From: a virus
Taxonomy: Duplodnaviria > Caudoviricetes
IMG/VR virus record: IMGVR_UViG_3300037440_000524
Location: 1-54,209 of that record
Strand: one strand, 5' to 3'
Length of the DNA stretch: 54,209 bases
Of the stretch, positions 1 to 54,209 are shown piece after piece. The position numbers were made by a program, and so were the translations under genes. Each line of letters starts with the position of its first letter. The first letter of the stretch is position 1. The notes under the pieces were generated by a model that had not been told where the DNA came from, did no database searches, and was given only the letters and a program-made list of their open reading frames with translations.

Positions 1-257
1 TGCCACGGCGATCGGATCGATCCGGCGACAGCCTCAGATCCCTGCCGAAGGTGCGACGGTCGCGGAACGGTGCCGAGATGATATACGCCGAATACGAGCG
101 CATCAACGCGGTCCGCTGGAGCTTCCTCAAGGCGATGCGGGTGTCGCCGAGGCAGTATCGGTACGAGCTCGACAAGGTCCGCCCTGACGCTGCGCACTAT
201 CGCGTGGGTCGTGCTGCTCATGCGTTTCTTCTAGAGCAGGAAACGTTCCTGGAGTTC
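1..257. repeat. Terminal direct repeat, left copy (circular overlap)
   Basis: Matches 53953-54209 except at 24-25 (GG vs AT) and 131 (G vs A). Confidence 0.95.
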
Positions 258-890
258 TACGTGTGCTACACCGGCGGGCAGCGCCGTGGCAAGACATGGG
301 AGTCGTTTCAGGAAGAGCACGCCGGCAAGTGCATCTTGAACGAGACGGAGTGGAAGATCGCCCTCGGCTCTGCTGCTGCGGTCCTGGATCACCCAGTCGC
401 GTCCCAGTACTTGGCTGTCGGTTTTCGTGAGGCAACAATCACATGGACCGACGGTGAGACTGGTCTTGCCTGCAAGGGGCGTGTTGATCACTGCGGGACT
501 CACCTTGTAGATGTCAAGACGACAGCGACCATCGAGCCTCGGATGTTCGCGAACGCCGTCGCACGGTACGGCTATCACGCGCAGCTAGCCTGGTATCTAG
601 ATGGGCTTCGCGCCAACGGGATCGAGGTGCATGACACTCCGATCCTGGTCGCCGTGCAGTCATCGCCGCCGCACGATGTTGTGACGTATCGCCTGCCGGA
701 TCACGTAGTGCAGGCCGGGCGCGACGAGTACCGCAAGCTCCTTGCCCGGGTCGCTGAGTGCGAGGCATCTGGCGACTGGCCCGGCATAGCCCCTGACGAA
801 TTGGAAATGGTGCTGCCCGAGTGGGGGTACCAAATTGACGACGAACCGCTGGCGCTCACAATTGGAGGCGCCCCGCTAGGAGGTCTGTGA
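78..890 (+). CDS. RecE/exonuclease VIII-like PD-(D/E)XK nuclease (DUF3799-like)
   Basis: GRAAHAFLLE, CKGRVD..LVDVKTT, YGYHAQLAWYLDG motifs; ATG at 78 coupled (ATGA) to the upstream small ORF across the circle junction. Confidence 0.85.
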   Translation: MIYAEYERINAVRWSFLKAMRVSPRQYRYELDKVRPDAAHYRVGRAAHAFLLEQETFLEFYVCYTGGQRRGKTWESFQEEHAGKCILNETEWKIALGSAAAVLDHPVASQYLAVGFREATITWTDGETGLACKGRVDHCGTHLVDVKTTATIEPRMFANAVARYGYHAQLAWYLDGLRANGIEVHDTPILVAVQSSPPHDVVTYRLPDHVVQAGRDEYRKLLARVAECEASGDWPGIAPDELEMVLPEWGYQIDDEPLALTIGGAPLGGL

Positions 891-1354
891 TGGACGCGAG
901 ACTTCTATTCCCGAAGCAGTACCTGTGCGCCGCGGACCTGAGAGGGCGCGATGTCACGTTAACGATTTCCCGGCTGGTGCAGGAAGACCTACGCACCGAC
1001 AAGGGGGACGAGGCGAAGTGGATCATCTACTTCGCGGAGATGGAGGAGCGGCATCGGCGCGACAGCAAGCAGATGATGAAAAAACTTGTTCTCAACGTCA
1101 CGAACGCCCGCTCGATCGCGAAGCTGCATGGGAACGAGACCGACGACTGGATCGGCAAGAAGATAACGCTGTTCCCCACAAAGACCGCCGCCTTCGGGGA
1201 ACAGGTTGATTGTCTGCGCATCCGGCCGACAGTGCCCAAAGGCACCAAGCGCCGAGCCCCGGAGCCGGAGCCGGAGCAACTCGCGCCCGATGACATCGGC
1301 TCAGACGACGACTCCGCGGACGTGACATCCCTTAGTAGCGGAGTGCCATTCTGA
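887..1354 (+). CDS. Conserved phage recombination-module protein (possible ssDNA-binding/annealing protein)
   Basis: FPKQYL.AADL, KKLVLNVTN, W.GKKITLF motifs; lies between the exonuclease and SSB; acidic tail ending in PF. Confidence 0.65.
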   Translation: MMDARLLFPKQYLCAADLRGRDVTLTISRLVQEDLRTDKGDEAKWIIYFAEMEERHRRDSKQMMKKLVLNVTNARSIAKLHGNETDDWIGKKITLFPTKTAAFGEQVDCLRIRPTVPKGTKRRAPEPEPEQLAPDDIGSDDDSADVTSLSSGVPF

Positions 1355-1740
1355 TGAGTTACCAGATCTGCATCATTCAGGGAAACCTAGGTCGTGATCC
1401 AGAGTCGCGGCAAACCACGGGCGGCACTGCAGTGACCGAGTTCAGCGTTGCTGTCAATGGGTACAGGAAGGACGATCCACCAGAGTGGTTTCGCGTCGTC
1501 TGCTTCGGCAAGACGGCAGAGTCATCGCAGAAACACTTGAGTAAGGGCCGCCCTGTGCTCGTGCAGGGGAAGCTGCGCACGCGCAAATGGGAGGGAAAGG
1601 ACGGCACGAAGAAGATGTCGGTCGAGCTGGTGGCGGACTCGGTACAGTTCCTCGGCGGCGGAAAGGGAGACCGGCAGGAGCAGGCGCCCGCGGACCTTCC
1701 GGGGTCGAGTCCGTTTGACGATTCGGATATACCCTTTTGA
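1354..1740 (+). CDS. ssb: Single-stranded DNA-binding protein
   Basis: GNLGRDPE, WFRVVCFGK, KGRPVLVQGKLRTRKW, C-terminal DDSDIPF. Confidence 0.97.
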   Translation: MSYQICIIQGNLGRDPESRQTTGGTAVTEFSVAVNGYRKDDPPEWFRVVCFGKTAESSQKHLSKGRPVLVQGKLRTRKWEGKDGTKKMSVELVADSVQFLGGGKGDRQEQAPADLPGSSPFDDSDIPF

Positions 1741-1958
1741 TCTCAGCCAAAACATGCTTTCGGTGCGGAGAGCTAAAGCCAGCAGAAGAGTTCTACCGAC
1801 ACTTAGGTATGTCGGATGGAAGGATCAACAGCGTGGCTGCGTCTGCCACTTGCGCGAGCGAATCCGCACCGCGCTGGAAAGAGCTGTTCGATGCTCTACG
1901 AATCGAGACGACCAGATACGGGCGTGCTCGGCCCGGGCGGGGGAGGGGGCGTGACTAG
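1737..1958 (+). pseudogene. Truncated/chimeric endonuclease N-terminal Zn-ribbon fragment
   Basis: KTCFRCGELKPAEEFYRH.GMSDGRIN resembles the N-terminus of phage HNH/EndoVII proteins, but the second Cys pair and nuclease domain are absent. Confidence 0.5.
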
Positions 1959-1961
1959 GCT

Positions 1962-2249
1962 GTGACCCGTCGAGATCGAGAGCTCGCCGCTGACATCGAG
2001 GACCGGATTGTGCGTAGACTCGTCCGACACGGGATCTTGCCGCGTCGCGCATTGGAGGATCTATGCGACGAGGCAACAACACAAGAGGACGAGTCTATGG
2101 ACCATACGAAGAACCCCGCGGCGGATGGCGAGTCATCGTCGTCGATGCCACGGGGCAGCGTACTAGTACGACGTTTGCGCGAGAAAGAGAAGCGTGGGCG
2201 GAGAAACTCGCCGCAGATCGAGAGCTCCAGGCGGAGACGGTCACCGTGA
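1962..2249 (+). CDS. Hypothetical protein overlapping integrase 5' end (excisionase position)
   Basis: GTG start after a G-rich stretch; position only. Confidence 0.35.
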   Translation: MTRRDRELAADIEDRIVRRLVRHGILPRRALEDLCDEATTQEDESMDHTKNPAADGESSSSMPRGSVLVRRLREKEKRGRRNSPQIESSRRRRSP

Positions 2250-3079
2250 GCCGCGCGTTCGAGCTCTATGGCGAGTACCAGGTCGCGAAGGGCAACAAGC
2301 CTCGCAGCATCTCCACGACCATGGATCGGTTGCGCAGCATGTTCACCGATCCCGATGAGTACATCGTCGATCTCAGCAAGCAGCGGTGCCAGCGCCTATA
2401 CGACAACCTGGCGGGGCGCGTGGCCGTTGACACGCACAGGAACACGCTCAACCAGGCGCGCACGTTCCTACGATGGGCTGAGAAGCGTGGCTTCATCAAG
2501 GCGAACCAGCTGCTCCATGTGGACGGCATCGGTAGGCGACGGCGAGGGAAGCCTCAGCTTCGCATCGACGAGGCGCGACAGTTTCTGGCAGTGGCCACGG
2601 CCCTGGCTCGGACCGGTGACAGAGGAGCGCTCGGGTCGATGATGGCTCTGTTGATGGGGATGAGGGCGAGCGAGATCCTTCGCCTTCAGTCCCGTGATGT
2701 GGACGACGCCGGGCGGGTGGTCTGGATCGATGACGCCAAGACGGAGGCGGGTCGTAGGACGCTCTACGTTTCGCCGGAGCTAACGGATCTGCTCATGGAT
2801 GCGGCCCGCGACGGGGGCGCCCTGTTCCCGACCACGGAACACCAGTGGCTGAACCGGCAGGTGGAGAAGCTCTGCTCCATCGCTGGGGTCCCTCGAGTGT
2901 GCAGCCACGGTCTCCGCGGGACCCACGCCACCCTGGGCACCGAGTTTGGCTCGAGCTCCCTGGTGGTCAGCCAGGCCCTCGGACACGCCAACGAGGGCAT
3001 CACCCGGGCGCACTACACTCTCCCCGAGGCAACGTCCGTCGCCCTCCAGCGGCGGGTCACTCTCAGGCTCAAGGAGTAG
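2063..3079 (+). CDS. int: Tyrosine recombinase / phage integrase
   Basis: GMRASE (R), AKT (K), HGLR, LGH, HY catalytic residues; N-terminal arm-binding-like region. Confidence 0.95.
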   Translation: MRRGNNTRGRVYGPYEEPRGGWRVIVVDATGQRTSTTFAREREAWAEKLAADRELQAETVTVSRAFELYGEYQVAKGNKPRSISTTMDRLRSMFTDPDEYIVDLSKQRCQRLYDNLAGRVAVDTHRNTLNQARTFLRWAEKRGFIKANQLLHVDGIGRRRRGKPQLRIDEARQFLAVATALARTGDRGALGSMMALLMGMRASEILRLQSRDVDDAGRVVWIDDAKTEAGRRTLYVSPELTDLLMDAARDGGALFPTTEHQWLNRQVEKLCSIAGVPRVCSHGLRGTHATLGTEFGSSSLVVSQALGHANEGITRAHYTLPEATSVALQRRVTLRLKE

Positions 3080-3081
3080 CT

Positions 3082-3408
3082 ATGGACCAACGAGGGGCAA
3101 GGAATCGCAACTGGAAGGGCGGGGTCTCAGCAGAGGCGTACCGCTACACCAAGCGGTTCAGGGTGAAGTACCCCGAGAAGGCTCGAGCGCACGACAAGGT
3201 GCGCCGGGCCATCGAGGCGGGCCTTCTGGTGAGGATGCCGTGCGAGGCCTGTGGGGCCGAGCGCGCCCACGCTCATCATGAGGATTACTCGGCGCCCCTC
3301 GATGTCCGATGGATCTGTCAGAAGTGCCACAGCGGAGTACATGCAGGTTCGCTCCGGGTGGAGTCGCCTCGCACCCCCTTCGAATGGCGGGGGAGGGTGC
3401 GTAAGTGA
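3082..3408 (+). CDS. HNH-type endonuclease
   Basis: NRNWKGG, PCEACG..AHAHHEDYSAPLDVRWICQKCH; SD AAGGAG upstream. Confidence 0.8.
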   Translation: MDQRGARNRNWKGGVSAEAYRYTKRFRVKYPEKARAHDKVRRAIEAGLLVRMPCEACGAERAHAHHEDYSAPLDVRWICQKCHSGVHAGSLRVESPRTPFEWRGRVRK

Positions 3409-3418
3409 CCCCATCGAA

Positions 3419-3596
3419 CCTTTCCGCAGCCTTTCCGCAGAGAGATTCGATGGGGGCTAAGTTGTCGGGGCGACAAGATTTGAACTTGCGACCCCCAGAC
3501 CCCCAGTCCAAGGGGGCCGAGCAATATCCGACATGTAGTCAACGTATTTTTCCGCGGCCCGGCAAGATCCCGTCTTCGTTGGTGGTACTGCGGAAA
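3419..3596. promoter_or_regulatory. Putative integrase arm-type sites flanking the attP core
   Basis: CCTTTCCGCAG tandem at 3419-3440; TTTCCGCGG at 3549-3557; inverted CTGCGGAAA at 3588-3596. Confidence 0.65.
3464..3508 (-). other. attP core: 3' half of tRNA-Pro(GGG)
   Basis: Reverse complement GACTGGGGGTCTGGGGGTCGCAAGTTCAAATCTTGTCGCCCCGAC contains the anticodon loop, T arm and 3' acceptor strand; no 5' half; lies downstream of the integrase. Confidence 0.88.
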
Positions 3597-3628
3597 ACTG
3601 TCTCCCCCACCCCCGAGCAGGTGAGCCG

Positions 3629-3865
3629 ATGAGCGCCCGCGAGACCGTCCCCGGCGATCGCCGCTGGGTCCGCACCGCTGAGCGACGGCCACCGAGCGGC
3701 TGGGAGGGCGTGGTCATGCGCTCGGACGGCCACGAGACCAGGCTGGTCTACGAGCGGCCTCTGTGGTGGCTGCCGGACCGGTCCATGTACGTCTACTACC
3801 AGCCGGTCATGTGGGCGGAGGAGGAGTCACCGGCCCGCCCGAAGTCGAGGGAGGGGTCGCGATGA
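3629..3865 (+). CDS. Hypothetical protein
   Basis: SD-like AGGTG; coupled to the next ORF by ATGA. Confidence 0.6.
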   Translation: MSARETVPGDRRWVRTAERRPPSGWEGVVMRSDGHETRLVYERPLWWLPDRSMYVYYQPVMWAEEESPARPKSREGSR

Positions 3866-4041
3866 GCCGGGCATTGGCGAAAGCGCTTGCACGTGAGGCC
3901 GCGTCCGCGTTGCTCACGGGGCTGGCGACCAAGGTTGGGGAGAACTTGGCGACCTGGATCCTGCGGCCAAGAGCTGACGTATCCGAGCAGGCAAGCCCAG
4001 AGACCCGATGCGAGTCCGAGGACAAGCAGGTGACCCGATGA
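3862..4041 (+). CDS. Hypothetical protein
   Basis: ATGA-coupled on both sides; start MSRALAKA. Confidence 0.55.
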   Translation: MSRALAKALAREAASALLTGLATKVGENLATWILRPRADVSEQASPETRCESEDKQVTR

Positions 4042-4370
4042 GCCGCTCCGACTCTACTCCGACTCTACTCCCACCATCCTCCGACTGGCCGGACTGGTAC
4101 ACCCCGAGCTCGGCCAGGAGGGCGGCCAATCTGCGGGTGCTGCGTGGACTGCACCCGTTCGGGTTCGCACTCGGCCCTGAGGGCTCTACCTGCGGCACGT
4201 GTGAGCACCTCTACAGGCGCCAGTACGCGAGCGTGTACTGGAAGTGCCGTCTCGCCATGCGCGCCGGGGGCGGCACCGGGGGCCCGTCCACAGACGTGGT
4301 CAAGCGCTGGCGCGGATGTGACCGCTGGGAGACCAGCTGCGAGTCCGAAGCCAAGAAGGTGGCTCGATGA
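4038..4370 (+). CDS. Hypothetical Cys-containing protein
   Basis: GLHPFG..CGTCEH..YWKC..GCDRW; ATGA-coupled. Confidence 0.65.
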   Translation: MSRSDSTPTLLPPSSDWPDWYTPSSARRAANLRVLRGLHPFGFALGPEGSTCGTCEHLYRRQYASVYWKCRLAMRAGGGTGGPSTDVVKRWRGCDRWETSCESEAKKVAR

Positions 4371-4597
4371 GCTCCCACGTCACCTGCTGCAGCGAGGTCG
4401 AGCCAGGCGTCACGGTTTGCCGCGGCCCGGCCACGCGCAAGGTCTACACCGACACGTACCGGAGCGCCGCGTGGTGCCAACGGTGCCGACGCCGGCGGGT
4501 TCATCGGCTGGTCTGGACCGAGACCGTAGAGCCCAGCTACTACGAGCCGCACCCGAAGTGGGAGTGCCCCTGCGCTCGCATCACCTGGAGCGACTAA
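4367..4597 (+). CDS. Hypothetical Cys-rich protein
   Basis: CQRC, CPC; ATGA-coupled. Confidence 0.55.
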   Translation: MSSHVTCCSEVEPGVTVCRGPATRKVYTDTYRSAAWCQRCRRRRVHRLVWTETVEPSYYEPHPKWECPCARITWSD

Positions 4598-4697
4598 TGA
4601 CCACCACCGACACGTCCACGATGCCATGCGGTTGCCGTTGTCACTACTGGGTAATGCGCGGGGTGCCGAGGAGCGCTGGAAACACGAGGAGGAACCT

Positions 4698-4916
4698 GTG
4701 AAACTACCCATCACCGATGAGCTACAATATCTGCTCGGGAAGGCACTAGACGTCATCTGTCTCCCCGGCCACGCGCTATCCAACGAGGAGTGGGAGCGTG
4801 CCCTGATTTTGTCCGGGCGTTATTGCGAGCCGTATCTCTCTCACCGCGAGCGAGTCGCTGAAGCTGAACGCCTGCGGGCCCACTGGTTCGCCGCCATCGC
4901 GGCGAGGAAGAAGTAA
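4698..4916 (+). CDS. Hypothetical protein
   Basis: Strong SD GAGGAGG before the GTG at 4698. Confidence 0.55.
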   Translation: MKLPITDELQYLLGKALDVICLPGHALSNEEWERALILSGRYCEPYLSHRERVAEAERLRAHWFAAIAARKK

Positions 4917-4918
4917 TA

Positions 4919-5137
4919 ATGAAACGAATATACGTGAAGAACATCCACGACATTAATCGCGAGCTTGATCGCATTCGCCAGCTGTTGGAGCGACACGACA
5001 CGTCACTCGACGAACGCATCTTACTACAGGGTGCTCAGCAGGCGCTGTGCTGGGCTCTCGGCCAGAATGCGCGAGCGCCTAGCGGCTGCGTGACCGCACC
5101 GACAAGGCGCGGCGCAAGGCGGGTTACGGAGGAGTAA
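4919..5137 (+). CDS. Hypothetical protein
   Basis: Fills the gap in the + strand operon. Confidence 0.55.
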   Translation: MKRIYVKNIHDINRELDRIRQLLERHDTSLDERILLQGAQQALCWALGQNARAPSGCVTAPTRRGARRVTEE

Positions 5138-5141
5138 CAGC

Positions 5142-5879
5142 ATGGCCCTATCCAAAGCAGCCCTCGAAGCCGCCAAGTTTTACAACGCCAAGCAGATCCG
5201 CCCATCTGAGCCCGAGCTCGCTCTACTGGTCGAGGCCTGGCAGGCATCGCACGGGCTCACTCGAGACGGCAAATTCGGTCCGCGTACCCTCGAGTATGTC
5301 GCCTCTGTCGTGCGCGCGATCCAGTATGGCGCCGCGGTGGAGCCATCTTCCAGTGACGTTCCAGTTCATCCAAAACTGGAAGTTCCGACCACTGCTCTGT
5401 CGCTGCCCGAGATGGCGCTCGTGGTCGCAAACGAGGAGCTCGGCAACGGCGAGGGGGGCACGAACAACATGGGCCCGCACGTGCGCCGCTACTGCGGCCG
5501 CGAGGGGGTGTCGTGGTGCGCGGGCTTCGCCGGTTACTGCTACGAGCAGGCGGCGCTGAGGCTCGGCGTTGCTCTGCCGTTTTCGAGATCGCTCGGCGCC
5601 AAAAAGCTCGTGCGCAATGTCGCCGCAGTGCGCCCCGGCCCGCACTACGCCGGCGTCCGTCGCGAGAGCTACCTCAGTGCGCGTCCCGGTGACCTGATCG
5701 CGTGGCATCGCGGAAAGGCCGGCTCCTGGCAGGGCCACGTCGAGCTCGTGGAGAGACTCGACGGCGGTATCGTTCACACGATCGGTGGCAACGTTGGCCC
5801 GTACCCCGCCCGGGTCCGGCGCCTGGCCCACGACCCGACGCACGAGCGGATCTACATCGTGGCTGGATTATCAAGATAA
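5142..5879 (+). CDS. Endolysin: peptidoglycan-binding domain plus CHAP/NlpC-P60-like domain
   Basis: WQASHGLTRDGKFGPRT (PG-binding); SWCAGF, GHVELV, GGN (Cys-His-Asn). Confidence 0.85.
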   Translation: MALSKAALEAAKFYNAKQIRPSEPELALLVEAWQASHGLTRDGKFGPRTLEYVASVVRAIQYGAAVEPSSSDVPVHPKLEVPTTALSLPEMALVVANEELGNGEGGTNNMGPHVRRYCGREGVSWCAGFAGYCYEQAALRLGVALPFSRSLGAKKLVRNVAAVRPGPHYAGVRRESYLSARPGDLIAWHRGKAGSWQGHVELVERLDGGIVHTIGGNVGPYPARVRRLAHDPTHERIYIVAGLSR

Positions 5880-5908
5880 TCGAGTACTTACATTTTTCTC
5901 GTTCCGTC

Positions 5909-5960
5909 TGTCGATTTTTCGACAAATGACATTGCGCCGTCACCAGAAAAGGCGCATAGT
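5909..5960 (+). promoter_or_regulatory. Putative sigma70 promoter with palindromes
   Basis: AT-rich gap; TTGCGC-17-CATAGT (5932-5960); inverted repeats TGTCGA-N4-TCGACA and TGCGCC...GGCGCA. Confidence 0.5.
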
Positions 5961-6008
5961 CTCTATATCAGGGCAGCACGACGCGGCCCGCAGATAGGAG
6001 CAGAGACG

Positions 6009-6239
6009 ATGACCCGTACAATCACCGAAGCCGAGTTCACCGCCGCCCAGGACGCAATTGACGAGCTCGCCGTAGCTACTCGCCGCGGACGCAAGGGTTC
6101 AGAGGAAGAGCTCGCCCGGTTCCGACGCGTGTACGACGGCTGGGAGGCACTTATGGCTACCCCGGATCGGCGTGCCGACGAGCGCCAGGTTCGCGCCGCG
6201 GCCCTGTACGACTTCGCCGCGAAGGAAGGTCTCCTGTGA
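6009..6239 (+). CDS. Hypothetical protein
   Basis: SD AGGAG; first gene after the putative promoter. Confidence 0.65.
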   Translation: MTRTITEAEFTAAQDAIDELAVATRRGRKGSEEELARFRRVYDGWEALMATPDRRADERQVRAAALYDFAAKEGLL

Positions 6240-6517
6240 CCCGCGAACCCGTAACCACCTCAGGCTGGTACCGCCACACAGCCACCACAAGTCGCTACTA
6301 CGGCTGGCAGAACGGACGGCTCGTGGAGGGAGTTACCGTCTGCACCAGCGACCGCGATCGCTACGAGGTGGCGCAGCTCTCCACAGCTGGCGGGCAGGTG
6401 CCGTACCCGACGAAGGAGGGATCCCTTCGCGCAGACCAGGCGACGGCCGAAATCGCCGAGATCCTCCGGCGTGGCCGTGACAGGGCCGCAGCCGAGGCGG
6501 CGGAGGAGGTGCGCTGA
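6236..6517 (+). CDS. Hypothetical protein
   Basis: GTGA-coupled. Confidence 0.6.
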   Translation: MTREPVTTSGWYRHTATTSRYYGWQNGRLVEGVTVCTSDRDRYEVAQLSTAGGQVPYPTKEGSLRADQATAEIAEILRRGRDRAAAEAAEEVR

Positions 6518-6753
6518 TGACCAGCAACAAGTACACCTCGCGCAAGAACAGGCGCGGACAGATCGACATTATCCGCACTGTCGAGGCGCACCTTACGCAC
6601 GTCCGGGTCACCTGGTACCCGGGATGGGGGCTCACTAACTCTGGGGTGTGCGCTATCCTGCCGGGCGAGACCGCCCAGCAGTCCGCTGACCGCGCGTTCC
6701 CGGAGTCCCGGTCCGACAAGAAGCGCATCCTATTCGACCCGGAGTGGATCTGA
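6517..6753 (+). CDS. Hypothetical protein
   Basis: SD GGAGG; TGATG-coupled. Confidence 0.6.
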   Translation: MTSNKYTSRKNRRGQIDIIRTVEAHLTHVRVTWYPGWGLTNSGVCAILPGETAQQSADRAFPESRSDKKRILFDPEWI

Positions 6754-7016
6754 TGACCATCTGGCTACGTCGAAGTAACGGACGCTATGCCATCTGCGTG
6801 GAGCAAGACACCGACCAGTATCGCCGAATCCGCGTCGTGCGGCGATTCCCCGACAGCACGTGGACGGCACTCGAGCCGCCGCCGCGAGGATGGACCCTGG
6901 AAGAGGCGATTCATATCGCTCGACAAGAAATACCCGAGCACGAAGTCCCCCCCGGCGGGTGGCGCGTAGAGCCGTACCGCCGCGAGTCCGACGGCGCTAT
7001 CGTGGTAGGACCATGA
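6753..7016 (+). CDS. Hypothetical protein
   Basis: TGATG-coupled. Confidence 0.55.
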   Translation: MTIWLRRSNGRYAICVEQDTDQYRRIRVVRRFPDSTWTALEPPPRGWTLEEAIHIARQEIPEHEVPPGGWRVEPYRRESDGAIVVGP

Positions 7017-7270
7017 CCACCCCCCGCATCCCGTCGCCCGAGTGGCTCGAGCCTGACGAGTGGGTGGTCGAACTGCACCCGAACGGCGCGATCGTCTACC
7101 TGCCCGACGATGCGCCCGAGTGGCGCTACGAGGCGATCACCCGTCCCGGCCTTGCGTTTGAGATCAGCGAGCGGCACACGCACCTGTGCACGACGCTGCG
7201 CGAGGCTCGTGCAATCCTGCGCGAGGCCGAGGGCTGCCCGGCCCCGTGCGACGGGTGTGGGTCCGTATGA
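7013..7270 (+). CDS. Hypothetical protein
   Basis: ATGA-coupled; start MTTPRIP. Confidence 0.55.
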   Translation: MTTPRIPSPEWLEPDEWVVELHPNGAIVYLPDDAPEWRYEAITRPGLAFEISERHTHLCTTLREARAILREAEGCPAPCDGCGSV

Positions 7271-7578
7271 CCGCCCCCTGCAAGCGCGGCCGGGGCCGCC
7301 CGCGTACCCGCGCCCGCTGCGGTGAGGTCGATCCGATCGACGCCGACCACGTCTGTGACCTGGCTGAGCACCACAGCGGCAGACACATCGCCGCGGACGG
7401 GTCGGACTGGGAGCCTGAGCGGCTCGGCGGGCCGCCACGCGAACGCTACATCTACGTCCGCGTCACCGAGGAGGAGCAGGAGCGCTGGCGCCGCGTGGCC
7501 GACGAGCTCGAGACCTCGGTCGCCGAGACGGTGCGATCGCAGCTGGATCGACTGGAGCGTGAGACGGGGGTAGGTTAG
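7267..7578 (+). CDS. Ribbon-helix-helix DNA-binding protein with AT-hook-like N-terminus
   Basis: KRGRGRP; RERYIYVRVTEEEQERWRRVADELETSVAETVRSQL. Confidence 0.7.
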   Translation: MTAPCKRGRGRPRTRARCGEVDPIDADHVCDLAEHHSGRHIAADGSDWEPERLGGPPRERYIYVRVTEEEQERWRRVADELETSVAETVRSQLDRLERETGVG

Positions 7579-7581
7579 GCC

Positions 7582-7845
7582 ATGCACCACAGATACGAGT
7601 GGCAGGCCAGACTCGCTGGCATGGAGGGAACTCCGGCGGCCATTGAGGCACATGCCCGTGAGATTTGCCTCGCAGTCAGATCGGTTGACGTCGAGACGAT
7701 CGCCCTCGGGCAGTGCCGTATCACGGTCCACCTGAAATGGTGGGCCTGGCTCAGCTTTGGAGTCGTGACCAGGATCAACCGGAATCGTATGCGGTCCACG
7801 GATGGGGCCTGGCTGGCGGCTGGGGTAACGGCAATTATTCGCTAA
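7582..7845 (+). CDS. Hypothetical protein
   Basis: Last + strand ORF before the convergence point. Confidence 0.45.
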   Translation: MHHRYEWQARLAGMEGTPAAIEAHAREICLAVRSVDVETIALGQCRITVHLKWWAWLSFGVVTRINRNRMRSTDGAWLAAGVTAIIR

Positions 7846-8036
7846 GCCGCCGCCCCCGATCCTATCCAATCCTCCACGCTTAGTTCGCACTCGCACGCTC
7901 CGCCGCCCTCAGCTGGGCAGCCGTCTCGGTGGAGTACGATCTGTCCCGCCAATATGTGCCTCCACGCAGCCGCCTCGTCCTCGTCGATCACCTCGACTGT
8001 CCTAGGCGGTGGCGGCACGCGATACGGCTCGCTCAC
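7842..8036 (-). CDS. Hypothetical protein
   Basis: Coupled to the upstream ORF; H.DGCP...CEC motif. Confidence 0.5.
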   Translation of the reverse strand: MSEPYRVPPPPRTVEVIDEDEAAAWRHILAGQIVLHRDGCPAEGGGACECELSVEDWIGSGAAA

Positions 8037-8320
8037 GTCCGAGTCCAGTACATCGCGACGGCGAGTAGGATCGCGGCGCCGAACCCGGTAGCTGACCAGA
8101 TGACGAGTCGGCGCAGACCGGAGACGGACGTCGCCAGCACCCTGGACGACTCGCGCATCTCAGCTGCGACCTCGGCGAACCGGTCCACGGATCCGGTCAT
8201 GCGCCGGATCTCGGCCATCACCGCGCGCATCGTCACGCGATCGCGGATCCCGGGATCGGTCTCTTCTTCGTCCGCAGTTACCTGTAGGACGCTGCCGTTG
8301 CCGCTGTGGTGGCTCGCCAT
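8033..8320 (-). CDS. Hypothetical membrane protein (coiled coil plus C-terminal TM)
   Basis: Hydrophobic C-terminus; SD AGGAG. Confidence 0.6.
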   Translation of the reverse strand: MASHHSGNGSVLQVTADEEETDPGIRDRVTMRAVMAEIRRMTGSVDRFAEVAAEMRESSRVLATSVSGLRRLVIWSATGFGAAILLAVAMYWTRT

Positions 8321-8327
8321 GGGACTT

Positions 8328-8576
8328 CTACTCCTGAGTGGTGGTTACGGTGACGCGCGCCTGGTCGCACGAGGTGACAGCTAGCACCTTGGTCGATTTG
8401 CTCGCTCGCTCCTGAGCCCAGACGCAGAGCCGGTCCCAGGACGTGCAGAGCAGTGCGTCGCCACCGAGAGTTCGTGCGCTGGCGCAGTAGAGAGTGGCCT
8501 CTAAGCGTACTGGCTGCACAGCTACTACGGGACGGGCGCAGCTGGCGATCCCGAGAGCCAGTAAGATGGCGCGCAC
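8328..8576 (-). CDS. Putative lipoprotein
   Basis: MRAILLALGIASC lipobox-like; SD AAGGAG. Confidence 0.55.
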   Translation of the reverse strand: MRAILLALGIASCARPVVAVQPVRLEATLYCASARTLGGDALLCTSWDRLCVWAQERASKSTKVLAVTSCDQARVTVTTTQE

Positions 8577-8578
8577 GG

Positions 8579-9064
8579 CTACTCCTTGTCCGGCGGTGCG
8601 AATAGCCGCCGCAGCTGCGACCACCCGCCTGAAGCGGTCCATGCGACGCCAAGGGCAGCCATCAACATCGCCAACGACATTGGCTCGCCCACCGCCAGCG
8701 AGTGAGCTACGGCGCCTACTAGGCTCAGGACGAGCGTAGCAACCACGCCGCCCCGGTCAGTCGCGATCCACGGCCAGACCTTGCCACCGAATCGCCGCGC
8801 CAGGTAGACGAGACCGATCAGTACGAGACCAGCGGCGACCAGCCATTGCCCTGCCTTGATCGCGGAGTAGGTGGCCTCGGCGAACCCTCCGGTATCCTCG
8901 CCCGGATCCGGGACGGTGACCTCGACGGTCGCGCCCTCAACCGGAGCAGCGTCCGCGATCCAGGTCGGGACCGGGTCGCCGGGGTCCGCGATCGCGACAC
9001 GCATAAGCAATGCGGTGGCCATGGCGAACAACAAAACGATCATGACGGCGTGCAGGGTCTTCAT
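8579..9064 (-). CDS. Holin-like multi-pass membrane protein
   Basis: About four hydrophobic segments; adjacent to the spanin-like pair. Confidence 0.6.
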   Translation of the reverse strand: MKTLHAVMIVLLFAMATALLMRVAIADPGDPVPTWIADAAPVEGATVEVTVPDPGEDTGGFAEATYSAIKAGQWLVAAGLVLIGLVYLARRFGGKVWPWIATDRGGVVATLVLSLVGAVAHSLAVGEPMSLAMLMAALGVAWTASGGWSQLRRLFAPPDKE

Positions 9065-9423
9065 GGCTCATCTCCATCCAGTGTTTCGGGTAGCGGCCCG
9101 CAGCGGACGTACGCCGCCGAGGACCAGCGCTGTAATGCAGTCAAATAGCGCACGAGCTCGATAGTCGAGTCGCGCGTTAGGCAAACCAGGTACGGCGCCG
9201 GGCAGCCGTCGGCCACACCCATAACGTCGATGTTCTCTGGCTCGGGCGGTTCGCCGATGTCTCCTATGCACCCGCGGCGCTCGATCGTGACCGGCGGCGG
9301 TAGAGTCGCCTCCTGCTTCCTCCTGCATCCAGCCGCCAGCGTAGCTATCACGGCAGCGAGCCAGATCGCTGCAGCCCAGACAGCAAGCCGGGTCAGGCGC
9401 GCGGCTGTCTCCTCGCGGGTCAC
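9061..9423 (-). CDS. Putative outer-membrane spanin (Rz1-like lipoprotein)
   Basis: LAAGC lipobox; Pro-rich; directly downstream of a TM/coiled-coil gene. Confidence 0.6.
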   Translation of the reverse strand: MTREETAARLTRLAVWAAAIWLAAVIATLAAGCRRKQEATLPPPVTIERRGCIGDIGEPPEPENIDVMGVADGCPAPYLVCLTRDSTIELVRYLTALQRWSSAAYVRCGPLPETLDGDEP

Positions 9424-9746
9424 GACTTGCTCCTCGGCGTGGTGAGTCTCTCGAGTTCTGACCGGAGTCTTTCGTCTGACCAATCGTCGTAATGATCGGC
9501 GCAGAACTGCAGCTCAGTTCGCAGCTGTCGCAGCTCTGCGCCGGCGCGAAGGCGCACCTCGGTTAGCTCATCGGTCAGAGCGTGCAGCTGCTCTGCGAGC
9601 GCCTGAGCATGGGTGGTGGCGGCGACCGCGCGGGCCTTCTGCTGGTCGCGTTCCTCGACTAGTCCGGCGCGACGCAGGGCGAGAACAGCTAGCGCGATTG
9701 CGACCATTCCGAACGCCGCCCATCCGCTGATCGCCACGTAGGTCAT
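9420..9746 (-). CDS. Putative inner-membrane spanin (Rz-like)
   Basis: N-terminal TM followed by a long coiled coil. Confidence 0.6.
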   Translation of the reverse strand: MTYVAISGWAAFGMVAIALAVLALRRAGLVEERDQQKARAVAATTHAQALAEQLHALTDELTEVRLRAGAELRQLRTELQFCADHYDDWSDERLRSELERLTTPRSKS

Positions 9747-9941
9747 CGCGTACTCCTACGGGATAGGCGGCCGTGCACGCATGGCAGCGAGCAATCTGCG
9801 CCGACATTGCTCACGGCGACGCTCAAACCCAGGAGATGGTTCCCGAAGTAGTTCACGGCGTGGCTCCCTCTGTCGATCCTTGCCTCGCCGTTCGCGCGCA
9901 CGCGGCCGCCGGATCATCGATGCCTTCAAGCGTCCTCCTGG

Positions 9942-10304
9942 TCATTGCTCACCTCGCTCGCAGGCGAAGTACTGCCGCAGTTTGAGCGCGTTCGTGGAGT
10001 ACCTGGCCTGATTCGGCGCGTCCAGGCACAGGACGCCAGATTGGCACTCCCACGTGTCTACGCTCTCTAGACGCGGCGGCGCGCATCGGGTCACCGGCGC
10101 TTGTCGCTCGACGATCCGAGTGTGGACTTTGGCTGGTGCGGACGCGGTCTGTTCGAGCTCGGCGCGACAACTATCCCGCTCCAGCATGACCTCGCGCATC
10201 TCCGCCCTGACAGACGGCGGGCACTCGCACTCGGGCGGCGGAGCGGGGGCATCCGGTGCCGGTGGGTGGCACGAGAGCAGGAGCGCAGCGAGGGCGACTC
10301 TCAT
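9942..10304 (-). CDS. Putative lipoprotein
   Basis: MRVALAALLLSC lipobox; Cys-rich. Confidence 0.6.
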   Translation of the reverse strand: MRVALAALLLSCHPPAPDAPAPPPECECPPSVRAEMREVMLERDSCRAELEQTASAPAKVHTRIVERQAPVTRCAPPRLESVDTWECQSGVLCLDAPNQARYSTNALKLRQYFACERGEQ

Positions 10305-10624
10305 GGCTCCTCCGGGTGCTTGAGCAGGTGCTCAGTCAGGGACTTGACGCTGTCGCGCGTCTCCTGCGCGGCCTCGCGTGTCGCCTCCATGGTCGCCTCG
10401 ATCGCAGCGCCTCTGTGCTCGAGCTGGCGCACGCGTCCGTCGAGCACTCGGTCCGCGTCGTGGAGCGGCGCCAGTTCGTCGCTGGTCACGTAGCGCTGGA
10501 TGTACAGGGCCGCGCTGCTGGCCGCTATAGCCACCGCGATTAGGACCGAGATCGCCTTCCAGGTCGCGCTCAGGTGTTGCCACCAGGCGAGGGGGCGGGG
10601 CGGGGTCGTGTCGCGGCCGGTCAT
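10301..10624 (-). CDS. Membrane protein with coiled coil (lysis-associated)
   Basis: One TM followed by heptad-like repeats; ATGA-coupled. Confidence 0.6.
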   Translation of the reverse strand: MTGRDTTPPRPLAWWQHLSATWKAISVLIAVAIAASSAALYIQRYVTSDELAPLHDADRVLDGRVRQLEHRGAAIEATMEATREAAQETRDSVKSLTEHLLKHPEEP

Positions 10625-11649
10625 TCCCCCCTCATCGTGGCGAGGTAGGCGTCCCAGTCCTGCTCTGCGTTTGCGTCCTTCCAGACGCACACTAGGACTA
10701 CCTTCCCAGCACAAGATGTTGCTGCGCCGGCGGGGGCGCCAACGCCGGTCCTCTGGTCGCTACTCGCAGACTCGTCGTGCGTGCCGGGGATGTGCTCGAG
10801 ATCTGTGCGAGTACCACTAAGATTGGCGGTAGCGTCGCGGTACCAGAGGAATTGATGGACCGCGCCGGTGGTGTGATCCTGAGCTCCAGATGAGGAGAGC
10901 ACGCCATTGTGCTGTGTAAACACTAGCCCACTGGCATTAATGAGAGTGCGATCTGTACCGCCTCCGGCCGTGGTCCAGGTGAGGCCCGCCGCCGGTGTGT
11001 CGGGTACTCCGATAACGAGAATCGCAAACGACTCGCCGGCCGCCAGGTCGGTCCCGGCGGCCACGGACGCGAATGCCTCGCCGGCCGATCCGTCCACGCC
11101 AACAAAAGGTGCCGACCACCCCGATACCGACTGCTGATAAGACGGCGTCCCGAAGGCCGTGAGTGCTAGTCCGGTGACCTTGTCGATGAGATCTCCGCTC
11201 GCCTCGTCGCAGGTCCAGATGTAGTCTGGGATCGCGAGCCCGAGCGTCGTGAAGTGGCTCTCTTCAGTCGGCAGATACCAACTGTCTGGCCCGTCGGTGG
11301 GCACCACCTCGCTCACCTCCACCTGCTGCTCCACAAACACCGTCGCCCCATCATCATCCGTGACCGTCAGCCGCACCGTGTATTCGCCGTCCTCGGCGTA
11401 CTCGTGCGTCGGGTGCTGGTCGGTCTTATACTCGGGATCGGACTCGTCGCCGAAGTCCCAGAGCCAAGCGACTACGGTGCCGTCCGCGTCTGTGGACTCG
11501 TCGGTGAATTCGACGGATAGACCGTCTGCTACGAACGAGAACGCTGCCATCGGCGGCTGATTTGGAGCAACAGACTCAGGCGCGTTGCCTACCAGGAACT
11601 GCTGCAACAACCGCGCGTCGGCTGCGGCGACAACGTCGATCCTTTTCAT
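10621..11649 (-). CDS. Virion protein with PKD (Ig-like) domain and LamG/ConA-like domain
   Basis: PPMAAF..VEFTD.STD.DG.VVAWLWDFGD..HPTHEY..G.YTVRLTVTDDDG. Confidence 0.8.
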   Translation of the reverse strand: MKRIDVVAAADARLLQQFLVGNAPESVAPNQPPMAAFSFVADGLSVEFTDESTDADGTVVAWLWDFGDESDPEYKTDQHPTHEYAEDGEYTVRLTVTDDDGATVFVEQQVEVSEVVPTDGPDSWYLPTEESHFTTLGLAIPDYIWTCDEASGDLIDKVTGLALTAFGTPSYQQSVSGWSAPFVGVDGSAGEAFASVAAGTDLAAGESFAILVIGVPDTPAAGLTWTTAGGGTDRTLINASGLVFTQHNGVLSSSGAQDHTTGAVHQFLWYRDATANLSGTRTDLEHIPGTHDESASSDQRTGVGAPAGAATSCAGKVVLVCVWKDANAEQDWDAYLATMRGE

Positions 11650-12830
11650 TCGGCGACTCCTGCCAGGAGCCCGCCTACCGGATCGTATTCGCCATCCTCG
11701 AATGTCGGGGCATTCACCGGCGTGAGCGTATTGCCGTTGCCAGAGAAGTCGGTGTAGCTGCCGTCAAGAGGCCAGGAGCCCTGCAGCCCGTCGGTGCTAA
11801 CCGGAAAGTCGAGCGAGGCGATCTCTTCGTCGGTGAGCGCGCGGTCGTAGATCTGGACGTTGCGGAGGTCGCCGTTGAAGTAGCGAGCGACATCAGACCG
11901 CCCTCCGACCTCGAACGAACTCGTGCCATCGAAGATGCTCGCCTCGTTGCCATCGCTCTGCGTTATCGGGTACTCGATGCCGTCGAAGTAGAAGTGGATC
12001 CGCTCCTGCACCGTCGAGCCAGCCTCACCATCAAACGTGACTGCCACGTGATGCCACGTATCAACCACCAGAGGGACGGTCGCGTAGTTGAAGGGCCCGA
12101 CCGCGCCGTCAGCGGATGACCAGAACGCGAGTCGCTGCGTGGAGCCGGAGGCGTGCAGGTACATCACGTAGGAGCGCTGTCCGTTGATGTTCCCCTTGCC
12201 GCAGATCGTGTAGTACTCGCTGGCGCCCGGGAGGCTCGAGACGCGGACCCACGCACGAAGTGTCAGTGTCGTCGTGAACCCGAGCCCGGTCGGCGCTGTC
12301 ACGCCGGCGTACTGGCTCGACGCCCGCTCCAGGTGCAGCGCCAGCCCTTGCCCACCGAAACCAAGCCCCGGATCTTCTCCCTCGAACGCGAACATCTCGT
12401 CCAGATCATTGCCATGGTGCTCGAGCAAGATCCGCACGCCGGCGCTAACGACATCGCGCAGGAAGCTAATGAGGACGGTAGCCAGCTCGTCGCTCATCTC
12501 TACGCCGCTCACCCGCAGAGTCAACGCGGCTGGGTACTCCGGGACGATCTCAAGGTATGCGTCGGGATCGAATACGACGAGGTTAGACACCTTGATGACG
12601 TCCTCGATGTTGCCGTCGCTGCGATTCGTCGCCACGCGGGCGCGCACGTAACGGCGATAAGTCTCATCGTCCAGGCCAAGTCGCGGCTGCCCGACGAGCT
12701 TGCCGAGCGCATCGAGCTGTACACCTACCGCAAGGTCGATCGAGCGCTGCTCCAGGATGGCGAGCATCGCGTCTTCTACCTCTTGTAGAGGCGACACGAG
12801 AGCGGCGAGGAAGTTGCGGAGGTTGCTCAT
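11646..12830 (-). CDS. Baseplate wedge protein (gpI/DUF2612-like) fused to LamG domain
   Basis: AVGVQLDALGKLVGQPR, DDETYRRYVRAR; C-terminal WHHVAVTFDG, FNGDL..VQIYDRALT. Confidence 0.8.
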   Translation of the reverse strand: MSNLRNFLAALVSPLQEVEDAMLAILEQRSIDLAVGVQLDALGKLVGQPRLGLDDETYRRYVRARVATNRSDGNIEDVIKVSNLVVFDPDAYLEIVPEYPAALTLRVSGVEMSDELATVLISFLRDVVSAGVRILLEHHGNDLDEMFAFEGEDPGLGFGGQGLALHLERASSQYAGVTAPTGLGFTTTLTLRAWVRVSSLPGASEYYTICGKGNINGQRSYVMYLHASGSTQRLAFWSSADGAVGPFNYATVPLVVDTWHHVAVTFDGEAGSTVQERIHFYFDGIEYPITQSDGNEASIFDGTSSFEVGGRSDVARYFNGDLRNVQIYDRALTDEEIASLDFPVSTDGLQGSWPLDGSYTDFSGNGNTLTPVNAPTFEDGEYDPVGGLLAGVAE

Positions 12831-12864
12831 GTTAGTTCGTTGAGAGGTAGGTCACCGGGGGCCA

Positions 12865-14382
12865 TTACGAGCTCGAAATCACAAACCAGCGCTGTTCAAC
12901 GCTGTCGTAACGCAGGGTCGCTGCCTGTCCTCGGGTAAGCGTCAGGTCCGTGGCCCCTGGGCACACAATACGGTTTTCCTCCAGAGAGCCTGTATTTTCG
13001 TGCCTTAGAGTTGTTGTCCCCGCAGCGTGAACAGCGACCACGAGTAGCTGGCGGCCATCAACCTGGGAGAGGCTAAACCCGCTGATGCTTAGCCCCGCCG
13101 TAGTGTTGTCCTTGAGCACCTCGAGGATGGAGGCGTTACCGGGGGCGTAGTTGTGGATGTTTCCGCCGCCGCCAGTTGCGGTTGTTTTTTCTACCGCGTC
13201 GGTGAAAACGGTCCTTCGGTATGCGGACCCACTGTCGCGCGCGTATGAGAACCCTATGCCATCGTAGTAGTTCACGTGCACCGGGTCTGCGAGAACAATG
13301 GTGCGCGAAAGGCCCGACTGCATTGTGTCCAGCAGAAAGTTTCCGCTGAACGTGCCCGTGCCGCCTTCCGAGTGAAACTTTACCGAGGACAGGGCTGGGC
13401 TCGTTCGGCCGTTTCCCGAACCTCCGGTATTCCGCGCCGCAACGAACGGGCGGGGGAGAGCGACCGTCCAGCTGTAGAAGCTGTCCCGCAGGGAAAACCC
13501 TTTGCAGTTGGTGACCTCGAAAATTGCCGCATCGGCCGGAGCCGTACCGTCCAGCGTCGCTTCCACGTGCATGTTGTCCATCGTGATATCGATGACGGTG
13601 TGCAGGTAGAACGGCGAGTCGCTGTGTAGCGTAGGCGCAGCCGTCCACTCAGATACGTGGAGGTCGGAACCAGAGGCTTGGACATGCAGTTCTCGCTTCC
13701 AGTTGCTGCCATAGCAGACTATGTGGCTAAGTTCCCCTCCATTGTGGGAACCCTGAACGTCAGAGTTTGCCCAAAGACCAATCGCGACCGTACCCGACGC
13801 TGCGCTGCTAAACGACAAGTGTTGCATGTACCCGCTCTCCTGCATATGCACCCAGGAGAGGCATGTGATGTCTTCGTTACCGTTTGTTTCAAACCTAAGA
13901 AACTCAATCTGCGGGTAATATTGTGGGTTCGCTGTAGTGTTCGGTCGGTTCCCATCGTTACCGGCGGCCCAGTCAGCGTCGGTCCAGTTCCTTAAAATCT
14001 CCGAGCCAGACCAGCCCGATGCCACGCAGCGAAGAGTTGACCCTCGTCGGGATGTACCCGCGAGACGGACTCTGTTGGTGTAGTTTAAGGGGCGGCTAAT
14101 TAAGTATATGCCGAGCGGAAAAAATAGCTCAGAGTCCGCGGGCGCCCCGTCAATCGCCGCCTGAATCGCCGCCGTGTCGTCGGTGACGCCGTCTCCCTTG
14201 GCGCCGAATGTCCGCACGTCGATCGCCAGCGCGCCGCCGCCGTTGAGAAAAAACTCGTCCCGTAGCGCCTGGTTGCGTCGGAGCAGAGCCGCGCGCCCCT
14301 GCTCGTTCTCCGCTACCTTTGCCTCGAGGCGCTGAATGACCGCACTCGCCTCGCTCAGTGTGCGGTACTTGCCGGCCATCAC
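12865..14382 (-). CDS. Tailspike / pectate-lyase-like beta-helix protein
   Basis: DVRTFGAKGDGVTDDTAAIQAAID...FPLGIYLIS. Confidence 0.8.
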   Translation of the reverse strand: MMAGKYRTLSEASAVIQRLEAKVAENEQGRAALLRRNQALRDEFFLNGGGALAIDVRTFGAKGDGVTDDTAAIQAAIDGAPADSELFFPLGIYLISRPLNYTNRVRLAGTSRRGSTLRCVASGWSGSEILRNWTDADWAAGNDGNRPNTTANPQYYPQIEFLRFETNGNEDITCLSWVHMQESGYMQHLSFSSAASGTVAIGLWANSDVQGSHNGGELSHIVCYGSNWKRELHVQASGSDLHVSEWTAAPTLHSDSPFYLHTVIDITMDNMHVEATLDGTAPADAAIFEVTNCKGFSLRDSFYSWTVALPRPFVAARNTGGSGNGRTSPALSSVKFHSEGGTGTFSGNFLLDTMQSGLSRTIVLADPVHVNYYDGIGFSYARDSGSAYRRTVFTDAVEKTTATGGGGNIHNYAPGNASILEVLKDNTTAGLSISGFSLSQVDGRQLLVVAVHAAGTTTLRHENTGSLEENRIVCPGATDLTLTRGQAATLRYDSVEQRWFVISSS

Positions 14383-14888
14383 GGCACCCCCGTGGAACTG
14401 TACTTGCTGGTTACCGCGAATCCCTTGGATTCACGGATCCGTATATATCTTTCAGAGGCCCTTCTGTTTTTGCACGCACGACAGACTCGCTTTCCTTGGC
14501 AAATGATTGTGTTTCCATCAGTGTACTCGTGACCTTTTGGGCATTGCGTCTTCGCTTTCTGGATCGCGCCCATTGCCCGTCCCCCCGCCGATGGTATGTC
14601 ACTTCGTCGTAGGTTCTCTGCGTGCGTGACAGCTTCCAGGTGCCGCGGATTGCAGCAAGGAGGTGTCTTGCATAGATGGTCAAGCTCGAGACCGTCTGGC
14701 ACCGGACCGACAAAATGCTCATATGCCGCTACGTGCGTTCCTACCAACGAAGTTCCTCGCCTCCCTCGACGGATCTGTCCATAACCTACTGCACGATATC
14801 CATTCCATATCCAGCACCCAGTGTCTGGATCTACGTTTACCTTGGCGAGCAGTCGGTCAATTAGTGGGCGCGTGATTTTTGGCATCAT
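14379..14888 (-). CDS. HNH homing endonuclease
   Basis: CWIW.G..GYG..H..AYE..ELDHLC..CCNPRHLEAVT..ENL; KTQCPKGH. Confidence 0.92.
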   Translation of the reverse strand: MMPKITRPLIDRLLAKVNVDPDTGCWIWNGYRAVGYGQIRRGRRGTSLVGTHVAAYEHFVGPVPDGLELDHLCKTPPCCNPRHLEAVTHAENLRRSDIPSAGGRAMGAIQKAKTQCPKGHEYTDGNTIICQGKRVCRACKNRRASERYIRIRESKGFAVTSKYSSTGVP

Positions 14889-16228
14889 GGAACTCCCGTA
14901 GAACTGCTGTCTACGAGTATTCTACTCGTATCATATTGCGCCAACTGCCTGAGCGAGATCGCAATCGTCGTGCTACCGCTCGGGCTTGGTGAGGCGCCGA
15001 TGTCGATAGAGAGTACGTCGAGCACGCCTGGCACCTTGAACGCCTGCGCACCCAGAGAGAACGCCACTGCGTCTTTGCCGGTCGGCTGCGCGTCGCCGAA
15101 CAGCACGATCGCTAGCTTGACCTGATCGTCACCGTCGGACGGATAAACCAGCGGGTCAACGTGGAGCTCGATGTCGATGTAGATCTCAATCTCTTCAGGC
15201 CGCGAAAACGAGACGTCGATCTCGGTGCCCTGCGAGTCAGCTGCAGTGCCGTCCTCGGTGCCGTGCGTCTCGATACCAGCGGCAACGTTGGCGAGTAGCG
15301 AATCCCAGATGTCCTGGTCATCGCCGCCCTGCACGAGCGCCTCAACGCTCTTGGGTGGCATCCCGTCAGGGTCGGTGACCATCGAGTTGTTCACGAACAC
15401 GGTCACAGCTGTGACGCCAGTGACTTGCAGCAACGCGGCGCGGATACCGTCCTTCGTGCTCGACCCGCTCGCGGCCAGCTCGAGCTCGCGCCTCAGCCGA
15501 AGATCCTCGTCGGTCTCTTCGAGTCGTCCTAGCGTCGCGTCCAGTAGATTGATAACCCCGTTCCAGCCAGAGACCGGGGTCTCGATCTCGGTGATGGTGC
15601 CGCTTACCGCCAGCGTTGGGCCTACCTCAGCGGCCGCCGATGGCACGTCGATGGCGCCGGTGCCCTCACCCATGAATCGCCAAGTCACCGTGTTGTCCAC
15701 GATGACGCTGTCCTCGCCAGTAGGGCCGCCGCTCGAGTCGCTGGTGCCGGCGACCGTAGCCACGTAGGCGTTGCCGTCGTTCGTGACCTGGCTACCTAGC
15801 GCATAGGAGGTATCTGCCTCCCACGCGTCGAGCTCCTCAATCGTTGCGTCCTCGAGGGTGACGAACTCCACCTCGGTCACTGTTTGGCTTGCGCGGCTGC
15901 CCTCCGAGACTATCGTGAGAGGCGTGCCGGTGAGCGTGAGCGCCGCCAGGCTGGGCCGCGCCTCGCGCCGCAGTGTGCCCGTGAGTGCGCTGATGGCGTC
16001 AAGCTGCGCACCTGTAGCCGAGTCCGGGTCGAGCGACCCGTTGACGAGCTCGAGCCCCTCTTCGGCAAGCGCAATCTGCTCTGCAACGATTCCAGCCCAC
16101 TGTCCCTCGATCGATCCGTCGGACATGTCGATCGATGGTGCGATACGGCTGTGGACCTCGGCGTTGATCTCCTCGCGAATATCCTGGAGCGATCTGATTA
16201 CCAGCCCTTCTAGGGTCAGCTCAGCCAT
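14885..16228 (-). CDS. Baseplate J-like protein
   Basis: LDPDSATGAQLD, ETDEDLRLRR, GSST.DGIRAAL, FSRP. Confidence 0.92.
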   Translation of the reverse strand: MAELTLEGLVIRSLQDIREEINAEVHSRIAPSIDMSDGSIEGQWAGIVAEQIALAEEGLELVNGSLDPDSATGAQLDAISALTGTLRREARPSLAALTLTGTPLTIVSEGSRASQTVTEVEFVTLEDATIEELDAWEADTSYALGSQVTNDGNAYVATVAGTSDSSGGPTGEDSVIVDNTVTWRFMGEGTGAIDVPSAAAEVGPTLAVSGTITEIETPVSGWNGVINLLDATLGRLEETDEDLRLRRELELAASGSSTKDGIRAALLQVTGVTAVTVFVNNSMVTDPDGMPPKSVEALVQGGDDQDIWDSLLANVAAGIETHGTEDGTAADSQGTEIDVSFSRPEEIEIYIDIELHVDPLVYPSDGDDQVKLAIVLFGDAQPTGKDAVAFSLGAQAFKVPGVLDVLSIDIGASPSPSGSTTIAISLRQLAQYDTSRILVDSSSTGVP

Positions 16229-16244
16229 GATACGCTCCTAGATC

Positions 16245-16673
16245 ATGCGCTTTTCGATCGCCGCCCTGACCTTGCTGGTTGCTTGCGCCCCGCCACTGCC
16301 CGGAGAACCGGTCGATCCCCCAGAGGGAGTAGATGTGGCGGCCGAGATTGCGATGGGAGAGTGGAGCGAGCGCCTGCTCGCGCCCGGGCGGCAATTCGAG
16401 ATCCCGGACATTCTGTGGTTCGATATGGATTGCTTCCCAATCGAATCTGGAGACTGCGTCCCTGCCTACTACGGATCTGGCCGCTTCTACCGTCCCGAGA
16501 TCCATATCGTCACCCGGGTCGTGAGTGAGCCGTTCCCAGCCGACGACATCTCCCATGAGCTCCTCCATGCCGCGCTCGACCAAATGGGAGAGGCATACGG
16601 AGATGGCGAACACCTGAGACCGGAATGGGAACAGGTCCACGATGTCTCTGATATCGCCAGCTCTGCGTTCTGA
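16245..16673 (+). CDS. Antisense lipoprotein with HEXXH (zincin-like) motif; moron
   Basis: MRFSIAALTLLVAC lipobox; ISHELLHAAL...D.EH. Confidence 0.75.
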   Translation: MRFSIAALTLLVACAPPLPGEPVDPPEGVDVAAEIAMGEWSERLLAPGRQFEIPDILWFDMDCFPIESGDCVPAYYGSGRFYRPEIHIVTRVVSEPFPADDISHELLHAALDQMGEAYGDGEHLRPEWEQVHDVSDIASSAF

Positions 16674-16675
16674 GA

Positions 16676-17284
16676 TCACGGCGCGGGCCTGTCGTAAATG
16701 ACTTCTACGTAGCTGACTAGAGCAGTGTCCCCGGCCCCGCTGGACTCGATCACTACCGCATAAGAGGAGTCCTCCAGGATGGTGTGATCGATCCCGGGGC
16801 CGAGCGGCACCTCGCCAGCCGACACGTTCTCGCTCGCCACGCTGACCGGGCTCCCCGGAGCTGCGCGAGGCACTCGGTAGAAATCGATGAACGGGGTGCC
16901 TGCGACGGAAGAAAAGTAGAGAATGATGTCTTTGACCCGGTCCCCTGCCCTTAGGTTGATTGGCACAGCCGCGGCGTCTTCCTCTGCAGAAGAAGACAGC
17001 CCCGATTCAAATGCTCCAATAGAGACGCCTGACGGTCCGTTGTGGACGATGAACGACGCCGGGCTGATGATGAGTTTTCTGTCTCCGTGATAGACCTCTC
17101 CGACCTCAAGGTCGCCCTCGTCTAGGTAATCAATCCACCTCGATACTGATCTCCAAAAAAAATTGAACGTTTGAGCCGGTGGTCTCTCACCAGGAGCCCA
17201 ACCGGCCAATTTTTTTCCGGCGTTAGGCTCAATGACATCGTCATCGTCTGGGTCCCAGCCGGGGACTTCGGTTGGCTTGGCCAT
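16676..17284 (-). CDS. Tail fibre-type protein
   Basis: MAKP..W...EP...K..GW..GERPPAQ.FN.F is a typical myovirus fibre N-terminus. Confidence 0.75.
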   Translation of the reverse strand: MAKPTEVPGWDPDDDDVIEPNAGKKLAGWAPGERPPAQTFNFFWRSVSRWIDYLDEGDLEVGEVYHGDRKLIISPASFIVHNGPSGVSIGAFESGLSSSAEEDAAAVPINLRAGDRVKDIILYFSSVAGTPFIDFYRVPRAAPGSPVSVASENVSAGEVPLGPGIDHTILEDSSYAVVIESSGAGDTALVSYVEVIYDRPAP

Positions 17285-17679
17285 TACCCAATCTCCACTT
17301 CTTCCACAAAGCTATCACCGAACTCGGTCCGCACCGAGAACTCAACTGTCATCGTCCTGGTTGCGCTGTCGAAAGTGATAGAGAGAGAGACGATCTCCTG
17401 TACGCCGGGGCACGCTAAAATCGCTGGGCGGAAAGCGGACCTTGCCTTTGGCTCGCTGAACTTCTGCCCGAGTAACGCCTCCGCTTCGGATACCCCGTCG
17501 CGCTCGAGATACGGTATCCCGTGGTCAAGATTGAGAAACCACTCGCCCCGGAAGGTCTTGAGGCGGACCTTGATACCCTGCACCACGGCGTCGATCCCGG
17601 ACAGGTGCCGCAGCGGAAACAGCACATCATCTCCATCCGCGTTTAGCGCAACCGTAATCGGGTCATTAATGAGAGGCAT
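17284..17679 (-). CDS. Baseplate wedge subunit (gp25/gpW-like)
   Basis: AVVQGIKVRLKTFRGEWFLNLDHGIPY. Confidence 0.85.
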   Translation of the reverse strand: MPLINDPITVALNADGDDVLFPLRHLSGIDAVVQGIKVRLKTFRGEWFLNLDHGIPYLERDGVSEAEALLGQKFSEPKARSAFRPAILACPGVQEIVSLSITFDSATRTMTVEFSVRTEFGDSFVEEVEIG

Positions 17680-17680
17680 A

Positions 17681-18298
17681 TCAGGAGCCCTTCAGTACTT
17701 GGGTGCCAGTCGGCCATGAGCTGAGCGCGGCCAGAATCGCCGCCTTGAACGCTGCGCCACCGTCGTTTGGCGTGGTCGCGGCGCCGCTGATAGCCGACTT
17801 CAGCGCGTCGAGGTCAGCCTTCGTCGCGAGCTGCTGGTTACCACCTGCCTTGATCTCGCTCGACGTGAATTCGATCTTGTGCTCAGCGCTGCCGCCTATT
17901 GGACCGTGCCGTAGCCCTGGGATCGCGATAGCGTCGGTCAGCGAAAACCGCCGATCGTCCTGCGGATCGACCTCGCCTCCCTTGGTGAGCCACCGGTCGA
18001 GCGACCCCTCGGCGAACACCAGGAGCACCGTGTCTCCCTTGGCGATCGGGAAGATCACCGAGAAATCGCCAGCTCCGGGGAACACCACCGGAACATCGGT
18101 GATGACCGGCAAACTCTCCGTCTGCCGGACCCCCTCCTCGTCCGCGTAGCCCCGCCTCAGGAGCGGCTTGACGTGAGCGCGCTGGGTCGCCGCGTCGTAC
18201 CTCTCCACGCGCCCTGGGAGCGCCGTGTGGACGCCTGAGAGACCTGCCTGCTGGTGCCGGCGAAGGACCTCGGCGAGGGATGGGGTGCGGCTGCTCAT
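17681..18298 (-). CDS. Baseplate central spike (Gp138-like)
   Basis: HTALPGRVERYD, DVPVVFP, GDTVLLVFAE.SLD.W, RRFSLTDAIAIPG. Confidence 0.88.
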   Translation of the reverse strand: MSSRTPSLAEVLRRHQQAGLSGVHTALPGRVERYDAATQRAHVKPLLRRGYADEEGVRQTESLPVITDVPVVFPGAGDFSVIFPIAKGDTVLLVFAEGSLDRWLTKGGEVDPQDDRRFSLTDAIAIPGLRHGPIGGSAEHKIEFTSSEIKAGGNQQLATKADLDALKSAISGAATTPNDGGAAFKAAILAALSSWPTGTQVLKGS

Positions 18299-19137
18299 CG
18301 TGCCACCGCTTCCACGTGCGTCTCCCAGGCTTCGGCATGTGAATCCCCCGTGTGGCTCACGCGCTCTACCTTGTACAGCCTACCCGGCTCCCTTAGCGCG
18401 ATCCTGCCGCCCGGATGGATACGAGGGTCGAGTAGCGTCTGAACCGACAGGGTCGGCTTGCCGCCGTTCTCCTTCGGCGCCGAATGCTCCGGCGTCCCGA
18501 TCATCCCGGTCTCCTGGCTCACTAGGACCGCCTGATCAGGTCGTACGTCGTTCGGTCGCAGGATCTGGAGGTGTCCATCCTGAATCGACCACTCGAGTCC
18601 GTGCGCACCCAGTAGCTTCGTGAGCGCCGAATGGGCGGGACCGTCGAGCACCAGCCCGGCGCTATATGAGGACAGGAGTTCGCTCGCTCCCTCGATATTT
18701 CGCGGCGGTGACGTACCCATTGCCTGGGCAATCTCTCGCAGCGCATCGCGCGCCTGAACCCCGCGCGCGTAGCCGCGATTCACTCTCGCCTTGTACGCGC
18801 GCGATCCGTCGGCAACCTGCAGACGGGATTCCCAGTCTGCCGTGGTGCGCATCGACTCGGAGAAAACGAGGTCACCGACGAACAGCCGGCTCATACTCCC
18901 TTCGTACCCGGCATCTAGGCGGATGAGCGTCGGCTTGTCTTGCAACAGGGAGCGAGTCCGCTCGGCCAGATTGTAGACGGTGATTGAGCAAGTATTCGGC
19001 TCCGACGAGAGCGACTTGTCAACGCGGAACTCGACGCGCAGGTCCGTTACCACCACGGCGTTCGCACCGGTGTCATCGAGTAGGCCGCGCGGCTTAGCGA
19101 TCGTGAGAGCTACACGACGATCGAAGAGGGCGGTCAT
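18295..19137 (-). CDS. Baseplate hub protein
   Basis: LRVEFRVDKS..EPNT.SITVYNL, L.AGY, WSIQDG.LQI, TGMIGTP. Confidence 0.85.
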   Translation of the reverse strand: MTALFDRRVALTIAKPRGLLDDTGANAVVVTDLRVEFRVDKSLSSEPNTCSITVYNLAERTRSLLQDKPTLIRLDAGYEGSMSRLFVGDLVFSESMRTTADWESRLQVADGSRAYKARVNRGYARGVQARDALREIAQAMGTSPPRNIEGASELLSSYSAGLVLDGPAHSALTKLLGAHGLEWSIQDGHLQILRPNDVRPDQAVLVSQETGMIGTPEHSAPKENGGKPTLSVQTLLDPRIHPGGRIALREPGRLYKVERVSHTGDSHAEAWETHVEAVAR

Positions 19138-19466
19138 GCCGACGACACCTCGTCGCGGGTAAAATAGAAGACGACGACTCTATCGCCCAGGTCATCGAAT
19201 CCGGCCTCGCGACCTTGCCCAGTTCTGTCGATGGCCATGAGCGCGCCATGGGGCAGCTCATCACTTGCTGCGCGCACGCCGAGGAACGAGCCCAGCACTA
19301 GCCGCATCCCGCGCCTCAGCGGCGTTTCGTCCTCCGATAGCATGTCGAAATACCAGGACTCAGCGCGACTGTTCCAGCGCACGTCTAGCAGGTAGACGCG
19401 ATTCTCGATAGTGGTCGCAAAGCGATACCTAGCAATCGACGCAATGAATGGAAGGATAGCGGCCAT
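19134..19466 (-). CDS. Baseplate plug-like protein
   Basis: RWNSRAESWYFD..GMRLVLG..DLG; synteny. Confidence 0.75.
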   Translation of the reverse strand: MAAILPFIASIARYRFATTIENRVYLLDVRWNSRAESWYFDMLSEDETPLRRGMRLVLGSFLGVRAASDELPHGALMAIDRTGQGREAGFDDLGDRVVVFYFTRDEVSSA

Positions 19467-20125
19467 CAGAATTCACTCGCAAACCCGCCCGATGGCGAGT
19501 CCTGCCCGCCGAACACGCGTTCGCGGCGTCCTACCGGTGCAGCTTGATGATCTTGGATCCGATCGATGTTCCGCTTTACCTCGGCCGCCTGCGCATCCTT
19601 CGACTCGAACGTCTGGATCTCGAATACCGGTTTGTGGCCAAGGTTGACCTTCTTCGCTGCGATCGGCGGAGTACGAACCAGCGTCCGCTCATTGGCAACG
19701 AGCCGCACCTGTCGGAACGTCGCTGCAAATCTGCACGCGTCTCCCTCACGCGCCGACGTCGGGCGAGATAGGCGCAACGGCGCCATCCGCTCGAAGATCC
19801 CAGCCGAGGTCTGAATCGTTACCGGCTGCCGGCGCTCGAAGATGAACCGAAGCTTGTCGTAGGCGCGAGCGCCGTGCTCGATGCGCTCCACGTCACCGGC
19901 GAGATCCAGCAGGTCAAGGCGACCTGCTTCTCGGAGACGCTGCTCTCTAAGCTCGCCGAACGGCGTATCGGAGACGATGCCCTCCACCGTCAACTCGAAC
20001 GGTCGAGCCCTGACGTGATCTACGATATCCGAGCCCTCCTCTACTGGGTGCTCGGTGACTTCGTTCTCGGTGGTGTGATCGCCAGAGAGCTCAGCGTCGA
20101 TACGGTAGCCGTCGATGATCAGCAT
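19466..20125 (-). CDS. Dit-like tail/baseplate initiator protein
   Basis: IDA...H...EVTEHPVEEGSDIVDH..P.ELTVEG.VSDTP. Confidence 0.82.
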   Translation of the reverse strand: MLIIDGYRIDAELSGDHTTENEVTEHPVEEGSDIVDHVRARPFELTVEGIVSDTPFGELREQRLREAGRLDLLDLAGDVERIEHGARAYDKLRFIFERRQPVTIQTSAGIFERMAPLRLSRPTSAREGDACRFAATFRQVRLVANERTLVRTPPIAAKKVNLGHKPVFEIQTFESKDAQAAEVKRNIDRIQDHQAAPVGRRERVFGGQDSPSGGFASEF

Positions 20126-21648
20126 TACTCGATCGCCTCCCCCGCCTGGCGCAGGCGCTGATCGATCTCTTCCGCGGTGAGCTTGATGATTTCCGCCTTG
20201 TCGGCGCCCGGAGCGTTGATGGTTATGCCGCCAACGTCGATCCTCACCTCACCCTTATCCGGGCGCTGCAGTTTCACCGAGCTCACTGCACCCAGCCGCC
20301 CTGCCTGGAGGAACTGCTTCACCTCGTCCTCGGTCGGGACGATCCCTTGCGCGGCCGCAGCCGACATAAAAGCAGGTGCCTGGAGGAAGCCAGAAGCAGA
20401 GGCGCGCTCCTCCCTCTTCTCTTCTGGCGTCCTCTCTGGCTCTGACAACCCGCTAAGCAACTTCATGAAGAGCGGCGTCAGCCCAGCCACGATGAGCCCC
20501 GGGAACCCCAGGAAGCGCGTAGAGACCCGCAGGACCCCGCCAAGCGTTCGTCCCATCCCGCCCAATAGCCCGACGGTCTTGCCTGCCTGCCCGGCAGCGA
20601 CGGCTCCTGCCGCGCCACCGATGCCGCCGGCCGCCTGTGCGGCACCGAGAGCGCCGATGGAGGCAGCCGCTCCATCCGCTGCCACCGCGACCCCGCGCAG
20701 CTTCAGGATCATCCCAGCGAAGAACTGGATCATGCCGAGCGTCTTGAACGCCAGGAACGCTGAGACTAATAGCTTCACCGTTCTCTCGGCACCACCAAAC
20801 ACCCCGGTCACCTTGCCGACTACGTTGACGACGGTGCTCATCACGCTGAAGAGAACGCGCCCTGCGCCGACGATGCCACGAACGAACGACTCGACTTTCT
20901 GCGATAGCAGCTGTCGATTAGCCTTTACCCAGTTGAGAACCGACGTTGCCCCACGCTGCAAATGGGGAAGAAGCGCCGTTGCGAACTCATTACGCAGGCC
21001 AGACAGGGCCACCTTCATACGATTCTGCGTATCGTCGAACTCTTCGAACTGCGCAATCGTCTTGCCGTCAATCTGGCCGCCCAGATCGACGAACTCCTTG
21101 CGCAGCTTAGCTATCCCGGCACTTCCCTCATTGAGAAACGGGATCAGCTGCGGGCCGGACCTCATCCCGAAGACCTTCATCGCGAGGCCGGTCTTCTGTG
21201 CACCGTCAGGCATCGCCTGGAAACGGTCTGCGATCCGCATCAGTGCATCGTCTAGGGGAATGGTTCCTTTGACGATATCTCGATATGACACGCCGAGCTT
21301 GCTGAAAGCTTTCTGCTGGTCCTCGCCGCCCTTCTTGGCTGCCAGCGCATTCTTGCCCAGGTTTTCAAAACCTCGGATGAGCCTATCTAGAGGGGCGCCA
21401 CCCATGTCCGCGGCATGGCCGAGCTGTTGCAGGGACTCAACCGAGACCCCGACTCGCTTTGAGAGATCCGCGAATCGCGCGGCAGACTGCGTCGTGTCGG
21501 TCACCATCCGCTTGAAGAAGTTGAAGGTCCTGAACGACGCGATACCAATCAGCGCCTGACGTGTGCGCTTGAGCAGCGCGTCGCCGGCGGAGAAAGATCG
21601 CCTATCGGGTTGAAGGCTGAGGCGCGCAAAAAGGCTGGCCACCTGCAC
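20125..21648 (-). CDS. Tape measure protein (short, 507 aa)
   Basis: Ala/Gly-rich helical protein downstream of the chaperone; DLSKRVGVSVESLQQL. Confidence 0.88.
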   Translation of the reverse strand: MQVASLFARLSLQPDRRSFSAGDALLKRTRQALIGIASFRTFNFFKRMVTDTTQSAARFADLSKRVGVSVESLQQLGHAADMGGAPLDRLIRGFENLGKNALAAKKGGEDQQKAFSKLGVSYRDIVKGTIPLDDALMRIADRFQAMPDGAQKTGLAMKVFGMRSGPQLIPFLNEGSAGIAKLRKEFVDLGGQIDGKTIAQFEEFDDTQNRMKVALSGLRNEFATALLPHLQRGATSVLNWVKANRQLLSQKVESFVRGIVGAGRVLFSVMSTVVNVVGKVTGVFGGAERTVKLLVSAFLAFKTLGMIQFFAGMILKLRGVAVAADGAAASIGALGAAQAAGGIGGAAGAVAAGQAGKTVGLLGGMGRTLGGVLRVSTRFLGFPGLIVAGLTPLFMKLLSGLSEPERTPEEKREERASASGFLQAPAFMSAAAAQGIVPTEDEVKQFLQAGRLGAVSSVKLQRPDKGEVRIDVGGITINAPGADKAEIIKLTAEEIDQRLRQAGEAIE

Positions 21649-21902
21649 TATCGTCTACCCTTCTGCGCCTTCGTGATCGCGCGCGCCTCGGCGTCTTGCC
21701 ACGCGTCCAGCGCGCGGTTAGCAGCGTCGATCATCTCTAGAGGGATCTGGTCGAATTCTGACATGCTCAACTTGCCTTCCAGCCACAGCCGCCACACCGG
21801 CCATCCCTCGGCGATGTCGTCGTCTAGATCGAGGCGCTCGCCTTCTCCGCTGCCGCGTCGGCTGGGGCGCTGCTTGATGCCGGCGCGGCGTCTCCAAAAT
21901 CC
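21648..21902 (-). CDS. Tail assembly chaperone -1 frameshift extension (G-T type)
   Basis: Slippery G GAT TTT at 21902-21896; the -1 frame is open to a TAG overlapping the TMP start. Confidence 0.75.
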   Translation of the reverse strand, partial: GFWRRRAGIKQRPSRRGSGEGERLDLDDDIAEGWPVWRLWLEGKLSMSEFDQIPLEMIDAANRALDAWQDAEARAITKAQKGRR

Positions 21903-22231
21903 GCGAACGTGGTCTCGAGCGCGAACGTCACCACCTCGAACAGAGCAGGCAATCTACCGGTGAACGCAGAGTCGATTGCTGACTCGCTAGTGAGGTCCAC
22001 CTTCTGCCCATCGACGATGACACTGGTGTGAACCAGTGACTCGCACGCGAGACCCTTGGACTCATCCGGCGGCAGCGAGAGAAGCAGTTCGGCTAGCGAC
22101 ACCTCTGCGCCCGCCGCCCCGCCTGCCTTGCGCAGCCGAGACATGAGTCCGAGCGCGCGCAAGGGCGGTAGCTGGGTCGTCATGACCTGCATCCCGCCGA
22201 TGGTCTTTGTCTCGGTCTTGAGCTGCTTCAC
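21824..22231 (-). CDS. Tail assembly chaperone
   Basis: Lies between tube and TMP; ends in ...FADF slippery motif. Confidence 0.8.
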   Translation of the reverse strand: MKQLKTETKTIGGMQVMTTQLPPLRALGLMSRLRKAGGAAGAEVSLAELLLSLPPDESKGLACESLVHTSVIVDGQKVDLTSESAIDSAFTGRLPALFEVVTFALETTFADFGDAAPASSSAPADAAAEKASASI

Positions 22232-22239
22232 ATCTCACC

Positions 22240-22680
22240 TCACAGCCCCGGCAGAGCGATGGCGCCTCCGCTGAGAATCTCTAGCCCAGCGGTGAGCAGC
22301 ACCCACTCGCGCACGCCTGCCTCAGCGGCCCACTCCACGTTGGCCGGCCTGGACAGACACGCGAACGGCGCCGCACACTGCGTGAGCTGCCCCAGATTGC
22401 GGATCATGACCGGCAGGACCACCGGGGCGAACCTGCGGCTTGTGGTCGCGCGCGCGCCGAGGATCGAGTTACTCGGCGACTCCGCCTGCAGGCGGAACGT
22501 GACTGAGCCGGTCGGATTCTGCATCCGCCTGAGCACCACGTCGCCTGCCGCGCCAGACGACATCTCGTAGTCGTCCTCGGCTTGCTCGATGGTGATCATG
22601 GAGCCCTCGGCAAAGCCGACGACCATCAGCCCGCCCCAGTCGAGGATCGTTTGCTTGGGATCGTAGGTGGCGAATAGCAT
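22240..22680 (-). CDS. Tail tube protein (DUF3277-like)
   Basis: TYDPK...GFAEGSMI...GAAG..L.AESPSN..REW. Confidence 0.85.
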   Translation of the reverse strand: MLFATYDPKQTILDWGGLMVVGFAEGSMITIEQAEDDYEMSSGAAGDVVLRRMQNPTGSVTFRLQAESPSNSILGARATTSRRFAPVVLPVMIRNLGQLTQCAAPFACLSRPANVEWAAEAGVREWVLLTAGLEILSGGAIALPGL

Positions 22681-22696
22681 CGTCGGCTCCTTGTCC

Positions 22697-24070
22697 TTAC
22701 AGAATCACGACCCCAGTGACGGTTGCCGCGTGCACCGCTCCGGCCAATTTGAAGCTAAAGCTCATCCGCACGCCGCGCGGCAGGAGGTCATCCATCTCGG
22801 AGATGAGCGGCACCTCGATGAGAGGCGAAGGCCCGCCATCGTCATCCTCCGATAGCTCGGCGATGATGCCGCTCGCGACGCCTCGCTGAAGCGCCCCAGA
22901 GAGCGCGTTCTGCAGCTGCACCATGCCTGCGTCGGTGCGCGGGATCTTCGCGGCACCCATGATGGTCCCGAAGATCGACTTCTTCGCGTCGTCCTCGAGT
23001 GCGTCGAGCGACACCACGTTATCGATGAACCCGCGGAGGTCGCTTGGTCCAGCGGCGGTAGTACCCTCGACGGTGATGTTGACGCCCGCCTTGGTGATGT
23101 AGTAGTTCGCGTTGCGCGCATTGAGGTTGGTGATCTGCGTCGGCGTGAGCTTGACCGGCGTAACACCAGCGCGGCGCTTGCCGAGAGCCGTCCAGCTACC
23201 CGGAGTCCGCGGCGCAATGTTTCCGATCAGCGCAGCGCCAGCGAAATCTACCGGGCTCGGGTGGTAGTCTCCGGCGACGTAGGTGTAGCCAGCAGCCGCG
23301 AGGACATCGAGCGTACCCGCCGTGCCAGTGCTGGTACCGAGGTCTCGCGAGTCGTTCGAATCGGCAACGTATAGCTTGCGATTCGCCTGCGCCCAGACCG
23401 CCGCCGCCGATACGTAGTCCTCGCTGTTGTACAGGGTGTATAGCCAGTACCACTGGTCATTTTCGAGCAAGATCGCGGCGAGGTCATCGGCTACCGATGT
23501 ACCCGGGTCACTGTGCGACTGGAGAGACGTGAGGTCAGCCGGAGTAACCGTCTCTACCGAGAACCAGTCGCCAGCAGCGGTGCCAGTAACCGTGACAACC
23601 TCGGATCCTGGAGTACCCGTAGCCGCCGCGGTGTAGTTCTTGCCCACGACCGCGTTGAGAGCAATGACAAGCCCATCGACGATGTCATCGTTGGTATCGG
23701 CCGATTGGCTCTCGTACTCGACCAGCGTAGAGGTCACGCCTTCGCCGGCAACGCTCAGCTGGTACACGTGATCCGGCTCGATCACCTGCACCACGCCGAT
23801 CTCGTACACCTGCGTAACCGAACCGGCGGCGCGACCGATCATCACGCTGGTCGGTCGCGGGTTCTGGCCGAACATCTTGCCGGCAGCGAGCACTTCAGGA
23901 GAGCTCGCCGCGAACCCATCCGCCACGATATCGGCAACGCGCGTGTAGATACGAACGCGCTCGGCAAAGCTGGCGTTGTGCGAGACGATGAGCGGAATGC
24001 CGAAGCCAGCGCGCGCCGGGCTAACCGAGTCGGCTGTAATGGTGAGCGTTACATGCGGTTCGGTGGTCAT
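22697..24070 (-). CDS. Tail sheath protein (DUF3383-like)
   Basis: AGFGIPLI, FGQNPRP..VMIGR, PGSWT..K, KIPRTDAG, LAGAVH. Confidence 0.9.
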   Translation of the reverse strand: MTTEPHVTLTITADSVSPARAGFGIPLIVSHNASFAERVRIYTRVADIVADGFAASSPEVLAAGKMFGQNPRPTSVMIGRAAGSVTQVYEIGVVQVIEPDHVYQLSVAGEGVTSTLVEYESQSADTNDDIVDGLVIALNAVVGKNYTAAATGTPGSEVVTVTGTAAGDWFSVETVTPADLTSLQSHSDPGTSVADDLAAILLENDQWYWLYTLYNSEDYVSAAAVWAQANRKLYVADSNDSRDLGTSTGTAGTLDVLAAAGYTYVAGDYHPSPVDFAGAALIGNIAPRTPGSWTALGKRRAGVTPVKLTPTQITNLNARNANYYITKAGVNITVEGTTAAGPSDLRGFIDNVVSLDALEDDAKKSIFGTIMGAAKIPRTDAGMVQLQNALSGALQRGVASGIIAELSEDDDGGPSPLIEVPLISEMDDLLPRGVRMSFSFKLAGAVHAATVTGVVIL

Positions 24071-24909
24071 TCGCTTTCCTCCGGCGTAGCAGAGACCAGC
24101 TCGGACGGTTCGCTCTCTCCGTGCTTCTCCGACTCCGCGGTCACGACGTAGAAGTACTCAGTCTCGTTAACTAGACCGGTGTGAGCGAACGGCGAGGACA
24201 CATCCTCTTCCTTGGTCGCCGTCTCGAGATCGATACTGGAAACCGTGTCCCAGTAGATGTGGTGAGCCGTTGCGCCCGGCGAATCCGTCCAGGCGATGAC
24301 GTTCTCCTCGTCCCCCGGGGTAGCCGACACGTCCTGTGGCGGATCCAGATTGAACTCGCCAACGTCGAACTGGAACTCGTCGTCACCGACATCGATGTTG
24401 ACCTCGATGCCCTCAACGAACGTGGCGAACTCCTCGGCTTCGGACGCCAGCATGAGGCGCATCTCGGTGACAGCTCGCGGCTCGAAGACGCCGCCAATAC
24501 GACCGTCAATCGACTGGACCGGACCGAAGCCGAGCAAACCGACGCCCGCCTGATTCAGCGCGTGGCGCTTGGTCTGGAGATGCGAGATGGTCACCAGGCG
24601 CTCAAGCAGCGCGCGCGGGGCGCTGGCTCCGATACCCGCCGGAGCGTCGGCACCCGCGAAACACTGCAGTGAGACGGTCGCCTCGCGGACACCCTGTGCC
24701 CGGTAGACGACCTCGGCGCCAGGCTCGGGGTCCTCGACCTCCTCGATGATGCTCCAATCCTGTCCAATGGGGCGCAGCGAGGTCACACGCATGGCCACGT
24801 ACGGGCCGCTGGGGCGCGTAGCATTCTGCTCTCCCCATACGACCGGTAGACCGGTCCCGGACGCTACCAGGGCGGCCAGAGCGTCCTCTGTGGCGGTCCA
24901 GGCGATCAT
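24067..24909 (-). CDS. Neck/tail terminator protein fused to FN3-like domain
   Basis: VVWGEQNA.RP.GPY; C-terminal PPQDVSATPG..W...Y..HTGL.N.T.YFYVVTA..GES. Confidence 0.78.
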   Translation of the reverse strand: MIAWTATEDALAALVASGTGLPVVWGEQNATRPSGPYVAMRVTSLRPIGQDWSIIEEVEDPEPGAEVVYRAQGVREATVSLQCFAGADAPAGIGASAPRALLERLVTISHLQTKRHALNQAGVGLLGFGPVQSIDGRIGGVFEPRAVTEMRLMLASEAEEFATFVEGIEVNIDVGDDEFQFDVGEFNLDPPQDVSATPGDEENVIAWTDSPGATAHHIYWDTVSSIDLETATKEEDVSSPFAHTGLVNETEYFYVVTAESEKHGESEPSELVSATPEESE

Positions 24910-25520
24910 GGTGCCTTGCCCCGGTGCTCTGCCAGATACGCACTGGCGGCCTCACACCACTCCGGGCTCTCCAGGGTCGCAAGTCTCGTGTTACAAAACG
25001 AGCAAAGCAGTGCCCTTACCAGGCCCGTACGATGACAGTGATCAACTGCCGGTCGGCACCTCCCGGCGTCTGAGAAGTCTTTGCGGCAGATCGCACAGCA
25101 CCCTTGCTGTGACTTCCACATCGCCTGATAGTCCCCCTCGGTGAGGCGGTACTTGGACTTCAGGTTATTCCTCCTGCGGAGCGCGTAAGCTTCGGCCGGG
25201 TTCTCCTTCCGCCAGACCCTGAGTCTCTCTGTCCGGGCCTCGGTCGCCTTCCGGTGGGTCTCCCTATACTTCTCCGGGTTCGCTGCGCGCCATTTCGCCT
25301 CTACCGCCCTGGCCTTCTCAGGGTTGGCCGCGCGCCAGTCACGCATTCGCTGGCGATGGCGCTCGGCTACTTCCGGGTTGGCCGCGCGCCAGTCACGCAT
25401 TCGCTGGCGATGGCGCTCGGCTACTTCCGGGTTGGCCGCGCGACGCTGTCGGGCCATCAGGCTCCTGTGAGCCTTCTTGGCCTCCCGGTTAGCTCGGGCT
25501 ATCAGGTTTACCAGGGTCAT
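24906..25520 (-). CDS. Endonuclease VII-family homing endonuclease
   Basis: KYRLT..Y..M...Q.GCCAIC..AVDHCH.TGLVRALLC..CN. Confidence 0.9.
   Translation of the reverse strand: MTLVNLIARANREAKKAHRSLMARQRRAANPEVAERHRQRMRDWRAANPEVAERHRQRMRDWRAANPEKARAVEAKWRAANPEKYRETHRKATEARTERLRVWRKENPAEAYALRRRNNLKSKYRLTEGDYQAMWKSQQGCCAICRKDFSDAGRCRPAVDHCHRTGLVRALLCSFCNTRLATLESPEWCEAASAYLAEHRGKAP
25321..25442. repeat. 54-bp tandem repeat (about 2.3 copies) within the EndoVII gene
   Basis: 25321-25374 identical to 25375-25428; encodes RAANPEVAERHRQRMRDW. Confidence 0.92.
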
Positions 25521-25876
25521 GGCGCCTTGCCTCGGGCAACAAAGGCTCGATGGTGCTCATCACCGAACGCCTCCCAGCGCTCGGACCGGATCACCTTGTA
25601 CGGCTCGCTGTCGATCGTGACGATGTCCGCTGCACCAGCTGGCGACTCAGTGCGAAGCGTCGTAGTCGTGTAGACGACCTTGGTTTCCTCAGCGCTGAAT
25701 CCCTCGGGCAGGACCTGCAGGTCTCGGCCGGTCACCGGCTGGATCGACGCCTCGATATTGAGAGCCGACGTTCCGCCCGGGGTGAAGCGACCGTTCGCGT
25801 CGTATGCACCGGGCGCGCGGCGTGTCACCGCGTAAGTACCGGTGGCAAACGAGCCAATGACGCCGATCAGGCTCAC
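25517..25876 (-). CDS. Head-closure / head-tail adaptor protein
   Basis: ASIQPVTGRDLQVLPEG; synteny. Confidence 0.75.
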   Translation of the reverse strand: MSLIGVIGSFATGTYAVTRRAPGAYDANGRFTPGGTSALNIEASIQPVTGRDLQVLPEGFSAEETKVVYTTTTLRTESPAGAADIVTIDSEPYKVIRSERWEAFGDEHHRAFVARGKAP

Positions 25877-26355
25877 TGCCCGTGCTCCGATACGACGGAG
25901 GTGATCGACTGAACCAGTCGTCCAGTATCAACGAGAGGTCGGTCGCTACCCTTGCGCGCGATCGTCTTCGGCGCGTTAGGGGGCGGGACTCCGTCGCCCT
26001 CGGTGATGGTCTTCTTGATCTCCGCGGCGCCAAACTCGCCCAGCAACCCAAGCGCCTGGGGCACGGTGAATCGATCGTTGATGATTCCGCGCGCCAGCTT
26101 GCCAGCGAGAGCCCCAATATCGTCCGCCTTCACGTTCATCGTGCTCCGAATGAACGAGCGCTCCGGGATGCGACCATCGCGCGAGCCAAACTCGTGGACC
26201 GCGGCGAGCTCCACCATCGTGAAGCCTTGCTCGGTCGCCTCGAGAGCGTCAGAGCCGAGCACGCCCACCTTGACGTGCGCGTGCTCGATCGTGGCGACCT
26301 TGAGCTTCAGACGCCGCCATACGCGGTCATCAACCTTGAGTCCAGGTGCCTTCAT
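25873..26355 (-). CDS. Neck protein
   Basis: VKVGV, AAVHEFG, IPERSFIR, PPNAP.TI.RKGS..PLVDTG.L..SIT. Confidence 0.85.
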   Translation of the reverse strand: MKAPGLKVDDRVWRRLKLKVATIEHAHVKVGVLGSDALEATEQGFTMVELAAVHEFGSRDGRIPERSFIRSTMNVKADDIGALAGKLARGIINDRFTVPQALGLLGEFGAAEIKKTITEGDGVPPPNAPKTIARKGSDRPLVDTGRLVQSITSVVSEHGQ

Positions 26356-26714
26356 AGAACCACCGGAGCTCGCGCCACCGTCGAGCGTATGAGCGCTAGA
26401 TACTGGTCACCGTAGGAGCTTCCGCTGAACCCGGATGAGCTCGCCGAGAGCAGCGCGTAGCTGCGGCTGAGTCCGCCAGCCGACTCGCTGACGACCGGAC
26501 CGGCGGCGCCAACCCCGCCCTGCTTCGAGACCGTCGCAAAGTGCGCAGCCAAGAAGATGCGCGCGAGGTGCAGCTTAGGCGAAGACTCTCCGCCGAAGAT
26601 CGACACGTCGAGCGCGACGTTGACGTAGCCGAGGATCAGTCCCTGCCCCGTCTCGTCGAAATCATCGAGCTCAGGCGCGAGAGCCGCAACGTCATCCCAG
26701 GTGATCGAGGCCAT
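26352..26714 (-). CDS. Head-tail connector (DUF4054-like)
   Basis: LAAHF, VVSESAGGLSRSY, S.YG.QYL.L. Confidence 0.8.
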   Translation of the reverse strand: MASITWDDVAALAPELDDFDETGQGLILGYVNVALDVSIFGGESSPKLHLARIFLAAHFATVSKQGGVGAAGPVVSESAGGLSRSYALLSASSSGFSGSSYGDQYLALIRSTVARAPVVL

Positions 26715-27283
26715 TAGGCCGGCTCCGGGACGATGGTCAGCGCCCCGGCAGCGAATCGGAGCGTCATGCCGTCGTTAATCTGTCTCGACGCCTCCAGTTC
26801 GAGCGCGGCGAGGAACACCGGAATCGTGTCGGACGTCCAGAGCGATACGTAGGTGACGGATGGCCAGTCCCCGCCAGAAGCGGTGAACGACACCGCGTCG
26901 TCGTTTGCCCCGGACAGGTCAGTGTCGATCGTGAACGTGCCGGTAGCGCGCTCGTAGCCGTCAGCGTTGCCCATAGACCCACCGTCGAGCTCACCGGTAG
27001 CTCCCATGCTGCCCGGATCCTCGGTGTGGAGAGCAACTTGGAGCGTCTCTTCGCCAGCGGAGAAGTCGATCTCGAACTCCCCGTCAGCCGACAGCGGCAC
27101 AACACCAGACAGATCGAAGCTGAAGTTCAGCTGCTCCGAATCGTCGATCTTGCCCATCTGCCGCAGCAAGCGGAGTAGCTCCGTCGCTACGACGGTTACC
27201 CCAGGAGGAAACTCGATACCGAGAATCGTCCTAGTGGCGCTGCCTCGGTTCTCGACCGTTGCCTGTGAGGGGAGTGCGATCAC
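26714..27283 (-). CDS. Putative virion structural protein
   Basis: VALHT.DPG, GYER, F..S.GDW..VTY; lies in the head-neck region. Confidence 0.6.
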   Translation of the reverse strand: MIALPSQATVENRGSATRTILGIEFPPGVTVVATELLRLLRQMGKIDDSEQLNFSFDLSGVVPLSADGEFEIDFSAGEETLQVALHTEDPGSMGATGELDGGSMGNADGYERATGTFTIDTDLSGANDDAVSFTASGGDWPSVTYVSLWTSDTIPVFLAALELEASRQINDGMTLRFAAGALTIVPEPA

Positions 27284-27303
27284 TTGGAATCACCACTCCG
27301 CTC

Positions 27304-28251
27304 CTAGATGTTGTCCATGTATCGGATCGCCGCGGCGTATCGAACGACCGCGCCACCACAGCGAGCGACCGCGGGGATCTCGAAGGCAAGTCCACGCTCC
27401 TGGGCGGGGCGAGGCGTGTACTCCATCGGGATGACCGAGCCGACCACCACCGGATCCTTGACGTATCCGATTGCGCGGTTGGACGGCCCGACCCCGGCTC
27501 CGTCCAGCTTGTGCCACGGGACCACCTCAGCGAGGCGCTGGTTGTTGCTGACCAGGTACGAGAGCGCGGTCTTGTCCGCGTTGTCGCCCATCGGAGCGGT
27601 GGCTAGGTGCGCGTACTCGAGGGAGGGCAGGACCACGGTCACGCGATCCGGCAGACCCTGCGCTTCCTTCAGCGCCGACCAGATGGTGTTGACCAGCAGA
27701 TTGACGTCGGCGACCATCTCTCGCGCGGTCGCGTTCGGGTTGCCGCCCGATAGCCACGTGGTACCACCGGCTGCCTTGGTCGTGGGAGTCACCGTTGAAA
27801 CCGACGCATGGTTGGCGAACCCAACCATGTTGTGCGCGGCATCGCCGAACGCGATCAGATTGTCGATCGCCTCCTCGATGGCGGTACGCGCAGCACGCGC
27901 CTTCTCGTCGGGCAGCCCGACTCCAGCCTCAGCCGCGGCCCGGATCTCGAAGAACCCGAAGTCGTAGCTCACGCCGAGCTCCTTGATGAGCGACGTGAAC
28001 TCGCTGCCGGTGGCGGTGACCTTCGGCAGGTCGTTGGTACCGTCGGCGATGATCTTCGCCTTACCGAACGTCTCGACCATTCGGTACGAGTAGGAGCGAG
28101 CATTCGGGCTGATGCCGGAGACCGGCGGCAGCAGCATCCGCCCCTTGAGGAGCGGCAGCTCGACCTTATACACACGAGAGTCGATGGACCGGAGTTGATC
28201 CCGGAAAAACATCGTCTCGGAGGCGTCCAGTCTGTCTTCGGGCTTGCCCAT
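27304..28251 (-). CDS. Major capsid protein (DUF2184-like)
   Basis: FFRDQLRSID, G.AKII...DLP.V, IAFGD, RCGG.VVRY; start MGKPED after SD GGGAG. Confidence 0.9.
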   Translation of the reverse strand: MGKPEDRLDASETMFFRDQLRSIDSRVYKVELPLLKGRMLLPPVSGISPNARSYSYRMVETFGKAKIIADGTNDLPKVTATGSEFTSLIKELGVSYDFGFFEIRAAAEAGVGLPDEKARAARTAIEEAIDNLIAFGDAAHNMVGFANHASVSTVTPTTKAAGGTTWLSGGNPNATAREMVADVNLLVNTIWSALKEAQGLPDRVTVVLPSLEYAHLATAPMGDNADKTALSYLVSNNQRLAEVVPWHKLDGAGVGPSNRAIGYVKDPVVVGSVIPMEYTPRPAQERGLAFEIPAVARCGGAVVRYAAAIRYMDNI

Positions 28252-28265
28252 GGTCGTTAGCTCCC

Positions 28266-28781
28266 TTAGTCCGCGGTAATGGTCATCGCGACCATGTCGA
28301 TCTCGAGCATCGTGAGCCCCTCGGCGGTAGTGGTCTTTGCCCACCGTGCGCCGTTGGTGATCTCGAAGGACTTCCCGCTGTCGGCGGTCTTGGTGAAGTT
28401 GCCGACGAGCTTCCCGGTATCAATGGTGTGGCGAACGTGGACTTCATCCCCGGGGGCGTTGCCAGTCTCACTGAAGACCCAAATCACGCCCTTGCGCATG
28501 ACACGCCCGGTGAACTTGGGCTTGAGCCCGGTGTCCCCGATGCTGAGTTCCGGGACATGCGGTCCGCCCTCGGTCGTGAGGATGCCGGCCAGATCTACCG
28601 GCGAGGCACCGGCGAGCATGAGCATCAGCTGCTCAGTAACGCCGTACTGCACCATGCGACCGAACGGGATCTCGGCAGTCGATTCCGCCGAGGTGAGAGA
28701 AACGAGATACTGCGGAGCCATGTCGGCCACGGAGCCAGCCGGCAGGGTCTGCGTCTGATTGTCGGAAATGACAGTCTGCAT
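28266..28781 (-). CDS. Head decoration/cement protein
   Basis: IPFGRMV, VMRKG.IWV; immediately upstream of the MCP. Confidence 0.75.
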   Translation of the reverse strand: MQTVISDNQTQTLPAGSVADMAPQYLVSLTSAESTAEIPFGRMVQYGVTEQLMLMLAGASPVDLAGILTTEGGPHVPELSIGDTGLKPKFTGRVMRKGVIWVFSETGNAPGDEVHVRHTIDTGKLVGNFTKTADSGKSFEITNGARWAKTTTAEGLTMLEIDMVAMTITAD

Positions 28782-28785
28782 GGCT

Positions 28786-29427
28786 CTAGCTCGCCTTCTT
28801 GTCGGGGGTCATCCAGGCAGTGCGCTGCCTCTCGAGGAAAGCCTCGCGGTCGTCCTTCTCATCGACACGCTCCGCCTTCTTCTCGGAGGCCTCACGCATC
28901 GACTCGCGCACCTCGTGCAGCTTCTCGGCGTTGCGCGCGTAGCCCTCGACCAGAGTGTCGAAGCGAGCGCGCACGTACTCGGCGCTCTTGGACTCGTCCA
29001 TCCGAGCACTGGTGATGTGCTCGATGGTCTTGACCATTAGCGCGCGGTCATCGAGGTCATCGAAGTCGGCGCGGCTACCGAGTACCGCCTCCGCGGGACG
29101 CTCGATGCCGAGGCGATCCTTGACCGCAGCGCGAATCTTCTCGGGGGAGAGAGCATCATTGCGCTCCTTCTCGAGACGAGCGACCTTGCCAGCGAGCGCC
29201 TTGACCTGCTCCTTGAGCCGCGCCGGCGACTCTTTGTCGTCGTTGCGCTCCTTCTCGAGCTCCTTGACCTGGTCGCGCAGGGTATCCCGCTCGCCCTCGG
29301 CCTTGTCAGCGCGCACCTTGGCCTCGGCAGACTCCGAGTCGGCGTTGTCTAGCCGGATCTGGAGCGCAGCCATCTGCGCGGTGAGGTCTTCGACGCGTTC
29401 GTCGTTCTTCTTGTCCTTCTCGGCCAT
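28786..29427 (-). CDS. Capsid scaffold (C-terminal half of DUF2213-type protein)
   Basis: Charged coiled coil; KSAEYVRARFD; own SD AGGAG. Confidence 0.75.
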   Translation of the reverse strand: MAEKDKKNDERVEDLTAQMAALQIRLDNADSESAEAKVRADKAEGERDTLRDQVKELEKERNDDKESPARLKEQVKALAGKVARLEKERNDALSPEKIRAAVKDRLGIERPAEAVLGSRADFDDLDDRALMVKTIEHITSARMDESKSAEYVRARFDTLVEGYARNAEKLHEVRESMREASEKKAERVDEKDDREAFLERQRTAWMTPDKKAS

Positions 29428-29428
29428 T

Positions 29429-30016
29429 TCAGACTCCTGCCGCCGCCATGGCGGTGAGGTAGTGGAGGACCCGCACCTCAGGTGCAGGCTGGATCTCGAT
29501 CTCCACGTGGCAGCCGCAGCCACCACCGGAGCAGTCAGTCCGAATCGAACAGCTGACGCCGCAGCGCGCGGCGCTCACGAGAGCGAGGTGGTCAACTCGG
29601 GTCTGCGTCTGGCGACCGGCAACGACCTCAGCCTCGTATCCGAGCGAGAGGTACTTCTGCCCCTGGCGCATCGCCAGGAGTCCCGTCTCGTTGACGTGCA
29701 TATCGACCTCGGCGTGATCGCCGCGGACATCGGCACGCTTGACCGAGCCGGCGGTCGGAGCACGGCCGCCCTTGCGCAACATGGTTGGCGGATGACCGAC
29801 CGTTAGCGGGCGACCAGGAAGCTGGCGAGCGATGCTCTGCAGCTCGTCGATGTCGCGACGTTCAGTGCCCCACGAATACTCGTGGTCGCCAATGCGCGCA
29901 GCTCGGCCCGACAAGATCGCGGTGCCGTCCGGCAGGAAACGCGGCCGCTCTAGCGCATCAGACAAGTCGATGCGCCACTGTCTCGACTCGTAGAGCGTCG
30001 AGCTGCTATCAGCCAA
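29429..30016 (-). CDS. Prohead protease-like DUF2213 domain protein
   Basis: ARIG..EY, PLTVGHP, LSLGY, VDHLALV.AARCG. Confidence 0.82.
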   Translation of the reverse strand: MADSSSTLYESRQWRIDLSDALERPRFLPDGTAILSGRAARIGDHEYSWGTERRDIDELQSIARQLPGRPLTVGHPPTMLRKGGRAPTAGSVKRADVRGDHAEVDMHVNETGLLAMRQGQKYLSLGYEAEVVAGRQTQTRVDHLALVSAARCGVSCSIRTDCSGGGCGCHVEIEIQPAPEVRVLHYLTAMAAAGV

Positions 30017-30461
30017 CGTAGCGCCCCCGGATTACGACGGTGGCCGCCGGAACGTTAGTGGTACCGCTCTCGGCACAGATGAAGGCCACCTGATGGGTAG
30101 CCGGGACGAGGTTGGCGTCCTCGTCAGTGATGACCTCGAAGAACTCGCCAACACCCGAGGAAAGACCGCCGCCCGGGTAGGTCGCGGCAGTGTCATCCTC
30201 AGTAGACCAGCCGGCGATCACTGTCTCGGGGGGAGACGACTCGTCCGGGTCGTAACTAATGAGACTCAGCTCGGCGAAGTTGGTGTCATCCGCCGCCAGG
30301 GTCCCGCCGGGCAGAAGCTGCACCGAATCGACACGGAATGGCCGGTCGGTCCGGAAGAACTCAGTCGTAACGGACCCGCCGTCGCTATTCGCCGCGACCG
30401 TAAACGGCCCAACGACAAACTCAGCCTGATAGAGCTCTTCGCGGTCGAGCGGCAGTCCCAT
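30009..30461 (-). CDS. Putative virion protein
   Basis: Acidic, beta-rich ORF leading the protease-capsid block. Confidence 0.6.
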   Translation of the reverse strand: MGLPLDREELYQAEFVVGPFTVAANSDGGSVTTEFFRTDRPFRVDSVQLLPGGTLAADDTNFAELSLISYDPDESSPPETVIAGWSTEDDTAATYPGGGLSSGVGEFFEVITDEDANLVPATHQVAFICAESGTTNVPAATVVIRGRYVG

Positions 30462-30507
30462 GCGACGAAGATGGGTGATTGGCTCGTAGTGGCAAAGAAC
30501 TCACGCA

Positions 30508-30572
30508 TACTCCAAAACGGATACTTGTCTGTTTGGAGTAGATTTACCTCCAGACATACGTATATTTGGAGG
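30508..30572. promoter_or_regulatory. Two related palindromes (operators) in a divergent AT-rich gap
   Basis: TACTCCAAA...TTTGGAGTA (30508-30540) and CCTCCAGACATAC/GTATATTTGGAGG (30547-30572). Confidence 0.7.
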
Positions 30573-30573
30573 C

Positions 30574-30738
30574 GTGGAAGACACCTCCTCCAAACGGTTC
30601 ATCAAGCTGCAGTTCCTGGTGAGCGAGGAAGAGCGCTCGAAGATCGTAGAGCAGGCAAGGAGAATGGGTATCTCCGTGGCCGACTTCATGCGGCTTCGAG
30701 CTCTCGGCTTTCGCTGCGAGTTAGAGCTCGCTCACTAG
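30574..30738 (+). CDS. Ribbon-helix-helix regulator (54 aa; not in ORF track)
   Basis: MEDTSSKRFIKLQFLVSEEERSKIVEQARRMGISVADFMRLRAL; SD GGAGG. Confidence 0.8.
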   Translation: MEDTSSKRFIKLQFLVSEEERSKIVEQARRMGISVADFMRLRALGFRCELELAH

Positions 30739-31055
30739 CGAATTACGTGTCGCTTGTCGTCGTAGCCGAAAGCCACGAGCGATCGGAACGCGACGCCTGC
30801 CTTGACGCAAGCCATGAGTCGATGCTGTCCGTTTCGCAGCACCCCATGCACGTCGATGAGAATGACTGCGACGCTCGGCCGCCACTCACCACGCTGCATC
30901 AGGAGCGCATACTTCTCGATGCGATCCTTCTTCGGCGGTCGATTCTTCGTGTTGGCTGCGAGGAGCTGATTCGCGCGCTCGGGCGTAATCGTCTCCCAGC
31001 ACAGCACAAGCCCGCCACCGAGGTCGAAGCGAGGGGTAGCGTCCGACAGGATCAT
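30735..31055 (-). CDS. ParB/Srx-like (DGQHR-type) domain protein, probably truncated
   Basis: ITPERA..LL..N..NR......Y...M..GEW...NGQHRL.A. Confidence 0.65.
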   Translation of the reverse strand: MILSDATPRFDLGGGLVLCWETITPERANQLLAANTKNRPPKKDRIEKYALLMQRGEWRPSVAVILIDVHGVLRNGQHRLMACVKAGVAFRSLVAFGYDDKRHVIR

Positions 31056-32677
31056 CGCCTCGGGCGCCTCAGATGCGGCATCGTCTTCCTCTGCCAGCGG
31101 TCCAGTTCCGAGTAGCTCAGGAGCGGGCCGGAGCTACACGAGTACGAGGGGACTAGTTCACCGGCCTCAACCGCATCGGCAATCTGGCTAGCGGTGACTC
31201 GCCCACCGAACATCCATCCGGCCGCGAACCCTGCCGTCATGACGCCACGGCGCAGCGCCTGCCGCTCGGTGTCGGCTATCGCCTCGACTGGGGATGGCTC
31301 ATCCGGGATGTCTGGCTCGTCCTCGCCTGCGGCCTGAGCCGAGCACGTTGCCGCGGCCAGCTGCCCCGACATCGACGCGACTGCCGGCACCGATACCGTG
31401 GACGAGACCGTGGCGGCATCCAGAGCTGCGATTACCGAGCCTGTCACCGGGGCTACGGCTCCAGCGGTAACGGTGGCGGCGTCGAGCGACACCGACAGCT
31501 CCGCCACCACCGGGGGATCGCCCGAGAAAGCCGTCGCGGCAACGGTCGCGCTGGCTAGCTCCACGTCCATTTCAGCCACAACCGGAAGCGCGCCGGAAGC
31601 GTCCAAAGTCGCGACGCTGAGCGCTACGGTGGCTGTGGCGGCTACCGGGGCGACCGCGCTGGCGTCAATCTGAGCCGCCGCCAACGTAGCGCTCAGCGTC
31701 GCCTCGTTCGGCGGATCCGCTGCCGAAGCCGCCGCTGATATGGACGCACCCGCCAGAGTTAACGCCAGGAGCCCATCCACCGGCGCCACGGCGGCCCCGG
31801 CGACGGTCGCGACGTCCAGGGTGCCTGCCAGCGAGGCAGCCACCGGAGCCGAGCCAGACGCCTCCAGCGTAGCGCCCGCTAGCGTCGCAATAAGCTCCGC
31901 CTCCACCGGAGGTTCCGCCTCAGTCCCCTCTCCTGCCGCGGCTACGGTCGCCGCAGCGAGATCAGCGGACAGGGACGAGGTTACCGGGACCTCAGCGGCA
32001 GCCGTAACGGTCGCGCTGCCTAGCCCCACCGCGAGAGACGCCACGATCGGCGACTCAGCAGATGCTGCGACGGTCGCCGCACCGAGCGTTGCTGACAGCG
32101 TCGCGGTCAGCGGCGGGTCGGTGACGGTCGCCGCGGCAGATAGCGACGCATCGTCCAGGGATGACGATAGCGTCCCATCGATGGCTGGGAGGCTCTCGCT
32201 GTACTCGGCATTCCACTCGACCGCGCCTACCTCGATACGCCTGCGGTTAGCGCCGCTACCGCTCGCGCCGCCGTTGGTCTGCTCAAGCCGGCACTCCACG
32301 CCCGCGCCGTCTACACCCGACAGAGACGACGCGTCCCACGTGCCGGACACGACCTCGCCCGTCGTGGTGGTGACGGTCCCGGTAGCGAGCTCGGCGACCT
32401 GGACTCCGGCCTCCCAGAGCTGCAGCGACCACGGCGTCGCGTTACCACCGCTGCTGTTCTTCCTGATCTGGACGCGGAACTCCTGCAACCCGCTGCCCGT
32501 CGTCGGATTCCCAGTGGGCGACGGGAAGCTCACTCGGCAGATCGTGTTGCCGTTCCCGCCGTCATGGACGAGCCATGCCCCGTCCGGGGAGTCCGGATCA
32601 TCATCGACGTCGGTAACGCTACCCGAGAGGTTCAGTTGCTCGAGTAGCGCGTCCGGTGCTAGGCGCTCAGCGGCCAC
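31052..32677 (-). CDS. Ala/Thr-rich repetitive putative head-fibre protein
   Basis: Repeating L.ATL.AATV.A.A units of about 25-30 aa after a globular N-terminus. Confidence 0.65.
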   Translation of the reverse strand: MAAERLAPDALLEQLNLSGSVTDVDDDPDSPDGAWLVHDGGNGNTICRVSFPSPTGNPTTGSGLQEFRVQIRKNSSGGNATPWSLQLWEAGVQVAELATGTVTTTTGEVVSGTWDASSLSGVDGAGVECRLEQTNGGASGSGANRRRIEVGAVEWNAEYSESLPAIDGTLSSSLDDASLSAAATVTDPPLTATLSATLGAATVAASAESPIVASLAVGLGSATVTAAAEVPVTSSLSADLAAATVAAAGEGTEAEPPVEAELIATLAGATLEASGSAPVAASLAGTLDVATVAGAAVAPVDGLLALTLAGASISAAASAADPPNEATLSATLAAAQIDASAVAPVAATATVALSVATLDASGALPVVAEMDVELASATVAATAFSGDPPVVAELSVSLDAATVTAGAVAPVTGSVIAALDAATVSSTVSVPAVASMSGQLAAATCSAQAAGEDEPDIPDEPSPVEAIADTERQALRRGVMTAGFAAGWMFGGRVTASQIADAVEAGELVPSYSCSSGPLLSYSELDRWQRKTMPHLRRPRR

Positions 32678-32685
32678 AGATCAGC

Positions 32686-33093
32686 TCAGGCGTTCCCGTC
32701 AGTGACGCTAAAAGAGGTCACCGTGAACTGCTGCGACTCGGCGAGCACCTCGTTATCAAGGATGAGGTCACCGCCGCCGCCCGTCTCAGAGCACGTTCCC
32801 TGCGCATGACAGGTAGTGCCGTCAGACGCGTAGAGACGCCAATGACCCGCGGTGCCGGCCGCGTCCGCAGAGGCGTCCTCCCACGTACCCGTCTTCGCCT
32901 TGCTGCCACTTGAGGCGGCTGCCATCCAGTCGGACGGCAAATCGAGAGTAGCCAGCACCGTGCCTGAGTCGCCTGAGGCGCAGCTGGCCGGCGGCGCCCC
33001 AGTGCGGATCTTCAGGATCGCGTCCGTGCCAATCGCGGTCTCGATGGCATCGAGACGAGCGTTTCTAACAGCAACAGATAGTTGTAGCGCCAT
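32686..33093 (-). CDS. Conserved phage virion protein
   Basis: RNARLDAI...LKIRTG..P.....GTVLA.L...A.A.GTAG.WR. Confidence 0.7.
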   Translation of the reverse strand: MALQLSVAVRNARLDAIETAIGTDAILKIRTGAPPASCASGDSGTVLATLDLPSDWMAAASSGSKAKTGTWEDASADAAGTAGHWRLYASDGTTCHAQGTCSETGGGGDLILDNEVLAESQQFTVTSFSVTDGNA

Positions 33094-33105
33094 GACATGT
33101 CTCCT

Positions 33106-33981
33106 TCAGAGTCCTTCGAGTAGCGAGCCCATATCGGGCTCGGCGGAACACCTGCAGCCAAAATCATCACCAGGATGCCCGACTCCGGGCGGGTCGTCCC
33201 AGCGAAACACCTTACCGTCAAGCTCGGCGTGGGACTCTCGAACACGACCGTCGTTGACAGTCCGTCTCGTGTACGAGTCAATCCCGAGCGCTGTCTGGCG
33301 GGCCTTGTTGATCTCCCCGTTCAGCGTCGCAATCTGGTCACGCGCGATGAACCGGGCACGCTTCTCGCCGATGCCCATCTTCGCCTGAACCTCGGCCGCC
33401 AGGTCCGCCGTGCTCGTCCCACGCGCGAGCCCACGCGTTACCGCCATCTCCACGTCCGAGACGATCTGCGCTGGCACGTCTTTGATGAGCGCGACGTTCT
33501 CGGAAACGAAGCCCTCCATCAGTGGAGCGATCCTGGCGTCGGCGCCGAATAGGTCCACGCCTACCGCCGCTCGAATCTGCTTGGCCAGCTGCTGGCTCTG
33601 GTGTCGCTGCGTCCGATCGGCAAACTCAGCTGCAAGCGACTCCACCGCAGCCGGACGAATCGCCTCTTCAAGCCTGAGACGCGCCTGCTCGATTAGTCCA
33701 CGAGCCCTCAGGCTCTCGCGGTCATCCATCCGGTCCGCGTCGCCACGCGCTACCCTGGCGCCCTCGACAAGCCCCGGTAGCTCCTGGAGTAGAGGCTCGA
33801 GCGCTTGGCGCACCTCAGCGACGATGGTCAGGAGTTGCCGCGCGTACTCGACCTCGATGAGCCTCGGGTGTACCTGCCGCGGCAGCCGGCGGCGGCGGCG
33901 TACCGGGCGTCCCAGGCTTCTCAGAATGCGGATCGTCGCTAGCGTCGCTGCCGCGCGGGCGTTGTCGTACCGCGTTCTCAC
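33106..33981 (-). CDS. Head morphogenesis protein (Mu gpF / SPP1 gp7-like)
   Basis: RARFIARDQ, D.RVRESH..LDGK.F.W..PP..HPG..GCRC. Confidence 0.92.
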   Translation of the reverse strand: MRTRYDNARAAATLATIRILRSLGRPVRRRRRLPRQVHPRLIEVEYARQLLTIVAEVRQALEPLLQELPGLVEGARVARGDADRMDDRESLRARGLIEQARLRLEEAIRPAAVESLAAEFADRTQRHQSQQLAKQIRAAVGVDLFGADARIAPLMEGFVSENVALIKDVPAQIVSDVEMAVTRGLARGTSTADLAAEVQAKMGIGEKRARFIARDQIATLNGEINKARQTALGIDSYTRRTVNDGRVRESHAELDGKVFRWDDPPGVGHPGDDFGCRCSAEPDMGSLLEGL

Positions 33982-34571
33982 GACACCTCCGCTACGAACA
34001 TCCGGCGGCTGCCGTCGCTCAGCCCTAGCGGGCGAACGGAGGCGAACCCCGCCTCTACCAGCTCAACGGCTGGATGAGACTTGCGATCGTTGCTCTCGAG
34101 GTATAGCGTTTTTCGACACAGCGACCGCAGCGTCCGATAGAACTTAGCTCGATCGTTAATGTACTGGTCCACCGCAGAGCACCAAACGATGTCCCATTTC
34201 CCGACCGGCGCCTGCGTGTTGAGATCCATCCGGTCAAAGCAGGCGTTCAGCCGCATCTCAATCGCGATATTCATGCACAGGGCAACCCGCTCAGCGTCAT
34301 ATTCGACGCCTGCCACCACAGCCCCGCGCCGAGCCAGCTCGAAACTCACGGCGCCCACGTTGCAGCCAACGTCGATCGCCGTCTTGCCGCTCAGATCCTT
34401 CGGTACACCAAATCGACGCAGTCGATCCATCGTGTCTCGCTTCGCCACCATGTCATCAAGCCCAGGCAGGGTGAAGCTGGTGTAGATGCGACGCGCGCCG
34501 TTCTGCCGCGGCCCCTTGCTCGGATTCGACAGGATGGAAATCCGCCGTCTGATGTCCTCGAACGAAGTCAC
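33978..34571 (-). CDS. Class I SAM-dependent methyltransferase
   Basis: DLSGKTAIDVGCNVG..SFELARRGA.V.GVE. Confidence 0.82.
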   Translation of the reverse strand: MTSFEDIRRRISILSNPSKGPRQNGARRIYTSFTLPGLDDMVAKRDTMDRLRRFGVPKDLSGKTAIDVGCNVGAVSFELARRGAVVAGVEYDAERVALCMNIAIEMRLNACFDRMDLNTQAPVGKWDIVWCSAVDQYINDRAKFYRTLRSLCRKTLYLESNDRKSHPAVELVEAGFASVRPLGLSDGSRRMFVAEVS

Positions 34572-34601
34572 TTCTCCTGCTCCTCCTCGGGGGGTGGCCG
34601 A

Positions 34602-36131
34602 TCAGGGTTCGCCATTCTCCACTCCTTCGCCTGCCTTGCTTTGCGACGCCTCCTCTCCTCCGTCATCTTCTCCGCCATCGGCGACAGTCCTTTCCTCGTC
34701 GTCACCCCCAGTAGTCGAAACGACGGGAGGTACCGTGGGCTGCAGTCTAGCGCGCTCCTCGAATGAAATGATCGTCTCGAAACTGTAGACGTCGCCGCCA
34801 AACCTAGAAGCGGCCACCTCCTCAGGCGAGAGCACCTGCATCTCGATATACGTCTTGTCCGTCTCAGCCTGGACGCGCCGCGCCTCAGCGATCTCCTTGT
34901 CGTCTGCCTGCCAGAGCGACTGCCACTCGATGGACCAGTGGTCAGGCTCTACACCACCGGTGGGGCCGTCCTTCGCCAGCATCAGGAGCTGAAACAAACG
35001 CTCCACCTGCGGCTTGGTGAAGCGCTGCTCCTCGGAGGCAAGGTCGTAGAAGCTCCGGGTATCCGCGTCACCGGTCGCGTTTAGTCCAGCCGGTGATCGC
35101 CCCATCAGGATGGTCACCGGGATTCCGGTATCGGCCGACACCATCTGCATCAGGCGGTCGATCGTCTCGGCGAACCCAGTCATCGGCGTGGTCTGCCACT
35201 GGAAGTCATCCTCTGCGTCGATCGGCATCATCTTGAGGACCGAGCGCATGAAGTCGAGAAGCTCGAGACGCGCCTTGATGAGCCCGTCCCCGTCCTCGGC
35301 CATCGCGCGCGCGAGATCCTTCATCTTGACGATTGCCTGCGCTGACTGCCCTAGCAGTGCAGCAGCCGACGCCGAGCCCTGCACCAGGTCACGCAGTCTC
35401 GAGCGCACCCGGGTCAGCACCGAGTCGCCACAGCCCTCACGAACGCCAGGCAGCGGCTCGTGCGTCACCCGAATACCGGGGAAGACGATGAGCCGGGATG
35501 CGTGGATGAGCATCTGCGGGTTGCCAGCACCGCGCCAGCCCAGCGGATGAAACAGCCAGACCTCGACCTCGCCGTCATCGTCGTATCGCCATGGCTGAAG
35601 CTCACGCGGCTCGATTACGCGCGATAGCTTCTCGATACTGAGAATTCGATCCTCGCGCAGCGGATCCGCCAGATCGAACGCGCCATCATTCATGAACGGG
35701 ATGATCGCGCTCAGTCCATACGCTCGCTCGTACTCCTTGGCGCGGATAAACTTGGCGTTCGCGCCCAGCTCATCCGCCTGCATGATGAGCTGCTCGGCCT
35801 GCTCCTTGTCCTCAAGCTTTACCTCGTAGCCCTCGCGAAACATGGTCCTCGGCAGGAGCTCGATGATCCGCGCGGCGATACCGTCCGACCGCCACATCTC
35901 CCTCGCCTCAACATCCGAGACCGCAAGCGTGCTCCAGCCAGCGTGCATCCGCTTGTCGCGCGACAAGCCGAGCCCGGTAGCGACATTGGTCAGGCCGTCA
36001 ATGCGCGGCGCCTTTTTGCGCTTGCCCCCCGGATTACCAGACACTCCAGGAGCAAATCTGCCGCCCTTCACCCTGCTAGAGCCCTGCTTTGGCGTGCTCA
36101 CCACCTCACGATGCACGTGCGAGGCGGGCAA
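34602..36131 (-). CDS. Portal protein (DUF1073-like)
   Basis: IHASRLIVF.G, GDSVL, IPVTILMGRSPAGLNATG..D...FYD. Confidence 0.92.
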   Translation of the reverse strand: MPASHVHREVVSTPKQGSSRVKGGRFAPGVSGNPGGKRKKAPRIDGLTNVATGLGLSRDKRMHAGWSTLAVSDVEAREMWRSDGIAARIIELLPRTMFREGYEVKLEDKEQAEQLIMQADELGANAKFIRAKEYERAYGLSAIIPFMNDGAFDLADPLREDRILSIEKLSRVIEPRELQPWRYDDDGEVEVWLFHPLGWRGAGNPQMLIHASRLIVFPGIRVTHEPLPGVREGCGDSVLTRVRSRLRDLVQGSASAAALLGQSAQAIVKMKDLARAMAEDGDGLIKARLELLDFMRSVLKMMPIDAEDDFQWQTTPMTGFAETIDRLMQMVSADTGIPVTILMGRSPAGLNATGDADTRSFYDLASEEQRFTKPQVERLFQLLMLAKDGPTGGVEPDHWSIEWQSLWQADDKEIAEARRVQAETDKTYIEMQVLSPEEVAASRFGGDVYSFETIISFEERARLQPTVPPVVSTTGGDDEERTVADGGEDDGGEEASQSKAGEGVENGEP

Positions 36132-36162
36132 TGCACGTGTCCGCGTATGCTCCGATTTGGAG

Positions 36163-38673
36163 TTAGATCATCGCCCGGAACCTGGCAGTTGCCGACATCG
36201 TGGTCTGCAGCGCCTGGTAGGCGTGCACCAGAGCGTCTACCTGGTCATCGTGAGCATCGTTGACCCCGGTAAACGAGCGCATCTCGGACAGGAAGTCGCC
36301 CACCCATGGCGCCTCACGCGGCACGTGGACCCGCCCAGCTGACCAAGCGGCCGCCAGCGGCTGCGCCCGCGTGAACTTGTCGCCCTCTGGCTTGATTTCC
36401 TCGATCCTCAGCTGCGGCGAGGCGCGCCTGAGCATCTGTGGCACCGCTTTGAAGCCAGACACCGCCTCGACCAAGATCGGCGCCCCCTTGGCCCAGGTGC
36501 TCGTACGCTGAATCCCGAGCAGCCGATCGACCAGCTCGGGGATCTCGACCTGCCATCTGTGCACGTCGAGCACGTAGGTCTCAGCGTTGTCGCCATATCC
36601 GCGCATTGCAGCAACCACCACGGCCGAGTAGTCTGCCCGGGTCTTAGCCGATGCGGCAGGGTCGCACGCCATTACGATCCTGAAGCCGCGCGACTCCCAT
36701 GTCTCGAGGTCGAATCGGCTCGGCTCGCCGAACATCGAGGCGCCGCGCGGGCGTGGCTCCTGCTGGTATAACGACCACCAGCCGTATTCGTTGCTGTTTG
36801 CCCGCCTGGCAATCATCCATTCCATCGGATACCGCTCAGGCCAGAGTGATTGCGCCTTATCGGGATCCACACGCTCGTCAACTGGGCGGCCAGCGCCGTC
36901 GTGGACAGCAGGAACAATGACCTCCTCCCACCTGCCTGGGTACTCGTTGCGCAGCCAGCCAATTGGGTCGTCTTCATGCCATCGTGTCGCGCAAACGATC
37001 ACCGATGAGCCGGGATGGAGCCGAGACTCGAGGTCGTCCTGAATCTTGGCCTTGAGCTTCTCTCGGATGGTCGGCGACTCGGCCTCGCTGCGATTTTTCA
37101 ACAAATCGTCGATCACCATGCAGTTGTGGACGAGTACTTCCTCAGCAAAGAAGTTGTGATTCCCTTCCACCTGGAGGTCATAGACGCGGACGCCTGGATC
37201 GCGTATTCGCCTAACCGAGGCCACGGTGTCTTCGACGATTTGTGATGCACCATGTGGCACGACGCGCACAGCGTTACCAAGTTCTCCGGTCGATTGTTCT
37301 TCGGATTGTGGTCGATGTGATGCACAGCCAGCCTGCCCCTGCTGGACGCGCACACATGGCACGCGCGCCCATCCCTCTGAAGGATCATCCTCCGCATCTC
37401 CCTGAAGCACTTCGAGTAGCTCTCCCCATCCTTGAAGTGAGAATTGCCCATCCCTACCATGCGTGCAGAGTGCGCCGCGTCGGCGCAGTTTCGTGAACAG
37501 AACTGTGTCCGGCTGCTCTTTGGATTGAACATCACGCTGCACCACGGACACTCGCGATCCGCCAGAGTCCGTCGCGATGGCCAGCACTCCTTGCTGCAGT
37601 ACTTTTTCCAGCGCCCCGTAATGCTCTTCCGACATGTCACGCACTGCCTTGATACCGGTAAGCGTGCTGGCTTGCGCGACGGTCCTCTTGTCGGTTTGTC
37701 CGGGCGCGCGTTCTGTGCGGTTGACCAGCACCTCTTCGAACAAAATGCCGCCGCCAACCCTTTCCTGAGCGTCTTCTCGTACTCGCCCAGGTGTCGCTCG
37801 AATTCCACCGCACAATGGGCACAGGCTAGCGTCACCATCGTGGACCGCTTGGTGTCGTAGCAGGAGCGGCAGCTCCAACCCCGCCCGTTCTTCGGCTTGC
37901 CACACATCCCGCACGTCCTGTTGCGGCGCGATCGCGCGGATGTCATCCCCGGGTCGAAGAACTTCCGCCGACCGGTAGCCGGCTCCTTCGACGTAGAAGG
38001 GATGGTCCGGGGTAGCTCGGATCTCACGGCCAGAGGTTGTGGTGATAACGCAGAGGTAGTCTGCCCGGATCTCTCTGGCGGCAACAATCCGTCGGTACTC
38101 TTGCCTGCCTCTCGCATGGTTGAACGATAGTACCGCAGGGGGGCGACATAATCGGGAAAGGATTTCTATTGGTATCGGACCTGCCTCGGTGAGCACCCTG
38201 GTCCCGGCGGTGAAACACCCTGAGATCCCCTTGCCCGTAATTGCCCCGTCTCGCCCAATAGCTATCAACCCACCGCCGTACTCCGTGCGCCAGTTGTCAA
38301 TCGCCGCGGCATCGTCGGCGAGCTTCACGTTCCCTCTCAGGGCAGCCATCTTGGCGATGCGTGACTGGTCTCGCGCCAGGCTGTGCCCGTAAGCCACGTA
38401 GGCGTTGAGGCACGCCGGATCTAGCAGGATGCGCCATGCCAGACCGTGCATGAGCGTTACCGACTTACCGGTCTGAGGCGGATAAGAAACCAGTGCCCGC
38501 ACCTCCTCGCGCCGGGTTCGCTCGATAAGGCGCCTCAGAGGCGCCAGGTGGTCCGGGGGCGGCAGGTGCGGCGAGACCCGCCGGATGAAGTCATCTAGGC
38601 TCTCAGCGCCGCTCTGGGCTCTTAGGAGCTCGAGGAGACGTACCTCGTCGTCAGGAGTCCAGGTTCGGGGCAT
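36163..38673 (-). CDS. terL: Terminase large subunit with 365-aa intein
   Basis: Walker A PPQTGKS, Walker B VIDD, TRWHEDD, YQQEP, DPA..ADYSA, HDDQVDA. Confidence 0.95.
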   Translation of the reverse strand: MPRTWTPDDEVRLLELLRAQSGAESLDDFIRRVSPHLPPPDHLAPLRRLIERTRREEVRALVSYPPQTGKSVTLMHGLAWRILLDPACLNAYVAYGHSLARDQSRIAKMAALRGNVKLADDAAAIDNWRTEYGGGLIAIGRDGAITGKGISGCFTAGTRVLTEAGPIPIEILSRLCRPPAVLSFNHARGRQEYRRIVAAREIRADYLCVITTTSGREIRATPDHPFYVEGAGYRSAEVLRPGDDIRAIAPQQDVRDVWQAEERAGLELPLLLRHQAVHDGDASLCPLCGGIRATPGRVREDAQERVGGGILFEEVLVNRTERAPGQTDKRTVAQASTLTGIKAVRDMSEEHYGALEKVLQQGVLAIATDSGGSRVSVVQRDVQSKEQPDTVLFTKLRRRGALCTHGRDGQFSLQGWGELLEVLQGDAEDDPSEGWARVPCVRVQQGQAGCASHRPQSEEQSTGELGNAVRVVPHGASQIVEDTVASVRRIRDPGVRVYDLQVEGNHNFFAEEVLVHNCMVIDDLLKNRSEAESPTIREKLKAKIQDDLESRLHPGSSVIVCATRWHEDDPIGWLRNEYPGRWEEVIVPAVHDGAGRPVDERVDPDKAQSLWPERYPMEWMIARRANSNEYGWWSLYQQEPRPRGASMFGEPSRFDLETWESRGFRIVMACDPAASAKTRADYSAVVVAAMRGYGDNAETYVLDVHRWQVEIPELVDRLLGIQRTSTWAKGAPILVEAVSGFKAVPQMLRRASPQLRIEEIKPEGDKFTRAQPLAAAWSAGRVHVPREAPWVGDFLSEMRSFTGVNDAHDDQVDALVHAYQALQTTMSATARFRAMI
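37113..37946 (-). CDS. Zn-finger/HNH endonuclease nested out of frame within the intein (frame open from 38117; start uncertain)
   Basis: Multiple CxxC and FCSxxC motifs; GMGNSHFKDG; CHVC..VHHIDHNPKNNRPENLVTLCASCH. Confidence 0.88.
   Translation of the reverse strand: MTSARSRRNRTCGMCGKPKNGRGWSCRSCYDTKRSTMVTLACAHCAVEFERHLGEYEKTLRKGLAAAFCSKRCWSTAQNARPDKPTRGPSRKPARLPVSRQCVTCRKSITGRWKKYCSKECWPSRRTLADRECPWCSVMFNPKSSRTQFCSRNCADAAHSARMVGMGNSHFKDGESYSKCFREMRRMILQRDGRACHVCASSRGRLAVHHIDHNPKNNRPENLVTLCASCHMVHHKSSKTPWPRLGEYAIQASASMTSRWKGITTSLLRKYSSTTAW
37123..38217 (-). mobile_element. Intein in terL
   Basis: Block A CFTAGTRVLT, block B ATPDHPF, block F VYDLQVEGNHNFFA, block G VHN followed by extein Cys; removal leaves a 471-aa TerL. 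Confidence 0.93.
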
Positions 38674-39004
38674 CGCTATGGCGCTCGTTCCTGCCGATCT
38701 CCGCCAGCGTCATGATGGCCTCCTCGGTGTGGGTGCGCGCAAGCTCCCGGCCCCGCGGGGGATGCGCCCGGCACCTAACCGCTGCCCGCCCCTCACGACT
38801 CCCCCCGGGCGCGGATCCGGCCGCGCCGTTATGGAGGCCGACGCGGAAAGCTCCGTTGAGCATGTCGCGCAGGACGACTGCCAGTTCGGCGGGGTCCATG
38901 TCGCGCAGATTTGCCGGCTCGATGATCCGTCCAGGGCCGATAACATCTCCTGCCTGCCAGTACCGGGTGCTTTTGGTTGCGACTGCGAAAGGACCCTCGC
39001 TCAT
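38651..39004 (-). CDS. Hypothetical protein
   Basis: Coupled ORF upstream of terL. Confidence 0.5.
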   Translation of the reverse strand: MSEGPFAVATKSTRYWQAGDVIGPGRIIEPANLRDMDPAELAVVLRDMLNGAFRVGLHNGAAGSAPGGSREGRAAVRCRAHPPRGRELARTHTEEAIMTLAEIGRNERHSDAPNLDS

Positions 39005-39315
39005 CCCTTCACCTTTACGAGCGCGGCGCGTACGTGGGCGAGGGCCACACAGAAAACCTCCGCCACGGCGTGCGGGTCGTAATTGGCGGGCCTTCTTTCG
39101 TGACGAGCCAGGGCACGCTCTGCCGCCTCAAGCGCCGCGACGATCTCCGGCTCGGCGTTCACTGTCCTCACAACGAGCTCGGCGATATCGCGCGCACGGT
39201 CACCTTGTGGTGCTAGATAGAGCAGCGACTCTCCGTCGTCAGCAAAAATACAACTGATGTCCGGCTCGAGGTTGACGCGCCACGGCCTCGGAGGGATCTT
39301 GGTCTCTTCGCTCAC
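39001..39315 (-). CDS. Hypothetical protein (PPRPW family, paralog of 39723-40025)
   Basis: IPPRPWR...ELVVRTVNA. Confidence 0.6.
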   Translation of the reverse strand: MSEETKIPPRPWRVNLEPDISCIFADDGESLLYLAPQGDRARDIAELVVRTVNAEPEIVAALEAAERALARHERRPANYDPHAVAEVFCVALAHVRAALVKVKG

Positions 39316-39674
39316 TTGATTACCCCTTTCAGCTCCTTCACCGGCTCGGCCGGCTCGATATCAATCGTCTCCGCCTTGCGCCGGCTCTCGAGTAGCCGGG
39401 CGATCTCCTGCTCGCGCTGGATTGGGGTGAGCGCCTCGGTCGTCACGGTTCCGCTCAGTTCGATCCGCACATCCGCGGGCGCCTTGCCCCAGCCTCGGTC
39501 GAGTAGTTCCCTGATGGCGGTGACCCGGGCTGTCGAGTTTTCATCCGGGTTGAATGCGATCGCAGCCAACGTCGCGATCGCCTCCTCGGTATACTGGCGA
39601 GCCAACATCCGTACATGTTTAGGGATTACTGGGCGACCGCCCGGATTACCACTCTGTCCTTTGACCCACGGCAT
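39312..39674 (-). CDS. Terminase small subunit-like (DUF5681 motif)
   Basis: WVKGQSGNPGGRP, ARVTAIRELLDRGWGKA. Confidence 0.78.
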   Translation of the reverse strand: MPWVKGQSGNPGGRPVIPKHVRMLARQYTEEAIATLAAIAFNPDENSTARVTAIRELLDRGWGKAPADVRIELSGTVTTEALTPIQREQEIARLLESRRKAETIDIEPAEPVKELKGVIK

Positions 39675-39722
39675 TACCAGTCCCTGATCTGAACACCAGG
39701 CTACCCGATCTAGCGGGGCGCG

Positions 39723-40025
39723 TCACCTAGGCTTTGGGCCGTCCCGATGCTCCAAGTCAAACGCAAGATCCTGGAGCAGATCCTGCGCGTTGAGGTCGTG
39801 CTCGTAGTAAGTAGCGCGCTCACGGATGATCTTAACGCAAGCCTCCCTCTCTGCTATGGCCGCATCCTCTCCGGCGTTAACGAGCCTGACGATCAATTCA
39901 GAGACGGCTGACGAAACCGTACCGACTCCTCCGGTACCGTAATCCGATCCGCTGTCTATGACTGAATTCCCGTTGGCGTCGTAGATTGCACCGTTGTCTG
40001 CACGCCACGGTCTCGGTGGGATCAT
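39723..40025 (-). CDS. Hypothetical protein (PPRPW family)
   Basis: IPPRPWR...ELIVRLVNA, AEREAC. Confidence 0.6.
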   Translation of the reverse strand: MIPPRPWRADNGAIYDANGNSVIDSGSDYGTGGVGTVSSAVSELIVRLVNAGEDAAIAEREACVKIIRERATYYEHDLNAQDLLQDLAFDLEHRDGPKPR

Positions 40026-40046
40026 GGATTCATCCTACCATCTCCA

Positions 40047-40319
40047 TCACGTCCCCTCCGCGATCGCCCAATCTGCCTCGTCCAGCGTCAGGTCATCGCC
40101 GAGCAGGCTGTCGCTCACCTCATCGTGCTCGCCGTGCATCTCCACGTGGCACAACCTCGCCATCGCCATCGCTACCTCGTAGCGGAGAGCGGCTATATCG
40201 AAGTCTCCCTCCATGACGCTCGCGAGGTATGCAACGGTCACGTTGAACGCCTCACGGCACTCGCTCGGGATCGACTGCGCCTGCGCGTAGGTAAGTGCCA
40301 TTGGACGAATATTGGTCAT
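40047..40319 (-). CDS. Hypothetical protein
   Basis: Coupled ORF. Confidence 0.55.
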   Translation of the reverse strand: MTNIRPMALTYAQAQSIPSECREAFNVTVAYLASVMEGDFDIAALRYEVAMAMARLCHVEMHGEHDEVSDSLLGDDLTLDEADWAIAEGT

Positions 40320-40702
40320 GCGAACCTCTCCTCACTCCAGCCGCCGCCATCACTCTTCGCCCGCTTGGTCACGCCAACGAACGAGAACATCGGGTATTGC
40401 TCGGCGGCGACTTTGATTTTCACGCGGCTGTCATCAGTGTAATACGTGCGCTGCCCCGCTCGCGCGTGCTTCACCTCGTGCAGCTCGAGCGTCATGTCGT
40501 TCGCCACCACGAGGAAGTCCGGGGTGTAATACGTCCTGTCCGCTAGCCGGAGCTTGACCGGCTCGTAGCGGTACCATAGCAGCTCCCCTGCACGATGCCG
40601 GACCTCGAGGAGTCTCGCGTACTCCTGCTCGGTGCCGTTCATGCGACCGGGCACGTGAGCTACTCGTCGAGCTCGGACTCTCATCGTCTGCTCCTCTGGC
40701 AC
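40316..40702 (-). CDS. PD-(D/E)XK endonuclease (DUF1064-like, putative resolvase)
   Basis: MNGTE..Y...YTPDF...ELHEVK...DSRVKIK.AA. Confidence 0.8.
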   Translation of the reverse strand: MPEEQTMRVRARRVAHVPGRMNGTEQEYARLLEVRHRAGELLWYRYEPVKLRLADRTYYTPDFLVVANDMTLELHEVKHARAGQRTYYTDDSRVKIKVAAEQYPMFSFVGVTKRAKSDGGGWSEERFA

Positions 40703-40856
40703 TTAGTGCACCAGTAGTAGTCAGCGTCGTTTGCGGTCGAGCACGTCCGCTCGCGGCATCGCCACAGATACCCAGCCGCGATCGCAACGCCCTCGATGAC
40801 CTCGGCCTCGTGGCGAGTGGAGTGTTTGAGCAGCTCACGCGTGAACTCAGATCCGG

Positions 40857-41132
40857 TCACAGGCCATCAATCCGTTTCCGCTCGACCTCACTGAGCGTCG
40901 GCAACCAGGGCTCGCCCAGCCCGTTCCACCTCCAGTGCGAGCCGATCAGCCTCTTCACTCGCCTTTCATTGAGGCCGTGGTGATACGCGATCGACTCTAT
41001 GCTCCCACCCTCGCGGAATTGTCTGAGCATCTCGACCACGTCCCTCGATGAGATATGGACTGGGCACCCCTCGCTACGGAGCATGAGACGATGCCGCTGC
41101 TTGATACGCGTTAGTCGGTCGCCGTGCGTCAT
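40857..41132 (-). CDS. Hypothetical protein with HTH-like segment
   Basis: GGSIESIAYHHGLNERRVKRLI. Confidence 0.5.
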   Translation of the reverse strand: MTHGDRLTRIKQRHRLMLRSEGCPVHISSRDVVEMLRQFREGGSIESIAYHHGLNERRVKRLIGSHWRWNGLGEPWLPTLSEVERKRIDGL

Positions 41133-41134
41133 GA

Positions 41135-41566
41135 TCACCTTCGTTGTCGAAGCGCTGAATACCGCTGTGCAAGATCGACCAGCAGATCGAACGCGTGTTT
41201 GTCTTGCGAGTGCTGTGAACACGTAAGCGCCGAGAAAACACTCCGCCGGTACGTGTCGCCGCTGATCACCGTGTACAGCCCCCGCGCGCTCGCGTATCCG
41301 ATCTCCCACCAACACCCGGCACTGTAGTGGATCGGCGCGAGCAGCCAAAGGTGCGTAGAACGCTCGATCTCAGCCACACACCGCCTGGCTATCTCGGAGC
41401 CCATATCGCCGGCCGGATTCAGTCCCCCTCCCTGCTTCGCAACACGAATGCACTCGGACGGCCAGCTGGACGTCACGGCAATCCCGAGTGCGCCGAGGTT
41501 GCGAGCCCACTGGAGTGCACGCTCTGGCTCGCTAGATGAGCCGGCCAGGTAGATCGCCGTACCCAT
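41135..41566 (-). CDS. Nucleoside 2-deoxyribosyltransferase-like protein
   Basis: IYLAG, S.G..WEIGYA.ARG. Confidence 0.7.
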   Translation of the reverse strand: MGTAIYLAGSSSEPERALQWARNLGALGIAVTSSWPSECIRVAKQGGGLNPAGDMGSEIARRCVAEIERSTHLWLLAPIHYSAGCWWEIGYASARGLYTVISGDTYRRSVFSALTCSQHSQDKHAFDLLVDLAQRYSALRQRR

Positions 41567-41618
41567 CACGGACTCCCTACGCAACGCGACAGCAAGCGAA
41601 GAAACAGCGCGAGCCAGG

Positions 41619-41999
41619 TCATGCTGCCACCGCGCTCTCGAACAACCCGACCGCACCCTTTGAGACTCCGTACAGCCTAAGCTCGCCGCACTCGCCGCAA
41701 CGGTACTCGTGGCGAGTCGCCGTAACATAGCCACGACCGCAGGGAATGTTGGCCGCATGACTGTGCTTGCGCCATCCCTTGCACGCCTGGCACACGAGCA
41801 TCGGCTCGTCCGTTCCATCGGGATCGTGAACCGCAGAGGACGCGCGCACAAGCTCGTCCGCTACGAGGGCGGGATCGAAATCCTTAGGTGGTCTCGACTC
41901 TCTCGAAGAGCTGAGCCCCCAGCTCTCTCTGGTGCGCTTGTCTCGCAGCCACCTTAGCTCACTCTTCGAGATCGACTTGACCCGTAGCTTTTCTTTCAT
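41619..41999 (-). CDS. Zn-ribbon hypothetical protein
   Basis: CQAC...H, YRCGECG.LR.YG. Confidence 0.55.
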   Translation of the reverse strand: MKEKLRVKSISKSELRWLRDKRTRESWGLSSSRESRPPKDFDPALVADELVRASSAVHDPDGTDEPMLVCQACKGWRKHSHAANIPCGRGYVTATRHEYRCGECGELRLYGVSKGAVGLFESAVAA

Positions 42000-42267
42000 G
42001 CGATTCTCCTTTGCTCCGCCTGATCATCAGACGGGCAATTGCGCGGTCCAAATACCATCGAGCCTTGGAGAGGTCTTCGATCACGTCTCCCTTGTGCCCG
42101 GCGCGAGCGATGTATTTGACCGCGTTGCCGAGGTGGAAGCCGAGGTCCCATGCTTCGATCACGTCAACCGGCTCGGGGGATAAGCGCCTGTAGTGCCGAG
42201 GCGTGATTGCGTCATCTGAGTCGTCGCTTACAGCGACCTCCTCAGGGAGGTTTAAAGTCCCTCTCAT
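41959..42267 (-). CDS. DUF3310 family protein
   Basis: PRHY...DVIE...FHLGNAVKYI.RAG.KG...EDL.KA.WYL. Confidence 0.88.
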   Translation of the reverse strand: MRGTLNLPEEVAVSDDSDDAITPRHYRRLSPEPVDVIEAWDLGFHLGNAVKYIARAGHKGDVIEDLSKARWYLDRAIARLMIRRSKGESHERKATGQVDLEE

Positions 42268-42803
42268 GCGCTCCTCCTTAGGTACGCAACGGCTCGCTCT
42301 ACGATGGTCACGTCATCACGAAAATGACCGATCGCCACGTTGCAGAGGTGGCAGAGCAGCCCACGGACGACCCCGGTTTGGTGATCGTGATCGACTAGGA
42401 AGCGCCGATTACCACGGCCGGGCCCGCTGGCCCGGCAGATAGCGCACGATCCCTTCTGCGCTGCAAGCAGCTTTCTATACCCATCCGTTGTGAGGCCGTA
42501 CCTGCGAAGACTGGCCTCGCGAAAACGCGCGACCATGCGATCGCGATTTCTCTCGTACCACAGCCGGCCATACTCGCTCTGTCGCTCACGCCTTCGCCGC
42601 TCTTTCTCCGGGAATCGAGAAAAGAATTGCCGCGCCACTTCGCGCGCGCAGGCTCGGCACTTGGCGGCACGTCCAGTTCTTGTCCGCCGATCTGGTCCAA
42701 ACCCATCAAGCGGCTTTACCTCCTCGCAAGATGAGCAGGGCTTCTCGATGCCACCCTGGGTGTAGTGCGTCGGGTGCTCGACCATGTCCTGTACTCGGCT
42801 CAT
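42264..42803 (-). CDS. Endonuclease VII-family homing endonuclease
   Basis: YGLT..Y..L...Q.G.CAIC..VDHDHQTGVVRGLLCHLCN..IG.F.D. Confidence 0.92.
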   Translation of the reverse strand: MSRVQDMVEHPTHYTQGGIEKPCSSCEEVKPLDGFGPDRRTRTGRAAKCRACAREVARQFFSRFPEKERRRRERQSEYGRLWYERNRDRMVARFREASLRRYGLTTDGYRKLLAAQKGSCAICRASGPGRGNRRFLVDHDHQTGVVRGLLCHLCNVAIGHFRDDVTIVERAVAYLRRSA

Positions 42804-43117
42804 GCGCTCCTCCTCGCCTGTAACGGATCGACGTCACCCTGTTGCCCCTGCTTCGGGTAGCGCACGACGCCTGCCTCGACGAAGCGGACCTTCGCGCTCG
42901 GCGGCAGGCTCGGTACGTGCTCACGGGGCTCGCTGTAAATCTCTTTGTGCGTTACCACGTCCACCATGCGCAGCCAGATCGCGCCCGGAAAGACGGCAGA
43001 CACGCAGTAGGTGCCGTCCGCTAGACCTGCGAACACCTCGACTACGTCACCTACGGAGCAGGACGAGAGCGGGACGATGGCGCGGGGCTGGGGGGGCTTT
43101 GACTTGCTACGGCTCAT
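42800..43117 (-). CDS. Hypothetical protein
   Basis: SD GGGAG; coupled to the next ORF. Confidence 0.55.
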   Translation of the reverse strand: MSRSKSKPPQPRAIVPLSSCSVGDVVEVFAGLADGTYCVSAVFPGAIWLRMVDVVTHKEIYSEPREHVPSLPPSAKVRFVEAGVVRYPKQGQQGDVDPLQARRSA

Positions 43118-43313
43118 CGATCTCCCTCGCCTCCCAACAGCAGCTGCACAGTGGCTTTCCACCGGGCGGCAGCAACGCCTTCACCCTCCGTACCTCGCCG
43201 CAGAACGAGCACGCCTCTGGTCCGTCCAGGTCGCGAGCTGCGATGACGCTGAGCTCGTCTTCCTCTTCGGGGGTCATCGCCACGTCCCGCGCGATCGCAC
43301 CACACGATTGCAC
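43107..43313 (-). CDS. Small Zn-finger hypothetical protein
   Basis: CSFCG...LCSCC; start uncertain. Confidence 0.45.
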   Translation of the reverse strand: MQSCGAIARDVAMTPEEEDELSVIAARDLDGPEACSFCGEVRRVKALLPPGGKPLCSCCWEAREIDEP

Positions 43314-43654
43314 GCCCCGTAGACGGCCTCTTGCAGCCGCTTCGCGAGCAGCGACGCGGCCTCGACAGATAGCAAGACCTCAACCGTAAGTTCACCGATC
43401 AACTCGACGGTGAGCAGGATATTACTCGGATCCGGGTACGCCGGCGGACTCGGACCTTCACATCCGCCCACCCAGACGTTAGCGGACCCCTCTGGGCTCT
43501 CGCCACGCATAGAGGCCGCAGCAAGATAGCCAGCAACTGGAACGACCCTCTGCCGATCCAGACTGCCAGACATCGTAAGTTCAGCTAGCATCGATCTCTT
43601 GGCTCTCTCGTGCTCCATCTTTCTCCCCCTACTCGATGCGAGTTGTCGGACCAT
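43274..43654 (-). CDS. Hypothetical protein
   Basis: Fills the gap after dnaB; start uncertain. Confidence 0.45.
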   Translation of the reverse strand: MVRQLASSRGRKMEHERAKRSMLAELTMSGSLDRQRVVPVAGYLAAASMRGESPEGSANVWVGGCEGPSPPAYPDPSNILLTVELIGELTVEVLLSVEAASLLAKRLQEAVYGACNRVVRSRGTWR

Positions 43655-44936
43655 GCCAGGTCGCGATCACGCGACCCATCTGTCCGTGGTTCTGTTTACG
43701 GACCAAGATCTCAATCCGATCCTCGGGGAACGGTTGCCCCGTTTTCTTGTCTTTCTCGCGATACAGGTACGGCCGGTAAAGCATCAGGACTGCCTTGGAC
43801 CTCTCCTCGATCGCACCGCTCTGCTTCAAGTCCGAGAGGATGGGGCGTTTATTATCTCGCCTCTCGCACTCGCGGTTGAGCTGCGCCATGACCAAGTACG
43901 CGATGCCGTCTTGCTTCGCTGAATCCGCGAGCACTCCCATCGCGTGATTCGCCGCCTCGGTTCGATCCACGCCGCGCGGACCATGGAGTAGCTGCACGTA
44001 GTCCACGATCACGAGTTGAGTTTTATTATCGCGAAGGTCTCGCCTGACACTACGAACCAGCTCTTCGGCTGTGAGTCCGCCACGGTCATCCACCAGCCAT
44101 CGTGGTAACCGACCCAGGACATCCGCAGCCGCCGCAAGGTTGGTGAGGTCGCCGCGCACGAGATCGCACGTGCGAAGGTTCTGCGCCGGCACTAGCGACG
44201 TACGGGATAGCGCCCGATCGGCGTAGGCGCTCTCACCGTCCTCCATGTTGAACACGTGCACCCCTATGTCCTGAGCGGCTGCGTGTGAGCCGACAGCCAT
44301 CCCAAAGGCGCTCTTACCCATGCCGGGACGCGCCGCCACCACGGTGCAGATGCCACGCTGCAGGCCTCCGAGCATCGCGTCGAGCGCGTCAATGCCGGTT
44401 GGGATCCCGGTTACCGCCGACTCCCCCTTAGCCTTGCGCTCAGCCAACTGTGCAAGCTCAACGAAACGCTCTCGGACCAACTGCGATATCGACTTCGCCT
44501 TACCGGTCTGCCCTACCTCGATTCCAGACAGCTTGCTCAATGCGAGAGAGAGCAGATCATCACCGGAGACACCATCTCGCTGCGCGGTCAACACAGAACT
44601 TGCCGCTAGCGTCACCTGCCGAGTAACCCAAGACTCGCGCACAATCTCGGCGTACCGCTCTGGTGATACCGCCATCTCGAGAGTCGCCGCGATGAGCTCC
44701 GATAGCACCGCAGAACTACCGCCGGCTTCGAGCTTGCGCGCCACCGTGACCTCGTCCACCGGCTCTCCGGCAAGATGCATCTCGCGAACGGCGCCCCAGG
44801 TCTTCGCCCAGCGCGGATCCCCGAAGTGCCACGGCTCGATATCGAGGTCCACAGCGTAGGTCGGTTTGACCAGAGCCAGGCCCACCAGGGTACGCTCTGC
44901 CGCTCTCTCTGACTCGCTGACAACGGAATCTCTCAC
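43629..44936 (-). CDS. dnaB: Replicative DNA helicase
   Basis: AARPGMGKS, IVDYVQL, AQLNRECE.R.NKRP.LSDLKQSGAIEE, KQNHG. Confidence 0.95.
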   Translation of the reverse strand: MRDSVVSESERAAERTLVGLALVKPTYAVDLDIEPWHFGDPRWAKTWGAVREMHLAGEPVDEVTVARKLEAGGSSAVLSELIAATLEMAVSPERYAEIVRESWVTRQVTLAASSVLTAQRDGVSGDDLLSLALSKLSGIEVGQTGKAKSISQLVRERFVELAQLAERKAKGESAVTGIPTGIDALDAMLGGLQRGICTVVAARPGMGKSAFGMAVGSHAAAQDIGVHVFNMEDGESAYADRALSRTSLVPAQNLRTCDLVRGDLTNLAAAADVLGRLPRWLVDDRGGLTAEELVRSVRRDLRDNKTQLVIVDYVQLLHGPRGVDRTEAANHAMGVLADSAKQDGIAYLVMAQLNRECERRDNKRPILSDLKQSGAIEERSKAVLMLYRPYLYREKDKKTGQPFPEDRIEILVRKQNHGQMGRVIATWHGPTTRIE

Positions 44937-45685
44937 GTCACTCTCCTGCCGTTCTCCCAAAGAACCGGGTCTTCTTCCTCGAGAGACAGTCCAGTCTGCT
45001 TCGGAGGCGCCCCGCCGCGAGCAAAGTCTGGCACCCGACGAAGCCACGTGTTGAATGCCAAGTTCCAGTCCACGTATCGCCTGCCGTTAGCGAGAGCACC
45101 CTCTCGGAACTTCTCAGCCTCAGCCGCCAGGCTCACCCCGAGCCCGGAAGCTAGCTGTATGTGCTTCTCGTTTGGCTTCCAGCCATCGGGTATGGCCGTC
45201 TTTCGCTTCTCGGTCGTCCGCTGTGTCGCGCCGTCGCCGGAAGGCGACACAGATCCTCTCTTCTCTTCTCCTCTCCTCTCCTCTCTTGCGTTGCATGCGT
45301 TGCCTGGCGTTGCATCCGTTGCATCGCGTTGCATTACGTTGCGGTTTCCTCGCCTCTTACGTGACCTTTCAGTTGACGTAAGCGGTGGTTTCCAATAGGA
45401 ATCCCACCCGCATATGGAGATCATGTCGTTGCTCTCGGTGAGGAGCCCTGCCTCGATCGCGCGCCTCAATCCCTCTTCGGCCTCGCTCTCTGGCATGTCG
45501 AGAATTCGAGCTAGGTATGCCGGAGCGAAAAACGCGCGCGACATGCAACCATCGTCGCGTTGCGCGCGTTGCATCGCGTTGCATCGCAGCGCGAAGAGGA
45601 AGATCTCGCGTCCTGCGCGTCCTGCCGCGATCACCTTCGGGTGGGTATCTAGATCAGCGGCGACCTTGCACCAAGATAAGCCCAT
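44933..45685 (-). CDS. Phage replication initiator protein
   Basis: W.K...L..HPKV N-terminus, low-complexity linker, IP.GWKP...AEKF...Y.DW..AF.TW; immediately upstream of dnaB. Confidence 0.8.
   Translation of the reverse strand: MGLSWCKVAADLDTHPKVIAAGRAGREIFLFALRCNAMQRAQRDDGCMSRAFFAPAYLARILDMPESEAEEGLRRAIEAGLLTESNDMISICGWDSYWKPPLTSTERSRKRRGNRNVMQRDATDATPGNACNAREERRGEEKRGSVSPSGDGATQRTTEKRKTAIPDGWKPNEKHIQLASGLGVSLAAEAEKFREGALANGRRYVDWNLAFNTWLRRVPDFARGGAPPKQTGLSLEEEDPVLWENGRRVT
45285..45590. repeat. Iteron-like CGTTGC(AT) repeats, candidate replication origin
   Basis: Six copies at about 45289-45343 and three at about 45558-45585, inside the initiator gene. Confidence 0.6.
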
Positions 45686-45687
45686 GG

Positions 45688-46206
45688 TTACTGCCCTACC
45701 CCCGTCCTGAACACGATCGACTCGACCGGCGGCCGCGCAGGCTTGCAGGATTCTCGCTCAGCCCTTAGTCGGCGTCTCCTCTCGGTCACGTAACGTACGA
45801 CGCAGCGCCGGCATGTCCGACTGCCGTCCTTGTTAATGCGCGTGTTCTTCGCGTCGAACGGATGGCCATGAGAGCAATGCGTCTTGCCCGCGTTTCGAGA
45901 GGGGATGGTTTCCCCTCGGAGAAGGTTCTCTCGCCGAGTAACAGGCTCTAGGTGTTTCGGGTTGCAGCACGATCTCACTCGGCACAGATGGTCCATATCC
46001 AGTCCTTCTTTGACTGTTTCGACCAGGGCCTCGTAGGCGAACCGATGGGCAGAGACACGTCTCCTGGTCCCGTCGGTAACGGAACCAACACGAAATTGTC
46101 CGTAGCCAGACGGGTAGAGTCCGGCTGTCCAGAGCCAGCATTCGGCTTCGGGATCTGGCTGGACCTTCGCCCAGAAGCGAGGTGGAAGTCGGGGGTCGCC
46201 GATCAT
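45688..46206 (-). CDS. HNH homing endonuclease (paralog of 14379-14888)
   Basis: RFWAKV..CWLW..GYG..AHR.AYE..MDHLCR..CCNP.HLEPVT..ENL; KTHCSHGH. Confidence 0.92.
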   Translation of the reverse strand: MIGDPRLPPRFWAKVQPDPEAECWLWTAGLYPSGYGQFRVGSVTDGTRRRVSAHRFAYEALVETVKEGLDMDHLCRVRSCCNPKHLEPVTRRENLLRGETIPSRNAGKTHCSHGHPFDAKNTRINKDGSRTCRRCVVRYVTERRRRLRAERESCKPARPPVESIVFRTGVGQ

Positions 46207-46742
46207 AGCCTCACCCTGCCGAACTGACTGAACTCCTCCTCGAACATTTGCACGGTTCCGACTCGTCTCCCCGGAAGGCAGGAAATGTAGTTCCCGTGCG
46301 TGGGAGACTTCCGGCCACCATCGATTGAGTCGAACGCGATCCGTCGCCGCGGAAAGCAGATCGGGAAGTCGAGCGGCGTCTCCTCGAAACGCTGGAGCGT
46401 CTGGAGCTGCTCGAGCGAGTACCCGATCCAGATCGCGGCGGTCACGTCACCGGCGCGCCAGTGCTCGGCGAGCTTGCACCAGAATTCGCGAACGAGACCT
46501 CCGGGCGGGTTGAGAAATACCGTCCCATACCAGTGCGCGTCGAGCCCGTTGTGCTCGGCCGTGAAGTAGCGCGCGGCCTGGATGCGCTCCTGGGCCAGGT
46601 CGCAGCTAGACGGATCCATCTCGATGTGGCCGCGGAGTACCGTGCGCGCGGCTTCGACGATCGGGACCGGGGTGAACCACTCGTGGCTCGCCTTCGATCG
46701 AAGGGCGGCGCCCGCGTGCGTCTTAGCCAGACTGGCAGTCAC
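46203..46742 (-). CDS. Phage N6-adenine DNA methyltransferase-like protein
   Basis: EWFTP, DPSS, NGL...W.G.VFLNPPG, R.RIAF. Confidence 0.78.
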   Translation of the reverse strand: MTASLAKTHAGAALRSKASHEWFTPVPIVEAARTVLRGHIEMDPSSCDLAQERIQAARYFTAEHNGLDAHWYGTVFLNPPGGLVREFWCKLAEHWRAGDVTAAIWIGYSLEQLQTLQRFEETPLDFPICFPRRRIAFDSIDGGRKSPTHGNYISCLPGRRVGTVQMFEEEFSQFGRVRL

Positions 46743-46846
46743 TTATCCACCTCCCCCGCAGATTGAATAACACGGTCTGGACAGCGAACCGCCCTTCGCC
46801 GGCGTCCCGGCATGGCGCGACCGCGACGCCATCTCGAGATTGTCAG

Positions 46847-46919
46847 AGCCCCCGGACGGACTCGAACCGCCAACATGCGCATTACAGGTGCGCTGCTCTA
46901 CCGATTGAGCTACGGGGGC
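46847..46919 (-). tRNA. tRNA-Thr(TGT), no encoded CCA
   Basis: GCCCCCG/CGGGGGC acceptor, GCTC/GAGC D stem, GCGCA-CCTGTAA-TGCGC anticodon arm, GGTTCGAGTCC T arm. Confidence 0.88.
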
Positions 46920-46924
46920 GGGCA

Positions 46925-47554
46925 TCACTGGTTTGACTCCTCCGTCGCATCTAGGAGCAGCGCCCCGAGCTGGCGCGCGTAGTCCCTGCCGAGGCGCAGG
47001 AGCTGCCTCACAGCCCGCTCAGGCTCGCTGGCGTCAACCTGCACCGTCCGGCGCCGGAACCCCGCCGTGATGGCTGCAGCGTGCGCTGAGAGCTCACCCG
47101 CGAGGACCTGCTCAGCTAGCTCGGGGTTGTCGCGGGCGAGACGGGCGGTGACGTAGTCGGAGTCGTTCTGGTGTTTAGAGCTGGTATTACCATCTCTATC
47201 CTTCGGCCTACCTCGTCCATGTTCGCCGTGCTTCCCCAGCGCCGCCGCGGCATGGAACCCGACTGCCTCCTCGGGCTTGAGCTTCTTCAGCCCTTCGACC
47301 GCCCAGCGGACCATGTCGGGATCGAGCTCGAGCCCTCGGCTGAGGTAGGCGTCAACTGTCTCGTAGCCGAAGTGTTCAAGCCACTCGGGCGTGGCTTCGT
47401 CGATGAACCGCAGGAGCTCTCGGCAGTCGTAAGGAATCTGGGTCCGAACGAACGACCGTCGCGCATCGGCGAGGAGCGCCCACTTTTCGCGTGGTACCTC
47501 GCCGATGCGATGACCCGATTCGATCGGTCCCGTGTCGATCCTCACCGCAGCCAC
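46925..47554 (-). CDS. Hypothetical DNA-binding-type protein
   Basis: C-terminal ARLARDNPELAEQVLAGELSAHAAAITAGFR motif of a kind seen in phage proteins. Confidence 0.7.
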   Translation of the reverse strand: MAAVRIDTGPIESGHRIGEVPREKWALLADARRSFVRTQIPYDCRELLRFIDEATPEWLEHFGYETVDAYLSRGLELDPDMVRWAVEGLKKLKPEEAVGFHAAAALGKHGEHGRGRPKDRDGNTSSKHQNDSDYVTARLARDNPELAEQVLAGELSAHAAAITAGFRRRTVQVDASEPERAVRQLLRLGRDYARQLGALLLDATEESNQ

Positions 47555-49377
47555 GCCGGAACTCCCTCCGTTCGGATCAGTTTCTCGAGCCCTTTGACCC
47601 AGCCGTACCTCTCGCGCAGCCCCTGCTCGTCCGCCTGGTCAACGCCACCACCGAATCGACGTTTGATCTGGGTGTTGATGCGTCGGATCATGTCTGCGAT
47701 AAGCGACTTCTCGAACCGCCCAGTTGACGACGTGCGAGCTGCGAGCGAGGAGACCTTCCCGACGGCAGAAGAGAGTTGCTGACGCAGTTGCGCCAAGCGC
47801 GACATCTCATCCATCCCGGCCGAACGCTCGCGAAGCTCAAGCCTCCGCAACTCGAGGGCCCGATCCCAGATTGGGTGGTTGGGGTCATCCATCACCGACA
47901 GGCTCATGCTCGCCGCCTTCGCGATCGCCTCTGCGCAACCTTTCACTTCTGGATCCCCCTTGTCGATTCGTTGCAGTTCACACTCGACGATGTAGACAGA
48001 CGGCTCATCGGGTAGCTCCGCCTCCTCTCGGGCTGTAGTCTCGTTCTCCTCCTCTTCGGGGGGCTCCGGGTTGTCTCTGTCCCGGTCGAAGACATCCATC
48101 ACGCGACGTCCTGACCACTCTGCGTATGGGGAGGCGCTGTCCACGTTGATGCAGGCGACCTGCATTTCCTCCGGCGCACCGGGGATGCGGCGAGCAGCGC
48201 GACCGTTCTCTTGGTCGTTCTGGTTGCTGATCGAGGCCGGGTTTAGGTGAATGACCTCGGAAACGAATACCGAATCGAGCCCTTCTCCGGCGATGCCGAC
48301 ATGGACCAGAACATCAAGCTTGATGTCGTCCGGGTGACGGCGCCCATCGGCACGCTTGGGCGGACAGAACGCCTTGAGGATGGCTGCGTTCTCCTGATCC
48401 GTCCGACCATGGGGGCCGGTTCCGACCCAGTCGATTCTCAGTCCGTCAGGCTTCCACCCGAACATTGACTGCACCTGCTCGCACACCATCTTGGCGTGCA
48501 AACACCCCATGGCACCAATGATCGCCTGCGCTGGCACCCCCCGGACTCTACGGTTGAGTAGGCGCTCGAGGGGCTTGGAGACTAGCGGCGAGATGTACTT
48601 CGGCGACCAACGCATCTTCCGCTCGGCGATGTACTTGTCCACCGCGTCTCCATCGCCGCCTGCCTCGCTGGTAATCTCGCCGGTCGTGAACGAGATGACC
48701 TCGCCGTTCACTGCGACCGCATCAACTCGATATTCGTAGGCGTGTAGCTCGAGCTGCTTGACGGCGTCTTCCTTCTCTGCCGCCGGACGGTACTTGACCC
48801 GTATCTCCGGCTGCCCGAAAGCGCTGTCATCGCCTTCGCGCCATGGCGTAGCAGACATCGCCAACGTGAACGTGCTGTTCAGTTCGAGGACGGCACGCCC
48901 CCACGCCCTCTCAATGCCGTAGTGGTGATACTCGTCCACCACGACCATCCACCGTCCGGTAGTCATCATCTCGCGAACAGCAGTTCCGACGCCTCCGTTT
49001 GAGACCGCCTGGATGGTGCAGGCGAAGACCTCCGCTCGATTCTGGCGGTGCTTCTTGAGCGCCAGGGCCTCGGAGTATCCAATGTTGAATGGAGACACCC
49101 CTGCGAGACCTGCATCGGCGAAGTCGCCGGCCCCATCAGCGGTGAACTGATTGAGCTGAGCACGGGTAGGGACGATGTAAAGCAGTCGGTTGACTGCCCC
49201 GGATTCTCGAAGGGCTGTATATGTCGCCGCCGCCGCCAGCGTCTTTCCGTAGCCGGTTGGAAGCTGGGCAGTTAGCAGACCGCCATTGCGATCCACAGCC
49301 GCCCTTACGACGCGCTCCTGCCCTTCGCGGAGTGTTTTTCGTCGTGGCACTGAATGCACATTGCTTGAAGGTTCCAT
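47542..49377 (-). CDS. Superfamily 2 (DExH) helicase-like protein
   Basis: LPTGYGKT, DEYHH, SAT, GEGLD, QENGRAAR; ATG at 49377 with SD AAGGAG. Confidence 0.88.
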   Translation of the reverse strand: MEPSSNVHSVPRRKTLREGQERVVRAAVDRNGGLLTAQLPTGYGKTLAAAATYTALRESGAVNRLLYIVPTRAQLNQFTADGAGDFADAGLAGVSPFNIGYSEALALKKHRQNRAEVFACTIQAVSNGGVGTAVREMMTTGRWMVVVDEYHHYGIERAWGRAVLELNSTFTLAMSATPWREGDDSAFGQPEIRVKYRPAAEKEDAVKQLELHAYEYRVDAVAVNGEVISFTTGEITSEAGGDGDAVDKYIAERKMRWSPKYISPLVSKPLERLLNRRVRGVPAQAIIGAMGCLHAKMVCEQVQSMFGWKPDGLRIDWVGTGPHGRTDQENAAILKAFCPPKRADGRRHPDDIKLDVLVHVGIAGEGLDSVFVSEVIHLNPASISNQNDQENGRAARRIPGAPEEMQVACINVDSASPYAEWSGRRVMDVFDRDRDNPEPPEEEENETTAREEAELPDEPSVYIVECELQRIDKGDPEVKGCAEAIAKAASMSLSVMDDPNHPIWDRALELRRLELRERSAGMDEMSRLAQLRQQLSSAVGKVSSLAARTSSTGRFEKSLIADMIRRINTQIKRRFGGGVDQADEQGLRERYGWVKGLEKLIRTEGVPAWLR

Positions 49378-49520
49378 GTCTCTGTCGCTCCTTGCTGGGA
49401 GTACGGGATGAGGTGATCCACCTCGAAGCGGTCCGGTAGATCCCGGCCGCAGATCGCGCACAGGCCGTCCTGTGCGGCCCACAAGAGAAGGCGTTGGTGC
49501 TTGCTGGCGCAGCGCCTCAC
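49305..49520 (-). CDS. Small HNH endonuclease
   Basis: QDGLCAICG..EVDHLIPYSQQG.T..NLQAMCIQCH.EK. Confidence 0.85.
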   Translation of the reverse strand: MRRCASKHQRLLLWAAQDGLCAICGRDLPDRFEVDHLIPYSQQGATETWNLQAMCIQCHDEKHSAKGRSAS

Positions 49521-49696
49521 CGCTTCCCCTTCGCCAAATGAAACCCGCCGCACCCGTACGAGCACGCGTACGCGTACATATCGACTCCGTACCTGGCGCT
49601 GTGCAGTCGCGCGTAGTGCTGCGCGGCGCTCTCGGTGCCGTAGCGGCTCTTCTCAGCGCAGCCCCGGGCGATGGAGTCGATGCGCTTGTCGGTCAC
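49517..49696 (-). CDS. Small hypothetical Zn-binding protein (not in ORF track)
   Basis: MTDKRIDSIARGCAEKSRYGTESAA...YACSYGCGGFHL; GTGA-coupled on both sides. Confidence 0.6.
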   Translation of the reverse strand: MTDKRIDSIARGCAEKSRYGTESAAQHYARLHSARYGVDMYAYACSYGCGGFHLAKGKR

Positions 49697-49866
49697 AGCC
49701 GACTCCGCTCGAGCTCGACGCGCCTGACCATTTCGTCAACGCAGAGGTTCTGCGCCCGGTTGATCTCCTTCGTGACTTGGCGCAGTTCGTCGTCGGTGAG
49801 CACCGACCAGTCCGCATCGCGCAGGTAGCCGGCGAAGCCGGTCACGCGCACGTACAGGTCGCTCAC
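49693..49866 (-). CDS. Hypothetical protein
   Basis: GTGA-coupled. Confidence 0.45.
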   Translation of the reverse strand: MSDLYVRVTGFAGYLRDADWSVLTDDELRQVTKEINRAQNLCVDEMVRRVELERSRL

Positions 49867-50021
49867 GGCCGCCACCCGGTCCCGAGCATCCCGATGCAGC
49901 GCCGCGCCGCTAGCCGCTCTTGTCGCCGGCGAGCGTAGCGGACGACGGTGAGAGTGACTACCGCAGGAACTACGAGCGGTGAGACCATGATCGAGAACCA
50001 GACCAAGATGAATTCGTTCAC
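49863..50021 (-). CDS. Small membrane protein
   Basis: Single TM followed by a basic tail; SD GGAGG. Confidence 0.45.
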   Translation of the reverse strand: MNEFILVWFSIMVSPLVVPAVVTLTVVRYARRRQERLAARRCIGMLGTGWRP

Positions 50022-50335
50022 CGCGACACCTCCATCTTCGGCAGCAGCCGGTACCGCCACAGCCCGCTCCCACCGGGGACGCGCTCGCGATCGACCTCAT
50101 GCCCGCCAAACTTCGCCTTGCGCAGGTCGCGCAGCCGCGCCGACACGCCCGCCTCGCTGCCGCCGCAGAACGTGGAGAGCTCTCGGAGCGTCCACCAGCC
50201 ACCGCTGGCGAGCGCGCGGCGGACGGCGGCTAGCTGGCCGCCGAGGCGGGGTCCGTCTAGGGCGGGGTCGTAGGTGGCGCCGTCGAACAGGGACTGCCGA
50301 AACCCTCGAACTTTCGCGTTGTTGTCCATTTGCAC
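50018..50335 (-). CDS. Winged HTH protein
   Basis: WWTLREL...GSEAGVSARLRDLRK..FG...V.R. Confidence 0.75.
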   Translation of the reverse strand: MQMDNNAKVRGFRQSLFDGATYDPALDGPRLGGQLAAVRRALASGGWWTLRELSTFCGGSEAGVSARLRDLRKAKFGGHEVDRERVPGGSGLWRYRLLPKMEVSR

Positions 50336-50352
50336 TTTCTTAAAACGAAAAA
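50334..50352. promoter_or_regulatory. Putative repressor operator
   Basis: ACTTTC-N7-GAAAAA. Confidence 0.6.
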
Positions 50353-50380
50353 ACCGCTTGCGCCCAGACGAGTGATCTCG

Positions 50381-50677
50381 TTACCGTACGTGCGTGCTCA
50401 CTCGCTTCGGCTTAGGCGGACCGGCAAATAGGGTCGCCAGATCGACGCCAGCCAGCCTGGCCAGCGCGACCCACTGCTCTAGCGAGGGGCGGATTCCGCC
50501 GTGCTCGTATCTGGAGAGCGTGGTGGGCGCGACGCCGAAGTACCTGGCCATCTCCTGCCCTTGGAGCCCCAGGTGCTTACGCCAGGCCTTGAGCAGCGAC
50601 CCGTATTCCTTCGGTGTGGGTGCTAGCCGTTTCCTTCTCACCCCACTCTTTGTATGGAAAAGAAAGTTGGCGGTCAA
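50381..50677 (-). CDS. XRE-family HTH regulator (Cro/CI-like)
   Basis: LKAWRKHLGL...MA..FGV..TTLSRYE.G.IRPS; start uncertain. Confidence 0.85.
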   Translation of the reverse strand: MTANFLFHTKSGVRRKRLAPTPKEYGSLLKAWRKHLGLQGQEMARYFGVAPTTLSRYEHGGIRPSLEQWVALARLAGVDLATLFAGPPKPKRVSTHVR

Positions 50678-50681
50678 TCAA

Positions 50682-50700
50682 TTTTTCAGCCTAAGAAAGG
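50682..50700. promoter_or_regulatory. Putative repressor operator in the divergent gap
   Basis: TTTTTC-N7-GAAAGG. Confidence 0.55.
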
Positions 50701-50707
50701 AAAGCTA

Positions 50708-51061
50708 ATGTATCCGGTGGTCTATATGGACAAAAATCCACGACCAAGAGGTGACCGTGTAGGGATCGCGCGTGAGCAGTGGCGCGTCTGGGCAAGTTCA
50801 GCGTTCGATTCCCTGCCAAGAGGCGCGAAGGCTCAGTGCGCGAAGGAGCTCGGATTTGGGCAGGGGGTGATCAATAAGGTGCTGGACGGCGAGACCGGCA
50901 CCAGTAGCAAGATCCCGATGATTACCCGGTGGCTCGAGGAGCAGGGGATCGAAAACCCCTTCCGCCGCGCAGACATGGTTCTCTCGGACTTGCTCAACGC
51001 GACCGACCAGAATGTGCTGTGGCGTTGGATCGAGCTCGGCGAAGACTTGATTAAAAAGTGA
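50708..51061 (+). CDS. Divergent HTH regulator (repressor-like)
   Basis: RGAKAQCAKELGFGQGVINKVLDG; divergent from the XRE gene; start uncertain. Confidence 0.7.
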   Translation: MYPVVYMDKNPRPRGDRVGIAREQWRVWASSAFDSLPRGAKAQCAKELGFGQGVINKVLDGETGTSSKIPMITRWLEEQGIENPFRRADMVLSDLLNATDQNVLWRWIELGEDLIKK

Positions 51062-51380
51062 CAAAAGTGAAACGCCTGTATGAGCCCTTACTGACCTTAC
51101 GTCTCCAGGCAGGCTAGGGTCCCCCTGCCCAGTGCTTTCCGGGCTAGGGGGGGTATTTCTTGAGAGGTAAGCCTTTGTTGCTGGTTAGCGGGTCTCGCGG
51201 CACGGGGGACGTGACAGGGGAGTGCGCCGTCCTCGCCGCCAGCTCCCTCCGGGAGCGGGTCCATAACATCGTCCTGCGGCTAGCCTCGGAGCCAAAGCTC
51301 CTGGAGGCATGGCTAAGGCAGGGAGAGATTTGGGTTTTGGACGACTGCCGAGAAAAGTTTCTCAAAAGCAGAAAAACAAG

Positions 51381-51416
51381 TTGACGGGGGTACCCATACT
51401 TTCGTAAAAAGAAAGT
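51381..51416 (+). promoter_or_regulatory. Putative early promoter with overlapping operator
   Basis: TTGACG at 51381; perfect ACTTTC-N7-GAAAGT at 51398-51416. Confidence 0.6.
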
Positions 51417-51584
51417 GTGGGAACCAAGAACCAAGACACCCTCCCCCAGCTAGCCGCCGCGCGGGCTAAGTACGGCGTCCGCCCGGACTGTCCGCCCCAT
51501 CTGTACCCATACAGGTACATGCGCCGGGCGCTGTCCATCGCTGTCTCCGCCGCCGGTAACGAGTGGCGCGGGGGTAGGCTGTGA
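51417..51584 (+). CDS. Hypothetical protein (55 aa; not in ORF track)
   Basis: GTG immediately after the operator; GTGA-coupled to the next ORF. Confidence 0.45.
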   Translation: MGTKNQDTLPQLAAARAKYGVRPDCPPHLYPYRYMRRALSIAVSAAGNEWRGGRL

Positions 51585-51733
51585 CCGGGCGTCGGGACCA
51601 GCTCCGCAGTGCCCGCCGAGGACGCTTCCGCGCCGTCCTATGGCAGCACCTACGTGAGCGAGCGCTCGCCCGGATCGGTAAGACGCGCTCGGCGAGGAAG
51701 CGGGCGCGCAAGCTACGAGAGGTGCAATCGTGA
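51581..51733 (+). CDS. Arg-rich small protein (not in ORF track)
   Basis: MTGRRDQLRSARRGRFRAVLWQHLRERAL...; GTGA-coupled on both sides. Confidence 0.45.
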   Translation: MTGRRDQLRSARRGRFRAVLWQHLRERALARIGKTRSARKRARKLREVQS

Positions 51734-52017
51734 CCTCCTCCCTAGTCTGCCTGTTCGGCCTGGCGCAGCGGGACCTCACTGGAGCCGGCGGCATTCTCGC
51801 CGACGAGGCGTCGGCTTGCCTGGTCCGCGCCGAGGAGTTCGCCTGGTCCGGCTGCTGGCTCAGTGCCGGCCGCGAGGTCTACCGAGCCGAGAGCTACGGC
51901 TACGACCTGCACGAGCTCTACGATGCAGTGAAGGCTGCTGAACTAGGTGACGAAAGAGCAGCTCGATGCTCTACGAATCGAGACCATTCCCACTCGGCGA
52001 CCGAGGAGATGTCGTGA
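51730..52017 (+). CDS. Hypothetical protein
   Basis: SD GAGG; coupled. Confidence 0.5.
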   Translation: MTSSLVCLFGLAQRDLTGAGGILADEASACLVRAEEFAWSGCWLSAGREVYRAESYGYDLHELYDAVKAAELGDERAARCSTNRDHSHSATEEMS

Positions 52018-52193
52018 TCGTACGCCGTCCATGGCCCCGTGACTGGGCCGCTCTCGAGCGCTCCCTAGAGGACGAATACGGCGAGTCCTATCGCGTGGTG
52101 CGCGACGGTGACCAGTTTTACGCCGACAAGGATCCCGAGGACGAAGAGACCGCCTCATATCTCGAAGGTCTCTATGACAGGAGGGCATCATGA
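51966..52193 (+). CDS. Hypothetical protein
   Basis: Coupled to the next ORF; start may be 52014. Confidence 0.45.
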   Translation: MLYESRPFPLGDRGDVVIVRRPWPRDWAALERSLEDEYGESYRVVRDGDQFYADKDPEDEETASYLEGLYDRRAS

Positions 52194-52384
52194 GGCACCT
52201 TGTCGAGCCACTGTTCGCCGAGGGGACAAATCCTGGGACGGACTTGGGCGAGCGCTGGGAGGAGGACACTCAGCCGTACGCACCGGACGAGCTACCGAGA
52301 TCGCCGGTCTCGCCCGCCATGGTCCACCGCATCGAGTCGGAAGCAAGCGCGTGGATCGCCGAGTACCGAGAGGCGAGACGATGA
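52190..52384 (+). CDS. Hypothetical protein
   Basis: SD AGGAGG; ATGA-coupled. Confidence 0.5.
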   Translation: MRHLVEPLFAEGTNPGTDLGERWEEDTQPYAPDELPRSPVSPAMVHRIESEASAWIAEYREARR

Positions 52385-52614
52385 GCCACCCCGACTACAC
52401 CGCCTCAGTACTCGACATCCTGGTGTGGCTCATCGTCCTATTTGCGCTCCTGGCAGCCGGCACCGGCTGCTCCACCACGGCCACGGTCACACCGCCGCGG
52501 CCAGTCGTGATCGAGGTGACTTGCACGTGCGCTGAACAGGCGGAGACCGAGACGGCGCAGGAGCAGCCGCAGGAGCCGGTGGTGTCTCTGATTGCTACGA
52601 GGAGGACCCGATGA
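52381..52614 (+). CDS. Putative lipoprotein
   Basis: ILVWLIVLFALLAAGTGC lipobox-like. Confidence 0.55.
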   Translation: MSHPDYTASVLDILVWLIVLFALLAAGTGCSTTATVTPPRPVVIEVTCTCAEQAETETAQEQPQEPVVSLIATRRTR

Positions 52615-53360
52615 CCGTGAACGATATCAGGATCGACGATGACCGCCTGGCTCAGCTCGTCGGCCTCACGCTGCACAGAGGCAGCCACTCGAATTTCTCC
52701 GACGGACACTGCGCGATGGAAGTGGTCTCGTGGCTCGCCCGAGAACGCCATTCCGACCACCCGAAGTGCGCCTGCCCGATCATTGCCAGGTTCGTGCGCA
52801 GGTGGAACGACGGACTGCCGGACGACGCAACGCGCACTCGTCTGCTCCTGCCACTGGCCCCACGACTCGTTGGCTCGCGTTCGACGTCAGCTGTCGAGCA
52901 GGCGCGCGCCTGGCTGGCCACCGACTGGCTGGTCCGCGTACTCACGCCGGCGTTCCTAGAGTTGTCCCCGTCGCTCCGTTATCACGCGCGCACGCTGAGC
53001 GGCCTGCCTCCCGTCTTGTCGCGCGAGGCGGCGATCGCGGCGCAGCCGGCGCTCAACGAGGCGCGCTCTGCCAGTAACGCAGCCTGGGACGCAGCCTGGG
53101 ACGCAGCCGGGGACGCAGCCTGGGTCGCAGCCTGGGTCGCAGCCTGGGACGCAGCCTGGGACGCAGCCAGGGACGCAGCCTGGGACGCAGCCTGGGACGC
53201 AGCCTGGGACGCGGCCGGGGTCGCGGCCGGGGACGCGGCCGGGGTCGCGGCCGGGGACGCAGCCAGGGCCGCGCTGCGCGGGGTCGTCGATCGGCTACAG
53301 GGTTCCGCGGTTGATCTGGTCGATCGGATGCTATCCGTGAGCACAGCAGAGGCTGCCTAA
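52611..53360 (+). CDS. Hypothetical protein with AAWD repeat tract
   Basis: L..GSH.....CAMEVVSWLA.E.HSDHP.CACP...WND.L conserved-looking domain. Confidence 0.8.
   Translation: MTVNDIRIDDDRLAQLVGLTLHRGSHSNFSDGHCAMEVVSWLARERHSDHPKCACPIIARFVRRWNDGLPDDATRTRLLLPLAPRLVGSRSTSAVEQARAWLATDWLVRVLTPAFLELSPSLRYHARTLSGLPPVLSREAAIAAQPALNEARSASNAAWDAAWDAAGDAAWVAAWVAAWDAAWDAARDAAWDAAWDAAWDAAGVAAGDAAGVAAGDAARAALRGVVDRLQGSAVDLVDRMLSVSTAEAA
53079..53270 (+). repeat. 12-bp tandem repeat, 16 units
   Basis: GC(A/G)GCC(T/G/A)GGG(A/T)C encoding AA(W/G/R)(D/V). Confidence 0.95.
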
Positions 53361-53548
53361 TGCTTGCCCTAGTCATCCTCGGCGCCACAGTCGCCCTAGG
53401 TCTGCCGCGACTCGAGCGGTACCTCCTGCGCAAGGAGATCGAGCGGCAGCTGGACCGGGAGCTGAGACGGATCGGATTTCGCCGTATCAACCGTGGCTGG
53501 CAGCGGCTGGACGTAAGGTCGGCGCTGCGTAGGGAGTGTGGACGATGA
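53360..53548 (+). CDS. Small membrane protein
   Basis: N-terminal hydrophobic segment; coupled. Confidence 0.5.
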   Translation: MLALVILGATVALGLPRLERYLLRKEIERQLDRELRRIGFRRINRGWQRLDVRSALRRECGR

Positions 53549-53748
53549 GCCAGGATATGGTGAAAGCCGCCGACGATTTGCTCGCCATCGTCGAGCGACT
53601 AGCGCGCGAACGAAGTGATCTCAAGTCGGAGAACATTCAGCTCCGCGAAGCCGTCCGCTGCCTTATCGAGGAGCTGCGAATTTCTCGATTAACCGTCGAG
53701 TTGATGGAGAGGAACAGGGGAGCTATAGCAACAGGAGACAGGCAATGA
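53545..53748 (+). CDS. Coiled-coil hypothetical protein
   Basis: ATGA-coupled. Confidence 0.55.
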   Translation: MSQDMVKAADDLLAIVERLARERSDLKSENIQLREAVRCLIEELRISRLTVELMERNRGAIATGDRQ

Positions 53749-53930
53749 GCGACGCAAAAACAATTGGGAGGATCGAACGCATATATGCCGCTGCAGATCG
53801 GCAGGCGGAGAAATCCCGCCTCAAGGCACAGCTCAAGGCGAGCGTATTGCTACCTGATCTGAGCGATGAGGGCCGCGCGTACGTGATGGCGCGGTTCGGG
53901 GATGGTGCGGAGAAATCCAATGGCGAGTGA
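53745..53930 (+). CDS. Hypothetical protein
   Basis: SD AGGAG; ATGA-coupled. Confidence 0.55.
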   Translation: MSDAKTIGRIERIYAAADRQAEKSRLKAQLKASVLLPDLSDEGRAYVMARFGDGAEKSNGE

Positions 53931-54033
53931 TCGACACAGCAACTGCCCGCGATGCCACGGCGATCGGATCGATCCATCGACAGCCTCAGATCCCTGCCGA
54001 AGGTGCGACGGTCGCGGAACGGTGCCGAGATGA
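53920..54033 (+). CDS. 37-aa DnaJ-type zinc-finger-like peptide (not in ORF track)
   Basis: MASDRHSNCPRCHGDRIDPSTASDPCRRCDGRGTVPR; SD GGAG; ATGA-coupled to the exonuclease. Confidence 0.6.
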   Translation: MASDRHSNCPRCHGDRIDPSTASDPCRRCDGRGTVPR

Positions 54034-54209
54034 TATACGCCGAATACGAGCGCATCAACGCGGTCCGCTGGAGCTTCCTCAAAGCGATGCGGGTGTCGCC
54101 GAGGCAGTATCGGTACGAGCTCGACAAGGTCCGCCCTGACGCTGCGCACTATCGCGTGGGTCGTGCTGCTCATGCGTTTCTTCTAGAGCAGGAAACGTTC
54201 CTGGAGTTC
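53953..54209. repeat. Terminal direct repeat, right copy
   Basis: Matches 1-257 with 3 mismatches. Confidence 0.95.

Follow-up and report, generated by a model that had tools for sequence, protein, structure and literature searches.

Gene organization of the locus

An HNH endonuclease gene is located between the baseplate J gene and a tail depolymerase gene in an uncultured, 63%-GC phage. All three genes are on the minus strand of the window, i.e. the whole stretch of 54,209 nucleotides that was analyzed. The baseplate J gene (14885–16228) has a translated sequence of 447 aa and matches Pfam Baseplate_J (E-value = 1.2e-11) and PHROG 6, ‘baseplate wedge subunit’ (E-value = 1.3e-50). Codons 1–430, the J body (14939–16228), display a genome-typical codon usage with GC3 values of about 0.7–0.87 in sliding windows. 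Codons 431–447, the J tail (14888–14938; QYDTSRILVDSSSTGVP), display A/T-ending codons and may represent an imported replacement terminus.

The HNH_3 endonuclease gene (14379–14888) has a predicted chain length of 169 aa from the first ATG and 168 aa from the second. It is an open reading frame with its own start, which overlaps the J stop codon, and is thus free-standing. The gene that follows is a pectate-lyase-like tail depolymerase (12865–14379) with matches to Pfam Pect-lyase_RHGA_epim (E-value = 1.5e-18) and to PHROG tail and tail-spike families. The form on record is 504 aa long with its start ATG at 14379, and it is translationally coupled to the HNH gene.

The HNH core is at aa positions 50–94 (14607–14741), where the sequence matches PF13392 (HNH_3) at 49.5 bits, well over the family cut-off of 24.8 (E-value = 3.4e-13). 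The protein also matches PHROG 826, ‘HNH endonuclease’ (E-value = 6.3e-48). In a 31-sequence alignment D70, H71, C73, C78, H83, N92, C116, H120, C136 and C139 are invariant, and these are presumably the catalytic and metal- or zinc-binding residues of the family. C116, H120, C136 and C139 form a C-terminal Cys/His cluster (14472–14543). The AlphaFold model has a mean pLDDT of 87. The HNH protein looks intact because of the Pfam and PHROG matches, the invariant catalytic and zinc residues and the confident fold; a nuclease activity is presumed. Matches of the model to PDB folds are weak, i.e. I-PpoI (E-value = 9e-3, TM 0.31) and I-HmuI (E-value = 0.056, TM 0.37), with none at E ≤ 0.001, and a sequence search of the PDB gave one match (E-value = 0.085), which is not an endonuclease. 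A paralogue of 47% identity is found in the replication module; paralogues elsewhere in the genome are usual for selfish endonuclease genes. The combination of HNH-3 with a C-terminal zinc finger has been called Mob-like (PMC10448857, in the portion consulted), and the architecture found here is like that of T4 Mob proteins by domain layout.

Introns and ribozymes appear to play no part, as Rfam gives no matches at E ≤ 1 in positions 13800–15600. An intron-free homing into an operon was proposed in the preliminary description; homing of that kind is already textbook knowledge for free-standing phage endonuclease genes. The only unusual part is the insertion within a gene with a retained duplicate.

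The duplicated terminus and its codon composition

The J protein terminates in ...LVDSSSTGVP-TGA and the HNH protein in ...SKYSSTGVP-TGA, and at both ends the sequence TGATG overlaps the stop codon with the next ATG. Gene calls and sequence thus bear out the preliminary description, where both genes were said to end in SSTGVP, a stop codon and an ATG. A repeat search shows that positions 14377–14400 and 14883–14906 are a 24-nt direct repeat in the same frame, with 20 of the 24 nt identical. Copy 1 (14883–14906) consists of the last base of the Ser442 codon, the SSTGVP codons, TGA and TG. It contains a Shine-Dalgarno-like GGGAG at 14893–14897, the J stop codon at 14885–14887 and the HNH ATGs at 14886–14888 and 14883–14885. 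Copy 2 (14377–14400) contains the last six codons of the HNH gene (SSTGVP, G/C-ending), TGA and TG, with the HNH stop codon at 14379–14381 and the depolymerase ATG at 14377–14379; it may be a remnant of the native J terminus. The peptide common to both copies is therefore six codons long, not eight. Coupling signals are kept at both junctions, as had been proposed, since a G-rich Shine-Dalgarno-like run and TGATG are present in each copy.

The four differences between the copies (TCT/TCC, GGA/GGG, GTT/GTG and CCA/CCG) are exactly those reported previously. All are at third positions and synonymous; the J copy ends these codons in A/T, the HNH copy in G/C. If four differences were placed at random in 18 coding positions, all of them would hit the six third positions with a probability of 15/3060, i.e. 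0.005. This pattern fits two J termini which diverged with the peptide under selection, in genomes that differ in base composition. An extension of the duplicate upstream of these 24 nt is not significant (score 6.5 compared with a shuffle mean of 7.9), and with so short a duplicate the point of insertion cannot be fixed.

The SSTGVP tail is not a property of the HNH family. None of 30 aligned homologues carries it and these stop 10–25 residues past the CxxC, thus the HNH protein has no evident need for the sequence. A tail duplicate was also absent from the seven junctions of cultured-phage homologues (six actinophages), where 29 of 500 shuffles scored at least as high as the best of them, so that tail duplication does not appear to be a habit of these endonuclease genes. 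The second HNH gene of the window (45688–46206) and the gene that precedes it have no tail repeat in common.

The codon composition of the two termini differs greatly. The last 17 codons of J have a GC3 of 0.29, compared with 0.76 for the whole of J and 0.73 for the gene set of the window, and among 12,232 windows of 17 codons each, their codon-usage score falls within the lowest 0.07%. The HNH gene has a GC3 of 0.52 overall, 0.76 in its last 17 codons and 0.88 in its last eight. These values confirm the codon usage originally described, an A/T-ending J end and a G/C-ending copy at the HNH end. An unbiased two-change-point likelihood scan of GC3 across J, HNH and depolymerase delimits a low-GC3 island, with its ends at J codon 431 (14938; support 427–435) and HNH codon 152 (support 146–164) and 2ΔlnL = 44.5. 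The support range on the HNH side takes in the start of the repeat. The depolymerase gene has a genome-typical GC content of 0.64–0.71 in its first approximately 230 nt, and a low stretch of 0.47–0.55 at 13650–13950.

Judged by codons, the current J terminus looks foreign, and the copy that closes the HNH gene looks native. This is consistent with the earlier idea that the mobile element supplied a recoded terminus, as far as a foreign J tail and a native-looking copy are concerned; the word “recoded” however implies adaptation, and an A/T-ending J tail is equally expected from co-conversion of the orthologous J end of a lower-GC relative. The GC3 of the J tail is even below that of the HNH gene, so a shared donor composition for the two holds only roughly.

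Relatives and an allele from another metagenome

No HNH homologue is found by tblastn at 21 loci of relatives (the positive control gave an E-value of 2.5e-115). All of these relatives are distant, with 30%–58% J identity, and some are one contig drawn from two collections. On these distant loci the presence of the HNH gene next to J is sporadic. At 12 loci from IMG/VR the J C-terminus is ...YDTSRI.V....G.P or similar and is followed by an unrelated gene. The gene after J is DUF2612-like in four loci (L001, L002, L005 and L008) and a different large open reading frame in L003 and L004. Three IMG/VR contigs with HNH homologues show varied contexts, which in their ORF listings are not obviously beside a baseplate gene.

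The closest J sequence, P0122, is 96% identical and is available as protein only. It has the consensus residues T431 and A438 where the window has Q431 and L438, each of which is found in only one of 120 J homologue tails, i.e. that of the window itself. None of the sequences in the 90% clusters of the HNH, depolymerase or LamG gene is on the 3956-nt contig of P0122, as judged from cluster contig counts that are incomplete (two-source entries still show one contig). This suggests that the genes 3′ of J differ between close lineages. A protein search with the LamG gene, made for the size of this contig, gave no informative member. By eye, the HNH tail A-V-T-S-(KY)-SSTGVP resembles P0122 I-A-V-D-S-SSTGVP with a two-codon insertion; this resemblance is not counted as evidence.

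Other searches for related alleles gave little. Scans of IMG/VR and JGI metagenomes with J found nothing closer than 58%, and a scan of genome contigs found only six weak partial matches (30%–35% identity over about 70–95 residues). A degenerate SSTGVP-stop-ATG pattern has three matches in IMG/VR, all out of frame and due to chance. An HNH-less joint was not seen in read mapping of four runs.

An independent metagenome run from another study, X2, contains a second allele, assembled at only about 3–5× coverage into short contigs. Over positions 13000–14965, which cover the J tail, the HNH gene and depolymerase sequence, X2 and the window differ at two of 1962 aligned nt. In the J body there are 92 mismatches in 1195 nt (7.7%; 15/185, 26/274 and 51/736 in the individual pieces). 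The J tail at 14888–14938 is identical in X2 in spite of its divergent J body. The fraction of sampled words shared with X2, 0.63, matches the identical fraction. The switch zone, a recombination boundary at 14953–14965 without strand assignment, has near-identity at lower coordinates and 7%–9% divergence at higher coordinates. It is seen in record 13 (14740–14965, one mismatch) and record 14 (14953–15137, 15 mismatches), thus the chimera is deduced from abutting contigs and not from a single spanning contig. The zone adjoins the switch in composition at 14938. In 15602–15980, 23 of the 34 listed X2 variants keep the amino acid, which indicates that X2 J is orthologous to the J gene of the window.

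The identity over 13000–14965, together with the divergence of J upstream of 14953, indicates that the J tail travels with the HNH block. This pattern fits transfer with co-conversion of flanking sequences. The exchanged unit is larger than an HNH cassette, since 1.4 kb or more of the depolymerase gene belongs to the identical block. The right-hand end of this block lies at 13000 or further on. The exchange may be driven by the depolymerase module and not by the HNH gene. Run X3 covers the stretch in part and is identical, 14967–15117 included, and run X4 has only two depolymerase pieces; neither adds an independent allele.

Possible origin of the arrangement

The probable explanation is that a homing-type, free-standing HNH gene arrived along with a J terminus of foreign origin, and that the native terminus became the last six codons of the HNH gene, where it still couples translation of the depolymerase. 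The HNH gene would have entered the last codons of the J gene, in an incoming unit composed of a foreign version of the last approximately 17 codons of J (A/T-ending, with two residue changes) and the HNH open reading frame. At the far side this reading frame would have been joined in frame to what remained of the resident J terminus. This remnant would comprise at least the last six codons with their stop codon, together with the Shine-Dalgarno-like run and the ATG of the following gene that overlaps the stop. The outcome would be a J protein of full length, an HNH protein translated through coupling to J, and a depolymerase gene that retains its original coupling signal. Repair of a break near the 3′ end of J is the most likely origin. 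In the presumed order of events, homologous recombination with an HNH-bearing relative would account for the J side and illegitimate joining for the other side, as donor and recipient would have had non-homologous tail-fibre or depolymerase genes downstream of J. The block would still be moving between lineages by recombination, with the neighbouring depolymerase gene. A six-codon remnant beside a replaced tail of 17 codons needs an extra step, e.g. resection or illegitimate joining.

A more specific proposal is tentative. Here the mobile unit would be a cassette of three parts (a cleavage-resistant J 3′ end, the HNH gene and a captured native end) that homes inside a coding sequence without intron or intein. 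The enzyme would target the native J terminus, immunity would come from the recoded, cleavage-protected terminus, and the cassette would drag the depolymerase gene between lineages.

Other explanations can be considered. It is unlikely, although with some evidence in its favor, that a host-range swap produced the arrangement, with the depolymerase cassette as the exchanged unit, its left joint in the conserved J terminus, the HNH gene a passive passenger and the 24-nt duplicate an old scar of illegitimate recombination. The reach of the X2-identical block into the depolymerase gene, the different genes that follow J in relatives and the low-GC stretch of the depolymerase core all agree with such a swap. 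The composition island, however, coincides exactly in its start with the J tail and extends across the HNH gene, while the start of the depolymerase gene is genome-typical. In addition, the synonymous-only differences and the in-frame capture place the HNH gene precisely between two J termini, and nuclease genes at exchange boundaries are a pattern described in phages, at least in the portion of PMC10448857 consulted. Similarity of the two gene ends by coincidence or convergence, from a shared need for a Shine-Dalgarno run and a TGATG overlap, is very improbable. The repeat does include these elements, and as a bare 20/24 match it is unexceptional, being within range of the 19 direct-repeat families in the same 1.7-kb region. 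The identity nevertheless spans six amino acids and extends past the Shine-Dalgarno run; a degenerate 23-mer covering both copies has no other match in the 54-kb window and none at all in 100 shuffles; the local alignment score between the J and HNH tails is reached in two of 2000 shuffles; and neither the seven other HNH junctions nor the second HNH gene displays anything similar.

Local duplication is also rather improbable. In this case the insertion itself would have copied about 24 nt of the resident J end, and 17 J codons would later have drifted, or have been selected, to A/T endings, e.g. to keep the initiation region unstructured or to provide the HNH gene with a weak promoter. The fold at the J-tail/HNH start is indeed less stable, at −14 kcal/mol compared with −19 kcal/mol at the HNH-tail/depolymerase start, and there is one sigma-70-like match in the J tail (14913–14884). 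The folds, however, do not differ from shuffles (z = −1.65 and −0.01), and the promoter count is at shuffle expectation (1 compared with 0.7), as are the results of the promoter and terminator scan in general. The last 17 codons of the HNH gene are also 5′ of a coupled start, that of the depolymerase, and are not A/T-rich, thus no general rule is apparent. Drift in place would further leave unexplained the X2 boundary at the start of the tail and the two unique residue changes.

Import of a foreign J terminus with the HNH gene would have a precedent. By analogy, the J/HNH layout is of the same kind as that of the mobile endonuclease open reading frames (mORFs) of fungal mitochondria, which make hybrid genes, e.g. 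atp6 in Allomyces macrogynus and atp6, atp9, cox2 and nad3 in Glomus sp. (PMC3630166; all statements on mORFs refer to the portion consulted). In the mORFs, and probably in the phage, a foreign C-terminal piece directly 5′ of the endonuclease reading frame has taken the place of an essential gene's own end, and a duplicate with the native C-terminus is retained on the downstream side; the two copies differ mostly synonymously. The C-terminal coding end of J is likewise duplicated 3′ of the endonuclease reading frame, with support for six codons only. The mORF arrangement has been read as horizontal transfer by homing (PMC3630166). The mORFs differ in that their enzymes are LAGLIDADG or GIY-YIG types in organelle genomes, whereas an HNH enzyme in a phage late operon is found here. 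Their duplicates are about 50–280 nt with a native copy that is usually untranslated, unlike the six codons translated here as the HNH tail. They are described without operons or stop/start coupling, whereas the presumed remnant in the phage doubles as the coupling signal of the next gene (PMC3630166).

Similarities to phage endonuclease genes are also present. The free-standing Seg/Mob endonucleases of T4-type phages are, as here, genes alone between conserved genes and sporadic among relatives, and mobE overlaps its upstream stop codon (UAAUGA) as the HNH gene overlaps that of J (PMC2988022, in the text available). Intronless homing spreads by break repair with co-conversion of flanks (PMC2988022), and co-conversion and marker exclusion are summarized in the part of PMC12724721 consulted. 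T4-type endonuclease genes lie between genes, however, and a duplicated host terminus fused to an endonuclease does not appear in the available text of PMC2988022, where ‘duplicat’ occurs 0 times. In mycobacteriophage Omega, a high-GC actinophage, the acquisition of HNH gene 51 altered the 3′ end of the upstream lysin A gene, and the change was attributed to faulty repair or to a donor with a different genomic context (PMC3706429). The Omega event differs in the loss of 35 bp of target and the creation of a new 3′ end, and a retained in-frame duplicate or synonymous replacement is not described in the portion of PMC3706429 consulted. In ICP1 and other phages an endonuclease gene is found where identity between relatives switches, as with X2 at 14953–14965 (PMC10448857). 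The ICP1 work is comparative and on cultured Vibrio phages, and the portion consulted does not describe duplication of a host-gene terminus.

The present case is one locus in one uncultured phage, with a junction known to within about 30 nt. The presumed native J terminus, which is retained, would predict the cut site of the enzyme, and the target is thus directly testable. If the proposed origin is true, introns and inteins would not be the only ways for phages to accommodate a selfish nuclease gene inside an essential gene that remains unharmed; a third would be to bring a spare end of that gene, which has so far been described for fungal mitochondria. The locus would also be a testable example of a nuclease gene that marks, and probably drives, the exchange of a host-range module, the tail depolymerase, between related phages.

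Gene order, duplicated terminus and base composition

The baseplate J gene (14885–16228, minus strand; Pfam Baseplate_J, PHROG 6 "baseplate wedge subunit") and its neighbors are part of a minus-strand late operon in this IMG/VR virus record of 54,209 bp, which has 63% G+C and a CheckV completeness of 66%. On the same strand there follow an HNH_3 endonuclease gene (14379–14888), a pectate-lyase-like tail depolymerase gene (12865–14379), and open reading frames for a DUF2612 and LamG protein (11646–12830) and a PKD-domain protein (10621–11649). Just upstream of J and within the tail operon is a plus-strand open reading frame of 142 aa (16245–16673). Its start (MRFSIAALTLLVAC) is lipoprotein-like, it contains an HELLH motif, and an open reading frame of 152 aa on the minus strand (16221–16679) overlaps it. 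Neither has a Pfam match, and the plus-strand frame has none in PHROG. J residues 135–165 (about 15734–15826) show a weak CBM_5_12-like stretch (E 0.0012, below the Pfam cut-off), which is overlapped by the weak matches of J among genome contigs (J residues 75–171).

The preliminary description had J and HNH sharing the same end, and this is confirmed: both terminate in SSTGVP-TGA, and in both the stop codon overlaps the next ATG as TGATG. By a repeat search, nucleotide positions 14377–14400 and 14883–14906 form a 24-nt direct repeat, identical at 20 of 24 positions, which consists of one base, the six codons of the common peptide of 6 residues, TGA and TG. The four differences (TCT/TCC, GGA/GGG, GTT/GTG and CCA/CCG) are all at third positions of four-fold degenerate codons, with A or T in the J copy and G or C in the HNH copy at every one. 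There are 19 repeat families within 1.7 kb, thus as a bare repeat the 24-nt sequence is unremarkable. The HNH stop and the depolymerase start both lie within an imperfect palindrome at 14360–14387 (17-nt arms, 76% complementary).

The contrast between an A/T-ending J tail and a G/C-ending HNH copy also holds. GC3 is 0.76 for the whole J gene and 0.29 for its last 17 codons, and the usage score of these codons is in the lowest 0.07% of 12,232 17-codon windows from the window's genes. The whole HNH gene has a GC3 of 0.52 and its last 8 codons 0.88. A two-change-point likelihood scan was performed on the concatenated J, HNH and depolymerase codons, with the repeat not used as input. It places the start of a low-GC3 segment at J codon 431, coordinate 14938 (support 427–435), and the end at HNH codon 152 (support 146–164, a range in which the repeat begins); inside the segment GC3 is 0.47, outside it 0.73 (2ΔlnL = 44.5). 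The low-GC island thus comprises the J tail and HNH, with its end close to the beginning of the G/C-ending copy.

The HNH protein and its homologues

The HNH sequence matches HNH_3 well over the Pfam cut-off and also matches PHROG 826. Alignment with 30 homologues shows no variation at the HNH-core residues or at a Cys/His cluster near the C-terminus. The predicted fold has a mean pLDDT of 87, which is 58 over residues 161–169, the region with the duplicated peptide. Among solved structures, the homing endonucleases I-PpoI and I-HmuI come closest, with weak similarity (E 0.009–0.056). Homologues are frequent in actinophages, where they are annotated as HNH endonuclease, and in six cultured actinophage examples the homologue overlaps both of its neighbors by a few bases. 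Homologues stop 10–25 residues past CxxC, and none of the 30 aligned has SSTGVP. No intron-like RNA was found in the J/HNH region. In Gordonia phage Smoothie a homologue (gene 51) is located between two genes annotated as endolysin/lysin A (1863–3885 of the locus), with 4-nt overlaps with both; here a lysin gene may have been split by an endonuclease gene.

A second HNH_3 gene of the window (45688–46206, minus strand), with 47% identity to the first, lies just upstream of replication genes and overlaps the stop codon of a Dam-like gene (46203–46742). Its GC3 is 0.66 compared with 0.82 in the upstream neighbor. Alignment of its tail with that of the upstream gene gave no duplicate.

Related J loci and metagenome runs

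J relatives at 30%–58% identity were found at 12 IMG/VR loci and 9 metagenome loci, and none of these 21 (some contigs are in both collections) has an HNH homologue in the fetched flanks, the positive control giving E 2.5e-115. At the 12 IMG/VR loci J ends in ...YDTSRI.V....G.P or similar, and a different gene follows at once or within about 10 nt, often with a TAATG/ATGA overlap. From these comparisons SSTGVP appears to be part of the natural C-terminus of J, and HNH appears to have been inserted between genes that otherwise adjoin closely. The gene order around J (11646–17284) is unlike that of three distant relatives (L001, L005, L008). In these, a DUF2612-like gene comes after J and is itself followed by a protein with the start MAKPT..P.WA....EP.SGKK..GW; in the window a protein with a MAKPT-type start (16676–17284) is upstream of J, and the depolymerase gene is inserted ahead of the DUF2612 gene.

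A JGI contig of 3,956 nt encodes P0122, a J protein of 331 aa that is truncated at the N-terminus and 96% identical to the window's J (12 of 331 residues differ). Its sequence ends ...LATYDTSRIAVDSSSTGVP, that of the window ...LAQYDTSRILVDSSSTGVP. Q431 and L438 each occur once among 120 J homologues, in the window itself; the common alternatives are T at 431 (30/120) and A at 438 (8/120). Some 2,960 nt of the contig lie beyond J. For a contig of this length, the contig counts, which are incomplete (entries with two sources show one), record no member of the clusters at 90% identity of HNH, depolymerase or LamG protein, and this suggests that other genes follow J in the P0122 lineage.

Four metagenome runs that match the window were compared over 13000–16300. 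One (X1) is probably the source sample. In X2, from an independent study, contigs differ from window positions 13000–14965 by 2 mismatches in 1962 aligned nt, and the two junctions and two repeat copies are all covered. The J-body contigs of X2 differ at 15/185, 26/274 and 51/736 nt (7.7% overall), and the near-identical and divergent contigs abut at 14953–14965. The X2 depth is uniform at about 3–5×, no identical J-body contig is listed, and the run's share of sampled words, 0.63, is the same as the fraction of the query that is identical. Thus the near-identical block and the divergent J body, as read from abutting contigs, would both be in one X2 genome. The 34 X2 variants listed in 15602–15980 include 23 that keep the amino acid, as expected for an orthologous J. 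The X2 changes V120A, V123T and G145N are absent from P0122, so P0122, seen as protein only, stands for a third, separate lineage. The window and X2, two lineages whose J genes differ by about 8%, appear to have an essentially identical block in common, which extends from the J tail through HNH and at least 1.4 kb into the depolymerase gene (compared down to 13000). The left edge of the X2 block is at most about 30 nt from the composition switch.

A third run (X3) is the same as the window wherever covered, 14967–15117 included, and a fourth (X4) has two depolymerase pieces only. No contig that skips HNH was seen over 13000–16300 in any of the four. Depth spikes at 14110–14220 (56, 28.9, 6.9 and 16.8 in the four runs) are many short contigs less than 90% alike, which carry the conserved pectate-lyase N-terminal motif that other organisms share, and a copy-number signal was rejected for this reason. 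The depolymerase core (13650–13950) has 47%–55% G+C and the first ~230 nt of the gene 64%–71%; this composition suggests a mosaic gene, in which an enzymatic domain was imported and the N-terminal adaptor is native.

Proposed origin of the duplicate and comparison with known systems

The A/T-ending copy runs without a break into the low-GC HNH gene, has two odd residues and moves with HNH in X2, and the G/C-ending copy resembles the rest of the genome. For these reasons the J tail now in use is read as imported together with HNH, and the last six HNH codons as a putative stump of the resident J terminus. We consider this reading, taken as a whole, moderately probable. Differences that are exclusively synonymous would be expected of two J termini that diverged under selection for the same peptide in different base compositions. 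The preliminary description proposed that the element supplied a recoded terminus. The part that stands is that the foreign-looking J tail travels with HNH, as X2 shows; a co-transferred foreign terminus appears more apt than purposeful recoding, and the transferred block appears to take in the depolymerase gene.

The event may have begun with a break near the 3′ end of J in a phage lacking HNH, which was repaired from a relative bearing it. The J side would have been repaired by homology and the other side by an illegitimate in-frame join, at a place where the downstream tail genes of donor and recipient did not match. In-frame joins would be favored: HNH gains a stop codon, and the native Shine-Dalgarno-like run and TGATG are left for the depolymerase gene. 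The imported tail would give HNH the same signals (GGGAG, TGATG). Should the native J terminus be the target, the recognition site would have to reach upstream of the remaining 24 nt, since the phage would otherwise cut itself; insertion would then have interrupted this site, as happens in classical homing. In the J copy in use, 4/18 positions are different, and more upstream. Cutting, target and immunity are all inferred.

Other origins were weighed against import of the J tail with HNH. The exchange seen in X2 may have been a swap of a host-range module, with the joint in the conserved end of J and HNH as a passenger, and this we consider unlikely. Still less likely is a duplicate of local origin, with the J tail turned A/T-rich in place for HNH expression; it receives no real support from folding and promoter scans and leaves X2 unexplained. 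That the likeness arose by chance, or by convergence towards a motif for coupling, is very improbable. A degenerate 23-mer that fits both copies has no other site in the window and was found in 0 of 100 shuffles, the local alignment score of the two tails was matched by 2 of 2000 shuffles, and by our own arithmetic the probability that four differences all fall on the 6 wobble positions of 18 is 0.005. The pattern of four exclusively synonymous differences is not what a freshly made target-site duplication would show.

The preliminary description also read the arrangement as splicing-free homing into an essential operon. Such homing is not new, since according to PMC2988022 and PMC12724721 it is textbook in T4-type phages, where free-standing endonuclease genes overlap the upstream stop codon and spread with co-conversion of flanks. 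PMC10448857 describes as Mob-like the combination of an HNH-3 core and a zinc finger at the C-terminus, and its theme of nuclease genes at exchange boundaries fits the X2 result. In mycobacteriophage Omega, a gene's 3′ end was altered when an HNH gene was acquired downstream of it (PMC3706429). The word stem "duplicat" does not occur in the T4 review (PMC2988022). A host-gene terminus duplicated in frame and retained was not found for any phage in the literature searched, which lies outside subscription journals and supplements, although absence is not proven. The full architecture, i.e. a foreign C-terminus, an endonuclease open reading frame and a retained native C-terminus, is described in PMC3630166 for mobile endonuclease open reading frames of fungal mitochondria (Glomus atp6, atp9, cox2 and nad3; Allomyces atp6), with the native C-terminus sometimes in phase and its differences mostly synonymous. 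The present case is a single locus in an uncultured phage, but it is neat and precisely bounded.

Follow-up and report, generated by a model that had tools for sequence, protein, structure and literature searches.

A terminase intein with an HNH endonuclease gene in the +1 frame of its interior: a further intact member of a published architecture

Background

The closest described counterparts of the element analysed here are the terL (large terminase) inteins of brucellaphages, for which a nested out-of-frame HNH endonuclease was stated in 2015, in a paper whose passages on the subject suggest a role in packaging or replication and contain no selection, splicing or homing test (PMC4422536). 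In record NC_019446 of the Brucella Tb/Pr group (Perisivirus), terL (2347..4893) is annotated with 'intein present' and a CDS at 3170..3856 as 'putative HNH endonuclease'. For actinophages, Gosselin, Arsenault and Gogarten described non-canonical inteins whose endonuclease is read from a different frame or from the opposite strand, the main text of the preprint naming the terL intein of Gordonia phage Clown only as the largest class-1 intein (bioRxiv 10.1101/2025.01.02.630785), and a cyanobacterial dnaX intein with an out-of-frame LAGLIDADG endonuclease has been reported to show frame-dependent selection resembling that of the family described below (bioRxiv 10.64898/2026.09.14.751524). Papers of the Gogarten laboratory from 2025-26 treat out-of-frame endonuclease inteins, in the sections devoted to them, as a class, and the origin proposed by Gosselin et al. 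and in the dnaX paper is that a free-standing endonuclease gene invaded a mini-intein.

Two further arrangements are related. In the fractured genes of Dassa et al. (2009, PMC2677866) a free-standing endonuclease gene lies between the halves of a split intein and overlaps, with its 3' end, the C-terminal intein part (6-69 bp, 15 loci); the endonucleases presented there are GIY-YIG and Vsr-like, with HNH merely predicted as a possibility. In the ShiLan type, a hidden out-of-frame HNH resides in phage DNA methylase genes; by that account a splicing domain is absent from them, and the insert is presumed to form a loop that the host protein accommodates (Arsenault et al. 2025, PMC11855218). Homing endonucleases in a shifted frame are relevant to the question of how inteins and endonucleases were joined (the 'splicing first' model), and they offer a clean natural case of a long gene overlap on a single strand, where one of the frames need only stay open. 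Here we analyse a terL intein from IMG/VR virus record IMGVR_UViG_3300037440_000524 (Duplodnaviria; Caudoviricetes), the whole 54,209-nucleotide stretch of which is referred to as the window.

Results and discussion

The terL intein of the window

The terL gene of the window is divided as follows.

36163..38673, minus strand: terL (large terminase), a single unbroken ORF of 836 aa including the intein (ORF list; Terminase_6C 6.6e-18, Intein_splicing 2.5e-14)
38218..38673, minus strand: N-extein, 152 aa, ending in ...AITGKGISG (junction motif)
37123..38217, minus strand: class-1 intein, 365 aa, Cys1 ... His-Asn (motifs, Pfam, invariant residues)
37918..38217, minus strand: Hint N-terminal splicing part, intein residues 1 to ~100 (AlphaFold; PDB mini-intein matches)
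37243..37917, minus strand: interior in the intein frame, residues ~101-325, stop-free and predicted to be an unstructured linker; the +1 frame here is HNH
37123..37242, minus strand: Hint C-terminal splicing part (blocks F and G), dual-coding, the +1 reading being the HNH C-terminal helices
36163..37122, minus strand: C-extein from Cys+1, with CMVIDD (putative Walker B) and the RNaseH-like nuclease domain

The first residue of the intein is Cys (38217) and the last two are His-Asn (37123), followed by Cys+1. All residues of a class-1 intein are thus in place (C1, block B T69-x-x-H72, H364-N365 and Cys+1), and C1, T69, H72, H364 and N365 are invariant among 51 intein sequences. The Pfam analysis of the TerL frame identified Terminase_6C (65.6 bits) and Intein_splicing (PF14890; 53.8-56.9 bits, cut-off 35.8), and the C-extein part matches 1,118 phage records at less than 60% identity. 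Judging from the motif C-M-V-I-D-D, the insertion site appears to lie just before Walker B. Because the splicing motifs are intact and TerL is essential, the intein presumably splices.

The phmmer search of the PDB with TerL retrieved no match to the terminase, only inteins; solved mini-inteins align on either side of the insertion, and 6rpp brackets it. The AlphaFold model of the intein is confident at both ends (pLDDT 96-98 for residues 1-90, 87 for residues 91-100 and 97-98 for the C-terminal Hint part) and drops to pLDDT 43-56 in the interior, which is therefore predicted to form a disordered linker of ~225 aa within a mini-intein fold. No HNH match was found by Pfam in the in-frame 365 aa, which, together with the low pLDDT of the interior, led us to reject a canonical intein with an in-frame HNH. 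A fractured gene or naturally split intein was rejected as well, the terL of the window being one ORF and not two ORFs bearing a half each.

The HNH reading frame

The start of the longest HNH ORF is offset from that of terL by 556 nt, and the ORF is therefore in the +1 frame. It comprises the following elements.

37113..38117, minus strand: zinc-ribbon HNH endonuclease ORF in the +1 frame, 334 aa from the first ATG to the stop, the frame being open from 38165
37485..37913, minus strand: repeated CxxC zinc-ribbon modules, ORF residues 69-211, the presumed DNA-binding part
37239..37361, minus strand: HNH catalytic core, ORF residues 253-293 (Pfam HNH 253-293, HNH_3 263-283)
37113..37115, minus strand: TGA stop of the HNH frame, within the first extein codons past the junction

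The 1,460 nt of TerL that flank the intein hold 18 stops in the +1 frame, and between nt 508 and 1557 of the gene this frame has no stop, i.e. nearly the whole intein (nt 456-1551) is open; the third frame has 12 stops within the intein. The TGA is situated 8-10 nt beyond the splice junction, and among 53 aligned relatives there are 29 whose HNH frame ends at extein codon +1. The +1 ORF matches HNH_3 (PF13392) with 27.9 bits, above the cut-off of 24.8, and HNH (PF01844) with 19.4 bits, slightly below the cut-off of 21.4. In an alignment of 17 sequences including that of the window, the ligands of the HNH core (C253, C256, H266, H267, N279, C284, C287, H288 and H292) are invariant, and so are, in 17 sequences, the zinc-ribbon cysteines C99, C102, C126, C130, C159, C162, C174, C178, C190, C193, C207 and C211. 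The structural model predicts a folded protein from residue ~66 to 330 (pLDDT 82-91 for the C-terminal helices, residues 301-329), preceded by disordered residues 1-62. The best Foldseek matches of this model in the PDB are HNH nucleases, all with E-values of 0.015-0.4 (Cas9 4oge, Cas5-HNH 8yha, McrA 6ghc and GVE2 5h0m) and none at E <= 0.001.

The first-pass annotation, made from the letters alone, had described a 365-aa TerL intein with intact splicing blocks, an interior in which no HNH is read in frame, an open +1 frame with CxxC fingers and HNH, and an HNH stop just past the C-terminal junction. All four observations are borne out: the first by coordinates, motifs and the Intein_splicing match, the second by Pfam and the pLDDT values, the third by the 334-aa ORF with its HNH_3 score and the fourth by the position of the TGA.

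A family of terL inteins with the same frame relation

Scans with a single protein were of little use, as none of 11 candidate stretches in viral contigs was confirmed and genome contigs yielded one partial locus (L004); the relatives were recovered by scans that used an alignment (A1) in its place. Of 164 loci fetched in all, 123 match the HNH core over 120 aa or more, and at 95% nucleotide identity these form 104 clusters. The terL/intein frame has zero stops across HNH in 80 of the 104 clusters; this property partly defines the 80 loci, and when only loci with flanking intein or TerL matches are counted, the proportion, then unbiased, is 80 of 84. The stop-free frame is always HNH frame +2, the third frame containing 2-20 stops, and HNH is in frame with the intein in none of the 104 clusters. 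Among cultured phages, the same HNH family is found in the terL +1 frame of 41 Brucella phage records and of Gordonia phage Clown. The +1 ORF of Clown matches Pfam HNH_3 and HNH and not Endonuclease_7, methylase records of Mycobacterium phages match its HNH, and the sole blastn match of the window's terL among cultured phages is a segment of 122 nt in Clown.

Several relatives deviate from this layout. Two loci (L030 and L038) are true split terL inteins whose two halves flank the HNH gene. In two others (L104 and L120) stops interrupt the intein frame, HNH stands by itself and the contig yielded no terL. In L040 and L046 more distant HNH relatives are out of frame within N6_N4_Mtase genes, with no match to the intein profile. 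Decaying copies exist as well: L123-125 have one HNH-frame stop each, and L122 and L147 are degenerate. The brucellaphage-type element is thus a large family that includes split-intein relatives and relatives with a broken intein frame. Gene callers miss the nested HNH (e.g. in Clown) or call HNH alone.

Openness of the intein frame and selection on both frames

An intein-frame stop requires an HNH codon NNT followed by AAN, AGN or GAN, so that its avoidance costs HNH only synonymous choices at third positions; by the codon table, the openness of the intein frame should depend on HNH third positions solely. In 5,000 synonymous shuffles of the HNH core, which preserved protein and codon usage, a mean of 5.1 intein-frame stops was expected for the window, against 0 observed (P(0) = 0.0024). 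Across the 80 loci the expected mean is 8.4 stops (1.1-23.9, at GC contents of 0.31-0.69, the range of the family), with P(0) < 0.05 in 71 of 80, and stops are not depleted in the third frame (9.2 observed vs 8.3 expected).

Selection was measured in 18 independent pairs as mismatch rates at TerL codon positions 1/2/3. The upstream flank, which is mostly extein, and the downstream extein behave as TerL-coding sequence (0.147/0.087/0.340 and 0.141/0.103/0.348, respectively). In the HNH core the rates are 0.315/0.160/0.135, which corresponds to the order pos3 > pos1 > pos2 of the HNH frame, as substitutions in the interior peak at TerL codon position 1, i.e. HNH position 3; in the pair L114/L116 this applies to 41 of 48 core changes. 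In the C-terminal overlap variation is lowered at all three positions (0.148/0.093/0.174). The V-Y-D codons of block F show restricted third-position variation across relatives, the same bases being read as S-M-T in the HNH frame. As read from these sequence comparisons, purifying selection constrains the exteins as TerL-coding sequence, the interior as HNH-coding sequence and the last ~110 nt as both, the selection on the HNH frame being a result for the family (18 pairs) and not for the window alone. The suggestions that the element is dual-coded, with the intein frame kept stop-free, and that the HNH frame is under purifying selection are thereby corroborated, the former in the window and in the 80 of 84 non-redundant loci with flanking matches, the latter at the family level. 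The layout is real and is maintained by selection.

Contigs of three sequencing runs from other studies (X2, X3 and X4) partly cover the stretch, with 30/30, 24 and 8 depth bins covered, respectively, and differ from it by 0 indels and 3 SNPs. Two of the SNPs lie inside HNH and are both non-synonymous there (V221G and N198K), two sites being too few to weigh, and even the three SNPs together carry no message on selection. The comparison also left a loose end at 37120, an indirect hint of homing. No RNA run was among the sequencing runs listed as containing the stretch.

Presumed translation of the HNH frame

Before none of the five candidate HNH starts of the window is there a Shine-Dalgarno-like (SD-like) motif; by a crude count such a motif is found at the longest start of 15 of the 29 other window genes. 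The best candidate is the following.

37944..37946, minus strand: candidate HNH start, ATG, 11 codons 5' of the first CxxC, no Shine-Dalgarno motif

The distance of 11 codons to the first CxxC is also that of the HNH ATG in the split inteins L030 and L038, where a closed upstream frame leaves HNH no choice but its own ATG; in keeping with this start, the predicted fold of the window's protein sets in at ORF residue ~66. In 22 of 77 loci the first CxxC is preceded, at 47-53 codons, by an ATG, which in 13 of them has an SD-like motif (the ATG found in some relatives 51 codons upstream is missing from the window), and the HNH of the Brucella phages starts with GTG after AAGGAG. To judge from these starts, HNH translation is most likely initiated internally, in the window likeliest at ATG 37946. 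Separate translation of the endonuclease, by an internal start or by frameshift, had been proposed from the start; the first option gained from the matching ATG of L030 and L038, and nothing positive emerged for the second.

It is conceivable, if unlikely, that the HNH of the window is a recently inactivated relic, the element being a mini-intein with a junk linker that has had too little time to accumulate stops. The missing ribosome-binding site, the two non-synonymous population SNPs and the decaying copies in the family would fit this explanation; against it, the window retains all Cys, His and Asn residues that are invariant in the family, the ORF is full length up to the junction and is modelled confidently over residues 66-330, and the family-level purifying selection on the HNH frame is clear.

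We also give little credence to a programmed +1 ribosomal frameshift from terL, which would yield a fusion of N-extein, Hint-N and HNH ending past the junction. It would account for the lack of an SD motif or a conserved start in the window and for the openness of the HNH frame from 38165, ~80 codons 5' of the folded part; across 77 loci a median of 79 codons separates the first CxxC from the stop upstream of it, vs a +1-stop spacing of ~27 codons in exteins. However, L030 and L038, with their upstream frame closed, need an ATG of their own, some relatives combine an ATG with an SD-like motif, and ORF residues 1-62 are predicted to be disordered. Moreover, in L104, with its broken intein frame, some of the N-terminal extension persists as HNH sequence, so that part of the upstream openness is explained.

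An assembly or sequencing artefact, in which two compensating indels displaced a canonical in-frame HNH, had been raised as a check on the first reading and can be dismissed as exceedingly improbable, since the contigs of the three other runs lack indels, no cluster has HNH in frame, the identical +1 offset recurs in 80 non-redundant loci and in repeatedly sequenced cultured phages, and the substitution periodicity changes frame exactly as dual coding predicts.

Proposed mechanism and mobility

We consider it very probable that the element is a mobile class-1 terL intein and that a distinct gene, read in the +1 frame of the interior, supplies its homing endonuclease. Translation of terL would produce a precursor in which the Hint fold (the first ~100 and the last ~40 residues) is interrupted by a stop-free linker of ~225 residues, and the intein would excise itself by splicing, restoring TerL. 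Initiation inside the intein, likeliest from ATG 37946, would give a free zinc-ribbon HNH nuclease of ~277 aa. This nuclease is expected to cut intein-less terL at the putative target xTGxxxx|C(L/I/V)(I/L)DD, and repair would copy the whole element in. Selection acts on three things, namely the HNH protein, the stop-free intein frame and, over the last ~110 nt, the two frames together, in the stretch in which splicing blocks F and G overlap the C-terminal helices of HNH.

The insertion site is common to all 52 relatives with resolved boundaries (52/52), with the junction motif xTGxxxx|C, and HNH identity correlates weakly with extein identity (Spearman 0.31, 984 pairs). In one pair of loci (L162 and L163) the intein differs at 2 of 900 nt, some flanking windows differing by 5-17%; the alignment is mosaic generally and contains other windows of 0%, so that the near-identical intein is not proof of homing. 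Judging from these sequence features, the HNH enzyme probably spreads the insert, and the element is presumably still mobile.

More tentatively, and with doubts that outweigh our confidence, the family could be regarded as a natural series of intein endonuclease gain and loss, with one zinc-ribbon HNH lineage in four states: overprinted in a contiguous terL intein (80 loci), in a split terL intein, alone, and in methylase genes. Both ends of the nuclease may be dual-coded with Hint splicing blocks, and L104 and L120 retain segments derived from the overlaps (a T-G-R-R motif and a C-terminal tail with 12 of 36 residues identical, in a by-eye comparison). If this were true, parts of the nuclease would have arisen as overprints on the intein and accompanied the gene on its escape.

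Comparison with known systems

With the canonical HNH inteins, such as those in the terL of L056 and the dnaE of L071, the window shares a Hint domain and an HNH at the endonuclease insertion site; there HNH is in the intein frame, whereas in the window family it is out of frame. The ShiLan type, as far as its description goes, likewise has HNH out of frame in a host gene with an open frame, and L040 and L046 are nested in that manner; its host frame, however, is HNH frame +1 (computed here). The terL layout of fractured genes is exactly that of L030 and L038, which carry the window's HNH family, but the terL of the window is unsplit and its intein frame continuous.

The actinophage and dnaX inteins resemble the window more closely: in the parts of the two texts that describe them, the splicing domain is in the host frame, a different frame of the interior encodes the endonuclease, and the in-frame interior has no recognisable structure. 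They differ in the enzyme, which is endonuclease VII-like and in 'frame 3' in the same-strand class of actinophages and LAGLIDADG in dnaX, against a zinc-ribbon HNH in frame 2 in the window.

The best counterpart is the brucellaphage element. Its HNH belongs to the same family (32% identity over 72% of the window ORF, E 3e-19), it has the +1 offset (823 nt between the starts, vs 556 nt in the window), and it occupies the same insertion site in terL, GITGNRAD|C ... HN|CVI, with a stop-free intein frame. On the other hand, its HNH is shorter (228 aa) and has fewer zinc ribbons, and its exteins are related only distantly to those of the window. The layout of the brucellaphage terL/HNH type is found in the window, i.e. 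an HNH nested at the insertion site, in another frame, within a host frame free of stops. The novelty that the first-pass annotation had implied must accordingly be given up, the layout having been in print for brucellaphages since 2015 (PMC4422536) and, as a class, since 2025-26. Because the design has already been published, the field's picture is unchanged, and the window is one more intact member of this architecture.

Anatomy of the terminase intein and the nested HNH ORF

The large terminase gene (terL) of the window is one continuous ORF, whose product shows matches in Pfam to Terminase_6C, the terminase RNaseH-like nuclease domain (6.6e-18), and to the intein splicing domain. The ORF listing, the Pfam matches and the frame-by-frame stop counts agree with the first-pass annotation, which had accurately described an intein in this gene and an HNH ORF nested within it:

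36163..38673, minus strand: terL, one continuous 836-aa ORF (ORF listing and Pfam)
37123-38217, minus strand: intein, 365 aa, from Cys (38217) to His-Asn (37123), followed by Cys+1 in C-M-V-I-D-D (sequence)
37113..38117, minus strand, the same as terL: HNH ORF (ORF listing and Pfam)

The HNH ORF starts 556 nt downstream of the terL start and is therefore in the +1 frame; its score for HNH_3 exceeds the curated cut-off, and that for HNH (PF01844) falls narrowly short of its own. Within terL the +1 frame contains 18 stops outside the intein (nt 456-1551 of the gene) and none from nt 508 to 1557, the HNH-frame stop lying 8-10 nt beyond the splice junction, and the third frame contains 12 stops inside the intein. 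The window, a viral record of 54 kb, belongs to a phage that is tailed (portal, major capsid, DUF3383 match, baseplate J, DnaB helicase, integrase) and probably temperate. Its tyrosine integrase (Phage_integrase, 3.9e-13) is encoded at 2063-3079(+) and a tRNA-Thr(TGT) gene at 46846-46919(-). The N-terminus of the portal (ORF 34602-36131(-)) bears a short DUF5681-type G-N-P-G-G-(K/R) motif, and a small ORF upstream of terL (39312-39674(-)) opens with the same motif (MPWVKGQSGNPGGRP...).

Structure prediction for the intein frame (51 aligned sequences) gave pLDDT values of 96-98 for residues 1-90 and 331-365, which form the Hint strands, and of 43-56 for residues ~101-325. The sole matches to the intein among solved structures are mini-inteins (phmmer); in one of them, 6rpp, the first matched stretch ends at residue 124 and the second begins at 126, whereas in the window they lie 226 residues apart. 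This identifies the element as a mini-intein that carries an insertion where inteins usually have their endonuclease. In the +1 frame (17 aligned sequences) residues 1-62 are below 50 and residues ~66-330 are mostly at 85-97, with two C-terminal helices (301-329) overlapping the splicing blocks F and G. The best PDB matches of the HNH model are HNH nucleases and a zinc-ribbon protein, none of them at E <= 0.001 (Foldseek).

Distribution of the family

tblastn searches with the +1 ORF revealed the same nuclease inside terL of 41 Brucella phage records and of Gordonia phage Clown. In the record of Brucella phage Tb, terL is annotated at 2347..4893 ('intein present') with a nested CDS at 3170..3856 ('putative HNH endonuclease'), i.e. 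at an offset of 823 nt, which is +1 as in the window; in Clown the HNH match is at an offset of 736 nt, likewise +1, and no gene is annotated there. A search of a large protein collection returned 22 matches (15 below 1e-40), of which the closer ones mostly end in ...SMTS(K/R)W....TSL....SSTTA, which is how blocks F and G of the intein read in the +1 frame.

Related loci (80 viral and 80 metagenome) were fetched with the alignment A1. The HNH core was matched over 120 aa or more in 123/164 loci, which form 104 clusters at 95% nucleotide identity. In 80 clusters a long terL/intein ORF has zero stops across the HNH, and wherever intein or extein pieces were matched, they lie in the HNH frame +2. 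Four clusters exhibit intein matches and stops in that frame (L030, L038, L122, L147), in two the HNH is nested in another frame of a DNA methylase gene (L040, L046), and the remaining 18 are stand-alone or unresolved. Among the 80, L094 has the C-extein in a different frame downstream, and three identical loci (L123-125; HNH match e.g. L124:1873-2550) have one HNH-frame stop and an open intein frame, which looks like a decaying endonuclease in a still-open intein. Cys1, His-Asn and Cys+1, as well as the insertion site xTGxxxx|C(L/I/V)(I/L), are common to 52/52 automatically resolved loci (of 62 with both intein ends matched).

The terL ORFs of seven loci (L098, L146, L091, L118, L114, L135, L007) reach 1,090-1,329 aa, well beyond the intein and exteins, and in L135 the C-extein match begins ~930 nt past the junction; this suggests further inteins or insertions in the same gene. 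Two outgroup loci carry an HNH in frame: the 1,202-aa terL of L056:1855-5460 has an Intein_splicing match, an in-frame HNH-core tblastn match and, further on, a LAGLIDADG match, while in L071:1885-6129, a dnaE gene, the intein holds the HNH in frame together with a GcrA-like match.

Chance, artefact and frame-dependent selection

An assembly error with two compensating indels, named in the first-pass annotation as what could refute its claim, finds no place in the data: three public runs of other studies have contigs that cover parts of the stretch, with 0 insertions or deletions and three single-base differences (a fourth run, X1, may be where this DNA came from and is not independent), and Brucella phage Tb and Clown share the +1 offset. 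The openness of the intein frame was compared with chance by permuting synonymous codons of the HNH core, with the protein and codon usage kept. For the window, 5,000 shuffles gave a mean of 5.1 stops expected in the intein frame, with none in 0.24% of them; in the third frame 7 stops were seen against 7.7 expected. Across the 80 loci (GC 0.31-0.69) 8.4 stops were expected on average (1.1 to 23.9), P(0) was below 0.05 in 71/80, and the third frame exhibited no stop depletion. As zero stops had been part of the criterion for choosing these loci, the unbiased proportion is 80/84, the denominator being all loci in which flanking intein or TerL matches occur.

To assess selection, mismatches between related loci (18 independent pairs) were tallied separately for the three codon positions of terL.

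Mismatch by terL codon position (positions 1/2/3)
Upstream flank (N-extein and intein start): 0.147/0.087/0.340
HNH core: 0.315/0.160/0.135
Last ~40 codons of the HNH ORF: 0.148/0.093/0.174
Downstream flank (C-extein): 0.141/0.103/0.348

The flanks exhibit the ordinary coding pattern of the terL frame, and the core that of the HNH frame, in which terL position 1 becomes position 3. In one pair (L114/L116, 93% identical) HNH position 3 takes 41/48 of the core changes and terL position 3 takes 33/34 of the upstream ones. Thus, the HNH frame encodes a protein under purifying selection, and all that is required of the intein frame in its interior is freedom from stops. Variation is low at each of the three positions in the last ~40 HNH codons, where the ORF overlaps blocks F and G; in 53 junction-anchored sequences the block F codons for Val, Tyr and Asp, which the HNH frame reads as S-M-T, vary far less at their third positions than extein codons do. 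Accordingly, the 3' end has ~110 nt of genuine dual coding. The dual coding proposed at first pass, with both frames open and purifying selection on the HNH, is borne out by the 80/84 loci and the 18-pair pattern.

Probable synthesis of the HNH protein

Candidate HNH starts in the window are ATG 38117, TTG 38087 and 38084, GTG 38027 and ATG 37946; a Shine-Dalgarno-like motif is absent before all of them, while such a motif precedes about half of the remaining genes of the phage. ATG 37946 lies 11 codons ahead of the first CxxC, just upstream of the beginning of the fold. In two phage contigs with GC of about 0.3 (L030:2238-4883 and L038:2217-4949) terL is truly split: the first ORF (N-extein and Hint N part) ends in a stop after Hint N, the HNH ORF comes directly after a stop and begins at an ATG 11 codons ahead of its first CxxC, and a third ORF encodes the terminase C-extein with a fused Hint C part of ~40 aa at its start. 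These are HNH-type 'fractured genes'. Elsewhere, an ATG is found 47-53 codons before the first CxxC in 22/77 loci, of which 13 also have an SD-like motif; position -51 is the most frequent (9 loci, 8 with the motif). The Brucella phage HNH starts at GTG with AAGGAG ahead. The starts in the split and other relatives indicate that independent internal initiation is the habit of the family, and we infer it for the window as well. Synthesis as a +1 frameshift fusion is possible, but has no positive support.

Possible mobility and escape

The exteins fall to 18-30% identity and the HNH remains at 40-50%, while the insertion site does not change (Spearman 0.31 between HNH and extein identity over 984 pairs). 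Two 41-kb contigs, L162 and L163, differ at 2/900 nt across the intein and HNH (L162 ~900-1800) and by 5-17% in several flanking terL windows, which fits a recent transfer, the alignment being mosaic in other places too. A 151-nt contig (record 8, run X3) matches the last 63 intein nucleotides (window 37120-37182) with 5 differences and is unlike the window precisely from the C-terminal splice junction onwards, as though another terL allele carried a similar intein. The constant site, the L162/L163 pair and the X3 contig are hints, not proof, of ongoing homing. HNH relatives with 42-45% identity on two short contigs, where terL was not found (L104:153-1247 and L120:389-1450), have 9-16 stops in the former intein frame and retain the T-G-R-R motif and a C-terminal tail resembling the intein-overlapping one; a block-B-like T-x-H-H...G...A..VL can still be read in the -1 frame of L104. 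Both relatives may be elements that have escaped or decayed. On the boldest reading left, the family would comprise living intermediates of endonuclease genes entering, splitting and leaving inteins, with parts of the nuclease overprinted on splicing blocks.

Comparison with known systems

Inteins that encode the endonuclease in a separate frame or on the opposite strand are described in 10.1101/2025.01.02.630785, which proposes their origin from a free-standing endonuclease gene invading an intein; the same-strand case there is endonuclease VII-like, in 'frame 3', and the main text names the Clown intein only as the largest class-1 intein. Frame-dependent selection has been reported for an out-of-frame LAGLIDADG in dnaX, the first suggestion being credited to Gorbalenya 1998 (10.64898/2026.09.14.751524). 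A full-text literature search found no paper dealing with the entire zinc-ribbon HNH/terL family. HNH genes hidden out of frame in methylases are documented in PMC11855218, and L040:2666-5173 and L046:2660-4771 resemble the published ShiLan element: their HNH, a more distant relative (25-30% identity), lies out of frame in an open N6_N4 DNA methylase ORF (GC ~0.32; host frame = HNH frame +1) with no intein profile match. Split inteins with free-standing endonuclease genes, the 3' end of the endonuclease overlapping the C-terminal intein half, appear in PMC2677866, together with the prediction that HNH genes could do likewise. The initial observation is confirmed and its interpretation supported; the window element is a further intact member of the family, of a design already published.
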